A DNA stretch of 64,000 nucleotides from an uncultured Acidobacteriota bacterium (GTDB lineage: Bacteria; Acidobacteriota; Vicinamibacteria; Vicinamibacterales; JAKQTR01), in the NCBI GenBank assembly GCA_963695795.1, contig CAVOHU010000006.1, forward strand, positions 276,083 through 340,082. Reading direction: 5' to 3'. Below the pieces are notes generated by a model. That model made no database searches. It was not told where the DNA came from and was given only the letters and a program-made list of their open reading frames with translations. Numbering within the stretch: position 1 is the stretch's first letter; every line of letters begins with the position of its first letter. Below are positions 1-64,000 of this stretch, in pieces. The translations under genes were made by a program, and so were the position numbers.

Positions 1-21
1 GCACCCGCTGAACGACGGCCC

Positions 22-816
22 TCACGGCTCATGTCCGGAGAGTTCGCGGGCGGTTTCTGCCACCGGATTGAGCCGCGTGTCGAGCAGGTGGCGTGGAGCG
101 ACGTTGGCGAGCGCCTTGAGCATCGAGGATTTCACGCCGGGGTGTTCGTGCTCGAGGTCGGCGATCATGCGCTTGACGCGCTGCCGCTGCAGGCTGAGAT
201 CGCCGCACGCCGAGCAGCAGCAGCCGATGACGGGCAGGTCGTTCTCCCTGCAGTAGACCCTTGCGTCGTGTTCCGACACGTACACGAGCGGCCTGATCAC
301 CGTATGCCGGCCGTCGTCCGCGACGAGCCGCGCGGGCATGGCCTTGAGCTGACCCGCGAAGAGCAGATTGAGCAGGAGCGTCTCGACGAAGTCATCCGCG
401 TGATGCCCGAGCGCGATCTTGGTGGCGCCGAACTGGTCCGCGTAGCGATACAGCACGCCGCGCCGCAGTCTCGCGCACAGCGAGCAGGGCGTCTCGAGCG
501 GGTCGAGCACGTCGTCGATCACTTCGCCGATCGACGTCTTCTGGATGTGATGTTCCCAGCCGCGGGCCGCGCAGGCTTCGGCGACGAGGTCGCTCCGGAA
601 CTCCGCGTAGCCGGAATCCACGGTGAACGCGACCAGCGAGAATCGAATCGGAGCGCGCTGGCGGAGGACGTCCAGGATCTGCATCAGCGCCCAGCTGTCC
701 TTGCCGCCCGAGAGCCCGACCATGATCCGATCGCCGTCGGCGATGAGATCGAAGTCCACCGCCGCCCGCGTCACTTTCTTCGCGAGGCGGGCCTCGAGAG
801 GAGTGCGGTACGCCAT
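22..816 (-). CDS. ttcA: tRNA 2-thiocytidine(32) synthetase TtcA (PP-loop ATPase)
   Basis: 264-aa ORF with PP-loop SGGKDS near the N-terminus, plus CSLCARLRRG and CCCSACG cysteine clusters typical of the Fe-S TtcA family. Confidence 0.85.
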   Translation of the reverse strand: MAYRTPLEARLAKKVTRAAVDFDLIADGDRIMVGLSGGKDSWALMQILDVLRQRAPIRFSLVAFTVDSGYAEFRSDLVAEACAARGWEHHIQKTSIGEVIDDVLDPLETPCSLCARLRRGVLYRYADQFGATKIALGHHADDFVETLLLNLLFAGQLKAMPARLVADDGRHTVIRPLVYVSEHDARVYCRENDLPVIGCCCSACGDLSLQRQRVKRMIADLEHEHPGVKSSMLKALANVAPRHLLDTRLNPVAETARELSGHEP

Positions 817-830
817 GGGGAGAACTCAGT

Positions 831-1874
831 CTACCGCAGCAGCAACGCCTCGAGGGCGGCGGGCCAGGTCATCCTCACGGCCACCGACGCGCCGTGCTGG
901 CCAAGGCGCTCGGCAAGTCCGGCGTCGTCGGCCAGCCGGCGGATCGCCAGGGCGAGCGCCCCAGGCTCGGGCGCAGTCACGAAGCCGTTCGTGCCGTCGT
1001 TGACGAGCTCGGCCGGCCCTCCGCTGTCGGAGCAGGTCACGACCGCCTTGCCCGACGCGAAAGCCTCGACCGCCACCAGCCCGTAGTCTTCAGACAGGGG
1101 AGGAAACACCACCGCGCGGCATGTCGCATAGGCGTGAAGGAGGCCGTCCTCACTGAGCGGACCGGTCAGCCGGACTCGGCTCTCGAGCCCCAGCTCGCGC
1201 ACGAGCGATTGCAGCCGGAGCGCGTCCTCGCCCTCGCCCGCAATGGCGCACCGGATGCCGGCCGCGTCGGGCTCGGCGAGCGCCCGGATGAGCAGATCCA
1301 TCCGCTTGAGCGGCGTGAGCCTGGATACGGCTAGCAACTCGTCGCCGTAGCGGTCGCATCGGTAGGCCCGGGCAGGCGGAGGCGGATAGAGGACCTCCGA
1401 CTTGATGCCGCCGAATCGCTCCAGCCGATCCTGGATCGTGCGCGACTGCGCGAAGAGCTTCGTGACGTTTCGCGTGAGCAGGTACTTGTCGGCGGTCCGG
1501 ATGGCAGCGCGCCTCACCCGCTCCTTGATCCGCGCGCGCCAGGAGATCGACGCACTGAACCGGGGCCACAGATCGTAGTACTCGCGCATCCGGTGGTTGA
1601 GCCAGCACACGTGAAGGCGGTGGCGGACGGCATAGCTCGGGTAACGGAAGCTGATCACCTGGTCGACGGGGTGCCCGTCCTGGGTGGACCCGACATCCGT
1701 GAGCCAGTTGGCGAGGTAAGCGGAACCCTGCCGGCCGAATCGATTCTGGGGGGTCACCACCAGTTCGGCCTCGTGCCCGGCTTCGCGCAACGCCGCCACG
1801 AGCGCCCTGGCGATGACGAGATGCCCGCCTTCGGTGAAGAGCGGACTCGATGTGACGACGGCCACGCGCTTCAC
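831..1874 (-). CDS. GT4-family (GT-B fold) glycosyltransferase
   Basis: C-terminal 347 aa of the 752-aa track ORF. Starts VKRVAVVTSSPLFTEGGH at GTG 1874, overlapping the upstream stop (GTGA). Has a typical GT4 C-terminal EDYGLVAVEAFASGKAVV motif. The N-terminal part of the track ORF is an out-of-frame shadow of the next gene. Confidence 0.8.
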   Translation of the reverse strand: MKRVAVVTSSPLFTEGGHLVIARALVAALREAGHEAELVVTPQNRFGRQGSAYLANWLTDVGSTQDGHPVDQVISFRYPSYAVRHRLHVCWLNHRMREYYDLWPRFSASISWRARIKERVRRAAIRTADKYLLTRNVTKLFAQSRTIQDRLERFGGIKSEVLYPPPPARAYRCDRYGDELLAVSRLTPLKRMDLLIRALAEPDAAGIRCAIAGEGEDALRLQSLVRELGLESRVRLTGPLSEDGLLHAYATCRAVVFPPLSEDYGLVAVEAFASGKAVVTCSDSGGPAELVNDGTNGFVTAPEPGALALAIRRLADDAGLAERLGQHGASVAVRMTWPAALEALLLR

Positions 1875-3778
1875 GGGATGAGCTCCGGCGTCACCTGCAC
1901 GGCGAGGAAGCGCCGGTCGTCCGAGCCAGGCACTTCCAGCCTCGGCACGAACGCTCCAGTCGTCGAGATCGAGACCAGCCAGACGCGCGTTCCCTGGAAC
2001 GGGAATCCGGCGTCGAGCGGCACGCGGATCTTCGTGGTCTGGTCCCGCTGCATGTCGACCGTTTCGCTCCACCAGCCCCGCGAAACCTTCACGCGCGTTG
2101 GCGACGCAGCCGTGGCGAGCGTGAGCTCGAGGAATGACGCGGGCTCGGCGCTCTTGACGAAGAATTCGGCGCGCGACTGGCCTCGCATCCAGAAGAACAG
2201 CCCCTCGCGCTTGTACGCATCGTCGTCCAGGAAGTAGATCTGGAAGCGACGATTCTGGCCGAACCAGATGCGCGGGTGATCGGGCTCGGTGTTGATCGGA
2301 ATGTCGAAGACGAGCGTCAGCTCGACGGGCAGCAGGCGAAGCGGCCCCTGCTTGGCGGGCTCGCCGGGATAGTACGCCGCGAAGAACGGATTCAGCGTGA
2401 TCTGCGCCGTGAAGATCGCACCGATCAGCCACGGCACGACGGCGACGAGCGCCGACTCCGTGGCGGGCAGCAGGAAGAGCAGCACGCCGTAGGTGCTCAT
2501 GAAGTAGCGATTCCCCACGGACCCGCCGCCGCCGTTGTAGGTGTACGGCACCCAGACGATGAGCAGCAGGATCTCCGCCATCACCGCGCCGAAGACCAGC
2601 CACTCCCACTTTGGACGCCTTCGCCACTGCCAGAGGAACAGCCCCATCGCGAACACGGCCGGAAAGTAGTACGGCAGGATGCCCGCATACCGGCCGATGA
2701 AGAAGTAGGCCAGGTTGTGCGACAGGAGCGTCCAGAAGACGCGCTTGTCGAAGATGATCCCTTCGTGGATCTTGTCGGTGACCTTGTCCTTCCCCGCCGA
2801 GAACTCCATCGAAGCGTTCTGGAATGGATAGTCGCCGTAGAAGGTCCTGCGGTCGCCTCCCTGGTAGTTCCACTCGCCCGAGATGGCGATGTTGCCAGCG
2901 AGCAGAACCGCGCCGGTCAGACCGTAGAGCACTCCTGCGATGAGTCCGCGTTTCCACTGGCGTCGCATGGCCATCATCGCCAGCATCGGCAGGACGAGGA
3001 GCAGGCAGGTCGGCTTGGAAAAGGTCGCAATGGCGAGGAGCACGATTGCGGCCAGGTCGGAGCCTGGCTTGAACGCCCACCGCAGCCACTTCGGCGCCGA
3101 GGCTGGATCAGCGACCTCCTTGTAGAGCCAGCAGAAATACCCGAGGACGACCAGGGCCAGGTTGAACAGTTCCGGCGTCATCCACACGAAGTAGGCCGGC
3201 GCCACCGAGGCCATCAGAAACCCGGTCGAGAGCACGAGCGCCGGCAGCGTCGACATCCGGGCATTGAGGAACAAGTAGCCTGCGAGCAGCATCGACGCGA
3301 GCAGAAGGGCGTGAAAGACGAGGAACCCGTTCGTCCTGAAGACCGCCACGAACGGCGCCGCGAACGCGGGGTACGCGTAGTTCTTCCCGTAGAAGAGCTC
3401 CGTCGTATCCGGAATCGGCGTCGAACTGAGGTGAACAAACGGCACGCGCCCATCGAAGACGACGCCGGCGGCGCTTCCCCGCTTCAGAAAGATGCCGTTC
3501 GGCCCAGACGGGAATTCCCGATACGTCCGCACCAGATCCTCGCGCCGGTACTTGAGGTCGTGGTCGCTGACGATGCTGTGCGTCATCAGGTAGTAGGTGG
3601 CTTCGTCGCTCTGAAACCCGAAGGCCGCGCGTGGGAAATCGACCGAGACTCCCCAGCCTGCGTACAGACACAGCAGGAGCAGCGCCGCCACCACTCCCGG
3701 CGTGGCATCGGACCGGCGGCGCCCCGTCGCTCGCGTCTCCGGTTCAGCCGCCTTCGGCGCTTCCTGTTCGTTCGGCAT
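1871..3778 (-). CDS. Polytopic membrane glycosyltransferase-like protein (GT-C fold, PMT/ArnT-like)
   Basis: 635-aa ORF with many hydrophobic helices. The first loop carries DEATYY, an acidic motif like the GT-C DE/DxD loop motif, and there is a soluble C-terminal domain. Translationally coupled to the downstream GT4. Confidence 0.6.
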   Translation of the reverse strand: MPNEQEAPKAAEPETRATGRRRSDATPGVVAALLLLCLYAGWGVSVDFPRAAFGFQSDEATYYLMTHSIVSDHDLKYRREDLVRTYREFPSGPNGIFLKRGSAAGVVFDGRVPFVHLSSTPIPDTTELFYGKNYAYPAFAAPFVAVFRTNGFLVFHALLLASMLLAGYLFLNARMSTLPALVLSTGFLMASVAPAYFVWMTPELFNLALVVLGYFCWLYKEVADPASAPKWLRWAFKPGSDLAAIVLLAIATFSKPTCLLLVLPMLAMMAMRRQWKRGLIAGVLYGLTGAVLLAGNIAISGEWNYQGGDRRTFYGDYPFQNASMEFSAGKDKVTDKIHEGIIFDKRVFWTLLSHNLAYFFIGRYAGILPYYFPAVFAMGLFLWQWRRRPKWEWLVFGAVMAEILLLIVWVPYTYNGGGGSVGNRYFMSTYGVLLFLLPATESALVAVVPWLIGAIFTAQITLNPFFAAYYPGEPAKQGPLRLLPVELTLVFDIPINTEPDHPRIWFGQNRRFQIYFLDDDAYKREGLFFWMRGQSRAEFFVKSAEPASFLELTLATAASPTRVKVSRGWWSETVDMQRDQTTKIRVPLDAGFPFQGTRVWLVSISTTGAFVPRLEVPGSDDRRFLAVQVTPELIP

Positions 3779-3799
3779 GACTGATATCAGCGGACCTGC

Positions 3800-5009
3800 C
3801 TACACGGTTTCCGGACTATCGGCGTCCAGGAATGAGAGATCGGCCTCGAGCGCCCCACGCCGGCGCGTGCGGCGGGAGGTCTCGTGCAGGATCGGATAGA
3901 GCCTCTCCATCTTCCGGACGAACGTCATGATGTCGTATCGCCGGCTCGTGATCCGCGCGTTCGCCGAGAGTCTCGAGCGCTCCTCCGGCTGGCCCATGAG
4001 CGTGAGGATCTGGTCCGCGAGCGCGCGCGCATTCCGCTTGGGGACGATACGGGCGTCGCGCCCGTCGGTGAGAATGTCGAGCAAGCCGTCGGCATCGGTC
4101 GCGACGATTGCGCGCCCGGCGGCCATCGCTTCGAACGCCGTCAGCGGCGTGCCTTCCCAGAGCGAAGGAAAGACGCTCATGTCGAATCCCGACAGCAGCC
4201 GCGCCACGTCGCGCTCGAATCCCGAGAATACGAAGCGGTCGCCGAGGTTCAGGCGGCGCGCCTGTTCTTCGAGTGAGGGGCGCAGCGGCCCTTCTCCGAC
4301 GAGGAAGAACTTCGCGTCCGGTTTGGCGTCCAGGACCATCCGGGCCGCATCGACCAGGTATTCGTTGCCCTTGGAGTCGTGGAGCCGCGTGACCGTGCCA
4401 ATCGCGAACTCGCCCGGTAGCAACCCCAGTTCCCGGCGCACCGCCGCCACGTCCTCCGACGATCGCACGCCGCTGAACTCGTCGATCGGGGCGCCGAGGT
4501 AAACGAGCTTCACCCGCTCCGGTTTCACGAGCCTGGCCTTGATGACGAAGTCGACCGTGCTCTTCCCGACGGCGAGAGCGAGATCCGTGAAGGGTGCGAG
4601 CGCGCGGTCGGCGACCTTCTGGAACCACGGCGTATCGGTCAGATTCGCGTGCTCGTGCAGGATAGTGGGAAGCTTGCGGATCGCCGCGGCCGCCCGCCCG
4701 AAAGTCGTCGCTCCGTAGCCGTGCATGTGCAGGAGGTCGATCTTCTTGCGCGTCGACCACCTTAAGCAGCGCCGTCAGCGTCGACGGATCGAACTTCGAC
4801 TTGTGCAGGTAGGTGATGTCGACGCCGAACGACTCGAGCGTCTCCTCGGAGAGGTCCTTCTTGCGCAGGCTCACGAGCGACACGTTGAAGCGGGACGGGT
4901 CGAATCGCGGGATCATCCACGCGAACAGGCGCTTCACGCCGTGCATCCTCGAGCCTTCCCAGCCGAGGTGATCGCAGATCTGGAGGATGTTGAGCTTGCC
5001 GTCGGTCAT
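3800..5009 (-). pseudogene. GT4-family glycosyltransferase, frame-disrupted as sequenced (one extra base near 4748)
   Basis: The N-terminus MTDGKLNILQICDHLGWEGSRMHGVKRLF...LLKVVDA lies in the frame of ORF 3816-5777. The continuation KKIDLLHMHGYGATTFG...EGTPLTAFEAMAAGRAIVATD lies in the frame of ORF 3800-4726. The junction reads GTCGACGCG[C]AAGAAGATCGAC on the minus strand. Total length is 1210 nt, which is 3n+1. Confidence 0.75.
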
Positions 5010-5777
5010 GATGCGCCGCTTGCCGACGCGGGCGACGCCGCCCGCGTCCCGATCAGTTTTGCCGGGACCCCCGCCGCGATCGCGCAGCGCCGGCACGTCG
5101 TCCCGGACGACGGCCTGCGCACCGATGATCGCGTTGGCGCCGATCGAGACGCCGTCGAGGATCTTGGCGCCCGAGCCCATCCACACGCCCTCGCCGATGG
5201 CGACGCCTTTCGAGGATCGCTCCCCGGCGAGCACCGGCTTGGACGTATCGCTGAAGTCGTGGTCGCCGCCGACGACGTAACAATACGCCGCGAGCAGCGT
5301 GTCGGCGCCAATCGTCACGCGGCTCGCCGAGAACACCTCGCAGTTGAACCCGATGTTCGCCCGATCGGCCAGGACGATGTCGCCGTTCTTGCACGAGAGA
5401 ATCGTGTTGCGCCCCACGAAGACGCCGCTGCCGATGGTGATGCCCTCGTTCGCCTCGCCCTTCGCGTCGAGCAGGCACTGATCGTCGATGACGACGTTGT
5501 CGCCGATGCGGATCTTGGCCGGATGGCGGAGCACCACGTTCTGGCCGAACACCACGTTCCTGCCGCACGCGCCAAGAAGGCGCGGGTAGAGGGTCTTCCG
5601 GAGGACCAGCCCCAGCGCGCCTGGAACCGACTGGCTGAAGAGCGTCACCAGTTCGTGCTTGAGGAGCGCGCCAATCCCTGGCCTGCCCACCACGAGCCGC
5701 GCGTACTTCGAGAGCGCCGAGGTGCGCTGGTCGAACAGTTGCTCCTGCGCCTTCGGGATCTCCCTCGTTTCACTCAT
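5006..5777 (-). pseudogene. Left-handed beta-helix (hexapeptide repeat) acyl/acetyltransferase, frame-disrupted as sequenced (extra base near 5084)
   Basis: Hexapeptide repeats run through the ORF (IGDNVVIDD, IGSGVFVGRN, IGADTLLAA, IGEGVWMGSGA, IGANAIIGAQA). The conserved C-terminus AIAAGVPAKLIGTR lies in a different frame (ORF 5006-5311). The junction is CCGGCGCTG[C]GCGATCGCG. The corrected stop overlaps the ATG of the next GT (ATGA). Confidence 0.7.
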
Positions 5778-5816
5778 TGCCCGGCTCGCCTCTCTCCAAT
5801 CCGCTGGATCGTCCCG

Positions 5817-6800
5817 TCACAGCCACCCCTCAGCCCGGTACCACGCAAGCGTACGCCGCACACCTTCGCGCAACCCGACCTCCGGGTTGAATCCGAGCTC
5901 CGCTCGAGCCTTCGAGATGTCGAACGCCCGGCTCTTCGTGAAGAAATCCACGCGCCGGCGGTAGATCGGGGGCTCGACGCCAAACGGCACGCAGACCGCC
6001 TCACAGAGCGCGCCGGCGATCCAGACCGGCCAGACCGGCAGGTGCATTCGCACGGGCGCGACGCCGGCCTCCTCGGCGATGAGCGCGACGAGCGCATTGA
6101 GCCGCGTGACTTCCCCTCCCGCCAGGATGTAGGTGCGGCCGGCCGCTTCCCTCACTTCTCCGCATCGGCGAAATCCCTCGACCAGGTCGTCGACGTAGGT
6201 GACATGGTAGAAGATTTCACCCTTACCGAGCGTGACGAATCGCCGCCGGGCGACACCGCGGAAGAGCTTCAGCAGCCTCCTGTCACCAGGCCCGTAGATA
6301 CCGCTCGGCCTCGCGATGACCAGTTCCAGGCCTGTTCGTTCGGCCGCCGCCCTGGCCAGCCGCTCGCCGTCGAGCTTGGTGCGCTGGTACTCGTCACCGG
6401 GCCGGAGCGGCGCTTCCTCGTTCGCCGGCGGATGTTCGACGTCGCCGTGGACGCCGACCGTGCTGCAGTGGACGAGCCGCCTGGCTCCCGACGCCTTTGC
6501 GGCTTCGACGAGCGAGGCGACCGCCGTCGCATTGACCGCAGCGTATTCGGCAGCCGACACACCGGCCTGCCGGTAGATCGCCGCGATGTTGTAGATTACG
6601 TCGACGCCGTCCGCGGCCCGCGCCAGCGAGGCGGGATCCCGCAGATCGCCCTCGGCCGGCTCGATCCCCTCGAGGCCTGGTGGCAACCCCCGCCCTCGTC
6701 CGCGCCTGATCAGCGCGCGCACGCGATGTCCGCCATCGCGGAGGGCGCGGGCGAGGTGCCCGCCGGTGAACCCGGTGGCGCCGGTTACGAGGATGCGCAT
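5817..6800 (-). CDS. NAD-dependent epimerase/dehydratase (SDR family)
   Basis: Starts MRILVTGATGFTGGHLARAL (Rossmann GxxGxxG) at ATG 6800 and has a YxxxK-type motif (YQRTKLDGE). It is the C-terminal 327 aa of the 589-aa track ORF. Confidence 0.85.
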   Translation of the reverse strand: MRILVTGATGFTGGHLARALRDGGHRVRALIRRGRGRGLPPGLEGIEPAEGDLRDPASLARAADGVDVIYNIAAIYRQAGVSAAEYAAVNATAVASLVEAAKASGARRLVHCSTVGVHGDVEHPPANEEAPLRPGDEYQRTKLDGERLARAAAERTGLELVIARPSGIYGPGDRRLLKLFRGVARRRFVTLGKGEIFYHVTYVDDLVEGFRRCGEVREAAGRTYILAGGEVTRLNALVALIAEEAGVAPVRMHLPVWPVWIAGALCEAVCVPFGVEPPIYRRRVDFFTKSRAFDISKARAELGFNPEVGLREGVRRTLAWYRAEGWL

Positions 6801-7586
6801 CGTTCCGCCACGATCGTCACCGGCGATCCGAACACGCGCAGCAGCCCGATGCTCGCGAGCGCACGTTCGACACCCTCGGTGAATCCGCGCGAGTTGACAA
6901 GCTTGTGGAACGCGATCGGCAGGACGAACTGGCGGTGCCGTCCGACGATACGAAACCCGTTGGCCTCGACTGCGGCCTGCACCTCGGCGTAGCGAAGCAC
7001 CCGGTACGACTCGACCTTCTTGCTGACGAGCCCGAGCAGGCCGCGGCCGGCTGCCTGCAGAGCGGCGGCGCTCATGGCCGCCGGGAAATCGAAGACGACG
7101 CGGCTTCGCGACACCCGGCACATCTCGGCGATGCAGCGTCTCCAGTCCGGCGTGTGCATCAGCACGCGGAGGCTGACCGAGGCGTCGAAGTGCGCATCCG
7201 GGAACCCCAGGGCGTGAGCGTCCCCGACCTCGAATTGCGCCGGAAGGCCCAAGGACTGCGCGCGCTCCCGTGCCACCCGGAGCATCTCGGACGACGCGTC
7301 GATGCCGGTCACCGAGGCGCCTTTGCTGCGCGAGCGCCAGCGCAGCGCGGCCGGTGCCCGTGCCAACGTCGAGCACCGACTGGCCCGCCAGTTCGCCGAG
7401 GAAACTGGACAGCACCTGCTCCTGCGTTTCGGCGAGCATCGCGCCGATGGCACCTCCGAACCGCGCCCGGTCGAACTGCTCCGCCATCGATCGATCGGCG
7501 TAGAGCCGATAGCTGTAGTGGTCGCGATCGATCCCGCTCTCGCGGCCGCTCCGCGGACGGCGCGATGCCGGCGCTTTGCCTTTCAC
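6785..7586 (-). pseudogene. Class I SAM-dependent methyltransferase, frame-disrupted as sequenced (extra base near 7328)
   Basis: The N-terminus DHYSYRLYADRSMAEQFDRARFGG...VLDVGTGTGRAALALA (SAM motif I) is in one frame. The continuation SKGASVTGIDASSEMLRVARERA...FDASVSLRVLMHTPDW is in the frame of ORF 6785-7453. The junction is GCGCTCGCG[C]AGCAAAGGC. The GTG start overlaps the upstream stop (GTGA). Confidence 0.7.
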
Positions 7587-8770
7587 GCAGAATCTCCCGC
7601 CCCGGCAGCAGACAGGAGTTCGATGGAGCGCCGCACCTTTGCCAGGTACGCTTCGTAGGTGTATTTCGTTTCCGCCAGCTCGCGGGCCTTCCTGCTGACC
7701 GAGGCGGCCAGCTCGCGGTTGAGGATCGCGTCGGCGATCGCGTTTCCAAACCCATCCGGCGTCGGGTCGGACAGGATGGCGACCTCGCCGTCAAGCACCT
7801 GCGTGTGCGTCAGCAGATTGGTCGCGACGATCGGCCGGCCGGCGCGGAGGTATTGGTAGATCTTGAGCGGCGTGTTCTTGCCGCGGCTCCTGGGCGACAC
7901 GAGAACGGTCGCGGCGTCCAGGAAGGCGGGGATCTCCTCCGAAGGCTGCTCGCCGGTGAACACCGCGGCGGTTCCGATTCCCGCCCGCTCGGCGTCCGCT
8001 TTCGCTTGCGCGACCTGGCCGGGGTGGCCGCCGACCACGACCAGCGTGGCGGTGGGCACCCGCCGAAGCGCCACCGCCATCGCATCGAAGAGCAGGTCAA
8101 GCCCTTGATACGCTTCGAATGTCCCGGTGTAGAGGACGAGCGGCACATCGGCCGGGAACCCGAGCCGGCCGCGAACGGGATTGGTTCCATCGATCGGCCG
8201 AGTCGCGCCTGCGCCGGGCGCATTCTCGATCAGCACGGTCCTCGACCGGGCGTCTATGCCCCTGACGACCTCACCGAGATACCGGCAAATGACGATGACG
8301 ACTCGGGATCGCGTGATCATCTGGCGCTCGAGCCAGCGAAAGAGCGCCAGCAGCAGTTTCGATCGGCTGAAGCGGAAGTTCTCCAGCTGCTCTGGCAGGC
8401 TCGAATGCATGTCGTAGAGGTGCGGCAGCTTCAATCGTGACGCCACCAGGATTCCGATGGCCGCACCTTCCTCGTGCGACTGGACCAGATCGTACCGGCC
8501 CCGCCGGGCGACGCGGAACGCCTTCAGCGCCAGCAACGCATCGAGAGGGAGCTTGGCCCACGACGGCCCGATCCTGACGCGTCTGACGAAGGGCGGCCGG
8601 GCCGATCTGAAGATGCGGAGGCCGGGCAGGGAGACGTCCTGCCCGAACGGGTAGGTCACCAGGTCGACGGTATGGCCGAGATCAACCAGGGCCCGAATCC
8701 GGTGGAACTCGCTGAACGGGGTCCCCCGGGGCTCGAAGAACGGCTCAGGGGCGATCATCAGGATACGCAT
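7583..8770 (-). CDS. GT4-family glycosyltransferase
   Basis: 395-aa ORF starting MRILMIAPEPFFEPRGTPFSEFHR. It has GT-B architecture with a C-terminal sugar-nucleotide binding region (VLVSPRSRGKNTPLKIYQYLRAGRPIVATN). Confidence 0.85.
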   Translation of the reverse strand: MRILMIAPEPFFEPRGTPFSEFHRIRALVDLGHTVDLVTYPFGQDVSLPGLRIFRSARPPFVRRVRIGPSWAKLPLDALLALKAFRVARRGRYDLVQSHEEGAAIGILVASRLKLPHLYDMHSSLPEQLENFRFSRSKLLLALFRWLERQMITRSRVVIVICRYLGEVVRGIDARSRTVLIENAPGAGATRPIDGTNPVRGRLGFPADVPLVLYTGTFEAYQGLDLLFDAMAVALRRVPTATLVVVGGHPGQVAQAKADAERAGIGTAAVFTGEQPSEEIPAFLDAATVLVSPRSRGKNTPLKIYQYLRAGRPIVATNLLTHTQVLDGEVAILSDPTPDGFGNAIADAILNRELAASVSRKARELAETKYTYEAYLAKVRRSIELLSAAGAGDSA

Positions 8771-8993
8771 CGGTTGGGTGGTCCCGTTCGGCGGCCGATC
8801 TCGGGCTCGGTGCCCGGCACGGGCAATCGACCGATTGTAGGGGACGCGTCAGGAAACGTCAACGCGGCGCGGTCCGGAACTCCCCTGCCTTGAAGCCTTT
8901 AGAGGTGGACACGCGGCGAAGGCCCATGATAGCCTCCCTTGGGCGGCAAGCAGGAATTCCTTCGCTCTGCCTCAGGAACCGCTCCCGATACGC

Positions 8994-9983
8994 ATGATGG
9001 AAGACGCCGATCAGCCTCAGGCTCCGAGCCGCGCCCGCCGACTCCTCATCCTCATCCTGAAGATCGTCGTCAGCGTGGGTCTCCTCGCCTTCCTCTTCAG
9101 CCGGATGGATCTGGCGCACCTTGCCGGCTACCTCCGGCGGGCGTCGGCACTCTGGCTCGCCATGGCCCTCGCGCTCTACGCGTTCATGCTCCTCGTCAGC
9201 ACCTGGCGGTGGCACCTGCTGCTTCGAGCCCAGCACATCGACGTCCCGCCCAGGAGACTGCTGAACTCGTACCTGGTGGCCACCTTCTTCAACAACTTCC
9301 TGCCGAGCAACATCGGCGGCGACGTGATCCGCATACGTGACACGGCCCTTGAGGCCGGCTCCAAGACGCTGGCGACGACAATCGTCCTCATGGATCGCGG
9401 GTTGGGGCTGCTGGGACTGATCCTGGTCGGCGCGGTCGGCTCGACCGCGGTGTCGGCTCCGGGACAGGACGGATCCAGGCTCAGCTGGGTGTTGTGGCTG
9501 ATCTTCGTGACCGGAACCGTTGCGGCCATGCCGCTCGTGCTCGCGCCGGACAAGGTTGGACGCCTGCTGGCCCCGCTTCGCATCTTCCACCAGGAGTGGG
9601 TCGACGAGCGGATCGCCCGGTTCACCGGCGCGCTCGGCAAGTTCGGCAATGCACCGCGATCGCTCGTGGCGTGCTTCTCGGGTGCGGTGTTGGTGCAGCT
9701 CGTGCTGGTCCTCTTCTACGCGGCCATCGTCCGCAGCATGAACATCCCCGTGCCGCCGGTGCACCTGGCGGTGATCGTGCCGATTTCGTTCGTGGTGCAG
9801 ATGTTACCGGTTTCGGTGAACGGGTTCGGCGTGCGCGAGGCGACCTTCTCGTTCTACTTTTCCCGGCTCGGCCTCCCGCTCGAGTCCGCTGTCATCGTGT
9901 CGCTGGTCGGCGCGGGGCTCATCATCATCTTCTCGCTCTCGGGCGCACTGGCCTACATCAGCCGGCCCCATCGAACCGCCTGA
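8994..9983 (+). CDS. Flippase-like membrane protein (UPF0104 / lysyl-PG synthase TM-region family), paralog 1
   Basis: 329-aa polytopic ORF with the family-typical RWHLLL...FFNNFLPSNIGGDVIRI motif. Confidence 0.7.
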   Translation: MMEDADQPQAPSRARRLLILILKIVVSVGLLAFLFSRMDLAHLAGYLRRASALWLAMALALYAFMLLVSTWRWHLLLRAQHIDVPPRRLLNSYLVATFFNNFLPSNIGGDVIRIRDTALEAGSKTLATTIVLMDRGLGLLGLILVGAVGSTAVSAPGQDGSRLSWVLWLIFVTGTVAAMPLVLAPDKVGRLLAPLRIFHQEWVDERIARFTGALGKFGNAPRSLVACFSGAVLVQLVLVLFYAAIVRSMNIPVPPVHLAVIVPISFVVQMLPVSVNGFGVREATFSFYFSRLGLPLESAVIVSLVGAGLIIIFSLSGALAYISRPHRTA

Positions 9984-10029
9984 GCGGATTGTCAGTGTGC
10001 ATCGCCGCCGGCGGCGGCCGGGCGGCCGG

Positions 10030-10058
10030 TTGACCCCCGTGAACCCGGGGGCTACGAT
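10030..10058 (+). promoter_or_regulatory. Candidate sigma70-type promoter upstream of the radical SAM gene
   Basis: TTGACC (10030-10035), a 17-nt spacer, then TACGAT (10053-10058). The spacer contains a CCCCCG..CCCGGGGG inverted repeat. It lies about 140 nt upstream of ATG 10201. Confidence 0.4.
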
Positions 10059-10200
10059 GAGAAGTCCGGACCCGATACTCCGGTGAAAGGTTCGCAGCGG
10101 CGGTATTTCAGCCGTATGCTGCGCGGGTGGCTGCGTGTGTGCGTGACTCGGGCCGCCATTCGCCCACGCCGGTGAATCCCGACGATCTGGCGTCGTTTGC

Positions 10201-11364
10201 ATGTCCAAGAACACGTTTCGCCTCCAATACCTCGCCAAGGCAGCGGCCGGCGTTCCGCGTGACCTCGTCAACACGTTCGTCGCGGGAAGGATCAAGCCGA
10301 TCCGGCCGACCGTTCTGATCTTCAACTGCACGTTTGTCTGCGACGCGCGCTGCGAGATGTGCAGCAACTGGAAGCGCGGCGACCGCAAATCGGACATGAC
10401 GCTCGACGAGATCGATCGCGTCATGGCCCACCCCTTCTGGGGCGCGGTCGAGAACCTGAACATCTCGGGAGGCGAACCGACCACCCGGAACGACCTGCCC
10501 GAGATGGTGGAGATCTTCGCGCGGCGGCTGCCGCGGATGCGCAAGCTCGGCATCAACACCACGGGGTTGACGCCGCAACGGGCCATTCCGCAGATGACGC
10601 GGATCGTCAAGTACCTTTCGGAGCGGCGCATCCCGGTGAGCGTGCGGGTCTCGCTCGACGGCATCGGCGACATCCATGACCAGGTGCGGAACGTCAAGCG
10701 CGGGTTCGACAAGGCCTGCCAGACCATCGACGCGATGGCGGCGCTCGCGGCCGAGTACCCGAACTTCCAATTCGGCCTCGCGGCGACCATCTTCGCGACC
10801 AACATGAAGGACGCCGAGCACATCCTCGAGTGGTCGAAGGCGCGCAACCTGGACGTCGTGTTCAACATGCTCCGATTCACCGATGCGATGCTCGGGAACA
10901 AGAACCTCGAGGAGCGCATCGGGCTCAAGCGCCAGGAAGAGGAATTCATGCGCCAGTTCTTCCTCGCGAGGGTCGAGGAAGAATCCGTGCTGAGCGGCCA
11001 GGCCTTCATGTACCTGCACTATGCCGACATGATCGCGAACGGCTACTTGCGCACGATGCCCTGTCCGTTCCGCTCGCAAGGGCTGCTGCTCAACCCGGAC
11101 GGCACGCTGTTCTACTGCGAGAACTCCAAGCCGCTCGGCAACGTGCTCGAGAAGGAAGCGGAGGCGCTCTACTTCGACGCCGGCCACATCGCCGATCGCG
11201 CCACCTTCGAGCAGACCATCTGCAAGAACTGCCTCAGCCCCTGTCAGGTGAATGTCGGCGCGATGAAGCAGTTCGTGCCGTATGCGAAATTCCTCATGCG
11301 GGCGTACCGGATCAAGCGCGATCCGAGCCGGCACCTGGCCACGCTCCCTCCACCTGCCCCGTGA
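10201..11364 (+). CDS. Radical SAM enzyme with Cys-rich C-terminal (SPASM-like) region, unknown substrate
   Basis: 387-aa ORF with a canonical CxxxCxxC motif (CDARCEMC) and a GGEPT SAM-binding motif. C-terminal cysteines: CPFRS...YCENS...ICKNCLSPC. Confidence 0.85.
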   Translation: MSKNTFRLQYLAKAAAGVPRDLVNTFVAGRIKPIRPTVLIFNCTFVCDARCEMCSNWKRGDRKSDMTLDEIDRVMAHPFWGAVENLNISGGEPTTRNDLPEMVEIFARRLPRMRKLGINTTGLTPQRAIPQMTRIVKYLSERRIPVSVRVSLDGIGDIHDQVRNVKRGFDKACQTIDAMAALAAEYPNFQFGLAATIFATNMKDAEHILEWSKARNLDVVFNMLRFTDAMLGNKNLEERIGLKRQEEEFMRQFFLARVEEESVLSGQAFMYLHYADMIANGYLRTMPCPFRSQGLLLNPDGTLFYCENSKPLGNVLEKEAEALYFDAGHIADRATFEQTICKNCLSPCQVNVGAMKQFVPYAKFLMRAYRIKRDPSRHLATLPPPAP

Positions 11365-12335
11365 GCCGCCCGACGCTCGGCGGCGTCCTTCGCGTGCTCG
11401 TGGCCGCCGGACTGACGGCGGCAGTGCTTTGGAAGAGCCACCCCTCGGACGTCCTCGCGGCTGCCTCCGCCGCGGACTGGCGGCCGATGGGCGTGGCCGC
11501 GCTGCTCGTCATCGTCGATCGGTCGTTGATGGCGTACCGGTGGCTCGTGCTGCTCCGGCCGTTCCTGGGCCCGGAGGGGCCCGGCCTGGGCGTGATCATG
11601 CGGGTCTTCTTCGTCTCGAGCTTCGTCGGCACGTTCCTGCCGGCCAGCGTCGGAGGCGATGCGGTGCGGGCCATAGCGCTCTCGCGTCACCACGTGCCGG
11701 GCGCCGGCGCGCTCGCCTCTGTCGCGATGGACCGCATCCTCGGCGTGCTCTCGCTGCTCGTGATGGCGCTCTCGGGACTCTACCTCGCGCGGCATCTCGC
11801 CCTCGACCCGATCGTCCTCGCCGCGCTCGGGGTGACGGCCGTGGCCTGCGCACTCTCTGCGGTCCTGGTCTTCAGCTCCCGGGCCGAGGCGGTCGGGCGA
11901 TCGATCTGCGAACGGCTTCCATGGGCTCGCGCGCGCCAGCTCGGCGTCAAGGTGATCGAGGCGGTGCAGCTCTACGCGTCCCGCCGCGGAGACCTGCTCA
12001 ACGTCCTGGTCGGCTCGATCGGCGTCCAGGTGTTGCGAGTGCTGCAGGCGTATTATCTCGGTCAGGCGCTCGGGATTTCGGCTCCGCTCTCCGCATACTT
12101 CGCGTTCATTCCCCTGATTCTCCTGGTGATGCTCCTGCCCGTCACGGTGAACGGACTCGGCACGAGCCAGGCGGCCTTCGTGTGGTTCTTCGCCCAGGCG
12201 GGCGTCGGCAGGCCCGAGGCCTTCGCGCTGTCGATTCTGTTTGTCGGGCTCGGGGTGATCGGAAATCTACCGGGGGGACTGCTCTACGCGACTGGCGGCC
12301 TGCTGTCGGACACGAAGGACGCCTCCTCAGCCTGA
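11361..12335 (+). CDS. Flippase-like membrane protein (UPF0104 family), paralog 2
   Basis: GTG 11361 overlaps the rSAM stop (GTGA). Sequence VSRPTLGGVLRVLVAAG...YRWLVLL...FLPASVGGDAVRA repeats the motif layout of paralog 1. It is the second half of track ORF 10830-12335. Confidence 0.7.
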   Translation: MSRPTLGGVLRVLVAAGLTAAVLWKSHPSDVLAAASAADWRPMGVAALLVIVDRSLMAYRWLVLLRPFLGPEGPGLGVIMRVFFVSSFVGTFLPASVGGDAVRAIALSRHHVPGAGALASVAMDRILGVLSLLVMALSGLYLARHLALDPIVLAALGVTAVACALSAVLVFSSRAEAVGRSICERLPWARARQLGVKVIEAVQLYASRRGDLLNVLVGSIGVQVLRVLQAYYLGQALGISAPLSAYFAFIPLILLVMLLPVTVNGLGTSQAAFVWFFAQAGVGRPEAFALSILFVGLGVIGNLPGGLLYATGGLLSDTKDASSA

Positions 12336-13319
12336 CGATCCGACACCAGTCAGCGCCTGTCCGGCGGGCGCTTCGATCACGTCGCGAATGACGTAGGTCG
12401 TTTTCGCCTGGGACTCGTGGTAGGTCCGGGCCTGCATCTCGGCCAGCAGGCCGAGCGTGATGAGCTGCACGCCCGTGAAGATGAACAGGACACCCATCAG
12501 CAGGAGCGGCCGATTGGCAATCGACTCGTTGCCGAACAGCCGCAGGTACGCCAGGTAGCCGGTGATGAGCGTGCCGAGCCCACCCGTGATGATCCCGACC
12601 AGGCCGAACATCTGCAGCGGCCGCGTCGAGTAGCTCAACAGGAACTTGACCGTCAGCAGGTCCAGCACGACGCGAATCGTTCTCGAGATGCCGTAGTTGG
12701 ACTTGCCGTGGCGCCGCCGGCGGTGGTTGACGACGCGCTCGACGATTTTGACACCCTGCTCGCTCGCGATCGCCGGCAGGAACCGGTGCATCTCACCGTA
12801 GAGCTTCAACGGCTTGACGACCTCGGCGCGGAAGACCTTCAGCGAGCACCCGTAGTCGTGCAGCTTCACGCCCGTCGTGAACGAGATGATCGCGTTGGCG
12901 ATCATCGACGGCAGCCGCCGGTTGAGAAATGGATCCTGTCGCTTCTTCCGCCAGCCCGCCGCGATGTCGGCCCCCTTCTCGATGAGGTCGACGAGCGATG
13001 GCAGGTCCGCCGGGTCGTTCTGCAGATCGCCATCCGCGGTGGCGATGTAGCGGCCGCGCGCGTAGGCAAATCCCGCGGCGAACGCCGCTGTCTGCCCGAA
13101 GTTCCTTCGAAACCGGATGATGCGCCAGCGAGGGTCCTTCCGCTGACACTCCGCGAGCAGCTCGAAGCTACTGTCGGTGCTCCCGTCGTCCACCGCGATG
13201 ACTTCGTACGGGCGTCCCCAGGCCACGAGCGCCGCGGTCAGCTCCCGGTACAGATCCGGGAGGTTGGCCGACTCGTTTCGAATGGGGATGACAACAGACA
13301 GGTCGATTGAGTTCGCCAT
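12327..13319 (-). CDS. GT2-family polyprenol-phosphate glycosyltransferase (ArnC/DPM1/GtrB-like)
   Basis: 330-aa ORF: LSVVIPIRNESANL, VIAVDDGSTDSS and DGDLQNDP (DxD) motifs, plus two C-terminal TM helices as in ArnC/GtrB-type enzymes. Confidence 0.85.
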   Translation of the reverse strand: MANSIDLSVVIPIRNESANLPDLYRELTAALVAWGRPYEVIAVDDGSTDSSFELLAECQRKDPRWRIIRFRRNFGQTAAFAAGFAYARGRYIATADGDLQNDPADLPSLVDLIEKGADIAAGWRKKRQDPFLNRRLPSMIANAIISFTTGVKLHDYGCSLKVFRAEVVKPLKLYGEMHRFLPAIASEQGVKIVERVVNHRRRRHGKSNYGISRTIRVVLDLLTVKFLLSYSTRPLQMFGLVGIITGGLGTLITGYLAYLRLFGNESIANRPLLLMGVLFIFTGVQLITLGLLAEMQARTYHESQAKTTYVIRDVIEAPAGQALTGVGSSG

Positions 13320-13439
13320 GTGTCGCGGCCACGGATCGGTCGTGCGTGCTCGGGATTATAGATTCGGCCGCAATTGGCGGTCAATCGACGGGAACGTCTG
13401 AATCACGCGTTGTGAGGTACAGTTGGGAGCGGCGTTCTC

Positions 13440-15011
13440 GTGACAACCGCAACCTCAGCACGCGCCCGCCGAACCTTCACCTCGCTGATGACGTCGCTCT
13501 CGCGTCCGGCAAGGCTGCCATGGGTTCTCGCGATCGGCGCCCTGGGACTCGGTGCCTGGGCCGCGATCCTCTATTCGCAGTCGGGGCTCGCGCTCAGCCA
13601 CTATGACGCGAAGGCCCACCTCGTCGTCGCCCGCCGCATCATCGACAGCATCACCCCGGGGTGGGTGCAGATCGGCGCCGTCTGGCTCCCGCTGCCGCAC
13701 CTGTTGAACGTGATTCCTGTCCAGGTAGACCTGTTCTACCGGACCGGCGCCTTCGCGATCGCCGTCTCCGTGGTGGCGTTCGCGACGGCGTGCTTCATCG
13801 TGGCGCGGCTGGTGTTGTGGGCTTCCGGATCGGGGTCCGCGGCCATCTTCGCCGTGCTCGTGCTGGCCCTCAATCCCGACCTGGTCTACCTCCAGGCCAC
13901 GCCGATGACCGAGCCGCTGCTCATCGCGCTCATGCTGCTCTCCGTGTGGTGGTGCATCCAGGCGTTCAGCGACGGGTCCTCCCGCCATCTCCGGCGGGCC
14001 GGGCTCGCGGTCGCCGGGGCGTTCCTGACGCGCTACGAGGCGTGGCCATTCACGGCCGCGCTCCTCGGACTCGGCTGGCTGGCGATGATCCGGATGGGCG
14101 TGCCGTGGCGCGAAGCGCTCCGCAGGGCGGCACGTGTCTCGGTCTATCCGCTCGTCGCATTCGGCGGGTTCCTCCTCCTCAGCCGAATGACCGTGGGCGC
14201 ATGGTTCGTCGCCTCGGGGTTCTTCGTCGCCGAGAATCCTGTGATGGGGCATCCGATCGACGCAGTGCTGACCGTGTGGCGCGCCACGCACGAGCTGACC
14301 AGCTATCCTCTGCTCATCCTCGCGACCGCCGGCGCAGCGGTCGTGATTGCTGTGGCCGCACGCGAATCCCGGCGCGCCATGGTCGCCTTGCCGCTCGCGC
14401 TCATGGCCGTGGGTGTTCTGCCCGTCTTCGCGTTCTACGACGGCCACCCGTTCCGCATCCGCTACATGATTCCGCTCATGCCTGCGATGGCGGCACTGAC
14501 CGGCATGGGCATCGGTCTCCTGGGCCGCGTTCGGGTTCCGGCGCTGGCGATTGCGACTGTCGCGCTGATTCTCGGACCCCGCCCGTTCGACGCCCGGGCG
14601 CCCATGGTCCTCGAGGCGCAGTGGGACACGCCGAACCGGCTCGGCCGGCAAGCCGTGACATCCGTGCTCATCAAGGACTACGACGGCGAGCCCATCATGG
14701 CCAGCATGGGATCGCTCGCGCACTACATGCAGGAACTGTCGCGGGAGCGATTCGCCCTGGACGAGTTCCTGCACGAAGGGAACGGGGACATCTGGCTCTC
14801 GGCGCTTGTCGCCCCCTATCCGCACGTGGGATGGATTCTGATCGAGGAGAAGGCCGAAGGCGGCGACATGCTGGCGGGAATCGTGAAAGCGCGTCCTGAG
14901 TTTCTGCGGGGGTTCAACCGGGTCGCCGAGGGCGGCGGTGTGGCGCTCTATCGACGGAGCGCCACACCGGCCATCCGAAGGCCATCAGGCGGCGAGTCTG
15001 GCGGATCTTAG
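13440..15011 (+). CDS. Polytopic membrane protein, probable GT-C-type glycosyltransferase
   Basis: 523-aa ORF with at least 10 hydrophobic segments. It has an N-terminal loop HYDAKAHLVVARRIIDS..PGW and a soluble C-terminal domain. It is divergent from the GT2 gene. Assignment rests on topology and context only. Confidence 0.5.
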   Translation: MTTATSARARRTFTSLMTSLSRPARLPWVLAIGALGLGAWAAILYSQSGLALSHYDAKAHLVVARRIIDSITPGWVQIGAVWLPLPHLLNVIPVQVDLFYRTGAFAIAVSVVAFATACFIVARLVLWASGSGSAAIFAVLVLALNPDLVYLQATPMTEPLLIALMLLSVWWCIQAFSDGSSRHLRRAGLAVAGAFLTRYEAWPFTAALLGLGWLAMIRMGVPWREALRRAARVSVYPLVAFGGFLLLSRMTVGAWFVASGFFVAENPVMGHPIDAVLTVWRATHELTSYPLLILATAGAAVVIAVAARESRRAMVALPLALMAVGVLPVFAFYDGHPFRIRYMIPLMPAMAALTGMGIGLLGRVRVPALAIATVALILGPRPFDARAPMVLEAQWDTPNRLGRQAVTSVLIKDYDGEPIMASMGSLAHYMQELSRERFALDEFLHEGNGDIWLSALVAPYPHVGWILIEEKAEGGDMLAGIVKARPEFLRGFNRVAEGGGVALYRRSATPAIRRPSGGESGGS

Positions 15012-15706
15012 AATCCGATGCGCAGCGTCAGGAGCGTCGTCCATCCGCCGAGGTCGATGCGGTCGCCATAGAACTCGTTGAGGTCCAGCTTCCCTTCCGC
15101 TTTCTGATATCGAACCTCGAGCCCCGCGCCAAAGCGGCGGGTCCAGTTGAAGCGCGCTCCAAAGACCGCGATCGGGCCGACCGCGGTCCCGGTGCCCACG
15201 TAACGACCGCGGAAGATGGACTCGTCGGTGAAGTCGACGAACTCACCGGTCTCGGAGTACCTGAACAGGAACACGCCGACTCCACCACCGAGGTACGGCT
15301 CGACCGAGCGGCGACGCCCGAACGGAAGCAGCCGCACGGTCGCGGTGAACGGGATCACGCGAAGCCGTAGATCCTGAGCGACCTCACTCCCGTCTTCGTT
15401 GACCCACTGGTCGTACACGCTCGGGACGGTCCTGGCGTAGTAGCTCGCCCCGACGCCGGCCTCGAGGAAGCGGCCGAGGTCGACCAGGAACTCCGCCCCG
15501 ACGGTACCGCCGGTGAAGTCCTTGAATTGGAAGAACAGGTATTGCCGATCCTGGAGCAGGACATCGTTTGTGACCCTGGTGTCTTCGCCCTTCGGCACGA
15601 ATGCGCCGACACTGATCACCAGCGACTGCTGAGCGTAGCTTGGTGCGCCGAGCAGCATCACGAGGCCGGCCGCTAACAGGAACGTGAGAAGTCCACGGTT
15701 TCGCAT
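15008..15706 (-). CDS. Outer-membrane beta-barrel protein (OmpW/OmpA-barrel-like)
   Basis: ATG 15706 gives MRNRGLLTFLLAAGLVMLLGAPSYAQQ (signal peptide). The body has an alternating-hydrophobic beta-strand pattern and ends in the OMP signature LTLRIGF (terminal Phe). Confidence 0.6.
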   Translation of the reverse strand: MRNRGLLTFLLAAGLVMLLGAPSYAQQSLVISVGAFVPKGEDTRVTNDVLLQDRQYLFFQFKDFTGGTVGAEFLVDLGRFLEAGVGASYYARTVPSVYDQWVNEDGSEVAQDLRLRVIPFTATVRLLPFGRRRSVEPYLGGGVGVFLFRYSETGEFVDFTDESIFRGRYVGTGTAVGPIAVFGARFNWTRRFGAGLEVRYQKAEGKLDLNEFYGDRIDLGGWTTLLTLRIGF

Positions 15707-15823
15707 GACGGTCTCCATTCGGGTCGAGGCCGATCCACTCGCTCGGACGGCCTGCGGCGGCGCCCCCGAACCGGCTGGAACGGTCCTGTTTCGGGCCCGG
15801 CCGCGTCCCCCGCGGCGGGTTGG

Positions 15824-15840
15824 AGCAGGATCGATGCCAG
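15824..15840 (-). promoter_or_regulatory. Candidate sigma54 (-24/-12) promoter upstream of the OMP gene
   Basis: The minus strand reads CTGGCATCGATCCTGCT (TGGCAT-N5-CTGC, against consensus TGGCAC-N5-TTGC), about 115 nt upstream of ATG 15706. Confidence 0.3.
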
Positions 15841-15903
15841 GTTTCGACGGGCCTTTCCAGCGAAATCGGGCCGTCTCTTGCCGATTCCTGTCCCGGCGGG
15901 GTG

Positions 15904-16740
15904 TCACATCGTCCGATTTCGTGAACGGCTGGGCTCCAGCCCACCGATCGTGCGCAGCATCTCGCCATGGATGCGGCCGTTCGACGCGACGACGTTCCCG
16001 GCCATGATGTCCACCGGCGATCCGTCGAATCCCGTGACCATCCCGCCGGCTTCGGTCACGATCAGGCTGGCCGCGGCCATGTCCCATGGCTTGAGGCGGC
16101 GCTCCCAGAACCCGTCCATGCGCCCGGCGCCGACATAGCACAGGTCGAGGGCGGCCGATCCGAGCCGCCGAACCGCCTGGGCCTTCGACGTGAACGCTCC
16201 GAAGAGATCCAGAATGTCGCCCGGATCCTGGTGAATATCGTAGGGGAATCCCGTGACGAGAATCGAGTCCAGCAATCGCGCGGCCGACGAGACCTGGAGA
16301 CGAACGCCATTGAGAAACGCGCCGGTCCCGCGCTCCGCCGTGAACAGTTCGCGACGGCTCGGATCGAGCACCGCAGCGACTTCGATCCGCCCCTCGCTCT
16401 CGAGCGCGAGCGACGCGGAGAAGATCGGCAGCCCGTGCGCGTAGTTCGTCGTGCCGTCGATCGGGTCGAAGATCCACCGCGCGGCGGGCTTCGTTCCTGC
16501 GGCCGGCAGGGCCGAGGTTTCTTCGGCGAGGATTTCGTGCGCCGGGAACCGCCGGGTGATCTCGGCGCGGAACATCGCTTCGACGGCGAGGTCGACCTCC
16601 GTCACGAGATCGATTTCCCCCTTCTTCCGGATGTCGTGCGTCCGGCCGAAGCCCGCCATCTGGATTTCACCGGCTCGCAGGACGATATCGATGGCCGTCG
16701 CGAGCAGCCGCGGATCGTGCGTCTGGGATGTCGATGGCAC
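15904..16740 (-). CDS. suhB: Inositol monophosphatase family protein
   Basis: 278-aa ORF with EEts, WIFDPIDGTTNYAHG and WDMAA motifs diagnostic of the IMPase/SuhB family. Confidence 0.85.
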   Translation of the reverse strand: MPSTSQTHDPRLLATAIDIVLRAGEIQMAGFGRTHDIRKKGEIDLVTEVDLAVEAMFRAEITRRFPAHEILAEETSALPAAGTKPAARWIFDPIDGTTNYAHGLPIFSASLALESEGRIEVAAVLDPSRRELFTAERGTGAFLNGVRLQVSSAARLLDSILVTGFPYDIHQDPGDILDLFGAFTSKAQAVRRLGSAALDLCYVGAGRMDGFWERRLKPWDMAAASLIVTEAGGMVTGFDGSPVDIMAGNVVASNGRIHGEMLRTIGGLEPSRSRNRTM

Positions 16741-16742
16741 CG

Positions 16743-17192
16743 TCAGGACCTGCGAACGAGTTTCTTCACCATGCGGACTTCGGTTCCGCCCTCGGGGGCG
16801 CGGTGGATGTCCACCTCGTCCATGAAATTGCGCATGAAGAAGATGCCGCGCCCGCTCGACTTGAGGAGGTTCTCGGGGGCGAGCGGATCGGGCAGCGCCT
16901 CGACCTCGAATCCCTCGCCCTGATCCCGGATCCGGACGACAAGTTCGGTGGGCTGGTCGGGCGGCCGCAGGCCGAACTCCACGAAGACGTGCTTCGTGAC
17001 ATCGTGCCGGTTTCCGTGCTTGATGGCGTTGATGACCGATTCGCGGATCGCCACTTCCATCCAGCCGATGGCGTCCTCTTCGAGATTCGCGAGCCTGCCG
17101 ATATGGTCCACGACGAGCTGGACGAGATCGAGCATCTCGAACCGGCTGCCGAACTGGAGCCTGATGGTGGTGCCGTTGCGCGAATGGGCCAT
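16743..17192 (-). CDS. Anti-sigma regulatory factor, RsbW/SpoIIAB-like Ser/Thr kinase (HATPase domain)
   Basis: MAHSRNGTT...ESVINAIKHG (N-box)...DQGEGF...GRGIFFMRNFMDEV (G-box), 149 aa from ATG 17192. An alternative start lies 14 codons upstream. Confidence 0.7.
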   Translation of the reverse strand: MAHSRNGTTIRLQFGSRFEMLDLVQLVVDHIGRLANLEEDAIGWMEVAIRESVINAIKHGNRHDVTKHVFVEFGLRPPDQPTELVVRIRDQGEGFEVEALPDPLAPENLLKSSGRGIFFMRNFMDEVDIHRAPEGGTEVRMVKKLVRRS

Positions 17193-17330
17193 GTCGATGG
17201 TCAAGGCGGCAAAGGAACAGCGCGTGAATACCATATCCCGGAACGGCCGGGAAACGAACCGGATCTTCCGCAGGTGGCCGGGCCGGCGTCTCGAGCCCGC
17301 CCGCTCAGTCGGAGATGGTATATTGCGCTG

Positions 17331-18638
17331 GTGGATTTCGCGCCGACAAAAAGCGTCGATCCCGCCTCCCGCGTCGCCGGAATCGTCACGGTACCCGGCG
17401 ACAAGTCGATCTCGCACCGGCTCCTCATGCTCGCCGCGCTCGCAGACGGCCGGTCGGAGTTGCACGGCCTCGCGCCTGGCGCGGATTGCCGCGCGACGCG
17501 TCAGTGCCTCGCCGGGCTCGGAGTTCAGTTGACGGCTTCGACAGGGATCGCAACCGGTGGCGACGTCCTCTTCGTCGAGGGGCGCGGGCTCGGCGGCCTG
17601 ACGCCGGCCCCGGAGCCGCTCGACGCGATGAACTCTGGCACCACGACGCGCCTGCTCGCGGGCATCCTGGCTGCGCATCCCTTCTCGACCACGCTCACAG
17701 GAGACGAGTCTCTCAGCCGCAGGCCGATGCGGCGGGTGATCGACCCGCTGCAGCGTATGGGAGCGCGCATCGAGTCGTCTCGAGGTTGCCTGCCGCTCAC
17801 CGTGCATGGCGGCCCCCTGAAGGGAATCACGTTCACTCCAGAGGTACCGAGCGCACAGATCAAGAGCGCCGTGCTCCTCGCCGGCCTCCACGCGGATGGC
17901 TGCACGACGTTGCGCGAGCCTTCGGCCACCCGTAACCACACCGAACTGGCGCTTCGCGGCTTCGGCGTCGATGTTCAGGTCGCCTCCTCGGGCGACGTCA
18001 CTCTGCACGGCGGCCAGCGCCTGCATCCTTGCCGCGCGCGCGTGCCGGGCGATCCGTCGTCTGCCGCCTTCTGGGCGGTCGCGGCGGCCGGGCTTCGAGG
18101 CTCCGACATCGAGATTCGCGACGTCGGCCTGAACCCGACCCGGCTGGCCTTCATCGAGGTTCTTCGCCGCGCGGGAGCGCTCGTCGACCTGGAGTCCGGG
18201 ACCTCTGACGGCCTCGAGCCCGCCGGGACGATCCGCGTGCGGCACGCCGCGCTCCGCGAGATCGCCGTCGATCCCGCCGAGGTGCCCGCGCTTATCGACG
18301 AGCTCCCTGCCCTGGCAGCGCTCGCGACTTTCGGCGGAGCGATGACGGTCCACGGGGCAGCCGAATTGAGAGTCAAGGAAAGCGATCGGATCTCTGCGCT
18401 CGTTGCCGGGCTGCGATCGCTCGGCGCGTCGGCGGACGAATTCCCCGACGGCTTTGCGATCGACGGCTCCAGGCCGCTTCGCGGAGGCGTGGCCGACGCG
18501 TGCGGCGACCACCGGCTCGCCATGGCGTTTGCCGTCGCGGCACTCGGCGCGCGCGGACGGTCGGCCATTCTCGGCGCCGACGCGGTGGCGGTCTCGTACC
18601 CAGGCTTCTTCCAGACGCTCGAGTCGATTCGAACGTGA
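17331..18638 (+). CDS. aroA: 3-phosphoshikimate 1-carboxyvinyltransferase (EPSP synthase)
   Basis: VPGDKSISHRLLMLAALA, LGNSGTTxRLL-like (MNSGTTTRLLAG), RVKESDR and DHRLAMAF motifs. A GTG start at 17331 was chosen inside the longer track ORF. Confidence 0.9.
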   Translation: MDFAPTKSVDPASRVAGIVTVPGDKSISHRLLMLAALADGRSELHGLAPGADCRATRQCLAGLGVQLTASTGIATGGDVLFVEGRGLGGLTPAPEPLDAMNSGTTTRLLAGILAAHPFSTTLTGDESLSRRPMRRVIDPLQRMGARIESSRGCLPLTVHGGPLKGITFTPEVPSAQIKSAVLLAGLHADGCTTLREPSATRNHTELALRGFGVDVQVASSGDVTLHGGQRLHPCRARVPGDPSSAAFWAVAAAGLRGSDIEIRDVGLNPTRLAFIEVLRRAGALVDLESGTSDGLEPAGTIRVRHAALREIAVDPAEVPALIDELPALAALATFGGAMTVHGAAELRVKESDRISALVAGLRSLGASADEFPDGFAIDGSRPLRGGVADACGDHRLAMAFAVAALGARGRSAILGADAVAVSYPGFFQTLESIRT

Positions 18639-19135
18639 GAACCGACAAGATCTACTTCGTCGGCTTCATGGCGTCTGGCAAGACGTCGGTCGCACGGGCG
18701 CTCGCCGCGCGGCTCGACTGGCGTTCCGCCGACGTGGACGAGATGATCGAACGCCGGGAAGGCCTGACGGTTGCCGAAATCTTCGCCCGGCATGGCGAGC
18801 CGCACTTTCGTGGGGTGGAGCGGCAGGTCGTCGCCGAGCTGCTCCCGGAACGCCACCTCGTCGTCGCGACCGGAGGCGGGACCTTCGCCGACTCCGACAC
18901 TCGCGCGGCGATCAAGTCGGATGGCGCGGTCATCTGGCTCGACGTGCCGCTTGCGGAACTCATCAGCCGCGTGCCACTCGACGGCAGCCGGCCGCTCGCA
19001 GCCGATCGGCGCCAGTTCGAGCAGCTGTTCGAATCGCGGCGCGCCGCCTATCAGCTCGCCCACGTCCGGCTGGCGGCTTCCAGAAAGTCGGTCGGCGAAC
19101 TGGTGGATTTGGCGCTCGAATGGCTGGGAGAATAG
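18635..19135 (+). CDS. aroK: Shikimate kinase
   Basis: GTG 18635 overlaps the aroA stop (GTGA). Has the Walker A motif GFMASGKTS plus VVATGGG and a typical AroK length (166 aa). Confidence 0.85.
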   Translation: MRTDKIYFVGFMASGKTSVARALAARLDWRSADVDEMIERREGLTVAEIFARHGEPHFRGVERQVVAELLPERHLVVATGGGTFADSDTRAAIKSDGAVIWLDVPLAELISRVPLDGSRPLAADRRQFEQLFESRRAAYQLAHVRLAASRKSVGELVDLALEWLGE

Positions 19136-19141
19136 ATCCGG

Positions 19142-19891
19142 ATGCGCTACCTCGTCCTGAGTGACATTCACGCGAATCTCGACGCACTCGAGTCGGTCCT
19201 CCACGCGGCCAATCGATACCCCTGGGACCGCGTCGTCGTGCTGGGCGACCTCGTGGGATACGGCGCTGAGCCCAACACGGTCATCGAACGCATCCAGCAG
19301 CTCGATCCGGTCGTGGTCGTCCGGGGCAACCACGACAAGGTGGCCGCGGGGCAGGACGATGCCGAGGCGTTCAACCCGGTGGCCCGCCGAGGCGCGGAAT
19401 GGACCGCCGCCGCGCTGACCGAATCGAATCGCGCCTACCTGGCGGGCCTGGCGATCGGCCCGCAAGTCCTGGACGATCAGATCGAGGTGTGTCACGGCAC
19501 GCCCTTCGACGAAGACGCCTATGTCTTCGACGAGCTCGACGCGCTGCGAGCGCTCCAGTCGGCCTCGCGTCCGATCTGCCTCTTCGGCCACACGCACTTT
19601 CCGATGGGTTACCGCCTGAAGGAGCGCATGCTCGAGCCGTTGATGATTGCGGGTGAGGAATCCGAGCTCCTGCCGATTGATCTGGATGCCGGCGCGCGCT
19701 ACCTGCTGAACGTCGGATCGGTCGGCCAGCCGCGGGACGGAGATCCCCGCGCCGCCTTCGGCATCATCGACTCGGACAAGCTCGAGGTCACGCTCTGCCG
19801 GGTGGACTATCCTGTTGAGCGGGCCCAGCGCCGCATTCTCGACGCCGGGCTTCCCGAGGCCCTGGCCCACCGCCTCGAGATCGGCCGCTAA
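19142..19891 (+). CDS. Metallophosphoesterase (calcineurin-like, YfcE/MJ0936-type)
   Basis: Motifs LSDIHAN, GDLVGYG, RGNHD and GHTH, in the order diagnostic of the family. Confidence 0.8.
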   Translation: MRYLVLSDIHANLDALESVLHAANRYPWDRVVVLGDLVGYGAEPNTVIERIQQLDPVVVVRGNHDKVAAGQDDAEAFNPVARRGAEWTAAALTESNRAYLAGLAIGPQVLDDQIEVCHGTPFDEDAYVFDELDALRALQSASRPICLFGHTHFPMGYRLKERMLEPLMIAGEESELLPIDLDAGARYLLNVGSVGQPRDGDPRAAFGIIDSDKLEVTLCRVDYPVERAQRRILDAGLPEALAHRLEIGR

Positions 19892-19914
19892 GCAAACGCC
19901 CGCGATTCGGAGTC

Positions 19915-22491
19915 GTGGCGAGTTGTAGCGCTCTTGAAGTTCCCCGTCGTCGGGTGGTCCCCCCGGAGGGCAGGTTGCGCCGTTCCCCGACCCGCGGCTT
20001 TACGGTGGATATCGCGGCGGTCGTCTACACAGCCGGGTATTTCCTGTGGCTCGCTGTTCGCACGCCGGGCACGGCCGGCACTGAGCTGGTCAGCCTGTTC
20101 TGGTTCCTGCCCCTGGGTCTCTGCGTGTCCTGGGCGTACTGGAGGAATACCGGCCATGCCGCTCCGGATCGACCCACCAGGCTGGCGTGGACCGGGCTCG
20201 CGATTGCCGCGCTCGGCCTGTGGTTCACGGGCAACACCTGGTCGATGTACCTCTGGGTGGCGGGCCCGCGGCAATGGCCCGCGTGGCTGGACTGGCTGGA
20301 GGCCGCGCTTTCGTTATTCATCATAGGCTCCTACCTGACCTTCCCCGGCCGGCCGCTGGCGAAGGGCGCCCGCGCCCGGTTCCTCCTCGACGCCGGCCTG
20401 ATCGTCGTCGCGGGCTTCGTCCTGGCCATCAGTTTTGCGCTCTGGACCCTCCCCAATCAGAGCGGGCCGGTGTGGAGCTACACCGTCGCCACCATCACCA
20501 TCGACTGGGTGATGTTCGTGATTGCCGCGGTCGGGACGATCCAGAAGCGTGATGCGAGCATCCGCATCGCCCTTGCCATGTTGCTGGGAGCCCACGGGCT
20601 GACGCTCATCGCCAATTCCCGGCTCGCGAGCCTGCCCGCCTATCATTCCGGCGATCCCTTGGACGCGCTGTGGTTCATGGCGTGGGTTCTGAGATGGAGT
20701 GCCGCGCGCACCGCGTGGCATCGCGCACGGCTCGGGATCAACGCGGGCGAGGCTGATTCCACTCAGACCGCGACCGCGTTCCGGAGCAGCGTGTTCGCCT
20801 ACCTGATGGTGGCAGGGACCTTTGTCCTGCTGGTCCTGCAGCTGTACTCGGGCAATCCGCAATTCGTGCGGCTGCTCGCGATGGTGACCATCGTCATGGT
20901 CGCGCTGTTGTTTCTCCGGCAGATCGCGGCGCTCTACGAAAACCGGCGGCTGTTCGAGGCGCAACTGGCGCAGGAAGGGCGATTCCGATCGCTCGTCCAG
21001 AATGCGTCGGATCTCATCGTGGTCGTCGACCGGGCCGGCTCGATCTCGTATGTCAGCCCATCTGGCGCGCGGGCGTTCGGAGAGGCTCCGGCGTTGAAGG
21101 TTGGAGCCGAGGCGAAAGGCCTCTTTCCGCCCGAAGACGCCTCCGCGCTCCTGGAGTCCGGAGAGACGGACACGATCGGGCCGCGCCGCGTTCAGTCCCG
21201 CATTCTCTCCGCTACAGGGGAGTGGCGCGAGATCGAGGTGGTGGCGACTGACCTTCGATCCGACGCGGCGGTGGAGGGCATCGTCCTCAACTGCCGCGAC
21301 GTCACTGAACGCACGGCGCTCGAGCGGAAGCTGCTTCACGCGCAGAAGCTCGACGCGATCGGGCGTCTGGCAGGCGGCCTGGCCCACGACCTGAACAACG
21401 TCCTGGCCGTCGTTCGCGGGTATGCCGAACTGCTGCGCGACGACCTGCCGGCGGGTTCGAAGGCCTTCGAAGATCTTCGTCAGATCGAGCACGCGGCCGA
21501 CAAGGCGTCGGGGATCACGAAGAAGCTGCTCGGCTTGAGCCGGAACCAGGCGGTGCAGCGAGGCAGCGTGGACCTGAATCAAGTCCTGCGGGGCCTCGAG
21601 CCGATTCTGCGGCAGGTCCTGACCGACGGCATCGAGATCGAGATCGAATGCGACCCGGCGCTCTGGCCAGTCAGCGCGGATCAGGGCCAGATGGAGCAGT
21701 TGCTGATCAACCTGGTGACCAACGCACGCGACGCCATGCCGCGGGGCGGCCACCTGCGGATCACCACCGTCAACTACTCCGGCCAGGACGTTCCGCGAAC
21801 GGAGGGCGCTGTCCTTCCCCCGGGACCGTTCGTGGCGATCGCGGTGGCTGATGAAGGCGTCGGCATGTCACCCGAGGTCCAGGCGCGCGTCTTCGAACCG
21901 TTCTTCACGACCAAGCCGCCGACGAAGGGACTCGGCCTGGGTCTGTCGATGGTGCAGAGCATCGCGACCGAATCCGGCGGGTTCGTCCACCTGGACAGTG
22001 CGCCGGGCAGGGGCAGCACCTTCACGATCGTCCTGCCGCGGACGGGCGCCAGCGCCGTCGAAGCCGATGGCGCGGAACCGGCCGATGCCGGAGCGCTGCG
22101 CGGCCGATCGGTCCTGCTCGTCGATGACGAATTCGCGGTCAGAGCGGTGTCGCGGCGGATCCTCGAGCGAGAGGGGTGCCGGGTGTACGAGATGTCGTCC
22201 GCGGCCGACGCGCTCGAGGTCGCAGCCGACGGGCGAAACCACATCGACGCGCTCCTCACCGACCTCGTCATGCCACAGATGAACGGACGCGAGCTCATCG
22301 CCCGCTTCCGCCAGCAGCGCCCAGGCGTGCCCATCGTGTGCATGTCCGGCTTCGCTGACGCCTCGGACGATGCGAGCGATCTCGGCGAATCGGTGGTGGC
22401 GTTGATTGCCAAGCCCTTCTCGGCGGCAACGCTGGTGCGCGCGCTCGCGGGCCCACTCGCCTCGAGCGGCCGCGCACCCGTCCGAAAGTGA
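19915..22491 (+). CDS. Hybrid sensor histidine kinase/response regulator with N-terminal multi-TM sensor, PAS, HisKA, HATPase and REC domains
   Basis: At least 8 N-terminal TM helices, a PAS region, the H-box HDLNNVLAVVRGYAELL, N/G boxes (NARDAM, GLGLGLSMV), and a REC domain with DLVMPQMNG. An alternative GTG start at 20005 is possible. Confidence 0.85.
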   Translation: MASCSALEVPRRRVVPPEGRLRRSPTRGFTVDIAAVVYTAGYFLWLAVRTPGTAGTELVSLFWFLPLGLCVSWAYWRNTGHAAPDRPTRLAWTGLAIAALGLWFTGNTWSMYLWVAGPRQWPAWLDWLEAALSLFIIGSYLTFPGRPLAKGARARFLLDAGLIVVAGFVLAISFALWTLPNQSGPVWSYTVATITIDWVMFVIAAVGTIQKRDASIRIALAMLLGAHGLTLIANSRLASLPAYHSGDPLDALWFMAWVLRWSAARTAWHRARLGINAGEADSTQTATAFRSSVFAYLMVAGTFVLLVLQLYSGNPQFVRLLAMVTIVMVALLFLRQIAALYENRRLFEAQLAQEGRFRSLVQNASDLIVVVDRAGSISYVSPSGARAFGEAPALKVGAEAKGLFPPEDASALLESGETDTIGPRRVQSRILSATGEWREIEVVATDLRSDAAVEGIVLNCRDVTERTALERKLLHAQKLDAIGRLAGGLAHDLNNVLAVVRGYAELLRDDLPAGSKAFEDLRQIEHAADKASGITKKLLGLSRNQAVQRGSVDLNQVLRGLEPILRQVLTDGIEIEIECDPALWPVSADQGQMEQLLINLVTNARDAMPRGGHLRITTVNYSGQDVPRTEGAVLPPGPFVAIAVADEGVGMSPEVQARVFEPFFTTKPPTKGLGLGLSMVQSIATESGGFVHLDSAPGRGSTFTIVLPRTGASAVEADGAEPADAGALRGRSVLLVDDEFAVRAVSRRILEREGCRVYEMSSAADALEVAADGRNHIDALLTDLVMPQMNGRELIARFRQQRPGVPIVCMSGFADASDDASDLGESVVALIAKPFSAATLVRALAGPLASSGRAPVRK

Positions 22492-22590
22492 TTCCCGTTC
22501 AGGGGTGAGCCGCCTGATCGGGATTCAGCAGGGCGCAGCCGGGTCCGACTTCAACAGCCGCGTTCGCCGAGCCTTGGTGGCGATACCGGG

Positions 22591-25086
22591 TTACGTCCGA
22601 TCGAGCGCCTCGCGGACCTTGATTGCGAGCGATTCCCTCGAGAAGGGCTTCTGGATGAACGGGACACCATCCTCCAGAACTCCCTGACGGGCAATCACGT
22701 CGGCCGTATGGCCCGACATGAACAGGTGCTTCATGTGCGGGTAGTGCGACAGCAGGCGCGTGGCGAGGTCGCGGCCGTTCATGTCGGGCATCACCACGTC
22801 GGTGACCAGGAGACTGATCTCGCCCGCCTGCGCTCCGGCCACCTGAATCGCCTCTTCCGCCGCGCCTGCGGCCAGCACGGTGTAGCCCAGCCCTTCGAGC
22901 ACGATCGTCGCCATGCTGAGAACGGCCGGTTCGTCCTCCACGAGCAGGATGGTCTCATGGCCGCGCATGGCGGACGGCGCCCGTCGGCTCTCCATCGCCG
23001 GTTTGCGATCGCCGCGATGCCGCGGGAAGTACACCGTCATGGTCGTCCCGCGGCCCGGTTCGCTGGAGACGTCGATGAAGCCGTCGTTCTGCTTGACGAT
23101 GCCGTAGACCGTCGCCAGGCCGAGCCCCGTGCCCTTCCCAATCGCCTTCGTCGTGAAGAACGGCTCGAACAGGTGCGACAGCGTGTCCTTGTCCATCCCG
23201 CAACCATCGTCGTTCACGGCGACGCGGACGTACTCCCCCGGAAGGAACCCGGAGTGAAGCGCGCAGTACTCGGCGTCGAAGGTGGCGTTGTCCATCGCGA
23301 TCGTCACCCGGCCGATTCCTGAAATGGCGTCCCGGGCGTTGACGCAGAGGTTGGCCAGGAGCTGATCGATCTGCGAGGGGTCCACTTTGACCCGCCAGAG
23401 ATTGGAGGCCGGCTGCAACCTGAGCCGGACGTCCTCGCCGATCAGCCGTTGGAGCATCGTGACCATGCCGGCCACCGTCTCGCTCAAGTCGAGCACTCGC
23501 GGCGCGACGGTCTGCCTGCGGGCGAAGGCCAGCAGTTGCCGCGTCAAATCGGCGGAGCGCCTGGCCGCCTTGTGAATCTGCTCGAGGTCCGCGTGGATCG
23601 GCTGCGAAGGTTCCACCTGGTCGATGGCCAGTTCGGCGTGCCCGAGAATGACGCCGAGCATGTTGTTGAAGTCGTGCGCGACTCCGCCCGCCAGCCGGCC
23701 CACCGACTCCATCTTCTGGGCCTGACGGAGCTGCGCCTCGAGCGCTTCCTTCTCCGCCTCGACCTGCTTGCGGTCGGTCACGTCCAGGATGATGCCGTGC
23801 CACAGGGTGCCGCCGTCAGCGGTCCGCTCCGGGTGCGCCTGGGACCAGCGCCATCGTAGCCCCTGCCGCGGCAGCACGACCCGGAACTCGCAGTAGAACT
23901 CCTCCAAGGTGCGCGCCGATTCCTGGATGGCGTTCGCGACCGCTTCGTAGTCGTCCGGATGCAGCCGGCCGAACACCGGCGTCGCGTCTTCACGGACTTC
24001 CTCGGGAGTGACCTCGTAGATGAGGTTCATCCCGGGACTCGAGTAGGGAAACGCGGAATGCCCGTCCGGATCGAGTCGATACTGGTAGATGACGCCGGGC
24101 ACGAGCCGGGCGAGATTGACGAGCAGGTCGTGGCTCCTCGCCAGCGCTTCTTCCGCCTTCTTGCGCCCGGTGATGTCCTTGTCCACGCCGCGGTAGCCCT
24201 TCAGCTTCCCCGCCCTGTCGAAGACGGGCACGCCGTTGGTCAACAGGCAGATGCGTTCGCCGTCCTGTCCAATGTTCCAGTTCTCCAGGTCCTTGATGGG
24301 AGCCCTGCGCGCCAGCAGCTCGGAGAAGATCGCCCCCACCCGCGCGGCCTCGTCCGGCGGCATCAGATCGAATGGCGTCTTCCCTATGACGTCTCCCCGG
24401 GAAGCCCCGAACAGATCGCGGCCCTTTTCCGAGCTGTAGGTGTAGCGGCCCTGCTCGTCCACCTCCCACACCCAATCCGCCATGTTCGACGTGATGTCTC
24501 TCAGCCGCAGCTCGCTTTCCCGGAGCGCTTCCTCGGCTCGCTTCCGCTCGGTGATGTCGTGGGCCGTGGAGAGCATGTGGGCCTCTCCGTTGAGCGAGAT
24601 GATGCTGACCGACAAGAGCCCCACGAGCTCCGAGCCATCCTTCGCACGGAACCGGGCTTCGAAGTTCGACACGTCGCCGCCGCTCATGAGCGTCCCGATC
24701 AGGCGTTCGCGCTCGGCCAGATCCACCCAGGTCCCGAGGTCGAGCGACGTCCGGCCGAGCATCTCGTGCTTTTCGTACCCAAGCAACGCGAGAGCGGGGC
24801 CGTTGACATCGACGTAGAGGCCGTCACGCAGCCGGTTGATGATGATGGCGTCCGGGCTGAGATGAAACGCCTTGAGGAATCTCAGTTCGGAATCTTGAAG
24901 AGAGGCCCGCGCTCGGAGCAGCTCCTGGTCCTGCAGGTCGACCTGCGTCCGGAGCCTGCGGAGAGCCTGCCTCAGTTCGTCAGGCGACAGCGCGTCCAGA
25001 TCCGCAGTCTCGTCGGGCCGGGTGGTCTTACCCGCCCTCGAACGAGGGATGGAGGGATCATCGGGACGCGGATGCGGGTCGGTCAT
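22591..25086 (-). CDS. Multi-PAS hybrid sensor histidine kinase/response regulator (cytoplasmic)
   Basis: Start MTDPHPRPDD at ATG 25086. Has a coiled coil and three PAS-like repeats, the H-box HDFNNMLGVILGHAELA, an HATPase (GTGLGLATVYGIV), and a REC domain (DVVMPDMNG). The upstream 95 aa of the 926-aa track ORF are low-complexity and were rejected. Confidence 0.85.
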   Translation of the reverse strand: MTDPHPRPDDPSIPRSRAGKTTRPDETADLDALSPDELRQALRRLRTQVDLQDQELLRARASLQDSELRFLKAFHLSPDAIIINRLRDGLYVDVNGPALALLGYEKHEMLGRTSLDLGTWVDLAERERLIGTLMSGGDVSNFEARFRAKDGSELVGLLSVSIISLNGEAHMLSTAHDITERKRAEEALRESELRLRDITSNMADWVWEVDEQGRYTYSSEKGRDLFGASRGDVIGKTPFDLMPPDEAARVGAIFSELLARRAPIKDLENWNIGQDGERICLLTNGVPVFDRAGKLKGYRGVDKDITGRKKAEEALARSHDLLVNLARLVPGVIYQYRLDPDGHSAFPYSSPGMNLIYEVTPEEVREDATPVFGRLHPDDYEAVANAIQESARTLEEFYCEFRVVLPRQGLRWRWSQAHPERTADGGTLWHGIILDVTDRKQVEAEKEALEAQLRQAQKMESVGRLAGGVAHDFNNMLGVILGHAELAIDQVEPSQPIHADLEQIHKAARRSADLTRQLLAFARRQTVAPRVLDLSETVAGMVTMLQRLIGEDVRLRLQPASNLWRVKVDPSQIDQLLANLCVNARDAISGIGRVTIAMDNATFDAEYCALHSGFLPGEYVRVAVNDDGCGMDKDTLSHLFEPFFTTKAIGKGTGLGLATVYGIVKQNDGFIDVSSEPGRGTTMTVYFPRHRGDRKPAMESRRAPSAMRGHETILLVEDEPAVLSMATIVLEGLGYTVLAAGAAEEAIQVAGAQAGEISLLVTDVVMPDMNGRDLATRLLSHYPHMKHLFMSGHTADVIARQGVLEDGVPFIQKPFSRESLAIKVREALDRT

Positions 25087-25184
25087 GACGAGCGCGCTCC
25101 TGGCGACGACATGTGTGAAGCGCCGGAGGGTCCGAGACGCGGCGTTAGAGTGCGTCGAGTCTGGGCCTGGGAGTCTGCCGTGCC

Positions 25185-25355
25185 CTAGTACTGCTGCCCT
25201 TTCGACGCCCTCGCCGCCTTGCGCGCCGCGTCCTCCTCGCGCCGGCGCAGCTCCACGACGTACGCGTCCCGGGCCGCCCGCGAACCGAGGATCCAGCCGA
25301 CGACCAGCCCCAGCACGATCATCATGGGAATGTAGATGAAGTGACCTGCGCTCAT
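25185..25355 (-). CDS. Small single-TM protein (56 aa), last gene of the ccm operon, function unknown
   Basis: Hand translation gives MSAGHFIYIPMMIVLGLVVGWILGSRAARDAYVVELRRREEDAARKAARASKGQQY*. A GGAGG sits 4 nt upstream of the ATG. The start is 14 nt after the ccmD-like stop. The ORF is below the ORF-track size cutoff. Confidence 0.4.
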   Translation of the reverse strand: MSAGHFIYIPMMIVLGLVVGWILGSRAARDAYVVELRRREEDAARKAARASKGQQY

Positions 25356-25371
25356 TCAGCCTCCGCCTCAC

Positions 25372-25659
25372 TCACTTGCCGGGTTCGCGACGGCCGGTCC
25401 GCCGCTCGAGCGCCTCGATTTCGCCCTGGACCTTCTTGAGGCGGCCCCAGAGGAACCAGAGATAGCCGAGGAGCGCCACCCAGACGAACGCGTACGCGGC
25501 GATGAGGAGCGGCGCGGCGGGCAGCGTTTCTACCGCGCGCTGGGCCTCGGTCACCGGCACGAAATCGTTCTGAGGGGCGGGGGGTTGAAACGCGAGGGCC
25601 GAGGCGCCGATCGAGAGCCCGATCAGCGCCGTCACCAGGATCGCTCGTGCTTGCTTCAT
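25372..25659 (-). CDS. ccmD: CcmD-like small membrane protein (heme exporter protein D candidate)
   Basis: 95 aa from ATG 25659, with an N-terminal hydrophobic segment. A second TM, LLIAAYAFVWVALLGYLWFLW, is followed by a basic/coiled tail, resembling CcmD. It sits immediately after ccmC. Confidence 0.45.
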   Translation of the reverse strand: MKQARAILVTALIGLSIGASALAFQPPAPQNDFVPVTEAQRAVETLPAAPLLIAAYAFVWVALLGYLWFLWGRLKKVQGEIEALERRTGRREPGK

Positions 25660-25709
25660 CGTGGTCCAGCCTCCGTGCGCCTCCACCGGGCGCCACGCGC
25701 GGGCAAGAG

Positions 25710-26366
25710 CTAGTCTTCGAGATTCAGATAGAGTTCCTCGACCCGCGCGCGCTGGTTCTCCAGCCGCACGCGGATCCACAGCAGCAGGCAGAACAGCAGC
25801 GTGAAGGACAGCATGCAGAACCAGAACGGCCCTCTCATGCCCGATGGCAGCGTCGGCACCACCCTGTTGGTCGGGTGGATGGTGCGCCACAGATTGACCG
25901 ACACGTAAACAAACGGCACGTTGAACATGCCGAAGATCGCCATGGCGGCCGAGAGCTTCTCCGAGCCCGGTCCACCGAACTTGCGGACCAGCAGGTAGGC
26001 CAGGAAGATCATCCAGAGGAGGAGGACCAGCGTCAGCTTGGCGTCCCACTGCCACCAGACGCCCCACGCCTTCCGCGCCCAGAGCGGGCCGGTGACGAGC
26101 ACGATCGCGCCGAACACGACGGCCAGCTCTGCTGCCGACACCGCGATCCGATCGGCCGACTGCCGGCGCTTGAACAGGAACACCGCGCTCTCGATCCCGC
26201 ACACGAACGTGGCGATGAACATCGCCGCCGCCGACGGGACGTGATAGTAGAAGATCCGCTGAATCAGCCCCATCGTCGTTTCCGTCGGCGCGCCAGCCAC
26301 CAGGACGGGCGCGAGGGCGAAGAACACCATGGCGAGCAGGACGAGCGGAGCAAAGGCCTTGTTCAT
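25710..26366 (-). CDS. ccmC: Heme exporter protein CcmC
   Basis: 218-aa ORF with the WGVWWQWDAKL tryptophan-rich (WWD) motif, conserved His residues (YYHVP, TIHP), and six TM segments. Confidence 0.9.
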   Translation of the reverse strand: MNKAFAPLVLLAMVFFALAPVLVAGAPTETTMGLIQRIFYYHVPSAAAMFIATFVCGIESAVFLFKRRQSADRIAVSAAELAVVFGAIVLVTGPLWARKAWGVWWQWDAKLTLVLLLWMIFLAYLLVRKFGGPGSEKLSAAMAIFGMFNVPFVYVSVNLWRTIHPTNRVVPTLPSGMRGPFWFCMLSFTLLFCLLLWIRVRLENQRARVEELYLNLED

Positions 26367-26402
26367 GGCACGTTCCAGGCCGGGAGCCGCAGGCTCCCGT
26401 CG

Positions 26403-27086
26403 CTAGTCAGTCATCAACGGCTCGAAGGTCCAGAGCGCCAGCGTGACAAACACCACGTCGAAGAACACGAGCATGGAGACCCAGAACTTCACCATCGCCA
26501 GGTCCGGGGTCGGCTGCAGCAGCGCCATGGTTCCCCGCACGCCGGCGATGATGACTGGCACCGTGATCGGATAGAGGAGGATCGGCAGCAGCACGTCGCG
26601 GCTTCGCGCCCGGATGAGCATCGCCGCGAACAGCGTCCCGACGCTCGCGAATCCCAGCGTGCCCGAGACGAGCAGCGCCAGCATCCAGAAGGGGTACGCC
26701 AGCATCGGCGCCGAGAACAGCAGGGACGCGAGCGGCACGAGGATCGCTTCGACGACGGCCAGCAGGGCCACGATGCCGAGCAGCTTGCCGAGGTAGATCG
26801 CCGGGCGCTCGGCGGGCGCGAGCATCAGGGCCTTGAGCGTTTCGGTGTGGCGCTCGCGCTCGAAGGTCCGGCCGAGCCCGAGCGTCCCGGCGAAGGCGAT
26901 CGCGATCCAGAGGATGCCGGCGGCGGCGTCCTCGAGCGGCCGTCCGTCCTTCACCAGCGCGAAGGCGAAGACGAGGATGCACGACATGGCGAAAAAGACG
27001 GTGGTATAGATGATCTCGCGGCTTCGGACTTCGACGGTCAGGTCCTTGCGCATGACGACCCACGCCACGTGGAAGAACTGATTCAT
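26403..27086 (-). CDS. ccmB: Heme exporter permease CcmB
   Basis: ATG 27086 overlaps the ccmA stop (ATGA). A 227-aa six-TM protein, [24 protein letters not shown]..., with the typical CcmB N-terminus and length. Confidence 0.85.
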
Positions 27087-27818
27087 CGTCCCTGCTGCCC
27101 TGCCGCGACCGGCGGAGCGGCGATCGCCGAGCGGTACCGATCGCGCAGCGGGAGCGTGGCTTCCTCGATGAGGACGAGCCTCCCGTCCCTCAGCACGGCA
27201 ACCCGATCGAAGAGCCCCTCTGCCAGATCGAGATCGTGCGTGGCCAGCAGCACCAGGCACCCGTCGTCCCTGAGCGCGCGCAGCCGAGTGACCAACGCGC
27301 GACCCGAGGCATCGTCCAGGCCCGTGAACGGCTCGTCGAGCAGGAGCAGGCGCGGCTCGTGCAGCAACGCTCGCTCGAGCGCGAGGCGCTGCCGCATGCC
27401 TCGCGAGTATCCCGACACGGGCTCGGCGCCCCGGTCGGCGAGGTTGGCCCGCGAGAGCGCCCGATCGATGCGGGCCTCCGGAGCGTCGAGCGCGTACAAC
27501 TGCGCAAAGAACGCCAGGTTCTCGCGCGCCGTCAGCTCGGGATACAGGAACAGGTCGTGCCCGAGCATTCCGATGCGGCTCCTGCAGCCGCGGCCCTGCC
27601 GTGCGGGCGTTCGACTGGCCATAAAGGATCTCGCCGGAACTCGGCGCAAGCAGCGTCGAAGCGAGGCTCAGCAGCGTGGACTTCCCCGCCCCGTTCGGGC
27701 CGAGCAAGCCCACGATTTCGCCTGCACGAACCGTGAAACTGACCCGCCACAGCGCCTTGCGCCTGCCGAAACTCCGTGAGACGTCCCGAAGCGCCAGCTC
27801 CTGGAAGTCGAGCTTCAC
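27083..27818 (-). pseudogene. ccmA: Heme exporter ATPase CcmA, frame-disrupted as sequenced (shift between about 27570 and 27620)
   Basis: Walker [12 protein letters not shown]...SSGEILYGQ lies in the frame of ORF 26403-27818. The continuation [20 protein letters not shown]...[17 protein letters not shown]...LLLLDEP (signature, Walker B) lies in the frame of ORF 27083-27649. Length is 3n+1. Confidence 0.8.
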
Positions 27819-29050
27819 GCCACCAGCCCCTGATCTCCGGCGGCTGGCCCTCCCTGACGGTCGAGTTCTCCGTAGATGCGTTCCAGCTGCGAGGTGAGAT
27901 CAGTCCGTCTGGCGGCATAGCGCCCGTCGCTCGTCGCCCCGCTCTTCCGTTGTTCTTCGAGTCGAACCAGATCGGCCATCAGGCGCTCACGCCGCGCTTC
28001 GAGCTCGGACCGCCGGGCAGACACGGCATCGCCGGGTCTGGCTGAGAAGCTTGCCCAGGCGCCAACAAGGAGGATCACCACGACCAGGCCGATCGCGCCC
28101 TGCCGCCATGCGCGGTTCCGGGTAGGCAGCCCGCTGAGCGAAAGGGTGATTTCCGTGCCGGCCGGCACGGTCGGACCGACGCCAATCATGAACGCGCCCG
28201 CAGCATTCGCGGTGTCGCCGTTGTTGCTGAACTGCGGCGAGGCCATTTGAAGGTTGCCGACCTTTGCCGCCATCACCTGCAGCGCGTCCAGGGGAATCGG
28301 GAATGACTGCGCGATCGTCCGCTCCGGGCCGCCTGGCCGGAGCGAATAGGCGATCTGGATCGGCAGCGTGCCCGGCTGAAACGGTCCCGAGATGGAGACG
28401 ATGGTGCCGCGAACCTGCGCCTGGGTCGACGAGCCTTCGAGCACGCTGCCCTGCGTGGCCTCGTCCGGTAGCCGGAACACGAGCTCGGCGGGCGTGCCGG
28501 CTGGCGGCGTGCCGCGCACGATCAATTCGAGGATGTAGAACACCTCGACTGCGTCGTCGCTCATCTCGATCTGGACGCGCGACTGCCCCCCGAAGGAGAG
28601 CGGCGCGCCGCTGCCGGGCGTCGCGGCACCCATCGCATCCGCGCCGCCCCCGCCGCCAGTGACGAGCAGGATACGAATGCCGTGATCTGATGGGACCGCG
28701 AAGGGCTGCGAGTCCAGCCGCTCGCCGTTGACCGTCGCGGTCGCGTGGACCTCGGCGCCAATCGGCAGACCCGGGAAGAGGGCGATGCCTTCCGCGTTTG
28801 TCTTGGAGGTAAGCACGCGCCCGCCCGTTTCCAGGCGAACCTCGACATTGGAAAGCGTGTTCGAGAGCTCGTCCTTGACGACCCGCACGCTGACCGTCCC
28901 GGCGGGCACATCATCCATCGGCATCGGAATGCCGGACATCTGGCGCGCGCTCGGCATGCCTCCGGCCATCCCTGGAGGCTGCGCATGCGCGTTCCAGGTC
29001 ATGGTGAAAACGAAGGCCAGCGCCAGTCCCGGGCGGATCGTCGATTTCAT
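27815..29050 (-). CDS. Secreted carboxypeptidase-regulatory-like (beta-sandwich) domain protein with C-terminal TM anchor and cytoplasmic coiled-coil tail; function unknown (gene Y of the ccm operon)
   Basis: ATG 29050 gives [24 protein letters not shown] (signal peptide). A CarboxypepD_reg-like segment follows (GTVSVRVV...[30 protein letters not shown]). The C-terminal TM is [16 protein letters not shown], then the tail [35 protein letters not shown]. Both ends overlap neighbours by 4 nt. Confidence 0.55.
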
Positions 29051-29793
29051 ACCGCCCTCGTTTCGACGAGCCGCGACCCGCAGGACTTGCAGAATCGCGC
29101 GTCCAGATCGTTCGCGCTCCCGCACGCCACGCACGTCCCGGGCGCCGGCGCCGCGTCCCGCGTCAGTCTGGCGGGCTCGAGAGGGACGTTCGCAGGCGCG
29201 GCGGGTGCCGACGGCAGCCTGGCCGTTCCCGCGGCGCCGAGGCGCGCGGAAAGCTCCCGCTCGATGAGGTCCCGGTAGCCGGCTCCGCCGCCGTCGAGCT
29301 GGCGAATCAGCCCCGCCGCGCGCGTCCGGAGCCGGCCCATCATGTCGTGGTAGTCGCCGTCGGAGATCTTCCGCATCGCCCAGTCGAATTCCAACTCCTT
29401 GATCGACCGCAGTACGAGCGTCTTCTCACGCTCGATCGCGGCCCGGGTCTGACCGCCGAGCATCTCGGTCTGCTCCCCGGATTCGGGGGCGACAAACGGC
29501 ATCACGCTCCGGAAGAACGCGGCCGTCACGAGGCCGGCCGCCGCGATCGCCACGGCGATCGAGACGGTATTGGCAGTCGTCGAACCTGAGGTAGCGACGA
29601 CCGACGCGACCACGGCGATCGCGGTCAGCGCGAGCACGAAGTGCCACGGGCGTATGCCCGTGGTCGCGGATTCCTCCCCCGCCCTCGATTTCGAAGCGGC
29701 ATCCGCCGCGGGCTTCGCCGGCCGCCTTTCGGGCACGACGGCGCCGTTCACGCGGTGTTTCCGCTTCGAGTGCGGCGGTGAGGCAACACTCAT
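29047..29793 (-). CDS. Two-TM membrane protein with cytoplasmic coiled-coil motif and C-terminal zinc ribbon; function unknown (gene X of the ccm operon)
   Basis: ATG 29793 overlaps the ccmF stop (ATGA). Has a basic N-terminus and two TM helices (WHFVLALTAIAVVASVVAT, VSIAVAIAAAGLVTAAFF). Then comes ELEFDWAMRKISDGDYHDMMGRLRTRAAGLIRQLD and a terminal CVACGSANDLDARFCKSCG (CxxC-x10-CxxC). Confidence 0.55.
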   Translation of the reverse strand: MSVASPPHSKRKHRVNGAVVPERRPAKPAADAASKSRAGEESATTGIRPWHFVLALTAIAVVASVVATSGSTTANTVSIAVAIAAAGLVTAAFFRSVMPFVAPESGEQTEMLGGQTRAAIEREKTLVLRSIKELEFDWAMRKISDGDYHDMMGRLRTRAAGLIRQLDGGGAGYRDLIERELSARLGAAGTARLPSAPAAPANVPLEPARLTRDAAPAPGTCVACGSANDLDARFCKSCGSRLVETRAV

Positions 29794-31912
29794 CTCGTCT
29801 GCTCCCCGCCGGAGCTGCCGGTGACGGCCGGCTGCGCCGGACCCTCGCCTGACGCCCGGCGGTGCATCGCACTCCGGACGAGATCCGGCGAGAGCAACGC
29901 GACGCCGAGCAGCAGCACGAGCGGCGTCGCCACGGCGCCAGCCGGAATGCGCGACTGCGCGAAGGCGAAGGTCCGCTCGGGCAGCAGGCAGATCCCCGTG
30001 CCGAGCAGCAGGACGGTGAAGCCCGTCCAGATCCAGTTGACGAGCGGATTGATGACGACCTGGACGCTGATGGACTGGTCCTTGAGATCGTAGGCCGGCA
30101 TCACGAGATACAGATCCTCGGTGATGCTCCGGCGGATGGCCACCTCGGTCGTCGGCTGCTCCTCGTGCTTGCGATAGAAGTAGCGGGCCGGGTACATGGT
30201 GCCGATCGACTTGCCGTCCTCCGACACCGCGACCTGCCCGGTCACCATCTGTTTCGCGCCGTCGTCGGTCACGCGGACGCCGTCGTTCCTCACCGTGAAA
30301 TGGCGCAGCGTGGCGCTCTGCCCCTGCTTGAGCGCGAACTGCTGGTCGGCTTGGAACGCCTGCCCCGCGAACCCGAGGAACATGAGCACGATGCCCAGGT
30401 GCACGATGTAGCCGCCGTAGCGCCGCTTCTCGCGCGCCACGAGCCCGATGAGCGCCGTCACCACGTCGCTGCCGGTCGCGCCTTTCCTGACGCGGGCGCC
30501 CCGCACGAATTCCTGGAAGATGGACGTCGAGACGAAGGCGCTGAACGCGAAGCAGATGACCGGCGCGATCCGGTGCATCGCCGAGCGCGACCATGACGCC
30601 GGCGGTGAGGATGGCGACCGACACCGGCCAGGTGAACTGCTCCCGGAAATTCGCGACCGTCGACTTCTTCCAGGCCATCAGCGGCGCGACGCCCGTGAGC
30701 AGCAGGATCACGAGGCCGATCGGGACCATCCAGCGGTTGAAGAACGGCGGCCCAACCGTCAGGCGATTCCCCGTGAACGCCTCACTCAGCGTCGGGAACA
30801 TCGTGGCGAACAGCACGAAGAGCGCCGAGAAGAGGAGGATCCAGTTGTTCGCCACGAAGGCCGCCTCGCGCGAGATCCACGAGTCGAGCTCGTGGCGCGG
30901 CTTGAGGAGCGGCAGCCGGTAGATCACCCAGAAGAACCCGAAGACGAGCGAGGTCGCCATGAAGACGATGAACATCCACATGAGCGCCCGATCCTCGCCG
31001 AACGCGTGGACCGACTGCACGACGCCCGAGCGCGTCATGAACGTGCCGAAGATCGTCAGCATGAAGGTCACGATCACCAGCGTGACGTTCCACACCTTCA
31101 GCATCCCGCGGCGCTCCTGCACGATGACCGAGTGCAGGAAGGCGGACGCCGTGAACCACGGGAGCAGGCCGGCGTTCTCGACCGGGTCCCACGCCCAGTA
31201 GCCGCCCCAGCCGAGCTCCTCGTAGGCCCAGATCATGCCGAGCGTCAGGCCGAGCGTCAGGAAGAGCCAGCTCACCATCGTCCAGCGGCGGACCGCACGC
31301 AGCCAGGAATCGTCGAGGTGGCCGGTGATGAGCGCCGCCATGCCGAACGCGAACGGGATCGTCATCCCCACGAATCCGGTATAGAGCGAGCGGCGGGTGC
31401 ACCACCATGTACACGTTCTGGAGGAGCGGATTGAGGCCCTGGCCGTCGGAGGGCGACTGGGTGAGAAAGACGTCGAAGGGGTTCTTGTGCACGATCATCA
31501 CGAACAGGAAGAACATCTCGACGCCGGCGATGGTCGCCACGACGTAGGGAATCAGTTCGCGGTGGCGGTCGCGGTTGACCCAGATGGCCGTCGTTCCGAA
31601 GGCGGCGAGCAGCGTCACCCAGAACATGATCGAGCCGTCCAGGCCGCCCCAGTACGACGTGATCTTGTAGAAGAGCGGCTGCACCGCGTCCGAGTAGTGC
31701 TGCACGTACTTGACCGAGTAGTCGTTGGTCACGAAGGCGTGCACGAGAATTGCCGAGGCGAGCCCCATGAGCGCGGTCAGCAGGTAGAACGAGCCGACGC
31801 CGCTTTCGATGAGCCGGCGCGAGCCGCGGCGGGCGCCGGCCACCGACGCGGCCATCGCGTACGCACACACCACGAACGCGGAAGCCAGCACAAACGTGCC
31901 GATGGTTGCCAT
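29790..31912 (-). pseudogene. ccmF: Cytochrome c heme lyase/heme handling protein CcmF, frame-disrupted as sequenced (extra bases near 31387 and 30579)
   Basis: Three collinear pieces sit in three frames. Piece 1: MATIGTFVLASAF...LLQNVYMVVHPPL. Piece 2: LYTGFVGMTIPFAFGMAAL...GWGGYWAWDPVENAGLLPW (WWD motif)...LTAGVMVALG. Piece 3: MHRIAPVICFAFSAF...VINPLVNWIWTG. The junctions are CCGCCGCTC[G]CTCTATACC and CTCGGC[G]ATGCAC. Length is 3n+2. Confidence 0.85.
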
Positions 31913-32022
31913 ATGTCAGTCCTCCCTACCGGGGACCGTCACGCACACGCTCTCCATCGGAACGGTGAACGACGGGTAGGGGTATCGAATGTCACGGAAG
32001 GCCAGGGAACGGACCGCGGCTC

Positions 32023-32442
32023 CTATCGGCCGGGTCCCTTCTTCTGGTCGTTTTTCGGTTCGTATTTCGACGGGCACTTGGCCATGACGCCGTTGGGCGC
32101 CACCTTGAAGCCCTCAGCGTCCAGCCGCCCCTTCAGCACGACTTCCGAGTCGTCCTTGAAGGTGTCCGGAACCACCCCGGTGTAGGACGCGGTGATGACC
32201 GCGCCCTTGCTCTGGACTTTGAAGCGGTACTCCAGGGTGTCGCGTTTGCGCAGGATCGATTCCGGAACGATGAACCCGTGCAGTTGCAGGTTCTTGCCCT
32301 GCCACTGGGCGGGCTCCGACATGACCTCCTCCACGTGCTTGTAGTACTCGGTTCCCTCGCTGAGGGTCGACCAGAGCAGGCCCGCCAGGGCCAGCACCAG
32401 GACGAGGCTCGTGATCCCGATTCTGACGGCCTTCTGACTCAT
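32023..32442 (-). CDS. ccmE: Heme chaperone CcmE, Cys-type (CxxxY) variant
   Basis: 139-aa ORF with an N-terminal TM anchor and an OB-fold core (LQLHGFIV...VVLKGRL). The heme-binding position reads MAKCPSKYE, with Cys codon TGC at 32074-32076, where classical CcmE has HxxxY. Confidence 0.9.
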   Translation of the reverse strand: MSQKAVRIGITSLVLVLALAGLLWSTLSEGTEYYKHVEEVMSEPAQWQGKNLQLHGFIVPESILRKRDTLEYRFKVQSKGAVITASYTGVVPDTFKDDSEVVLKGRLDAEGFKVAPNGVMAKCPSKYEPKNDQKKGPGR

Positions 32443-33097
32443 AGGCTTTGACTTAGCTCACACGCTCGCCCTTCCAGAATAACCCCGATATCCGACGGGG
32501 TCAATCGAGGTCCGCCCGCTGCACTCTCGCGTTCCGAGGCGGGCTCGTACCCGGCCCTGTCCGCGCCCCCCTGGCGCGCGAGACGGAGATCGAGCGCGCC
32601 GGCGCCTGGCAGGCGGCCCGAAAGACCTCCCAACCGGCCGCCGTTTGTGATATACAGTGCCAGCCTTGTTTGTCCCGCCCCTGGGGTGCTGTCCACCGCA
32701 CTCCCGCGCGTTGTAATCACTCAAGTCATTTCCTGCCCGCTCGACTACTTATGCGAGCATTTGTGCGGCACACCTTGCAGGCGGGTCTGGCGAGTCGCAC
32801 GGCCTCTCGCAGGCTCTCGTCTCGTGTGGCGACCCGCCCGGGCGGTCTGGCACTCCTCCCGCGCCCCCGTCGCGCTGCCCCAATCACGGTCTCTATCCCC
32901 TTCGTCAGTACGGTGAACCAGTCAGCCGGAGTCGGCGGACGTCGGATCTTTCGTTCGGCGTAGCGGCGCATCGGCGGTCTTGTCGCAGTCGAGGTGCGGG
33001 CTCATCACCCGAGCGGTAGCGGAGTGCGGCCTGGTCCGCTGCCGGTCCCGTCAAGGGACCGTGCCGCGGCATCGGCCGGAGACCAGGAGGTGCGGGA

Positions 33098-33943
33098 ATG
33101 GACGTTCAGGGTGTCCGCTCGATCGTTCAGAAACACAGCGGGCAACGGGGAGCCATGATTTCCATCCTGGAGGACGTGCAAGAGCAGTGTGGCTATCTGC
33201 CCGCTGACGCCCTCGAAGCAGTCGCCGACGCGACGGGACGTTCGCTGGTCGATGTCTACGGGATCGCGACGTTCTACCGCGCGTTCAGCCTGAAGCCCCG
33301 CGGCAAACACGTCTGCACGGTCTGCCTTGGAACCGCCTGCCACGTGCGAGGAGCCCCGGCCGTCGCTGACCAGTTCGAGAATCGGCTCGAGGTGGCGCGC
33401 GGGGAGACGACACCCGACGGGGAGTTCACGCTCGAAACGGTCAACTGCCTCGGCGCCTGCGCCCTCGGTCCAATCGTCGTCGTCGACGGGCATTACTTCT
33501 CGAACGTCTCGACGGGACGCGTAAAGGACATCCTGCAGCAAGCCGAGGCCGGCCTGGACCGGGAGCAGGAGGGTGCCGAGCACGCATTTCCGCTCAGTGT
33601 CAGGTGTCCCCGGTGCAACCACAGCCTGATGGATGCCGAGCATCCCATCGAGGGCTACGCCTCGATCGCGTTCCTGATGTCATCAGGCGGCGAGCAGGGC
33701 TGGCTACGTCTCTCAGCCCTGTACGGGACGCGTGCCTTCGAGACGGAACACGAAATGGCGGCGGGAAGCGTGGCGCGCCTGTTCTGTCCGCACTGCGTCG
33801 GCGAACTCGGGGGCAGCACCGTGTGCCTGGAATGCGACGCGCCCCGGGTGCCGCTCATCGTGGAGGGCGGCGCCATCCTGCAGGTGTGTTCGCGCTTGGG
33901 CTGCAAGGGCCACATGCTCGACCTGAGCGGCGTCAACTGCTGA
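33098..33943 (+). CDS. NuoE/HoxE/HydC-like [2Fe-2S] thioredoxin-fold subunit with C-terminal Cys-rich extension
   Basis: NuoE motifs: ILEDVQEQCGYLP, CTVCLGTACHVRG and VNCLGACALGP. There is an extra ~115 aa with CPRC...CPHC...CLEC...CSRLGCKGH. Confidence 0.85.
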   Translation: MDVQGVRSIVQKHSGQRGAMISILEDVQEQCGYLPADALEAVADATGRSLVDVYGIATFYRAFSLKPRGKHVCTVCLGTACHVRGAPAVADQFENRLEVARGETTPDGEFTLETVNCLGACALGPIVVVDGHYFSNVSTGRVKDILQQAEAGLDREQEGAEHAFPLSVRCPRCNHSLMDAEHPIEGYASIAFLMSSGGEQGWLRLSALYGTRAFETEHEMAAGSVARLFCPHCVGELGGSTVCLECDAPRVPLIVEGGAILQVCSRLGCKGHMLDLSGVNC

Positions 33944-34044
33944 CCGGTACTGAGCCCTGTGGGCCGGGGCGCTCCTCGATCGAGGTCCGGAACAGGGCGT
34001 TTGGACCTCAGGGCTCGAGAGCTCACGGATGAAGGGACACTGGT

Positions 34045-37000
34045 ATGGAACCACTCGAATCCATTAACGAGTTTGCCGCCTTGCGGGCGCGTCTCGCAGC
34101 AGCCCGAGACCCGGTTCGACCGGTCGTCGTCATTTCGGCCGGCACGTGCGGGCAGGCCAGCGGAGCAAACGACCTCATTCGTTCGGCCAAGAGTGAGTTG
34201 CTCGCCGCCGGCCTGACCAGCGCCATCGGGTTGCGCGTAACCGGGTGTCACGGCTACTGCCAGATGGAGCCTTCCGTGCTTGTCGAGCCGCGCGGAACGT
34301 TCTACCCCAAGGTCACCCCGCGCGACATGGCCCGGATCATCGGGGCCGTTCGGCAGGGAGGGGTCGTCGACGACCTCCTCTATCAGGATCTCCTCACGGG
34401 CCGGCCGATCGAAAAGCAGCACGACCTGCCCTTCTATGCGAGCCAGGTGCGGACCATCCTCAGCTTCAACGAGAAGGTCGATCCAACTCGCGTGTTCACC
34501 TACATCGAGCACGGCGGATACACCGCCCTGCAAGCGGCGTTGGCCAGGGGCGACCCGGCGTGGGTCCTCGCAGAGGTCAAGGCATCACGCCTGCGCGGGC
34601 GCGGCGGCGCGGGATTCCCCACCGGCGTGAAATGGGAGGCGTTGGCGTCGCAGCGGAACGGACACGGCAAGATCCTCGTGTGCAACGCCGATGAAGGCGA
34701 CCCTGGGGCCTACATGGACCGCAGTGTGCTCGAGGGCAACCCCCACAGCATCCTCGAAGGCATGATCATCGGCGCGTATGCGACGGGGGCGACCGAAGGC
34801 GTGATCTACGTGCGGAGCGAATACCCGCTGGCGGTCAAGCACCTCAAGGTCGCGCTCCGGCAAGCTCGAGAGCTCGGGCTCCTCGGCAAGAACATTCTGG
34901 GCTCGGGGCTCTCGTTCGACATCTCGATCGTCAAGGGCGCCGGGGCGTTCGTCTGCGGCGAGGAGACGGCGCTCATGCGCTCGGTCGAGGGCAAGATGGG
35001 CGAACCGCGGCAGCGGCCGCCGTACCCGGTTCAGCGGGGCATCGACGGGAAGCCGACCGCGATCAACAACGTCGAGACGTGGGCCAACGTGCCGGCCATC
35101 CTCCGGCAGGGGGCCGCGACCTACGCCGCGATCGGCACCGCGAGCAACACGGGCACGAAGATCTTCAGCCTGGTCGGCAAGACGAAGAACACCGGACTGG
35201 TTGAAGTGCCGATGGGCATGACCATCGAGGACATCGTCACCCGCATCGGCGGCGGACCTTCGGGGAACGCGCGGATCAAGGCGGTGCAGACCGGCGGTCC
35301 CTCAGGCGGGTGCATCCCGTCGCAGATGTTCGACCTGCCCATCGACTTCGAGAGCCTCGCGCAAGCGGGGTCGATCATGGGGTCGGGCGGCATGATCGTC
35401 ATGGACGAGAACACCTGCATGGTGGATGTCGCGAAGTACTTCATGCACTTCCTCAAGGACGAGTCCTGCGGGAAGTGTTTCACGTGCCGCAAGGGAACCC
35501 AGCGGATGTACGAGATCCTGGAGGACATCTCCACCGGCAAGGGCACCCTCGACGGATTGGCGCTGCTCGAGGAGCTGGCGGTCGTCGTGAAGGACACGAC
35601 GATGTGCGGACTCGGACAGACCGCGGCGAATCCCGTATTGAGCACGCTTCGGTATTTCAGGCGCGAGTACGAGCGCCATATTCTGGACCTGAAGTGCGAC
35701 GCCTTCGTCTGCAAGGACCTGGTCGGCGCGCCCTGCCAGGCCGCCTGCCCGATTGGCACCGAAGCCTGGCGGTACGTGGCGCATCTGGCCCGAGGTGAGT
35801 ACGAAGAGGCGTACCGCGTGATCCGGGAAGCGAATCCGTTCCCGTCCGTCTGCGCGCGGGTCTGCGACCACCCGTGCGAAGAGCGATGCCGGCTTGGCAC
35901 GACCGGAGGCCGGCCCATTGCCATCCGCGCGTTGAAGCGGTTCATCACGGACCATGTCGATCCGTCGGTGTACCGGCCCGTGCGGCGGGCGGGAACGGCC
36001 ATGGCCATGCCGCCCATCGCGATCGTCGGTTCGGGACCCGCCGGGCTGACGGCCGCGCACTATCTGTCGCTCGACGGATACGCGGTCACGGTGTTCGAGG
36101 CCGACGATCGGCCCGGCGGCATGCTGGTCAGCGGGATTCCAGCCTATCGCTTACGGCGCGATACCCTGCGCAGGGAGATCGACGCGCTGCTCGACGGGCA
36201 CATCGATCTTCGGTGCGACACGGCGCTCGGCCGCGACCTCACGATCGACAGCCTGTTCGCGGACGGGTTCAAGGCGGTGTTCGTTGCCTTGGGCGCCCAC
36301 CGGAGCCGGCGGCTCAATATCGACGGCGAGCATATCGACGGCGTCATCCCGGCGATCCAGTTCCTGAAGGCCTTCAACCTCCGGGGCGAGACGCTCGCCC
36401 GGGGCCACGTCGGCATCATCGGCGGCGGCAACTCCGCGGTCGACGCGGCCCGGGTCGCCTTGCGCCAGGAGGACGTCGAGAGCGTCACGATCTTCTACCG
36501 GCGCACGCGGCAGGACATGCCGGCGCTGAAGGAAGAGATCGCGGCCGCGCTCGCGGAAGGCATCACGCTCAGGTGCCTCGTGGCGCCGTCCAGGATTCTC
36601 TCTCAGGACGGCCACCTGACCGGGCTCGAGTGCGTCCGCACGACGCTCGGGCGCATGGACGCCAGCGGGCGGAGGCATCCGACCACCGTTCCAGCCAGCG
36701 AGTTCACCACCTCGCTCGACTACCTGATCGTCACGATCGGCGACGAACCCGACATCGACTACATCTCGTCGATGGGCCTCACGGTCACCGACCGTGGCAC
36801 GCTCGCGGTCGACCCCGAGACGCTCGCGACCAACCGCGCCGGCGTGTTCGCGGGCGGCGATGTGGTCACCGGCCCGAACACGGTGGTGGAGGCGATTGCG
36901 GCCGGCAAGAAAGCGGCGGTCGTGATTGATCGGTACCTGAGAGGAGAAGAACTGCGGAAACCGGCGACGCCGAATCTTCCCAAGGTGTACGTGGAGCCGG

Positions 37001-37173
37001 TGCCCGTCACCGACGCGGAGAGCGCAAAGAATGTTCGCGTTGTGCCACCCACGCTGCCGCCCGAGGTGCGCAAACGGAGTTTCGCAGAGGTCGAGTTCTC
37101 GCTGCTGGCCGAGGAAGCCACCAGCGAGGCCCGTCGCTGTATGCGATGCGATCTGGAGTTCACTCGGGTGTAG
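34045..37173 (+). CDS. Fusion flavoprotein: HydB/NuoF-like NADH-FMN-FeS module fused to GltD-like FAD/NAD(P)H oxidoreductase
   Basis: 1042-aa intact ORF. It has an N-terminal thioredoxin-like 2Fe-2S domain and the NuoF motifs GRGGAGFPTGVKW and ESCGKCFTCRKG. The GltD-type Fe-S region is CQAACPIG...CARVCDHPCEERC. Dinucleotide folds: IVGSGPAGLTAAHYL and IIGGGNSAVDAAR. Confidence 0.85.
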   Translation: MEPLESINEFAALRARLAAARDPVRPVVVISAGTCGQASGANDLIRSAKSELLAAGLTSAIGLRVTGCHGYCQMEPSVLVEPRGTFYPKVTPRDMARIIGAVRQGGVVDDLLYQDLLTGRPIEKQHDLPFYASQVRTILSFNEKVDPTRVFTYIEHGGYTALQAALARGDPAWVLAEVKASRLRGRGGAGFPTGVKWEALASQRNGHGKILVCNADEGDPGAYMDRSVLEGNPHSILEGMIIGAYATGATEGVIYVRSEYPLAVKHLKVALRQARELGLLGKNILGSGLSFDISIVKGAGAFVCGEETALMRSVEGKMGEPRQRPPYPVQRGIDGKPTAINNVETWANVPAILRQGAATYAAIGTASNTGTKIFSLVGKTKNTGLVEVPMGMTIEDIVTRIGGGPSGNARIKAVQTGGPSGGCIPSQMFDLPIDFESLAQAGSIMGSGGMIVMDENTCMVDVAKYFMHFLKDESCGKCFTCRKGTQRMYEILEDISTGKGTLDGLALLEELAVVVKDTTMCGLGQTAANPVLSTLRYFRREYERHILDLKCDAFVCKDLVGAPCQAACPIGTEAWRYVAHLARGEYEEAYRVIREANPFPSVCARVCDHPCEERCRLGTTGGRPIAIRALKRFITDHVDPSVYRPVRRAGTAMAMPPIAIVGSGPAGLTAAHYLSLDGYAVTVFEADDRPGGMLVSGIPAYRLRRDTLRREIDALLDGHIDLRCDTALGRDLTIDSLFADGFKAVFVALGAHRSRRLNIDGEHIDGVIPAIQFLKAFNLRGETLARGHVGIIGGGNSAVDAARVALRQEDVESVTIFYRRTRQDMPALKEEIAAALAEGITLRCLVAPSRILSQDGHLTGLECVRTTLGRMDASGRRHPTTVPASEFTTSLDYLIVTIGDEPDIDYISSMGLTVTDRGTLAVDPETLATNRAGVFAGGDVVTGPNTVVEAIAAGKKAAVVIDRYLRGEELRKPATPNLPKVYVEPVPVTDAESAKNVRVVPPTLPPEVRKRSFAEVEFSLLAEEATSEARRCMRCDLEFTRV

Positions 37174-37196
37174 CGGCCGGAGGGAGGGATCGCCAC

Positions 37197-37878
37197 ATGA
37201 TTTCGTTGAAACTCAACGGGTTGCCGGTGTCGGTCGAGAAAGGCACCACGCTGCTCGAGGCGGCACGGTTCCTCGGTTTTCCGATCCCGACGTTGTGCCA
37301 CATGGAGGGACTCTCGCCCTACGGGGCGTGCCGCCTGTGCGTCGTGGAGATCGGCGAGGGGCCCAAGGCGCGGCTGGTGTCCTCGTGCACCTACCCGGCC
37401 GAAGAAGGGCTCATCGTGCGCACCGCCTCGGCCCGGGTCGTGCGCGCGCGGAAGATGATCGATCGAGCTCCTGCTCGCGTCGTGCCCGCAGTCCAAGGTG
37501 ATCCAGGACCTCGCCTCTGCCCACGGCGTGCGGCAGCAGCGATTCCGGCAGGAACACGAGGACTGCATCCTCTGCGGCCTGTGCGTGCGGATGTGCAAGG
37601 AGCAGATGATGGCCGGCGCGATCGGCTTCCGCGGACGCGGCGAGACCGGCGCATCTGGGCACGCCCTTCGACAAGACACTCGGAGGTGTGCCGCCTGTGC
37701 GGCGGCTGCATGTACGTCTGCCCGGCCTGCCAGCTGCGCTGCACGTTCACCGAACCCGACAAGGCGATCTGCGGCGGGTGCGCCAACCTGAGCCCGCCGT
37801 GCCTCGAGAAGGCAGACGTTCGACGACATGATGTGCTACATGACCCCCTGCGTCGCCTGCGAGATCCGCAAGGAATGA
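37197..37878 (+). pseudogene. 2Fe-2S / 4Fe-4S ferredoxin-like subunit (NuoG N-terminal-like), heavily frame-disrupted as sequenced (at least 4 indels)
   Basis: ATG 37197 follows GGAGGGAGGG. MISLKLNGLPVSVEKGTTLLEAARFLGFPIPTLCHMEGLSPYGACRLCVVEI is a 2Fe-2S Fer2_4-type motif. The collinear pieces are ELLLASCPQSKVIQDLASAHGV...CILCGLCVRMC, GTPFDKT, SEVCRLCGGCMYVCPAC and QTFDDMMCYMTPCVACEIRKE*. They sit in successive frames, with shifts near 37464, ~37650, ~37680 and 37812. Confidence 0.65.
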
Positions 37879-37899
37879 CCGGAGAAGGAGGAGACTCAA

Positions 37900-39511
37900 A
37901 TGTCACTGTCCATCGTCAATGCCTCGGCGGCGACCCTGACCAAGAACCGGACCGAGGATTCCGTCGTCCCGACCTCCGGCATGTGCGTGACCTGCGTGGA
38001 CGGCTGCATCGGCATGTGCGAGATCGGCAAGTCCGCCTACCGCGGCCACGAGGTGATCTACCCGCAGCCGTTCGGCGTGATCACCACCGCCGGCCGAGAA
38101 GCACTACCCGGTCGACTACTCGCACTTCAACATCATGGGCACCGCCGTCGGCGCCCACGGCATCGAGGCCGACAGCGACAAGGCGATCTTCCCGGCGGTG
38201 AACCTCGAAGTGTCGATCGGCCACGACAAGGGGATCAAGTTCCGCTATCCGTGGATCATCCCCGGCATCGGCTCGACCAACATCGCCAAGAACAACTGGG
38301 AAGGCCTGGCCATCGGCTCGGCCCTGGCCGGCACCGGGCTGACCATCGGCGAGAACGTCGTCGGCATGGACCCGGAGGCGGTGCTTCAGAACGGCCGCGT
38401 CGTCGACACGGCGGACCTGAAGCGCCGCGTGAAGCTCTACAAGGACCATCAGCGCGACGGCTACGGCGCCATCATCGTCCAGGCCAACGTCGAGGACACG
38501 CGGCTCGGCGTCCAGGAGTACGCCATCGAGAAGCTCGGGCGTCGCAGTGCGTCGAGCTGAAGTGGGGCCAGGGCGCCAAGGACATCGGCGGCGAGGTGAA
38601 GATCCGCGACCTCACGAAGGCGCAGATGCTCTACGAGCGCGGCTACATCGTGCTGCCCGAACCCGACGGACCCGCACGTGATCAAGGCCTTCGAGCGGGG
38701 CGCCTTCAAGGAGTTCGAGCGCCACTCCCGCGTCGGCATGGTGTACCGAGGAGGGCTTCGCCCAGCGCGTCGAGGAGCTGCGCAAGGCCGGCGCCAAGTA
38801 CGTCTTCCTGAAGACCGGCGCCTACCGGCCGGCCGACCTGGCCCGCGCCGTCGCGTTTTCCTCGAAGTACAAGCATCGACCTGCTCACCGTCGACGGCGC
38901 GGGCGGCGGCACGGGCATGAGCCCCTGGCGCATGATGAACGAGTGGGGCGTTCCGCCCGTCGAGCTGCATTCGCTGCTGTATCAGTACGCCAAGCGCTCG
39001 CGGACGAGGGAGGCCACCTGCCGGCGCTCGCGGTCGCGGGCGGCTTCACCTTCGAGGATGCAGATCTTCAAGGGGCTGGCGCTGGGCGCCCCATTCGTGA
39101 AGATGGTCGGCATGGCTCGGGCGCCGATCGCCGCCGCGATGGTCGGCAAGACCATCGGCCGGGCGATCGAGGAGGGGCAGCTTCCGGTCTACGTGGAGCG
39201 GTTCGGCAACACGCAAGGACGAGATCTTCGTGACCGCCGCGCAACTCCGGCACGAGCTCGGCGACGACGCCTTCGAGAAGCTCCCGACCGGCGCCATCGG
39301 GCTCTACACCTACTACGAGCGCCTCGCCCAGGGACTGCGCCAGCTCATGGCCGGCAGCCGCAAGTTCGCGACCGAGCACATCTCGCGGGACGACATTGCC
39401 GCGCTCACGCCGGAGGCGAGCCGGATCAGCGGCATCTCGTACGTGATGGACGTCGATCAATACGAGTCGGAGCGCATTCTCGCGGGTGCCTGCGCGCCGG
39501 TTCACGCCTGA
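37900..39511 (+). pseudogene. Glutamate synthase-related FMN protein (GltB FMN-domain family, no amidotransferase domain), heavily frame-disrupted as sequenced (9 indels)
   Basis: ATG 37900 follows GGAGAAGGAGGAG. Collinear homologous pieces change frame near 38092, 38540, 38550, 38662, 38747, 38874, 38997 (a 1-nt deletion), 39060 and 39214. The reconstructed 534-aa protein has no internal stop. It carries CVTCVDGCIGMCEIG, VELKWGQGAKDIGGEVK, LTVDGAGGGTGMSP and GGFTFEDQIFKGLALGA. Confidence 0.75.
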
Positions 39512-39542
39512 GGGCAGCCCGGTCACGCGGCGCGCCGCTCCG

Positions 39543-42431
39543 CTAGGGTGTGGCCAGGAAGCCGAGGGCTTCGTCCTTCTCGCCGTCCATGACGACGTGA
39601 AGCTCGTGGCCGTCGGCGACCTGGGCCACGTCAATCACTCTCACCGCCTCGGCGAGGTATGCGTACTCGGGCAGCATCGCGCTCAACTGGTTCGGAGACT
39701 GCAGGAAGAACGGCTCGTTGAACACGATGCCGTCCTCGTCCGGGTAGAGCGCCAGGTAGCGAATCCGGGATTCGACCAGGTCCTGGAAGAAGTGCGTCCC
39801 GAACGACAGGTCCGGCACGTAGCTGCCGGTCTTCCTCGCGATCTCGACCAGCATGGCCGCATTGCAGATGCCGGCGTAGGTCACCCGCACGCCGAGCGTG
39901 ATATCGCCCCGGCTCCCCCATCGCCCCGGCCCGACCAGGATGAACGCCCGCCGCGGCAGCAGCCCGTTCAGGCGGCTGACCAGGTCGCCGACGGCGTGCA
40001 TCTCGCTCATCGATCCGAGGCGACCGTACGCGATCGGATCGACATACACCACGTAACGGACACCCTTGATCTGGGCGCTGGTGACGTGCCGATTGGCCGA
40101 GAAGATCTGGTGCGCGGCGGGCACGTGCGCGGGGACGGGTTCCCTCCGCTCGTCCCCCGATCCGCTCTGCGGCCGGTACTGGAGCAGGTACAGGTCCCTC
40201 CCGTCGTGCGCGAACTCGACATCGACGGGTCCGCCCAGGACGCGCGACAGGATTCCCAGGATCTCCTGCATCTGCCGGACGAATTCCGTGGTCTCGACAA
40301 GCCCCGCGAAGGTGATCACCGTGTCGTCGCTGCCCGGCCTGAGGAGCAGCTTCGAGGGGCGGCGAAGCATGTCATCGGCATGAACGGAGACGATCTTGTC
40401 GAGGTGCGGGAACTGCGCACCAACCTCGAGGAGCAACGACCTGAAACTCCTCGACTCGAACTGGCCGGTCATCAGGTTGAGCACGTCGAGGTATCGCTGG
40501 GAGTAGTGAAGCGTCTCCTCGAGTGTGGCGTTGACGCGGAGGCCCGGTTGTCCGGGACATAGTAGGGCCGGATAGTCCTCGCCGACGCGATCCACCGCCC
40601 TGGTTCCAAGCCCGGCCACCAGGCGGATGATGCCATCGCCCCGCTTGATCCGTGGCGACCAGCGGAACTCGTTGTTGCTGAGGGCGACGCCGGCGAACAC
40701 CGGGAAGAAGTAGCGGCCGACCCGCGTGCCGACGACACGCTGGATGAGCACCGCCATCTGCTCGTTGAAATCGAGCAGTCCCCGTTCCTTGCGGTACTGG
40801 ATCGGATCGGGCCCGAACAGCGAGGCGTAGACCTCGGCGATGGCATCGGTCAGCGCCGCGAGCCGTTCGTCCTTGGTTCCCGTATTCGGCAGGAAGAGGC
40901 TGCGATACTTGCCGGAGAATGACGCGCCCTCGTTGTCCTCGAGGAGGCTCGACGAGCGCACGATGAGCGGCCAGTCGCCCAGATCGTCGAGCGCCAGCTT
41001 CAGCCCGTTGGTCAGCTCGGGCGGAAAGAAGGAGTGCTTGAAGGTCTGTTCCAGATACGCATGGCCCTGCTGGATTTCCTCGATCGGTGCGTACTTGATG
41101 CTCTGGATGTCCTCCAGGCTGTTGTACCGGATGAAATCGAGAACGCCATCCGACAACACGTACCAAGTATGAGGGACGCGAATCGACTCGATGAGCGGGT
41201 TGCCGCGGCCTTCCCGCCGCAGCACGTGCTGGGCCAGGAACAGCCCGGCGGCCTTTCCGCCAATCTTTCCGGTGCCGTGCGGGCGCCCGACGACGTGGTT
41301 GAGCAGCCGGCCAAAATCGTGGATGGTCAGATAGCGCTTCGCCGTCCCGACAAACGGCAGGCGCTCGGTCATGAACCGCTGGGTGAGGGCGGCCCGGACG
41401 TTGAGATCATCCGACGGCGAGAGCGCCGCCTCCCCCTCTCGCGCCGAGCGACAGAATCGGTCGACGATCTCTGTCAGCTCAGCGAGCGCCAGATCCCTCT
41501 GCTCGGTCGCCAGGGCGAGGAACCCGAGCTTGTCCTGCCGAATCCACTGCTTCAGCTGAACCGTCATGTCCTCGGCCGAATCGACGAGAGACGCGATTCG
41601 GATGATCTCGTCGAAGAGCCGGTTGACCGTCTCGAGGTCCTGCTTCGGCAGCGGCTGATTCCCGGCTGACTCGCGGCCGCGCGCCAGATACGTGGCGGGA
41701 TCGATCCGCTGAATGAGCTTCTGGACGCCGGGGACACCGAGCTTCGACAGGTGGTTCATGAGCCGCCGAAGCATGCGCCGCCACAGCATCGCGTCGGTGT
41801 CCTTCAGCAGGTCGAGGATGACCTCCCATTCGGGCTTTCGCGGGTACTGCTGCTGAACCGGCGCGAGACCGGCCCGGCCGCCGGTCTGGCTGATCTGCCG
41901 GCCATGGATGTAGCGGCCGACCCACGCGGCAATCGTGGTGATGAGCTTCTGCTCTTCGAGAAGAAACGGCTCCGAGAAGGTCGCCGGGCCTTCGATGTAT
42001 GCGACCTCGATCGCACCGCGCACCCGGCCGTCGACCATGATGGTTGCGCGCTGGACCCACGGTGTGGGCCGAAAGCCCGCTGCCTCGTAGATGTTGTCAT
42101 CGAATGAAAGCCGCGCCCGGCATCGCTCCGGGTACTGCCAGCCGTCAGGTATGAGCTTGACAATCTCGCGGAACACCTCGGCGGGCGGCAGGTGCGGATT
42201 CTCCAGCACGTCGGAGATCGCGTAGAGGCACCGCAGTTCTTTGGCGACCTCCTCGAGCCCGACGGCGTGTGACGGCGTCGCGCCGGTCGAGTCGGGGGGA
42301 GGGGCATCCCCACCGCGCTCCCACCGGGCGGGTATCTCGTGGTCGTCCTGGCGAGACGCCACGCGAGTCTGGCGATCCGATTCCTCGCCGCTTGATAGGG
42401 CCATGGCGCTGCAGCAGGCACATTCTCGCAC
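39543..42431 (-). CDS. PEP/pyruvate-binding (PPDK_N ATP-grasp) domain protein with N-terminal GAF-like domain
   Basis: Up to 962 aa. Has GKIGGKAAGLFLAQHVL and IVRSSSLLEDNEGASFSGKYRSLFL (PpsA/PPDK N-terminal nucleotide-binding motifs). I could not find a phosphohistidine swivel motif (TSHAA-like). An alternative start, MALSSGEE, lies at 42404. Confidence 0.7.
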   Translation of the reverse strand: MRECACCSAMALSSGEESDRQTRVASRQDDHEIPARWERGGDAPPPDSTGATPSHAVGLEEVAKELRCLYAISDVLENPHLPPAEVFREIVKLIPDGWQYPERCRARLSFDDNIYEAAGFRPTPWVQRATIMVDGRVRGAIEVAYIEGPATFSEPFLLEEQKLITTIAAWVGRYIHGRQISQTGGRAGLAPVQQQYPRKPEWEVILDLLKDTDAMLWRRMLRRLMNHLSKLGVPGVQKLIQRIDPATYLARGRESAGNQPLPKQDLETVNRLFDEIIRIASLVDSAEDMTVQLKQWIRQDKLGFLALATEQRDLALAELTEIVDRFCRSAREGEAALSPSDDLNVRAALTQRFMTERLPFVGTAKRYLTIHDFGRLLNHVVGRPHGTGKIGGKAAGLFLAQHVLRREGRGNPLIESIRVPHTWYVLSDGVLDFIRYNSLEDIQSIKYAPIEEIQQGHAYLEQTFKHSFFPPELTNGLKLALDDLGDWPLIVRSSSLLEDNEGASFSGKYRSLFLPNTGTKDERLAALTDAIAEVYASLFGPDPIQYRKERGLLDFNEQMAVLIQRVVGTRVGRYFFPVFAGVALSNNEFRWSPRIKRGDGIIRLVAGLGTRAVDRVGEDYPALLCPGQPGLRVNATLEETLHYSQRYLDVLNLMTGQFESRSFRSLLLEVGAQFPHLDKIVSVHADDMLRRPSKLLLRPGSDDTVITFAGLVETTEFVRQMQEILGILSRVLGGPVDVEFAHDGRDLYLLQYRPQSGSGDERREPVPAHVPAAHQIFSANRHVTSAQIKGVRYVVYVDPIAYGRLGSMSEMHAVGDLVSRLNGLLPRRAFILVGPGRWGSRGDITLGVRVTYAGICNAAMLVEIARKTGSYVPDLSFGTHFFQDLVESRIRYLALYPDEDGIVFNEPFFLQSPNQLSAMLPEYAYLAEAVRVIDVAQVADGHELHVVMDGEKDEALGFLATP

Positions 42432-42522
42432 AGGCCGCGCCGCGGCGATGGCGGAAACCGCCGGTTCGTGCGCCAGGCTTCAAGGCAGTTGGGGATGGCA
42501 CGAAGGGCCGGCCGCACCGGGA

Positions 42523-43119
42523 CTACGGCGCGGCCGGCAGCAGGTTCAAGAGGCCCAGTTCCAGGAACATCTGGTACAAGGTCGCGACCGGAAGCCCCAC
42601 GACATTCGAATAGGACCCCTCGACGGCCTCGACAAACCTCGATCCCAGTCCCTGAACCGCATAGGCCCCTGCCTTGTCGCGTGGCTCCCGGCTCCCGACA
42701 TACCAGGCGATCTCCTCGTCTGTCAGCCGGCTGAACCGCACGGTGGTCGAGACGGCCCTCGAGATCATCCGGCCTCCCGCCTTCACCGCCACCCCCGTCC
42801 AGACCTCGTGATCGCGGCCCGAAAGGGCCTCGAGCATGGACGCGGCGTCCTCGTCGTCGCGAGGCTTGCCCAGGATCCGCCCGCCGACGACGACGGCCGT
42901 GTCGGCGGCCACCACGATCTTCGAGGGATCGGCGGCAGCCACGGCGGCCGCCTTCTCGATCGCGAGGCGCTCGACGTAGGCCTGTACCGCTTCCCCATCC
43001 CGTACTCGTTCGTCGACCTCCGCGGGAACGATCGTGAATGTGAATCCGGCAGCGGACAGCAGTTCAGCCCTTCTCGGAGACGCGGATGCCAGGACGAGGC
43101 GCACGGGAGAATGATACAC
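42523..43119 (-). CDS. maf: Maf-like nucleoside triphosphate pyrophosphatase
   Basis: 198-aa ORF with [29 protein letters not shown] and KAGAYAVQG motifs. Confidence 0.85.
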
Positions 43120-43145
43120 TTACGTCCCTTCAGGTCGGTCAGCCT

Positions 43146-43478
43146 ATGCAGCCACTCTGCGACCTCATCCCAGGCGTGCTCAACTCCATCGTCCGGCGCG
43201 CGCCTCTCTCGCCGGAAAAGATCTCGATGGCCTGGCAGATCGCGGTCGGGCCTTCCATCGCCCGCAGTTCCCGCGCGGAGCTGACCTCTTCGGGCACGCT
43301 CGTAGTCCGCTTCGAGGACAGGCGGTGGATGAGGGCGGTCGAGCGGTCAACTCAGCTCATTTCGGATCGGCTGCGGGAGTTGCTCGGCTCGGAGGTCTTC
43401 GTTCGCCTCGCGCTCACCGCCCCTCAGTCGGCGCGTTCGCGCTCGATCGCCGATCCACCTGGGAGTCCCCCGCGATAG
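43146..43478 (+). CDS. DUF721 (DciA-like) domain protein
   Basis: 110 aa from ATG 43146: MQPLCDLIPGVLNSI...ISMAWQIAVGPSIARSSRAELTSSGTLVVRFEDRRWMRAVERSTQLISDRL. This pattern is typical of DUF721. Confidence 0.6.
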   Translation: MQPLCDLIPGVLNSIVRRAPLSPEKISMAWQIAVGPSIARSSRAELTSSGTLVVRFEDRRWMRAVERSTQLISDRLRELLGSEVFVRLALTAPQSARSRSIADPPGSPPR

Positions 43479-43537
43479 ACTCATGCGGTGCCGGAGCATT
43501 CATCGGTCGCCATACTTCCGCGGAGAGGAGCTGAATC

Positions 43538-44383
43538 ATGATCAAGAAGGTCGGCGTCATCGGCGCCGGAACGATGGGCAACGGGATCGCTCAGGTCTTT
43601 GCGCAAGCCGGCTTCGACGTCGTTCTGCAGGATGTGGTCCCCGCGGCGCTCACGAAGGCCAAGGGCACGATCGAGAAGAGCCTCGCGAAATTCGTCGAGA
43701 AGGGCAAGCTCGCCGCCACCGACCGCGACCAGGCGCTCTCCCGCCTGACAGCCACCTCCGATCTCGGCGCGATAGCCGGCGTCGACTATGTCGTCGAGGC
43801 CGCCGTGGAGAACTTCGAGATCAAGCGGCAGCTCTTCAAGGAGCTCGACGGCCTGACCCGGCCGGAGGTGATGCTGACGTCGAACACCTCGTCCATCTCG
43901 ATCACGGCGCTGGCCGCGGCGACCACGCGGCCCGACCGCGTGCTCGGCATGCACTTCATGAACCCCGTTCCGCTGATGACCCTCGTCGAGCTCATCCGGG
44001 GGCAGGCCACGTCGTCCGAATCGATGCAGGTCGCCACCGATCTGTGCAAGACGCTTGGCAAGACGCCGTGCGAAGCCGCGGACTACCCCGGCTTCATCGC
44101 CAACCGTATCCTGATGCCGATGATCAACGAGGCGATCTTCGCGCTGATGGAAGGCGTGGGCACGCCGGAGTCGATCGACACGGTGATGAAGCTCGGCATG
44201 AATCACCCGATGGGGCCGTTGACACTCGCCGATTTCATCGGGCTCGATGTCTGCCTGGCGATCATGGACGTGCTGCACCAGGGCCTTGGCGATCCGAAGT
44301 ACCGCCCATGCCCGCTCCTGAGGAAGATGGTCGCCGCCGGGCACCTCGGCAGAAAATCGGGGAAGGGGTTCTACGCGTACTGA
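43538..44383 (+). CDS. hbd: 3-hydroxybutyryl-CoA (3-hydroxyacyl-CoA) dehydrogenase
   Basis: 281 aa with [18 protein letters not shown] (Rossmann), [34 protein letters not shown] and [18 protein letters not shown]. Confidence 0.9.
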
Positions 44384-44394
44384 TGACCGAATGA

Positions 44395-45000
44395 TCAGCT
44401 TCGTCGCGCTGCGTTCCTGAAGAATCGGAAGTAGAGCGCCGCGCCGACAAACGGTGAGAAGATCAGGAGCTCCCGCGCGAGCGCAACCAGGTTGCCGAGG
44501 ATGAACTCCCGGGGCAGCCAGTATCGCCGGGAGATGTCCCAGAAGAGGTCGAGTCCCGAGGAGTAATAGCGGGTGCTGAACGGCCAGAGCGCCTCGATGC
44601 CGAGCGGAATCGATGTGTCTCGGCCCAGCCAGTCGAGGCCTACGTGGCTCGCCACCGCGGCTGCGCACGCGGCGCCAACCGTCCATGCCTGAAGTCGAAG
44701 CGCTTTGGCGATTCCGGCGGCAAGGGCACCAACGATGACGGCCCCGCCGAGCGAGTGCGACGGGCCTCGATGGCCGCCGATCAGAATGTCGAGATCGGGC
44801 GCGAAGGCGAGGATCGCGCAGGCCACCGCGAGCCCGGAACCAGAGCGTCGCAGGACGAGCTTGAGGGTGGCCGCTGCCGGAGCGGACTCGCCCCCGCCGT
44901 TGAGTGTCTCCGTCGTCCAGGCAATCGTCAGCCCGACAAGCGCGTGACCGACAGGACTTGGCACGCTCCCAACCGTAGCAGTCCTTGAGATGCCGGGCAA
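44395..45000 (-). CDS. Membrane-bound metal-dependent hydrolase, YdjM/DUF457 family
   Basis: 201 aa with PVGHALVG...APDLDILIGGHRGPSHSLGG...HVGLDWL motifs and several TM segments. Divergent from recA. Confidence 0.65.
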   Translation of the reverse strand: MPGISRTATVGSVPSPVGHALVGLTIAWTTETLNGGGESAPAAATLKLVLRRSGSGLAVACAILAFAPDLDILIGGHRGPSHSLGGAVIVGALAAGIAKALRLQAWTVGAACAAAVASHVGLDWLGRDTSIPLGIEALWPFSTRYYSSGLDLFWDISRRYWLPREFILGNLVALARELLIFSPFVGAALYFRFFRNAARRS

Positions 45001-45107
45001 CCGCGAGTGCGGCAGTTCCTGCGATTCCCAGGAGGCAGGCGAAAGTCACCAGACCTGTAACACATTCATAATAAATGACTAACACGTGGTGAGCTGGTCA
45101 TGTTCGC

Positions 45108-45137
45108 TTGACTTGGCCCTGGTACGATTCTAGAATC
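45108..45137 (+). promoter_or_regulatory. recA promoter candidate with an overlapping perfect 12-bp palindrome (possible operator)
   Basis: TTGACT (45108-45113), a 17-nt spacer, then TAGAAT (45131-45136). The palindrome GATTCTAGAATC at 45126-45137 overlaps the -10 box. AAGGAG (RBS) lies at 45164-45169, before ATG 45174. Confidence 0.45.
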
Positions 45138-45173
45138 AACCTCTACGACAATTGTCGCCAATCAAGGAGCGTT

Positions 45174-46193
45174 ATGGCCGTCGACGAACGCACTGACCGC
45201 AACAAAGCTCTGGACGTCGCCGTGTCGCAAATCGAGAAGCAGTTCGGCAAGGGCTCGATCATGCGGCTCGGCCAGCGAGGAGCCATTGCTCCGGTCGATT
45301 CGATTCCGACCGGGGCGATCAGCCTGGACGTTGCGCTGGGGATCGGCGGCATGCCGCGCGGACGCGTGGTCGAAATCTTCGGCCCGGAGTCCTCGGGCAA
45401 GACGACGCTCGCCTTGCAGGTCATCGCGCAGGCACAGAAACTCGGGGGCATGGCGTCTTTTGTCGATGCCGAGCACGCGCTCGATGCGAGATACGCCAGC
45501 AAGCTCGGGGTCGATCTCGACAACCTGCTCGTCTCCCAGCCCGACAACGGCGAGCAGGCGCTCGAAATCGTCGAGGTCCTGGTGCGCTCGGGCGGTGTGG
45601 ACGTTGTCGTCGTGGACTCGGTCGCCGCGCTGGTTCCCCGCGCCGAGATCGAAGGCGAGATGGGCGAGGCGCAGATGGGATTGCAGGCGCGCCTGATGTC
45701 CCAGGCCCTTCGCAAATTGACCGGCGTCGTGTCGAAGTCGAAGACGTGCCTCATCTTCATCAACCAGCTTCGCGAGAAGATCGGCGTGATGTTCGGCAAT
45801 CCGGAAACGACGACGGGCGGCCGCGCCCTGAAGTTCTATGCATCGGTTCGCGTGGATATCAGGAGAATCGGCGCGCTCAAGGACGGCGATACCGTCATCG
45901 GAGGTCGCACGCGGGTGAAGGTGGTCAAGAACAAGGTGGCGCCGCCTTTCAGGGAAGCGGAGTTCGACATACTTTATGGCGAGGGCATTTCCAAGGAAGG
46001 CGACCTGCTCGATCTCGCTGTGGAGAACAAGATCGTCGAGAAGAGCGGGACCTGGTTCTCCTTCGGCGGCGAACGCCTGGGCCAGGGCCGCGAGAACGCA
46101 AAGCAGTTCTTGCGGGAGAACGCCGACCTCTGCGCCAAGCTCGAGGCGAAGGTGCGCAAGGAACTGGGACTGGTCAAGGAAGAAACGGCCTGA
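45174..46193 (+). CDS. recA: Recombinase RecA
   Basis: [33 protein letters not shown], Walker [22 protein letters not shown] and [23 protein letters not shown]. The ATG at 45174 was chosen downstream of the RBS, inside track ORF 45108-46193. Confidence 0.97.
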
Positions 46194-46292
46194 CGTCGCG
46201 CCGCGCATCGGCTTCAGCCCCGTTCGCGGGCTGGCCGGTACGAAACGGGGCGTGTTATAGTGAACACCCGCCGGTGGCGGACGGCCTCACGT

Positions 46293-46368
46293 GCCGAGGT
46301 AGCTCAGTTGGTAGAGCACTTGACTGAAAATCAAGGGGTCCCCAGTTCAAGTCTGGGCCTCGGCACCA
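46293..46368 (+). tRNA. tRNA-Phe (anticodon GAA), CCA encoded
   Basis: GCCGAGGTAGCTCAGTTGGTAGAGCACTTGACTGAAAATCAAGGGGTCCCCAGTTCAAGTCTGGGCCTCGGCACCA. It folds as a cloverleaf with acceptor GCCGAGG/CCTCGGC, anticodon loop CTGAAAA, and T-loop GTTCAAGTC. Confidence 0.95.
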
Positions 46369-46378
46369 CGTTCAGTCG

Positions 46379-46855
46379 CTAATCCAGCAAGCGATCCACC
46401 GACGCCCGAATCGTCAGCCAGCGCAATTGGTCCGCCGGCACGGGGACCTGCACCTTCACCTTGATCCGAGCGCCCGGAAGCAGGCGCTCGGGCAGGCTGA
46501 CGACGACCGCGTCCTCCCTCGACTCGCCGTACCAGACCTGCAGCGCTGCGTTCCCGTAGCCGACGCCGAACGGGTTGCCGACCGTCAGCGTGACCCGGCA
46601 TCCTTCGGCGTTCTCTTCGATCTTCCCGGCAGTTACCGTGAGCGGAAACCCGTACGGCGTTTGGACGAGCAGGTCGGCGGGCGCCGACAGGTCGAGCCGC
46701 GCCTCACGGCGAGCCGCTCCGGCCGCCTGCTCGCTGGATACGGCGGACTCGACAGCGGCCACTCGCGTGCTGAGTTCGATGAGCTTCCAGCCTTCGACGG
46801 CGCACAAGGCGACGAGCAGCAGACCGGCCAGGATGATTCCAGCCCGAGCACTCAT
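46379..46855 (-). CDS. Hypothetical membrane-anchored protein
   Basis: 158 aa from ATG 46855, with an N-terminal TM (IILAGLLLVALCAVEGW) followed by a beta-rich soluble domain. I recognise no motif. Confidence 0.45.
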   Translation of the reverse strand: MSARAGIILAGLLLVALCAVEGWKLIELSTRVAAVESAVSSEQAAGAARREARLDLSAPADLLVQTPYGFPLTVTAGKIEENAEGCRVTLTVGNPFGVGYGNAALQVWYGESREDAVVVSLPERLLPGARIKVKVQVPVPADQLRWLTIRASVDRLLD

Positions 46856-46954
46856 GACGGCCCCCTCTTGCCGGCGCGTTGCCGAGCACACGCCCGGTTT
46901 CGAACCGCGCACAGGATTGCGAGGGTCGACAGGCAGCGGTCTCCAGGCCGGGAC

Positions 46955-47530
46955 CTATTCGTGTTCCTTCTCGGTCTCGTCGCCCGGGGCCGAAGTCGCG
47001 ACGTCGTCGAACTCGACGCTCGCCTCGGCTTCAGGCTCGGCACCAACGTCGGCTCCAGGCTCGTCGCCGACGTCGAACACGCGCCCGCCGCCGCGCACCC
47101 GAATCGGCCCCTTGGGGCCGGCGTCGCCTCGCGGCCGCGAGGTGGTCCGGCGCCCTTTCGGCGGCGCAGGCGGCCCGAAGTTCCGTTCGCGACGCCCGCC
47201 GGGCTCACCGCCGGCCATGGGCGGCCCGCCGGCGAATGCCGCGGGCGGCGGGCCCGCCGGACGGAATCCGGGCCCCCGCTCCTCTCGCGGGCGAGCTTCG
47301 CTCACCGACAGGGGCCGCCCCTGGAACGGCTGCCCGTTGAGCTGCCGAATGACCTCGGCCGCGACCGAGAGCTCGGCGTATTCGACGAAGGCGAAGCCGC
47401 GCGGACGGCCCGTTTCGCGGTCCACGGGCAGAGCGACAGAGAGCGGTGGTGCGACCGTCGCGACGTAGGCCCGCAGATCCGCTTCGGTGGCGCTGTATGG
47501 GAGGTTCCCGACGAACAGGCGGACAGCCAC
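46955..47530 (-). CDS. RRM-type RNA-binding protein with long Gly/Pro/Arg-rich and acidic C-terminal tail
   Basis: RNP-2 LFVGNL and RNP-1 RGFAFVEY motifs lie in the first ~85 aa. About 100 aa of low-complexity tail follow. The start is GTG 47530, preceded by AGAGGTGA. Confidence 0.8.
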   Translation of the reverse strand: MAVRLFVGNLPYSATEADLRAYVATVAPPLSVALPVDRETGRPRGFAFVEYAELSVAAEVIRQLNGQPFQGRPLSVSEARPREERGPGFRPAGPPPAAFAGGPPMAGGEPGGRRERNFGPPAPPKGRRTTSRPRGDAGPKGPIRVRGGGRVFDVGDEPGADVGAEPEAEASVEFDDVATSAPGDETEKEHE

Positions 47531-47810
47531 GCTACTATTTCACCTCTTTGAAAACAGGTTTCGGCACAGGGATGGGGAGATGGTGGATCGTTGTGGAAGG
47601 AGGACTCTCTGGCTCACGCGGACTCAACAGCGATAGAATGTAGCAGACACACGAGTCAAATGACAACCGGAGCTTTTCGGCGGCCGATCCCGAGCCCGGA
47701 ATCCGCCTTCCGCCGGATTGCCGCCAAAGTGGTCCGCCGGTGACCGGAGCGACTTGCGGCAGGCAGGTCTCTCTGGTACTGTTGCACCTTTCCCAACAAC
47801 CGAGCCAATC

Positions 47811-48854
47811 ATGAATCTTCGATCGCTGCTCGTGCTCTCCGGCCTGATCCTCGCCTCTGCTGTTGCCTGCAAGTCCAAGACGCCCGCACCGCCGGCCGAT
47901 TCCGCGGCCGCCGGCCAGGCCGGCAAAGGACCCGCTGCCGAGGCGGCGCCGGTGAAGCCCGTGCCCACCCAGTTGCCCGACGTACTGGCCAAGGTCAACG
48001 GGGAGTCCATCGAGCGCGGGGAATTCGAGCTGGCCGTCCGGACGCTCGAAGCGCGTGCCCAGTCGCCGGTGCCGACCGATCAGCGGGACAAGGTCTACCG
48101 GCAGGTCCTCGATCGCATCGTCGGCTACCGGCTGCTGCTGCAGGAGACGAAAGCCCGGAAGATCGACGCGGCCGCGACCGACATCGACGAGCGGCTCCAG
48201 CAGATGAAGGCGCAGTTCCCCAGCGAAGACGCGTTCAGGAAGGCGCTGGTCGAGCGCGGAATCACGCTCGAGAAGCTCCGCCAGGAAACCGCGGACACCA
48301 TCGCGGTCAACCAGCTCCTCGAGAAGGAAATCGAGCCGCAGGTCAAGGTCGAGGACAAGGACATCGCGGACTTCTACGCCAAGAACAAGCAGGAATTCCG
48401 GCAGGCTGAAGGCGTGCGAGCGTCGCACATCCTGATTCGTCTGCCGGAGAAGGCGGACGCCGCGGCGCGTGCGAAGGCGAAGGCCCAGGCGGATCAGGTC
48501 CTGAGACAGCTCGCCGCCGGCGCGAAGTTCGACGAGCTCGCCAAGAAGAACTCGCAGGACCCGGGTTCGTCGGCCAACGGAGGCGACCTCGGATTCTTCT
48601 CGAAGGGACAGATGGTACCCGCTTTCGAGAACGCCGCCTTCGCCCTGAAGCCGGGGCAGACGAGCAGCGTCGTCGAAACGCCGTTCGGCTACCACATCAT
48701 CCGCGTCGCCGAGACGCGGCCGGCCCGCGACCTGCCGCTCACCGAGGTGCAGGATCGGATCAAGAACTATCTCGCCGATCAGCTTCGCACCGCGAAGAGC
48801 GAGGCATTCGTTCAGGGCCTCCGAGCCAAAGGCAAGGTGGAGATCCTGATTTGA
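47811..48854 (+). CDS. Parvulin-type peptidyl-prolyl isomerase lipoprotein (SurA/PrsA-like)
   Basis: ATG 47811 gives MNLRSLLVLSGLILASAVAC (lipobox). Has a SurA_N-like helical region and a PpiC domain (ASHILIRL...GGDLGFFSKGQMVPAFENAAF...TPFGYHII). Confidence 0.8.
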   Translation: MNLRSLLVLSGLILASAVACKSKTPAPPADSAAAGQAGKGPAAEAAPVKPVPTQLPDVLAKVNGESIERGEFELAVRTLEARAQSPVPTDQRDKVYRQVLDRIVGYRLLLQETKARKIDAAATDIDERLQQMKAQFPSEDAFRKALVERGITLEKLRQETADTIAVNQLLEKEIEPQVKVEDKDIADFYAKNKQEFRQAEGVRASHILIRLPEKADAAARAKAKAQADQVLRQLAAGAKFDELAKKNSQDPGSSANGGDLGFFSKGQMVPAFENAAFALKPGQTSSVVETPFGYHIIRVAETRPARDLPLTEVQDRIKNYLADQLRTAKSEAFVQGLRAKGKVEILI

Positions 48855-50239
48855 CGGGACGCCGCCCACGGACGCTGCCAATTCTCGCGGGCCTGCTTCT
48901 GGCGGTCCCGTTCGGTCTCGCCAGCCAATCCGGCCCATCGCTCGTTTCCGCGTATCGCGACCAGGCTGCGCGCCTCATCGGCGAAGCCACCATCGACGAC
49001 CACGCGTGGAAACGCCTGGCCGAGCTGACCGACACCTTCGGCCATCGCCTCGCGGGCTCGTCGAGCCTCGAGTCGGCCATCCGCTGGGCCGCCCGGGAGA
49101 TGCAGAGCGACGGGCTCGAAAACGTGCGCCTCGAGAAGGTGATGGTCCCGCACTGGGTTCGGGGCGTGGAGAGCGCCGCGCTGGTCGAGCCGATCGGCCA
49201 TCCGCTGGCGATGCTCGGGCTCGGCAACAGCGTCGGCACGCCGCCCGACGGCATCAAGGCCCCGGCGGTCGTCGTTCGCAGCTACGCGGAACTCGACGCC
49301 CTGGGACGCGCGGGCGCCGGCGGCCGCATCGTCGTGTACAACGTGCCGTTCACGAACTACGGCGAGACCGTTGAATACCGGCGGTCCGGCGCCTCGCGCG
49401 CCGCGGCGCTCGGCGCCGTGGCGATGCTCCTTCGCTCGGTTGGGCTTCCGGGGCTCATGACGCCGCACACCGGCGTCCTCTCCTACGCCGACGGCGTGCC
49501 GCAGATTCCTGCCGCGGCGATTTCCACCGAGGACGCCGACCGCCTGCAGCGGATCCAGGACCGCGGCGGCCGTCTGGTGGTGAAGCTCGCGATGCAGGCG
49601 CGGATGCTGCCCGACGCCGAATCGGCAAACGTCATCGCCGAGATTCGCGGCCGCGAGCTCCCGAACGAGTTCGTCGTCATGGGGGGGCACTCAGATTCAT
49701 GGGACGTCGGTACCGGCGCGACCGACGATGGCGGAGGGTGCGTCGCCTCGTGGGAGGCGCTGAGAATCATCCACAAGCTCGGCCTGCGGCCTCGCCGGAC
49801 CATCCGCGTGGTGCTCTGGGTCAACGAGGAGAATGGCGGGCGCGGCGGCGAGGCGTACCGCGACGCGCACGCCGCCGAGCTGCCGCAGCACGTCCTCATG
49901 ATCGAATCGGACGGCGGCGTGTTCCGGCCGCTGGGGTTCGGGTTTTCCGGACCCGACTCAGCACGCGCAACGGCGAAGGCGATCGCGTCGCTGCTCGAAG
50001 GGATCGAAGCCTCCCGGATCGGGCCGGCCGGCGGCGGGGTCGACATCGGGCCGGCCGTCCAGGCCGGGAAGATCCCGGCCATGTCGCTCGACGTGGACGG
50101 CTCGACGTATTTCCGCATCCACCACACCGAGGCAGATACGGTCGACAAGATCGATCCGCACGACATGGCGCGCTGCGTCGCCGCACTGGCGGTTATGAGC
50201 TTCGTCGTGGCGGATCTGCCGAATCGCCTCGGCCGGTAG
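48851..50239 (+). CDS. M28-family aminopeptidase with PA domain
   Basis: 462 aa with a signal-like N-terminus and M28 metal-ligand motifs (GGHSDSWDVGTGATDDGGG, NEENGGRG, HHTEADT). Confidence 0.8.
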   Translation: MTGRRPRTLPILAGLLLAVPFGLASQSGPSLVSAYRDQAARLIGEATIDDHAWKRLAELTDTFGHRLAGSSSLESAIRWAAREMQSDGLENVRLEKVMVPHWVRGVESAALVEPIGHPLAMLGLGNSVGTPPDGIKAPAVVVRSYAELDALGRAGAGGRIVVYNVPFTNYGETVEYRRSGASRAAALGAVAMLLRSVGLPGLMTPHTGVLSYADGVPQIPAAAISTEDADRLQRIQDRGGRLVVKLAMQARMLPDAESANVIAEIRGRELPNEFVVMGGHSDSWDVGTGATDDGGGCVASWEALRIIHKLGLRPRRTIRVVLWVNEENGGRGGEAYRDAHAAELPQHVLMIESDGGVFRPLGFGFSGPDSARATAKAIASLLEGIEASRIGPAGGGVDIGPAVQAGKIPAMSLDVDGSTYFRIHHTEADTVDKIDPHDMARCVAALAVMSFVVADLPNRLGR

Positions 50240-50384
50240 CGCCGTATAGTACAATCCGCGGCGGTAACCGCCCCCGCCTGAGACACCCGACCGGCCACCG
50301 ACTCCGCACGACGCCCTCCGGCCCGCCGGCAGGTGCGAGTGTTCCATGCCGTCCACTTCCCTGCTCTCGACTCGAGGGGGACCC

Positions 50385-51674
50385 ATGAGCCAGCTCAAAC
50401 GTGGCTACCGCCACCGCGACATCGCCGGTCATCCGCTCCGGCCGGAAACTCTGATGATGAGTTACGGCTACGACCCGATGCTCTCGGAGGGCTCCGTCAA
50501 GTGCCCGCTCTTCCTCACCTCGACCTTCGCCTTTCCGACCGCGGAGGACGGCAAGTCGTTCTTCGAGGTGGCGTACGGCCTGAGGGAAAAGCGGCCCACC
50601 GAAGAGCCCGGGCTGATCTACTCGCGGCTGAACAACCCGGACCTCGAGATCCTGGAGGATCGGCTCGCGCTCTGGGATGAGGCCGAATCCTGCCTCGTCT
50701 TCTGCTCGGGCATGGCGGCCATCTCGACGACGCTGCTCACCTATCTGAAGCCGGGCGACGTCATCCTCGCCAGTGAGCCGGTGTACGGGGGCACCGAGTT
50801 CCTCATCGAGAACATCCTGCCCCAGTTCGGGATCTTCCATGTCTGGTTCCAGTCCCGACAGGGCAGCCCGACGCTCGAGCATGCCGTGCAGCAGGGGCGC
50901 AAGCTCGGGCGCATCGGGCTCATCTTCGTCGAGACGCCGGCCAACCCGACCAATGGCCTGGTCGACATCGCGAAATGCGGGTCGATCGCGCACGAGCTGG
51001 CCGATCCGTCGGGGCGACGTCCGCTGGTGGCGGTGGATAACACGTTCCTCGGCCCGCTCTGGCAGCACCCGCTCCAGCTTGGTGCCGACCTCGTGCTGTA
51101 TTCGTTGACGAAGTACGCCGGCGGCCACAGCGATCTCATCGCCGGCGCGAGCCTGGGGAGCGAGGAAGTCGTCTCCCCGATCCGCGGGATGCGCACGATC
51201 CTGGGAACGATGTCGGACCCTCACACCGGCTGGCTCCTGATGAGAAGCCTCGAGACGCTGAAGCTGCGCATGACGAGCGCGATGAAGAACGCGCGCTACG
51301 TGGCGGAGTTTCTCGCCGAGCACCCCAAGGTGCGCCAGGTTCACTATCTCGGATTCCTCGGCGAGGATCACCCGCAGCACGAGCTCTGCCAGCGCCAGTG
51401 CAAGGCGCCTGGCTCGACATTCGCCTTCGAGATACACGGAGGCGAGCAGGAAGCGTTCCGCGTGCTGAACAGCCTCAAGGTCATCAAGCTCGCGGTGAGC
51501 CTCGGCGGCACCGAGACGCTCGTCGAACACCCTGCGACGATGACACACTCGGATATTCCGCCGGAGCGGCAGGAGGCCATGGGGATTCACCCGTCGCTCA
51601 TCAGGATCTCGATCGGCATCGAGCATCCGGACGACCTGATCGCGGATCTGCAGCAGGCTCTCGACGCGCTCTAG
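50385..51674 (+). CDS. Cys/Met-metabolism PLP-dependent enzyme (cystathionine gamma-synthase/beta-lyase/methionine gamma-lyase family)
   Basis: YSRLNNP, SGMAAI, DNTFLGP and SLTKYAGGHSDLIAG (PLP lysine) motifs. The start MSQLKRGY was chosen. The track ORF begins at 50346. Confidence 0.85.
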   Translation: MSQLKRGYRHRDIAGHPLRPETLMMSYGYDPMLSEGSVKCPLFLTSTFAFPTAEDGKSFFEVAYGLREKRPTEEPGLIYSRLNNPDLEILEDRLALWDEAESCLVFCSGMAAISTTLLTYLKPGDVILASEPVYGGTEFLIENILPQFGIFHVWFQSRQGSPTLEHAVQQGRKLGRIGLIFVETPANPTNGLVDIAKCGSIAHELADPSGRRPLVAVDNTFLGPLWQHPLQLGADLVLYSLTKYAGGHSDLIAGASLGSEEVVSPIRGMRTILGTMSDPHTGWLLMRSLETLKLRMTSAMKNARYVAEFLAEHPKVRQVHYLGFLGEDHPQHELCQRQCKAPGSTFAFEIHGGEQEAFRVLNSLKVIKLAVSLGGTETLVEHPATMTHSDIPPERQEAMGIHPSLIRISIGIEHPDDLIADLQQALDAL

Positions 51675-51921
51675 CGGGTTCTCCCGGACCATCGAGGTCG
51701 TGTTTAACTCCGACTGCGCCGGTCCGACCGCGCTGAGCTCAACCCTGTCTGCGGAATTCGCGGGTTTCCGGACGCTGCGCGCCGGGAACTCGGCGATCGC
51801 CACGCGCATTCAGCGACTCGATCCCTTAATAGGCTGGACAAATCCGGATCGGTCTTTGCTATAGTGATTGAGGAGCCCCGGCATCGCATTCGGGGACGAG
51901 GTTTCACGGAGGATACGATCC

Positions 51922-52113
51922 ATGCCAATGTTGATCAAGGAAGACTGCATCAGCTGTGGGGCCTGCGAGCCGGAGTGCCCGAACGAGGCCATCGCTGAGG
52001 GCGAATCGATCTACACCATCGACGCCGACAAGTGCACCGAGTGCCAGGGCCACTTCGACTCGCCGAAATGCGTCGAGGTCTGCCCGGTCGACGGCTGCGT
52101 CGTCAAGGTCTGA
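51922..52113 (+). CDS. 2x[4Fe-4S] dicluster ferredoxin (YfhL-like)
   Basis: 63 aa from ATG 51922, with CISCGACEPECP and CTECQGHFDSPKCVEVCP motifs. Confidence 0.85.
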   Translation: MPMLIKEDCISCGACEPECPNEAIAEGESIYTIDADKCTECQGHFDSPKCVEVCPVDGCVVKV

Positions 52114-52135
52114 TATTCCATCAACATCGTGACCC

Positions 52136-52180
52136 GCGGGGGGCCTGCCGGTGGTCCCCCGTTGTTCTCTTCCCTCTTTC
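52136..52180. terminator. Candidate bidirectional terminator between convergent genes
   Basis: A G-run (52138-52143) pairs with a C-run (52156-52160) around a ~12-nt loop. It is followed by the T-rich GTTGTTCTCTTCCCTCTTTC. The hairpin is imperfect. Confidence 0.3.
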
Positions 52181-52661
52181 AAAACCACGCCTGGGTCAGA
52201 ATCGCCGCCGGCGCTGACGCCACGAGCCACCCTGCCACGACGAGCGCGGCCTCGCGGACGGTCCTGTGCCGCAAGAGCTGAACCGCACCCGACGGCACGC
52301 CGATGAGCGCCACTGGAATCAACATGGGCGGCAGCCAGTCCGGCCCGACGAAGACCCAGGTTCCGGCCAGAACGAGAAACGCCGCGGTGCCGGCCGAGAG
52401 AAGCGACTTCCACCAGCGAGTCCGGCGGACCTTGAGATGAAGGACGACGGCGATCGCCGTTGCCGCGAGCCAGACGACCGCCGCCCGCCAGAGGAACGGG
52501 CCCACCAGCCCCATCATGGTGAGGGAGCCTTCAAGGCTTCCGGACTCCGCACGCAGCGAGCGCATCGCCTCGCTCATCGCGGTGATCGTGCTCCCGACGG
52601 CAGGATCGACTCCGTCGACCCGTGCGAGTTCGGCCACCGAGCCGTACGGCCCGCCGCTCAC
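52179..52661 (-). CDS. Hypothetical integral membrane protein
   Basis: 160 aa with 4 predicted TM segments. The start overlaps the upstream stop by 4 nt. I recognise no motif. Confidence 0.45.
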   Translation of the reverse strand: MSGGPYGSVAELARVDGVDPAVGSTITAMSEAMRSLRAESGSLEGSLTMMGLVGPFLWRAAVVWLAATAIAVVLHLKVRRTRWWKSLLSAGTAAFLVLAGTWVFVGPDWLPPMLIPVALIGVPSGAVQLLRHRTVREAALVVAGWLVASAPAAILTQAWF

Positions 52662-54043
52662 GAGTCGATCGGCCAGGGGCGCGAGACGCCTGGGACACCG
52701 ATCCAGTCGAGTGCCGTGGCCGCGTTGGCGTCGAAGGTGTGCGGGCGCGGCAAGGCCCGGAATTGGTCGAACAGCGTCGTGCCGGTCTGGAACCGGGCGT
52801 TGGCGAGCCAGATTTCTGGCGCCGGCTGCACCTCGCGCCCGCCGAGCGACGTGGAGACGATCGCGTGCACGGCGTCGCGCTCGTCCGGGAATGTCCTGAT
52901 GTACGCCGCAATCGCCGCCGCGGCGTCGGTCGGCCGGTGGAGGGCCGTCGCGTGAATCAGTTTCAGATACGCGTTCTCCTCCGGGGTGACCTGGGCCGAT
53001 GTCGTCCCGAAGAGCGCGTAGAAGGCCGGTTCACGGTAGCGCGATCGGATGGCAGCGTCGGTCATCCACCGCCAGTAGAGGTGCGCCACGACGCCCTCGA
53101 TCGACAACGCCACCCTCACGGGCCTGAGCGCACCTTCGGGCTCCCCTGGAATGACGTTCGCCAGCAGGTAGGCGGCGAACACATCGCCGCGGTCGAGCAG
53201 CCCTGGAGGAATCGACGGCTCGCGCAGGAACCGATTCGCTTTGACCGCGTGATAGCGGAGGACCTGCTCGTCCTGGCTGAACCAGAACAGGAATCGCATG
53301 CGCAAGCGCGATGCCGGCGCGATTCTGGCGGCGAGCTCCCGGCGGTACGACTCGAAATCGGCCTCGGCGGCGCTTCGCAGGCGCGCATCGACGGCCAAGG
53401 CCCGGGTCTCGGGCAGTGCGTCCGGGTCGTCGATGGACATGATCTGCGCGTGCTCGGCGAATCCCTCGGCGAACGCGATCCCCGGGTCGGTGCGGACGCC
53501 GATCGCATGGACCTGGTTCGCCCCGCCCGACGGCGGTTCGCCAACCAGGCGGTGCATCATGACGTGCACCAACTCGTGCGGGAAGATCTGATCGACCGCT
53601 CCAAATCGGCCTGACAGCTGGGAGCGCCGGTGCAGATCGACGTAGCCGACGTCGCGCTTCAGGTCGTCGTTGAGGTAGAAGCCGCTGCGAGGGAATCCAC
53701 CTTGGTGGTCAGAGAGCAGCAGGTAGGCCGGCTCAACGGCGCCCTTCCCGGAACGGTACAGGTAAGTTCCCTCCAGCTCATAGATTCGTAGGAGCTTTCC
53801 CGAGAACCCTCTCGACAGAGCCTCGACGATCGCCCGATCGTCGGGATGGCGGCTCAGGACCGGCAGACCGTCCCGGACCACGCCCGTGTCGATCAGCACG
53901 ACGAGCCGACCCTGGACCGCGTCGCCACCCGCGCGTGCGGCCGAGCTCCATCCGAGAATGATGGCGAGTGCCGCCAGAGCGCAGACGCCCCCGCGAAGCA
54001 GCCCGGCCGATGGCCGTGCGGTGGGTGCACGGGATGTGTTCAC
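52658..54043 (-). CDS. Secreted putative zinc metalloprotease-like protein (HExxH)
   Basis: 461 aa with a signal-like N-terminus (VCALAALAIILGWSSAARA). HELVH is followed ~30 aa later by AFAEGFAEH, a gluzincin-like third ligand candidate. I do not recognise the family. Confidence 0.55.
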   Translation of the reverse strand: MNTSRAPTARPSAGLLRGGVCALAALAIILGWSSAARAGGDAVQGRLVVLIDTGVVRDGLPVLSRHPDDRAIVEALSRGFSGKLLRIYELEGTYLYRSGKGAVEPAYLLLSDHQGGFPRSGFYLNDDLKRDVGYVDLHRRSQLSGRFGAVDQIFPHELVHVMMHRLVGEPPSGGANQVHAIGVRTDPGIAFAEGFAEHAQIMSIDDPDALPETRALAVDARLRSAAEADFESYRRELAARIAPASRLRMRFLFWFSQDEQVLRYHAVKANRFLREPSIPPGLLDRGDVFAAYLLANVIPGEPEGALRPVRVALSIEGVVAHLYWRWMTDAAIRSRYREPAFYALFGTTSAQVTPEENAYLKLIHATALHRPTDAAAAIAAYIRTFPDERDAVHAIVSTSLGGREVQPAPEIWLANARFQTGTTLFDQFRALPRPHTFDANAATALDWIGVPGVSRPWPIDS

Positions 54044-54173
54044 AAACCACTTGGACGGATCGCCGTCTCGCCAAGTTCAGACGCGGCTATGGATTGCGAG
54101 AGCCCCGTCGCCGGAAGTTGCGCGGGATTCCAAACCGCCGCGGTGAACATCCTGTTAAATCTCGACGCCGAGC

Positions 54174-54458
54174 TTGACAGCACCCCAAACGGGTCCTAAC
54201 TTCTTAACGAAGAGGGTTTCGATCGCCCAGGATGTGAGGTGTGTAGTGGGCGCGCTGTACTTCGAAGCCCAGCCCGACGGAAGCGTGCAAGTATTCGACC
54301 TCGGTCAAGGCCGAATCGAGCTCGTCGTGAGGAGGGACGACAGCGTCTCTGGCAGCCAGGCCGCTGTGGACCGCCTCAACCGCATGAACCTGATTCACAA
54401 GCCCCTGCCGCAATATGTCAGGGAGTGCGCATCCAAGTACTCGGGTTGGGAAATCTAG
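54174..54458 (+). CDS. Hypothetical small protein (orphan ORF in a lower-GC spacer)
   Basis: 94-aa track ORF. A shorter version from GTG ~54246, preceded by GAGGTG, is possible. There are no recognisable motifs and coding status is uncertain. Confidence 0.25.
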   Translation: MTAPQTGPNFLTKRVSIAQDVRCVVGALYFEAQPDGSVQVFDLGQGRIELVVRRDDSVSGSQAAVDRLNRMNLIHKPLPQYVRECASKYSGWEI

Positions 54459-54579
54459 CGGGTCGCAACAAGCCAGAGCCGCGGCGTCACGGCGCGGTGG
54501 CTGAGCCCGCCTCCGAATCTCGTCACTTGCCGGACCGGCCGGGATGGCGTGTGTCTCGGGAGTGTCGTCGGCACCGATC

Positions 54580-56667
54580 TCATTTGGGGATCTTGATCTG
54601 CTCGCTGGTCAGCACCTGGAAGCGGCGGAACTTCGAGTAGGTTGCGGTCGCCTTGACCTTTCCCGAAGCGTACGAGTAGGACTCCTCCATCAGCACGGGT
54701 GGCCAGAGACCCGGCAGCTCATCGCGCGGTCCGTAGCTGACGGTGATCTCGGCCGCTCCCGCCCGGAGCAGCGTGCGCAGGATGCGTCCGCTGGTCGGCT
54801 CGACTAGGAACCACCCCGATGCCGGCACATCGCTGCCAGCGGACGTCTTGATGATGGTCGGCCTCCCCAACTCCTGGTAGTTGATCGTCACGGCACGGGT
54901 CCCGGCAAACGTCTCCTCGCTGACCTTCCTGAATGAGAATCCTCGCAGCTTGTCGGACTCGAGGAACATCAGCGGCAGGACGGGGATGTTCACCGTTCGG
55001 TGAAATTCGCCGAGGTTGTACCGCGCGCTCTCCTCCCAGGTCAGGCGCGCGCTTTCGACCGCTCGACCCGGCGGCGTTTCAACGAAGAGCTTCATCAGAC
55101 GATCGCTGCGATCGCGGACCGTATCCCCATCGACCTCGTACACATCCCGGAACGGCAGCCAGCCCGGGACACCCGGCACCCTCACCATCAGGTAGTCGGA
55201 CTTGAGACGCCGTTTGAGCGACAGCCCCTTCGGCGTCTGCCACTCCTGGTCGTAGATCTCCTCAGCCACGACTGCCGACATTTCCCGCCCGTATTGCGCC
55301 GCATAGTCGGAAACGCGAGCCAGGACGAAGGTGACCTCAGGGTCGGTCCGCGGCAGGTTGACTGGTTTGTCTGTCGGATCCGCGATATCGATCCTGGGCC
55401 GGGCCGGACGCCGCATCGTGGGGTTCATTCCACCCGGAAGCAAGGACAAGTAACGCCCTGCGGCGAGGAGCCTGGCCGCTCGAATCGTGACGCCTTTCCG
55501 GAGCGAGGTCACCTCGATGGGCAATGGGTCGGACGCCTTCGCCGCTGAGGGCGGCAGCAACGCCAGGAGATACGACAGGGTCAGTTCGCCGGCCAGCTTC
55601 TGGAGTGCCTGCTCGGGTTTGTTCGCCAGCGTGATCAGGGCGCCACCAGTCCGCTCGGCGAGCGTCGAGAGAAATGAGCGTCCGGCCTCCGCGAATCGCG
55701 GCGCAGGAGTCGGCACCTGCACCGAGTACACGCGAACGAATGAGCGGGCGGCAGCAGCCATCAGCCGGTCTGACTCGATGCCTGCGCCTTCGGCAATCAC
55801 GCCGGCCGACAGGAACAGGATCGTCTTGGAGCCCGGCACGCCGCGCAGATCGACGCAGATCTCGGTCAGTCCATTGATTGTCGCCGTCGCGTGCGCGCGC
55901 GACGCCTCCGGAGAGATCTCCTCGTGGAGGTCCGACGGGATCTCGGGGCGGAGGCTGTCGAGCGTCGGAATTCCCTCAGGCTTCGATAAGGGTCGGGAGG
56001 TTCCGGCGGAGGTCCGCTCCGGTTCGTCCGCGCCGCCTTCCTTCGTCCGGTCCGGCCTCTCCGGAGTGCTTGGGTCGCGCACGGGGGGAACTTCATTCGA
56101 CGGATTGGCGGAACGTTGGCCGCGCAGCCGATCGAGGGTCTGCCGGATGGCGCTCCGGTCGCTCGACATCGATTCGAGCGACTCGGATCCCGCCAGGACG
56201 ATGACCGTGACGCGGTCACCGAGCCCGAACGACGCGAGGCACCGGTCGGCAATCATCCGGGCACGGCGTTCGTCGCCTGGCAGCAGGCTCGCCTGGTCGA
56301 CCACCAGCACGAGGAGCCGGGCGGGCTCCGCAAACGGTTCCAGCTCGCGCGCGGTCTCGGGATTCCACGCGTCGACAAAGTGCTGCGAACCGGGGCCGCG
56401 ATACAGTTTCCCCAACGCGGCAAAACTCGAGCGGCTCTTGTCGACGACGACCTCGAAATCCCTGGTGGTCATGTTGTCGACGAGGTTTCCTGTCCGGTCG
56501 ACAGCGATAACCTCGACGACGTAGGAGCTGGCGGCTTCAACCTGGCTCGCCACCGTGAACGCGCCGTCGGGCAGCCCGAGGAACTCCCGCTGCACCCCGG
56601 AGGACGCACACGACGCGAGGATGAGCGCCGTTGAACAGACCGAGGCAATACGCACGATCCGCTTCAT
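54580..56667 (-). CDS. VWA domain-containing lipoprotein (VWFA-related, acidobacterial-type)
   Basis: ATG 56667 gives MKRIVRIASVCSTALILASC (lipobox). Has VWA-like segments (LLVLVVDQASLLPGDERR...DRVTVIVLAG; KTILFLSAGVIAEG) and a long conserved C-terminal domain. Confidence 0.65.
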   Translation of the reverse strand: MKRIVRIASVCSTALILASCASSGVQREFLGLPDGAFTVASQVEAASSYVVEVIAVDRTGNLVDNMTTRDFEVVVDKSRSSFAALGKLYRGPGSQHFVDAWNPETARELEPFAEPARLLVLVVDQASLLPGDERRARMIADRCLASFGLGDRVTVIVLAGSESLESMSSDRSAIRQTLDRLRGQRSANPSNEVPPVRDPSTPERPDRTKEGGADEPERTSAGTSRPLSKPEGIPTLDSLRPEIPSDLHEEISPEASRAHATATINGLTEICVDLRGVPGSKTILFLSAGVIAEGAGIESDRLMAAAARSFVRVYSVQVPTPAPRFAEAGRSFLSTLAERTGGALITLANKPEQALQKLAGELTLSYLLALLPPSAAKASDPLPIEVTSLRKGVTIRAARLLAAGRYLSLLPGGMNPTMRRPARPRIDIADPTDKPVNLPRTDPEVTFVLARVSDYAAQYGREMSAVVAEEIYDQEWQTPKGLSLKRRLKSDYLMVRVPGVPGWLPFRDVYEVDGDTVRDRSDRLMKLFVETPPGRAVESARLTWEESARYNLGEFHRTVNIPVLPLMFLESDKLRGFSFRKVSEETFAGTRAVTINYQELGRPTIIKTSAGSDVPASGWFLVEPTSGRILRTLLRAGAAEITVSYGPRDELPGLWPPVLMEESYSYASGKVKATATYSKFRRFQVLTSEQIKIPK

Positions 56668-56846
56668 CGATGGGCCCATGTCGGCGGCATTTAGCGACGA
56701 TGACTTGCGGCGAGGGGGCACTCAGGCGCGTCTGGTCTGCAGGAAAGTATACCCGCAAGCGCGCGTGAGAGTCGCGTTCGCTGGGAGTGTGGGAACGGAC
56801 GTGGCGGTTCGGCTTGCACCGAGCGCCCAGCGGCCGACACATCGTT

Positions 56847-59270
56847 TCAGGGCACGATGACGACGACCTCATTCGATGGCGGGCTGATCCCGCACGCGTT
56901 CGTCGCGCGGACCCTGAAGAAGTAGGTGCGCGGCGCGAAGGCGCTCGAGTGGTATGACGGCGTCGTGCCGCCCAGGTCCTGCGCCAGGAGGTCGGAGAGC
57001 CCGGGAGCCGACCCGGCCTCCACCAGATACGACGTGGCCGCCCGGGTTCGGTCGCCAGTCGGCGTCCAGACGAGCGACACCGTGTCAGGCGACCCGGCAT
57101 CAATCATCAGCCCGGTCGGCGCACTCGGTGGCCCGGCGCATTGCACGGTCTGGATCCTGATGTCCCTCGACTCCGGGCCCGTGCCTGCGCCGTTGACCGC
57201 ACGTATTCGGGCGAAGAACACGGGCGCGAACGCGGACACCGAAATGGACGTCACCGCTCCCTGCGTTTCGAGGTTTCCGAGATTGGTCGCTCCTGCAGTC
57301 GATCCGAACGTGATCACGTAGGAGGTCGGGAGACCGCCATCGACGGGAGGGGACCACTGCAGGTTGACGATGCTCCCCGACGTCGAGGCGCGGAACCCGA
57401 ATGGCGCGCCGGGAGGTACGGCTGGAAGTGGCCGCACCGACAAGACAATCTCGTTCGACGGCCCGCTCGTGCCCGCAGTGTTGACCGCGCGCACGCGCAG
57501 GAAGTAGGTGCCCACCGCGAGGCCACTTGTCGTGAACTGGGGTGCCGGTCCGGCGGTCGGCACACTCGCGATGTCGGCAAGGCCTCGCGCGGTGCCCTCC
57601 TCGACGATGTAGTTGGTCGGCGCCGCGCTGCCGAACGGCGGCCTCCACGTCAACGCGATCGTGGATCCACTCGCCCGCCCCTCGAGGCCGCTCGGCGCGC
57701 CGGGGGACCTCAGAGTCGGCTGGCCGACAGTCAACGTCGCGGGGGCGGTGGTCGCCGAACCGCTCATGTTCGAAAACACGGCTCGGAGCAGCTTCCCTGA
57801 GTCGCCGGCCTCGGCCGGGATTCTGAGCGACAGCGCAGTCTGTCCCAGGATGTCGATCCAGGACAGCCCGCCGTTGATGCTCTCCTGCCAGATCGCCGCC
57901 GGTACAGGGATGCCACTGACCTCCGCCGTGAAGGTCGCGATCTCACCAGCGAGCACGCTCTGGTCAGCCGGCTGCCGGACAACGACGGGAGCGGCGGCGT
58001 CGGTGCGGTCCAGCCTCAGCAGCCTCCCGTTGAAGTCGACGATGAGCAACTCGCCGTTCGCGTCGACGTCGATCGCGACAGGCATGCCAACCGCCGAATC
58101 CAGGGCCGCGGTGTGATCGATCCAGTCGACAGCGATCTCCTGCGCGCCAGAAGTGCCAAGGCCCAGTGACATCAGTCGACCTGAGGCGAAGTCGGCGAAC
58201 ACATAGCGGCCGGCGAATTCGGTTCCGAGGACCTTCCCCCGGTAGACGTAGCCGCCAACGACCGTGCCTCCGATGTTCCGGTCGTAGTCATAAATGGGAA
58301 AGGTCAGCGGCTCGTACGCCGGGGGCGGATTCGGTCCGGCGCCTCCCGGGAGGTTCCCTTCGAAATTGCGCCAGCCGTAGTTGAGCGCGCCGAGTCCCGG
58401 CGGCTGGTAGTCGATCTCCTCCCGGGCGGACTGGCCCACGTCGCCGATGAGGAGTGCACCGGTGCCGCCCAGCCGGGGATCGTCGAAGCTGAACTTCCAC
58501 GGGTTACGCAGGCCCACCGCCCACAGCTCCTCGAGCGCCGGGATCACACTCGGACGGGCGAAGGGATTGTCGGCCGGAATCCGATAGCCGCGCGGATCGG
58601 TGTCCGGGACGCCGACGTCGATGCGCAGCATCTTCCCGAGCAGCGTCTGCAGGTTCTGCGCGTTGGCGAACGGATCGTTTCCGGCTCCTCCGTCGCCCAG
58701 ACCCACGTACAAATACCCATCCGGGCCGAACCTGAGTGTGCCGCCCCGGTGGTTGGTGAACGGCGTCACGATGAACGGGTTGGCCCTCGGCCAGATCAGA
58801 TCGAATCGAGATGCCGGATCGGCCACGAGCGGATTCGCAGCTGACCGCTCGAAACGCGCGATCACGGTTCGATCCATGAGATCGGTGAAATGGATGAAGA
58901 ACCTCCTCGACGCCGCAGCGTCGGGCGGGAACGCCAGGCCGAGCAGTCCGCCCTCACCGTTCATCGAGACGAGCGGCGTGATGTCGAGCAGCGGCGTCAT
59001 CACCAGCACGCCGTGAACGACCGGGAGTATGGTCCCCGCACGAAGCACAATGAACTGGACGCCCGAGTCGGTCGGATCCTGAATCACCGCCACGGGTTGA
59101 GACAGCCCGGAGGCGATCACGGTCAACCGGAGCTGTCCGAATGCGGGCTCCGATGCCGCCACGAGGACGAGCATCAACGCGCAAGCGAGACGAACGGCTC
59201 CGGAGCGAACGCCCTGTCCGCCCCTCTCACGCCTGGGCACGAACGGCGGCGCGGCAAATGGCTGTTGCAT
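56847..59270 (-). CDS. PQQ-dependent sugar dehydrogenase (soluble glucose/sorbosone dehydrogenase beta-propeller) with Ig-like domain and three FN3 repeats
   Basis: ATG 59270 gives MQQPF...LMLVLVAASEPAFGQ (signal). GSDH motifs: GLLGLAFPPD, HRGGTLRFGPDGYLYVGLGDGG, GLRNPWKFSFD and IGDVGQSAREEI. Three ~90-aa FN3-like repeats end in RVRAVNTAG, RIRAVNGAG and RVRATNACG. Confidence 0.8.
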   Translation of the reverse strand: MQQPFAAPPFVPRRERGGQGVRSGAVRLACALMLVLVAASEPAFGQLRLTVIASGLSQPVAVIQDPTDSGVQFIVLRAGTILPVVHGVLVMTPLLDITPLVSMNGEGGLLGLAFPPDAAASRRFFIHFTDLMDRTVIARFERSAANPLVADPASRFDLIWPRANPFIVTPFTNHRGGTLRFGPDGYLYVGLGDGGAGNDPFANAQNLQTLLGKMLRIDVGVPDTDPRGYRIPADNPFARPSVIPALEELWAVGLRNPWKFSFDDPRLGGTGALLIGDVGQSAREEIDYQPPGLGALNYGWRNFEGNLPGGAGPNPPPAYEPLTFPIYDYDRNIGGTVVGGYVYRGKVLGTEFAGRYVFADFASGRLMSLGLGTSGAQEIAVDWIDHTAALDSAVGMPVAIDVDANGELLIVDFNGRLLRLDRTDAAAPVVVRQPADQSVLAGEIATFTAEVSGIPVPAAIWQESINGGLSWIDILGQTALSLRIPAEAGDSGKLLRAVFSNMSGSATTAPATLTVGQPTLRSPGAPSGLEGRASGSTIALTWRPPFGSAAPTNYIVEEGTARGLADIASVPTAGPAPQFTTSGLAVGTYFLRVRAVNTAGTSGPSNEIVLSVRPLPAVPPGAPFGFRASTSGSIVNLQWSPPVDGGLPTSYVITFGSTAGATNLGNLETQGAVTSISVSAFAPVFFARIRAVNGAGTGPESRDIRIQTVQCAGPPSAPTGLMIDAGSPDTVSLVWTPTGDRTRAATSYLVEAGSAPGLSDLLAQDLGGTTPSYHSSAFAPRTYFFRVRATNACGISPPSNEVVVIVP

Positions 59271-59517
59271 CGAGCTCTTCCGGGCCGTTCGACGACAAAT
59301 CGAGGCAGCCCGCCCTCCATGTCCGGATCGGGATGATTTCCTAGCAGAATAACATGGGAAGCCGAGTGGGGGACTGGACGGGTTCCGGCGGGATTCGAGG
59401 AAGCGAAGCGCTGGGTCTCTTGACGATGCCGGCCCGGCGTCGTCGGCGGCGTGGTCGCTCTGAACGCGAAGCGGCCCCGATGGGCGTTGACTCATCCCAC
59501 CGGGGCCGTCAGATCAG

Positions 59518-59594
59518 TGGTCGGGATGGCGAGATTCGAACTCGCGACCCCCTGAACCCCATTCAGGTGCGCTACCAAGCTGCGCTACATCCCG
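59518..59594 (-). tRNA. tRNA-Pro (anticodon GGG), CCA encoded
   Basis: The minus strand reads CGGGATGTAGCGCAGCTTGGTAGCGCACCTGAATGGGGTTCAGGGGGTCGCGAGTTCGAATCTCGCCATCCCGACCA. Acceptor is CGGGATG/CATCCCG, the anticodon stem-loop is CCTGA-ATGGGGT-TCAGG, and the T-loop is GTTCGAATC. Confidence 0.9.
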
Positions 59595-59631
59595 TGCTCC
59601 TGATTCTATCGCGACTTCGCGCCCGCGCGCA

Positions 59632-60147
59632 TCATCGACGCGGGTCTGCCCCCGTGTTGCGGTCGGGGCCTCTCGTGGCGCCGGTCCTCACGCGTCGCGG
59701 CTCATCGCCGATCTCGGCGGCTTCCGAGTCCTGCATCGGCAATTCGGCCTGTGTGCCTGGTTTCTGGACTCTCTGGCCACCCGGGTGGGCCGCCAGCAGA
59801 TCGCGCAGCGCGCGAAGCTCCCGCGTGATGGCCCTCAGTCGTTCTCGCGTCCGGTGGTCAAACGACGCATCGGCCGGCGTGCTCTCCGGTTCGGGCGGCG
59901 ACTCGGCCTCGATCCGCCGCCTGGCCCCTGAGAGTGTCAGCCCTTCGCCGAACACGAGCGCCTTGATCCGCAGAACCAGCTCGACATCGCTGCGGCGATA
60001 CGTCCGCGCCGCACCAGTGGCCACGCCGAGTCGAGAGAATTCCTTCTCCCACGTGCGCAGCACGTAGGGCTGAACCTCGGCGAGCTCGCAGACCTCGGCG
60101 GGCTTGAAGAACTCCCGATCAGGGATTTCGGTGTGCGTCTCGGACAC
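59632..60147 (-). CDS. MerR-family transcriptional regulator
   Basis: 171 aa with the N-terminal HTH FFKPAEVCELAEVQPYVLRTWEKEF...RTYRRSDVELVLRIKALVFGEGLTLSGARRRI, typical of MerR/CarH-like regulators. Confidence 0.8.
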   Translation of the reverse strand: MSETHTEIPDREFFKPAEVCELAEVQPYVLRTWEKEFSRLGVATGAARTYRRSDVELVLRIKALVFGEGLTLSGARRRIEAESPPEPESTPADASFDHRTRERLRAITRELRALRDLLAAHPGGQRVQKPGTQAELPMQDSEAAEIGDEPRRVRTGATRGPDRNTGADPRR

Positions 60148-60165
60148 AGGCGGCTCGGCAGTATT

Positions 60166-61644
60166 CTACTTGCCCTTCCTTCGGCGCGCACGGACCTCGA
60201 TGCGGATTGGCGACCCGAGAAGTCCGAACGCCTCGCGAAGCTGGTTCACCAGGAACCGCTCGTACGAGAAATGGAAGGTCGTCGCGACGTTGGTAAAGAA
60301 AACGAAGGTCGGCGGCGCGACCGAGGTTTGCGTTGCGTAGAGAATTCGGAGTTCCCGGCGTCCAGGGCTCGGAGGCGGGTGGCGCGCGGTTGTCGCCGCC
60401 ACGAAGTCGTTGAGCTCCGAGGTGCCCACGCGCGTTCGGCGGGCGGCCGCCACCCGATCGACCGTGTCCAGCAGCTTCGGCACGCGCTCCCCGGTCCGCG
60501 CCGACACGTGGACGAGCGGCGCGAAGTCGAGGAACTTCATCTTGCGGGCAACTTCCTCGTCGAATGTCCGCGCGACATCGGGCCCGTCCTTCACCAGGTC
60601 CCACTTGTTCACCGCGAGAACCAGGCCGCGGCCAGAACGCGCGGCCTCGCCCGCGATGGCCGAGTCCTGATCGGTCGGTCCTTCGACGGCGTCGATCACG
60701 ATGACCGCCACATCGGCGCGCTCGATGGCACGCCTGGCCTGCAGCACGCTGACCGCCTCGACGCCGCCCGATCCGGCCACACGGCCCGGCCGGCGGATAC
60801 CGGCGGTGTCGACGATTCGATACTGCCTGCGAAGACGCTGAAACACGACGTCGATCGCGTCTCTCGTCGTGCCGGGCATGTCGCTGACGAGCACGCGCTC
60901 TTCGCGGAGGATCCGGTTGACGAGCGACGACTTCCCGACATTCGGCCGTCCGACAATCGCCACACGAATCTCGCGCGGCTCCGCGTGGTGCTCGGCCGGC
61001 TCACCGGCCGGAGTCGGCGCCTCTGGCGCGAGGCCCGTTCGGGCTATCTGCTCGGAGGCGGGGGATTCCAGCCTGCCTGATGCCCGGGCGCTTTCGGTCG
61101 GAAGCCCGGCGATCACGAGATCCAGGAGATCGCCGATGCCCACACCGTGCTCGGCCGACACTTCAACGACGCGCTCGAAGCCCAGCTTGTGGAATTCAGG
61201 CCCTGAAGTCTTCGATCGCCGATCGTCGATCTTGTTGATGACGAGGATCGCCGGTCTTCCAGTCGCGCGCACTGCGGCGGCCACCTCCTCGTCGGGCGGA
61301 ATGAAACCGTCAGCGCCGTCGACCAGGAAGAGAATCAGGTCGGCCTGTTCGAGCGCCCGCTTGCCGTGCTCGAAGACGAGCACGTGAAGCGGATCCTGGC
61401 TGCCCCCGAACATGCCGCCGGTGTCGACCAGGTCGAACGTGTGACCGAGCCAGTGAGCCGGCTCGGAATGGACATCACGGGTGGTCCCTGGCAGCGGACC
61501 CACGATCGCGCGCCGCGTCCGAGCCATGCGGTTGAAGAGGGTGGACTTTCCGACATTCGGGCGGCCCACGAGCACGACAACAGGTGGTTTCCGCTTCACG
61601 GGGTGGCCTGAAGGCGGAAGGTCAGTCGAGACATCAGGGTCCAC
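60166..61644 (-). CDS. der: Ribosome-associated GTPase Der (EngA), tandem GTPase domains plus KH-like domain
   Basis: Two G domains (GRPNVGKSTLFN...DTGG...NKID; GRPNVGKSSLVN...DTAG...NKWD) with an unusually long linker between them, and a C-terminal KH-like domain. Confidence 0.93.
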   Translation of the reverse strand: MDPDVSTDLPPSGHPVKRKPPVVVLVGRPNVGKSTLFNRMARTRRAIVGPLPGTTRDVHSEPAHWLGHTFDLVDTGGMFGGSQDPLHVLVFEHGKRALEQADLILFLVDGADGFIPPDEEVAAAVRATGRPAILVINKIDDRRSKTSGPEFHKLGFERVVEVSAEHGVGIGDLLDLVIAGLPTESARASGRLESPASEQIARTGLAPEAPTPAGEPAEHHAEPREIRVAIVGRPNVGKSSLVNRILREERVLVSDMPGTTRDAIDVVFQRLRRQYRIVDTAGIRRPGRVAGSGGVEAVSVLQARRAIERADVAVIVIDAVEGPTDQDSAIAGEAARSGRGLVLAVNKWDLVKDGPDVARTFDEEVARKMKFLDFAPLVHVSARTGERVPKLLDTVDRVAAARRTRVGTSELNDFVAATTARHPPPSPGRRELRILYATQTSVAPPTFVFFTNVATTFHFSYERFLVNQLREAFGLLGSPIRIEVRARRRKGK

Positions 61645-61784
61645 ATCTTACCAAGGGACCGGTCACTCCAGCCGCGGGACGAGCCCGTGAATCCCCAGAT
61701 TCGCCGCCCGAGCCCCGCTCGGATCACCCCGTAATCCCCGCCAAATCACGCTGCTGGCCCTTCCCTGCCCACGTGCCGTCAGGC

Positions 61785-61813
61785 TTGACAGTGTAAGTGC
61801 TTATTTCTATAGT
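61785..61813 (+). promoter_or_regulatory. Near-consensus sigma70 promoter for the HU/IHF-like gene
   Basis: TTGACA (61785-61790), a 17-nt spacer, then TATAGT (61808-61813). It is followed by the inverted repeat TAGTT-N3-AACTA and the RBS GAGGAG, before ATG 61845. Confidence 0.5.
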
Positions 61814-61844
61814 AGTTAGCAACTATCTGAGGAGCTCGCCCGGC

Positions 61845-62114
61845 ATGATCAAGGTCGACATCGTCAACGAGGTCTCACGCACCGCCGAGATTACCAAGGT
61901 CAAAGCCGAGGTCGCGGTCGAGGCTGTCTTCGACGCGATGCGCCTCTCGATGCAGCGCGGGGAACGAATCGAGCTGCGGGGTTTCGGCGTCTTCCAGGTG
62001 AAACCCAGAAAACGGGGAATCGGCCGTAACCCTCGGACCGGCAAGGAGGTACGCATTCCACCTGGCCGGACAATCCGCTTCAAGCCGGGCAAAGACCTCC
62101 AGAGCATCGGCTGA
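61845..62114 (+). CDS. HU/IHF-family DNA-binding protein (IHF-like)
   Basis: 89 aa: MIKVDIVNEVSRTAEITKVKAEVAVEAVFDAM...IELRGFGVFQVKPRKRGIGRNPRTGKEVRIPPGRTIRFKPGKDL, the canonical HU/IHF arm. Confidence 0.88.
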   Translation: MIKVDIVNEVSRTAEITKVKAEVAVEAVFDAMRLSMQRGERIELRGFGVFQVKPRKRGIGRNPRTGKEVRIPPGRTIRFKPGKDLQSIG

Positions 62115-62198
62115 TTCCCATCCGAACTCGCGCGAGAGGCGCGCGTGTCCACACAGACTGCGATGTCCGGTCGTCGCTGAATCGGAGTCGATCCCCAG

Positions 62199-63245
62199 TT
62201 GGCCGAAGATCGTTCGGTCGTTCCCTCTGTGAGCCCCGCAGCCGGGCTGCCGGAATCGGGCGCCAGGGCTGCAGGCGATCTGCCGGATCGCTCCGGCGAG
62301 ATGAGTCCAGAACTCGTTGAAGGCGAACTCCTTGCGAGCGCGCGGGCCCGGCACAAGGAGCGCGTCTGGCGCAACGTCGCCTTGCTGGCGGCCACCCTGC
62401 TGACCACGCTCTACGCGGGCATGGAACATTGGCTCGCGTTCGAGTCGCGATTCGGGGCCATCACTCCCCCGCTCGAGTGGCCGGGCCTGATCTGGAGCGG
62501 CCTCTGGTACTCGCTGACGATTCTGGCCATCCTCGGCGCTCACGAAGCGGGACACTATCTGGCCTGCCGCTACTACGGCATCGCGGCCTCGCTCCCCTAT
62601 TTTCTACCCGCTCCGCCGAACATCTTCATGGCCGGGACCTTTGGCGCGTTCATCCGCATCCGGGAGCCAATCCGCACCAAGGGCATGCTCTTCGACATGG
62701 GCGCGGCCGGCCCGTTCGCCGGATTCCTGGTCGCGGTGCCCGCGCTCGTCATCGGCGTGTCGCTGTCGAATGTGGCCCGGCTCCCGTCGAACTTCTCGGG
62801 CCTCGAGCTGGGCGAGCCGCTGCTCTTCAAGGTGGTGACCTCGCTCGTCACGGGTCCCGTGCCGGATGGTTATGCGCTCAACCTCCACCCGATGGCCTTC
62901 GCCGCGTGGTTCGGTCTGCTGGTCACCGCGTTGAACCTCATTCCGATTGGGCAGTTCGACGGCGGGCACATCTCCTACGCCGTCCTCGGTCGGCGCGCCA
63001 TCTGGGCGACGCGCGCCGCGGTTCTCGCGGCCGTCGGTCTGTGCTTCTACTCGCTGAGCTGGGTGCTGTGGACGGTCCTGGCGCTTGGGTTGCTGAAGGT
63101 GTTTGGCTGGCGCCATCCGCCTTCCGCTGATGAAGACGTTCCCCTCGATCCGGTGCGGCGCTGGCTCGCGGTGGCGGCATTGCTGGTTTTCATCCTCTGC
63201 TTCACGCCGGCGCCGATCGAACCGCTGGAGCTCATCGGAAAGTAG
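62199..63245 (+). CDS. M50-family site-2 protease-like membrane metalloprotease
   Basis: HEAGHYLACRYYG (HExxH in a TM helix), multiple TM segments, and a downstream NLIPIGQFDGGH motif. The start is uncertain (TTG 62199 or ATG 62301). Confidence 0.75.
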   Translation: MAEDRSVVPSVSPAAGLPESGARAAGDLPDRSGEMSPELVEGELLASARARHKERVWRNVALLAATLLTTLYAGMEHWLAFESRFGAITPPLEWPGLIWSGLWYSLTILAILGAHEAGHYLACRYYGIAASLPYFLPAPPNIFMAGTFGAFIRIREPIRTKGMLFDMGAAGPFAGFLVAVPALVIGVSLSNVARLPSNFSGLELGEPLLFKVVTSLVTGPVPDGYALNLHPMAFAAWFGLLVTALNLIPIGQFDGGHISYAVLGRRAIWATRAAVLAAVGLCFYSLSWVLWTVLALGLLKVFGWRHPPSADEDVPLDPVRRWLAVAALLVFILCFTPAPIEPLELIGK

Positions 63246-63291
63246 CGCCATGTCCGCCCGCGCTTCCCCGCGCGGCGTTCCCGCCCGTTCC

Positions 63292-64000
63292 TCACAGCAC
63301 CGTGAGCGGATCGACGTCGATCGTGATGCGCCGCCGCAGATCGGTCCTCTTCGCCACCGCGTCCATCACGGCCTCCCGCATCGCCACCCGCCTCGCGGGA
63401 CGTCCTTTCACGAACAGCTGAGCTCGATGTTCTCCGCGCAACCTGGTCAGCGGTGCGGGTGCAGGACCGAGTACCGTGAACGCCCCGCGACTTCCGCTTT
63501 CCGCGGCAACCAGCCGCGCGATGTCGCGTGCGGCGTCCATGGCGCTCGCGTGGCTCGCGCCCTTGACCACGATGTTGATCAGCGCGAACTCCGGCGGGTA
63601 TCTCATCGCGCGGCGAAACGCCGCCTCTGCCTCCGCGAATGCCGCGTAGTCCTGCCTCGCGGCGAGCGCGATGCTGTAGTGCTCGGGGCACAGGCTCTGT
63701 ACGATCGCGTCTCCCGCGATGTCGCCCCTGCCGGCCCGGCCGATGACCTGGGTGAGGAGTTGGAAGGTCCGCTCCGCCGCCCTGAAATCCGCCAGCCCGA
63801 GGCCGACATCAGCCGACACGACGCCGACCAGGGTCACGCGCGGAAAATCATGCCCCTTTGCAATCATCTGCGTGCCGACCAGCACGTCGATCTCACCTCG
63901 GCCGAGCCGGCCGAGCAAGCCCGTGACCGCCCCGCGCCGCCGGGCACTGTCTCGATCGAGCCGCGCGATGCGCGCGGCCGGAAACGCCTCGGAGATCTCC
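63292..64000 (-). CDS. priA: Primosomal protein N' (PriA helicase), C-terminal part; gene continues beyond the window edge
   Basis: ARLDRDSARRRGAV...GEIDVLVGTQMIAKGHDFPRVTLVGVVSADVGL...RAAERTFQLLTQVIGRAGR are helicase C-terminal motifs. The reading frame is open to position 64000. Confidence 0.8.
   Translation of the reverse strand, partial: EISEAFPAARIARLDRDSARRRGAVTGLLGRLGRGEIDVLVGTQMIAKGHDFPRVTLVGVVSADVGLGLADFRAAERTFQLLTQVIGRAGRGDIAGDAIVQSLCPEHYSIALAARQDYAAFAEAEAAFRRAMRYPPEFALINIVVKGASHASAMDAARDIARLVAAESGSRGAFTVLGPAPAPLTRLRGEHRAQLFVKGRPARRVAMREAVMDAVAKRTDLRRRITIDVDPLTVL

Follow-up and report, generated by a model that had tools for sequence, protein, structure and literature searches.

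Thirteen single-base frame shifts in the last two genes of an acidobacterial operon are very probably errors of the assembled consensus

Within a chromosome segment of an uncultured Acidobacteriota bacterium, the last two genes of a four-gene operon are broken by single-base frame shifts at such a density that one has to ask whether the cell has lost these genes, whether it reads its way across the interruptions, or whether the deposited sequence misrepresents the genome. The stretch of DNA that we analysed (64,000 nucleotides; hereafter the window) is an ordinary piece of chromosome with a GC content of about 67% in which recA, der, priA and the genes for tRNA-Phe and tRNA-Pro are present. 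The operon that holds the frame-shift hot spot comprises a NuoE-like gene, a gene for a NuoF-GltD fusion, a gene for an iron-sulfur (Fe-S) protein with Fer2_4 and Fer4_7 domains, and a gene for an FMN-binding protein of the PF01645 family; a convergent gene lies directly downstream of it:

33098..33943, + strand: NuoE-like thioredoxin-type [2Fe-2S] gene, first in the operon, intact (PF01257, E=7e-49)
34045..37173, + strand: NuoF-GltD fusion gene, 1042 aa, intact, directly upstream of the hot spot
37197..37878, + strand: Fer2_4 + Fer4_7 iron-sulfur protein gene with 4 single-base insertions, 225 aa after repair
37900..39511, + strand: FMN-binding glutamate-synthase-family (PF01645), GltB-like gene with 8 insertions and 1 deletion, 534 aa after repair
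39543..42431, - strand: PPDK_N-domain gene (PF01326), 962 aa, intact, convergent, directly downstream of the hot spot

Both the NuoE-like gene and residues 33-954 of the PPDK_N gene product match their orthologues from the Acidobacteria MAG L084 in a single frame in tblastn searches. The same holds for the NuoF-GltD fusion, with its Pfam domains Complex1_51K, NADH_4Fe-4S, Fer4_20 and Pyr_redox_2: it aligns in one collinear frame to the L084 orthologue and is 88% identical to P0121, likewise a protein of 1042 aa, so that the preceding 3.1-kb gene is indeed devoid of shifts, as the earlier note on this DNA had claimed. That note had also proposed a comparison with the orthologous locus in close relatives. 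In the nearest relatives that we found (L083, L084, L001 and L002), the order of the operon genes is conserved and every one of them is intact; in L083, L084 and L002, the orthologues have 225 aa for the Fe-S protein and 534 aa for the GltB-like protein. The NuoF-GltD protein is 88% identical in L083, a JGI metagenome contig, and 83% identical in L084, whose synteny with the window stops after the operon and the PPDK_N gene and is thus unusable as a check on the remainder. Look-ups with the exact products of three genes (NuoF-GltD, 3-hydroxyacyl-CoA dehydrogenase and RecA) yielded no sequence from the same species, and the best protein matches reached 88% (NuoF-GltD) and 89% (GltB-like protein). 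Metagenome contigs contained no match to a wobble-degenerate DNA pattern derived from a gene's C-terminus, and a genome scan for same-species sequence reached an identity of 72% at most.

Where exactly the two interrupted genes lose their frame was determined by two kinds of alignment. A frameshift-aware protein-to-DNA alignment against five intact homologues called for four +1 events in the Fe-S gene and for nine events in the GltB-like gene, eight of them +1 and one -1. A MAFFT alignment of the DNA to the three intact orthologous loci of L083, L084 and L002 (83-85% nucleotide identity) showed that the window differs from all three relatives by 12 isolated surplus bases and by one isolated gap at 38998, and a three-frame translation let one see how the conserved peptide segments jump from frame to frame. 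The two alignments place the events, to within a few bases, at the positions given in the earlier note, and hence bear out its count of at least 13 single-base frame shifts in 2.3 kb, with four corrections needed in the Fe-S gene and nine, one of them a -1, in the GltB-like gene. All of the following events are on the + strand:

37458..37461: event 1, +1 base; ATCG stands opposite one codon (ACG, ACA or ACC in the three nearest relatives)
37645..37654: event 2, +1 base; ten bases versus three codons in a variable stretch, exact position ambiguous
37676..37679: event 3, +1 base; ACAC for one Thr codon
37811..37818: event 4, +1 base, possibly the G at 37811; GCAGACG (37812-37818) versus two codons in relatives
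38092..38095: event 5, +1 base; GGCC for one Gly codon
38537..38544: events 6 and 7, +2 bases, 4-5 nt apart; GGGC (38537-38540) and then GTCG (38541-38544) for Gly-Val
38656..38659: event 8, +1 base; CCCG for one Pro codon (or GAAC for Asn/Asp)
38744..38747: event 9, +1 base; TACC versus TCC (Ser) or ACC (Thr) in homologues
38871..38874: event 10, +1 base; AAGC for one codon (Gly or Lys in homologues)
38998..38999: event 11, the sole deletion; TC remains of a Leu/Ile codon (ATC in relatives)
39060..39063: event 12, +1 base; GCAG for one codon (Ala or Gln in homologues)
39211..39214: event 13, +1 base; ACGC for one Thr codon

An alternative scoring of events 6 and 7 combines one deletion with an additional codon; the net gain is 2 nt in either scoring. 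Only the reading as two insertions keeps the length of the orthologues, and taking out the two extra bases produces the segment LGVQCVELKW, as in P0002.

The outermost events of the hot spot lie at about 37459 and 39214, so that all 13 fall into about 1.8 kb. Their density over the 2315-bp interval amounts to 5.6 events per kb, versus about one event per 10 kb over the remaining 61.7 kb of the window; the background rate is that of the earlier note, and its estimate of a roughly 50-fold excess comes close to the roughly 58-fold that we computed. At the window-wide rate, finding at least 13 events in 2315 bp has a Poisson probability of 8e-14. Conversely, at the rate of the hot spot, the complete lack of events has a probability of 9e-11 for the 3129-bp gene upstream and of 5e-10 for the 2889-bp gene downstream. 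The patch is real and has sharp bounds.

The background of the remaining 61.7 kb is made up of at least six further frame shifts, all of them +1 and in unrelated genes. They were recognised by Pfam domains that are split across adjacent frames, a census that covers the open reading frames with a Pfam match and hence sets a lower bound:

about 27560-27623: CcmA, ABC_tran profile positions 3-51 in one frame and 55-136 in the next
about 31378-31396: CcmF, first break, Cytochrom_C_asm profile positions 1-80 and then 79-206
about 30555-30585: CcmF, second break, CcmF_C profile positions 18-127 and then 133-320
about 7316-7331: SAM methyltransferase, motif I (VLDVGTGTG) in one frame and the remaining domain in the next
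about 4736-4754: GT4 glycosyltransferase, N-terminal 60 or so residues in a different frame
about 5075-5093: hexapeptide acetyltransferase, C-terminus (AIAAGVPAKLIGTR) shifted

Tracing the frames by base composition was also tried and was dropped: GC3 barely differs from GC1 in this genome, and antisense shadow ORFs mislead both base-composition and codon Viterbi paths. The six events form two clumps of three, each spanning less than 4 kb (P about 1e-3), which is the distribution that patchy read support would give. Taken over the entire window, 18 insertions are set against a single deletion among the 19 events (sign test P = 5e-4).

Apart from the indels themselves, the two genes of the hot spot look undamaged. 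With 12 bases removed and one added, they become open reading frames of 225 and 534 codons with exactly the lengths of their orthologues and free of internal stops, and the corrected genes are consequently as clean as had been asserted before. In columns conserved to at least 98%, defined on 78 Fe-S and 184 GltB-like homologues, the repaired Fe-S protein deviates at 0 of 81 positions and the repaired GltB-like protein at 0 of 235 (together 0/316); the intact NuoF-GltD protein, for comparison, deviates at 1 of 267. When columns conserved to at least 90% are considered, three deviations appear, two of which are situated at event codons, where the choice of the base to be removed is arbitrary. 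In a Nei-Gojobori comparison with L083, dN/dS is 0.060 and 0.077 for the Fe-S and the GltB-like gene, respectively, and reaches 0.113 in the intact NuoF-GltD gene. Hence, the repaired genes gave no sign of relaxed selection, neither by an elevated dN/dS nor by stop codons nor by altered invariant residues, and the lack of deviations together with a dN/dS no higher than that of the intact neighbour speaks against any decay beyond the indels.

How much decay would be expected can be estimated from bacterial mutation spectra, in which roughly ten base substitutions occur for each indel. Alongside 13 neutral indels one would then expect on the order of 100 substitutions, several dozen of them at invariant residues, where we see none. 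In genuine pseudogenes with multiple frame shifts, such as those of Mycobacterium leprae and of recent symbionts, substitutions build up along with stop codons and larger deletions, and dN/dS moves towards 1. The two genes studied here resemble M. leprae-type pseudogenes in carrying several frame shifts per gene, but the substitutions, stops and larger deletions are absent. The statement of the earlier note that this is not what old pseudogenes look like thereby gains quantitative support, and, as far as sequence comparison can tell, old or even moderately recent pseudogenisation is excluded.

The kind of event and its surroundings are equally telling. Twelve of the 13 events in the hot spot are insertions. 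Homopolymers play no discernible role: the interval has 14 runs of at least four bases, all of them free of events, and the closest approach of a run to an event is 9 nt. For about half of the insertions no reading as the extension of a run is possible, and this proportion is the one expected from random insertion into a sequence of 67% GC. No 3-mer, 4-mer or 5-mer is common to the event sites beyond chance; the best of 107 five-mers reached P = 4e-3, which is not significant after correction. The idea of a methylation-related basecalling error, one of the options offered before, is consequently left without a shared k-mer on which it could build. The frame used ahead of each event remains open for 19-740 nt past the site, neither a stop nor a pause codon marks the sites, and no run of A or T in the interval exceeds TTTT, which lies away from the events. 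A search for repeats as a cause of failed polishing found none in the window, and with 61-71% GC per 200 bp the patch shows no GC anomaly and is like its surroundings.

These observations lead us to infer that the 13 frame shifts are, with high probability, errors that a poorly supported patch has left in the assembled consensus, and not mutations. A profile that consists of indels only, is biased towards insertions, blind to context and patchy is what leftover stochastic read noise would produce where the support of the consensus is thin. Some 1.8-2.3 kb would have been assembled from too little or too noisy read evidence, possibly as the result of a dip in coverage, of a patch missed by polishing, or of a gap bridged by few long reads, and random single-base insertions would have outlasted consensus calling in this patch. 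Among the options previously offered, a locally low-quality consensus caused by a coverage drop or an unpolished patch thus fits best. As in an artefact, repair restores the reading frames, neither substitutions nor nonsense codons are in excess, and the errors are scattered in patches across unrelated genes. Raw long reads have error rates far above the local indel rate of about 0.6-0.7%; the patch should consequently represent, instead of one raw read, a weak consensus of few reads or a stretch whose polishing was incomplete. Neither a repeat nor a GC extreme nor a motif in the patch accounts for its bad support.

With regard to the sequencing technology, stochastic insertion noise of the PacBio CLR type fits best, even if this assignment is an uncertain one. 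Indels are about 15-fold commoner than substitutions in PacBio RS data and show no homopolymer or GC bias; the errors appear genuinely random and can be corrected only if coverage is sufficient (PMC4719071). Insertion errors are enriched in PacBio subreads, and the indels break reading frames (PMC6487183). The window conforms to this profile (PMC4719071, PMC6487183) in that indels exceed substitutions, of which none is detectable at conserved sites, insertions are enriched, and the events are random with respect to homopolymers, GC content and motifs; it departs from it in its local rate, which is typical of a weak consensus and not of raw reads. The artefactual pseudogenes known from long-read assemblies (PMC8812927, PMC6487183, PMC12007338) likewise consist of conserved genes that single-base indels split into collinear fragments, with substitutions not raised and errors that remain in places of failed support or polishing. 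Errors left over in long-read data give rise to frame shifts and survive where the alignment of short reads is unreliable, notably in repeats (PMC8812927). Unlike in these cases, the events described here are not homopolymer-length errors, are nearly all insertions and are packed, 13 of them, into about 1.8 kb. The residual errors of modern long-read assemblies are usually of the homopolymer-length kind (PMC8812927, PMC4719071), and it is this difference that makes the assignment to a technology uncertain.

An artefact could also have arisen in other ways. Mixed templates would have the same outward effect if reads from two strains or alleles with many single-site differences in this segment had been collapsed into one sequence that kept, at polymorphic sites, both alleles, creating an apparent insertion, or neither of them, creating the one deletion. 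Nearly every insertion can be read as a codon with a second, different base beside its wobble position, or lies at a residue that varies among homologues; the four-base 'codons' can be resolved into allele pairs such as ACA/ACC, GTC/GTG, GGG/GGC, ACG/ACC, TCC/ACC (Ser/Thr) and AAC/GAC (Asn/Asp), and the sole deletion is located at a first codon position that is variable between Leu and Ile. Two acceptable parses one nucleotide apart exist for 11 of the 12 insertions, versus 58.5% in a simulation in which random insertions into the repaired genes were scored by the same rule as the observed ones (P = 0.015). This link of the insertions to polymorphic sites is a weak hint, and to that extent the strain mixture proposed in the earlier note holds its ground; its wobble-specific version fares less well, with an enrichment of 9 of 12 over a simulated 51.5% (P = 0.09). 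Moreover, event 1 is best read as an insertion that separates the first codon position from the second, a second allele is nowhere to be seen, and the scenario needs consensus calling that retains both branches, a behaviour not normally shown by graph-based callers. We consider a mixture of strains an unlikely, though by no means far-fetched, origin of the hot spot. Systematic base-calling errors of a platform sensitive to homopolymers or methylation (Nanopore, 454, Ion Torrent or HiFi) that were left unpolished account for frame shifts in long-read assemblies of bacteria more often than any other cause (PMC8812927), yet they appear highly improbable here. None of the 14 longer runs is hit, about half of the insertions do not extend a run, and the sites share no k-mer; 454 errors are homopolymer-length errors, and Nanopore errors are raised in homopolymer runs and biased towards deletions, which were reported to be about twice as frequent as insertions (PMC4719071), whereas insertions lead by 18 to 1 in the window. 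When the strain mixture and other artefact variants are counted in, we are confident to the point of near certainty that the hot spot is an artefact of assembly quality.

Set against consensus errors are explanations that take the indels at face value. A real and very recent inactivation, in which 13 true indels destroyed the last two genes of the operon, has in its favour that the indels stand in the deposited sequence and that both affected genes belong to the same operon, and the earlier note had listed it as an option; we rate it as very unlikely. It would require a mutational burst of insertions without substitutions that left 0/316 near-invariant residues changed, introduced no stop codons and kept dN/dS at 0.06-0.08, while the nearest relatives hold all four operon genes intact. 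It would also have to cover the six further +1 events in unrelated genes, ccmA, ccmF and cell-envelope genes among them, and, by our own arithmetic, an extrapolation to a genome of a few Mb would amount to about a thousand frame shifts. Alternatively, genuine extra bases might be skipped by programmed +1 ribosomal frameshifting or be cut out by deletional RNA editing, and it is true that almost all events are +1 and that the repaired product is perfect. In prfB-type +1 frameshifting, however, the shift takes place at a defined site with a specific motif, and insertional/deletional RNA editing is known only from certain organelles such as the mitochondria of Physarum and of kinetoplastids; deletional RNA editing in bacteria has, to our knowledge, not been reported. 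With both systems the hot spot has in common a broken genomic frame from which a full-length product is conceivable, but it differs by its 13 motif-less sites, by its location in a bacterial operon and by the uninterrupted orthologues. Added to this are the want of a common slippery or stimulatory motif, the absence of stops at the shift sites with the old frame staying open for 19-740 nt, the lack of long A or T runs that could support transcriptional slippage, one event of opposite sign, and the fact that the orthologues of the closest relatives need no recoding at all. Such recoding has next to no chance of being the explanation. Were all of the indels genuine, one would be faced either with a localized, +1-only mutational process that acts within about 2 kb without causing substitutions, or with the mending of a bacterial operon's message through the loss of nucleotides or through recurrent +1 frameshifting without a motif, and we give this whole scenario only a very slim chance.

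Collectively, the cluster of frame shifts is almost certainly a matter of data quality and not of biology, and new biology would come into play only if the reads contradicted the artefact reading. Automatic annotation would call two pseudogenes or about ten gene fragments at the hot spot and would list ccmA, ccmF and cell-envelope genes as broken in other parts of the window, which would lead to wrong calls of pathways and of completeness for this genome. A signature of this type, dominated by insertions, independent of homopolymers and patchy, is a flag that the whole assembly needs polishing at the level of the reads. For the operon discussed here, the true proteins can be recovered by homology-guided repair, and the organism most likely carries at this locus two intact and functional genes, which would encode a 225-aa Fe-S protein and a 534-aa FMN-binding protein of the glutamate-synthase family.

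The +1 frame shifts outside the hot spot of one-base frame shifts in the genes for the Fe-S protein and the FMN-binding glutamate-synthase-family (GltB-like) protein fall into two clumps (P about 1e-3), one located in a cell-envelope gene cluster and the other in the genes for cytochrome c maturation.

27560-27623, minus strand: +1 frame shift, ccmA; Pfam domains spanning frames
30555-30585, minus strand: +1 frame shift, ccmF; Pfam domains spanning frames
31378-31396, minus strand: +1 frame shift, ccmF; Pfam domains spanning frames
4736-4754, minus strand: +1 frame shift, cell-envelope gene cluster
5075-5093, minus strand: +1 frame shift, cell-envelope gene cluster
7316-7331, minus strand: +1 frame shift, cell-envelope gene cluster

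One of these shifts lies in ccmA and two are found in ccmF, as judged from Pfam domains that run on into the next frame; with its frames joined, CcmF reads as a clean protein of about 700 amino acids. In the cell-envelope cluster, the shift at 4736-4754 affects the gene for a GT4 glycosyltransferase, the one at 5075-5093 that for a hexapeptide acetyltransferase, and the one at 7316-7331 that for a SAM methyltransferase; motif I and the remainder of the methyltransferase domain reside in different frames.

Throughout the window, GC content gives little codon-position signal (GC1 about 0.74, GC3 about 0.74), and long antisense shadow ORFs are frequent. Prediction of frame or strand from composition only is consequently unreliable in this genome.

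On the minus strand, one stop codon (46955-46957) stands between two ORFs in the same frame (46382-46954 and 46958-47539). The upstream ORF has an N-terminal RRM_1 domain; no Pfam match was obtained for the downstream ORF. This stop codon could represent either the normal end of a gene or a substitution-type error.

The NuoE, NuoF-GltD, Fe-S and GltB-like gene cluster, followed by a convergent gene with a PPDK_N domain, is syntenic with the Acidobacteria MAG GCA_040752275.1; on either side of this block, synteny stops.

33098-42431 of the window: syntenic block, corresponding to 9091-18380 of L084, the locus from this MAG

Among the homologous loci (L001-L084), the operon's FMN-binding glutamate-synthase-family protein (37900-39511) is unusually highly conserved, sharing 83-91% identity with homologues that carry the annotation Planctomycetota, Acidobacteriota, KSB1, Zixibacteria or Ignavibacteria. 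Its NuoF-GltD partner reaches just about 60-77% beyond the two nearest relatives. Judged from these sequence comparisons, the conservation of the FMN-binding protein suggests either very strong constraint or lateral spread.
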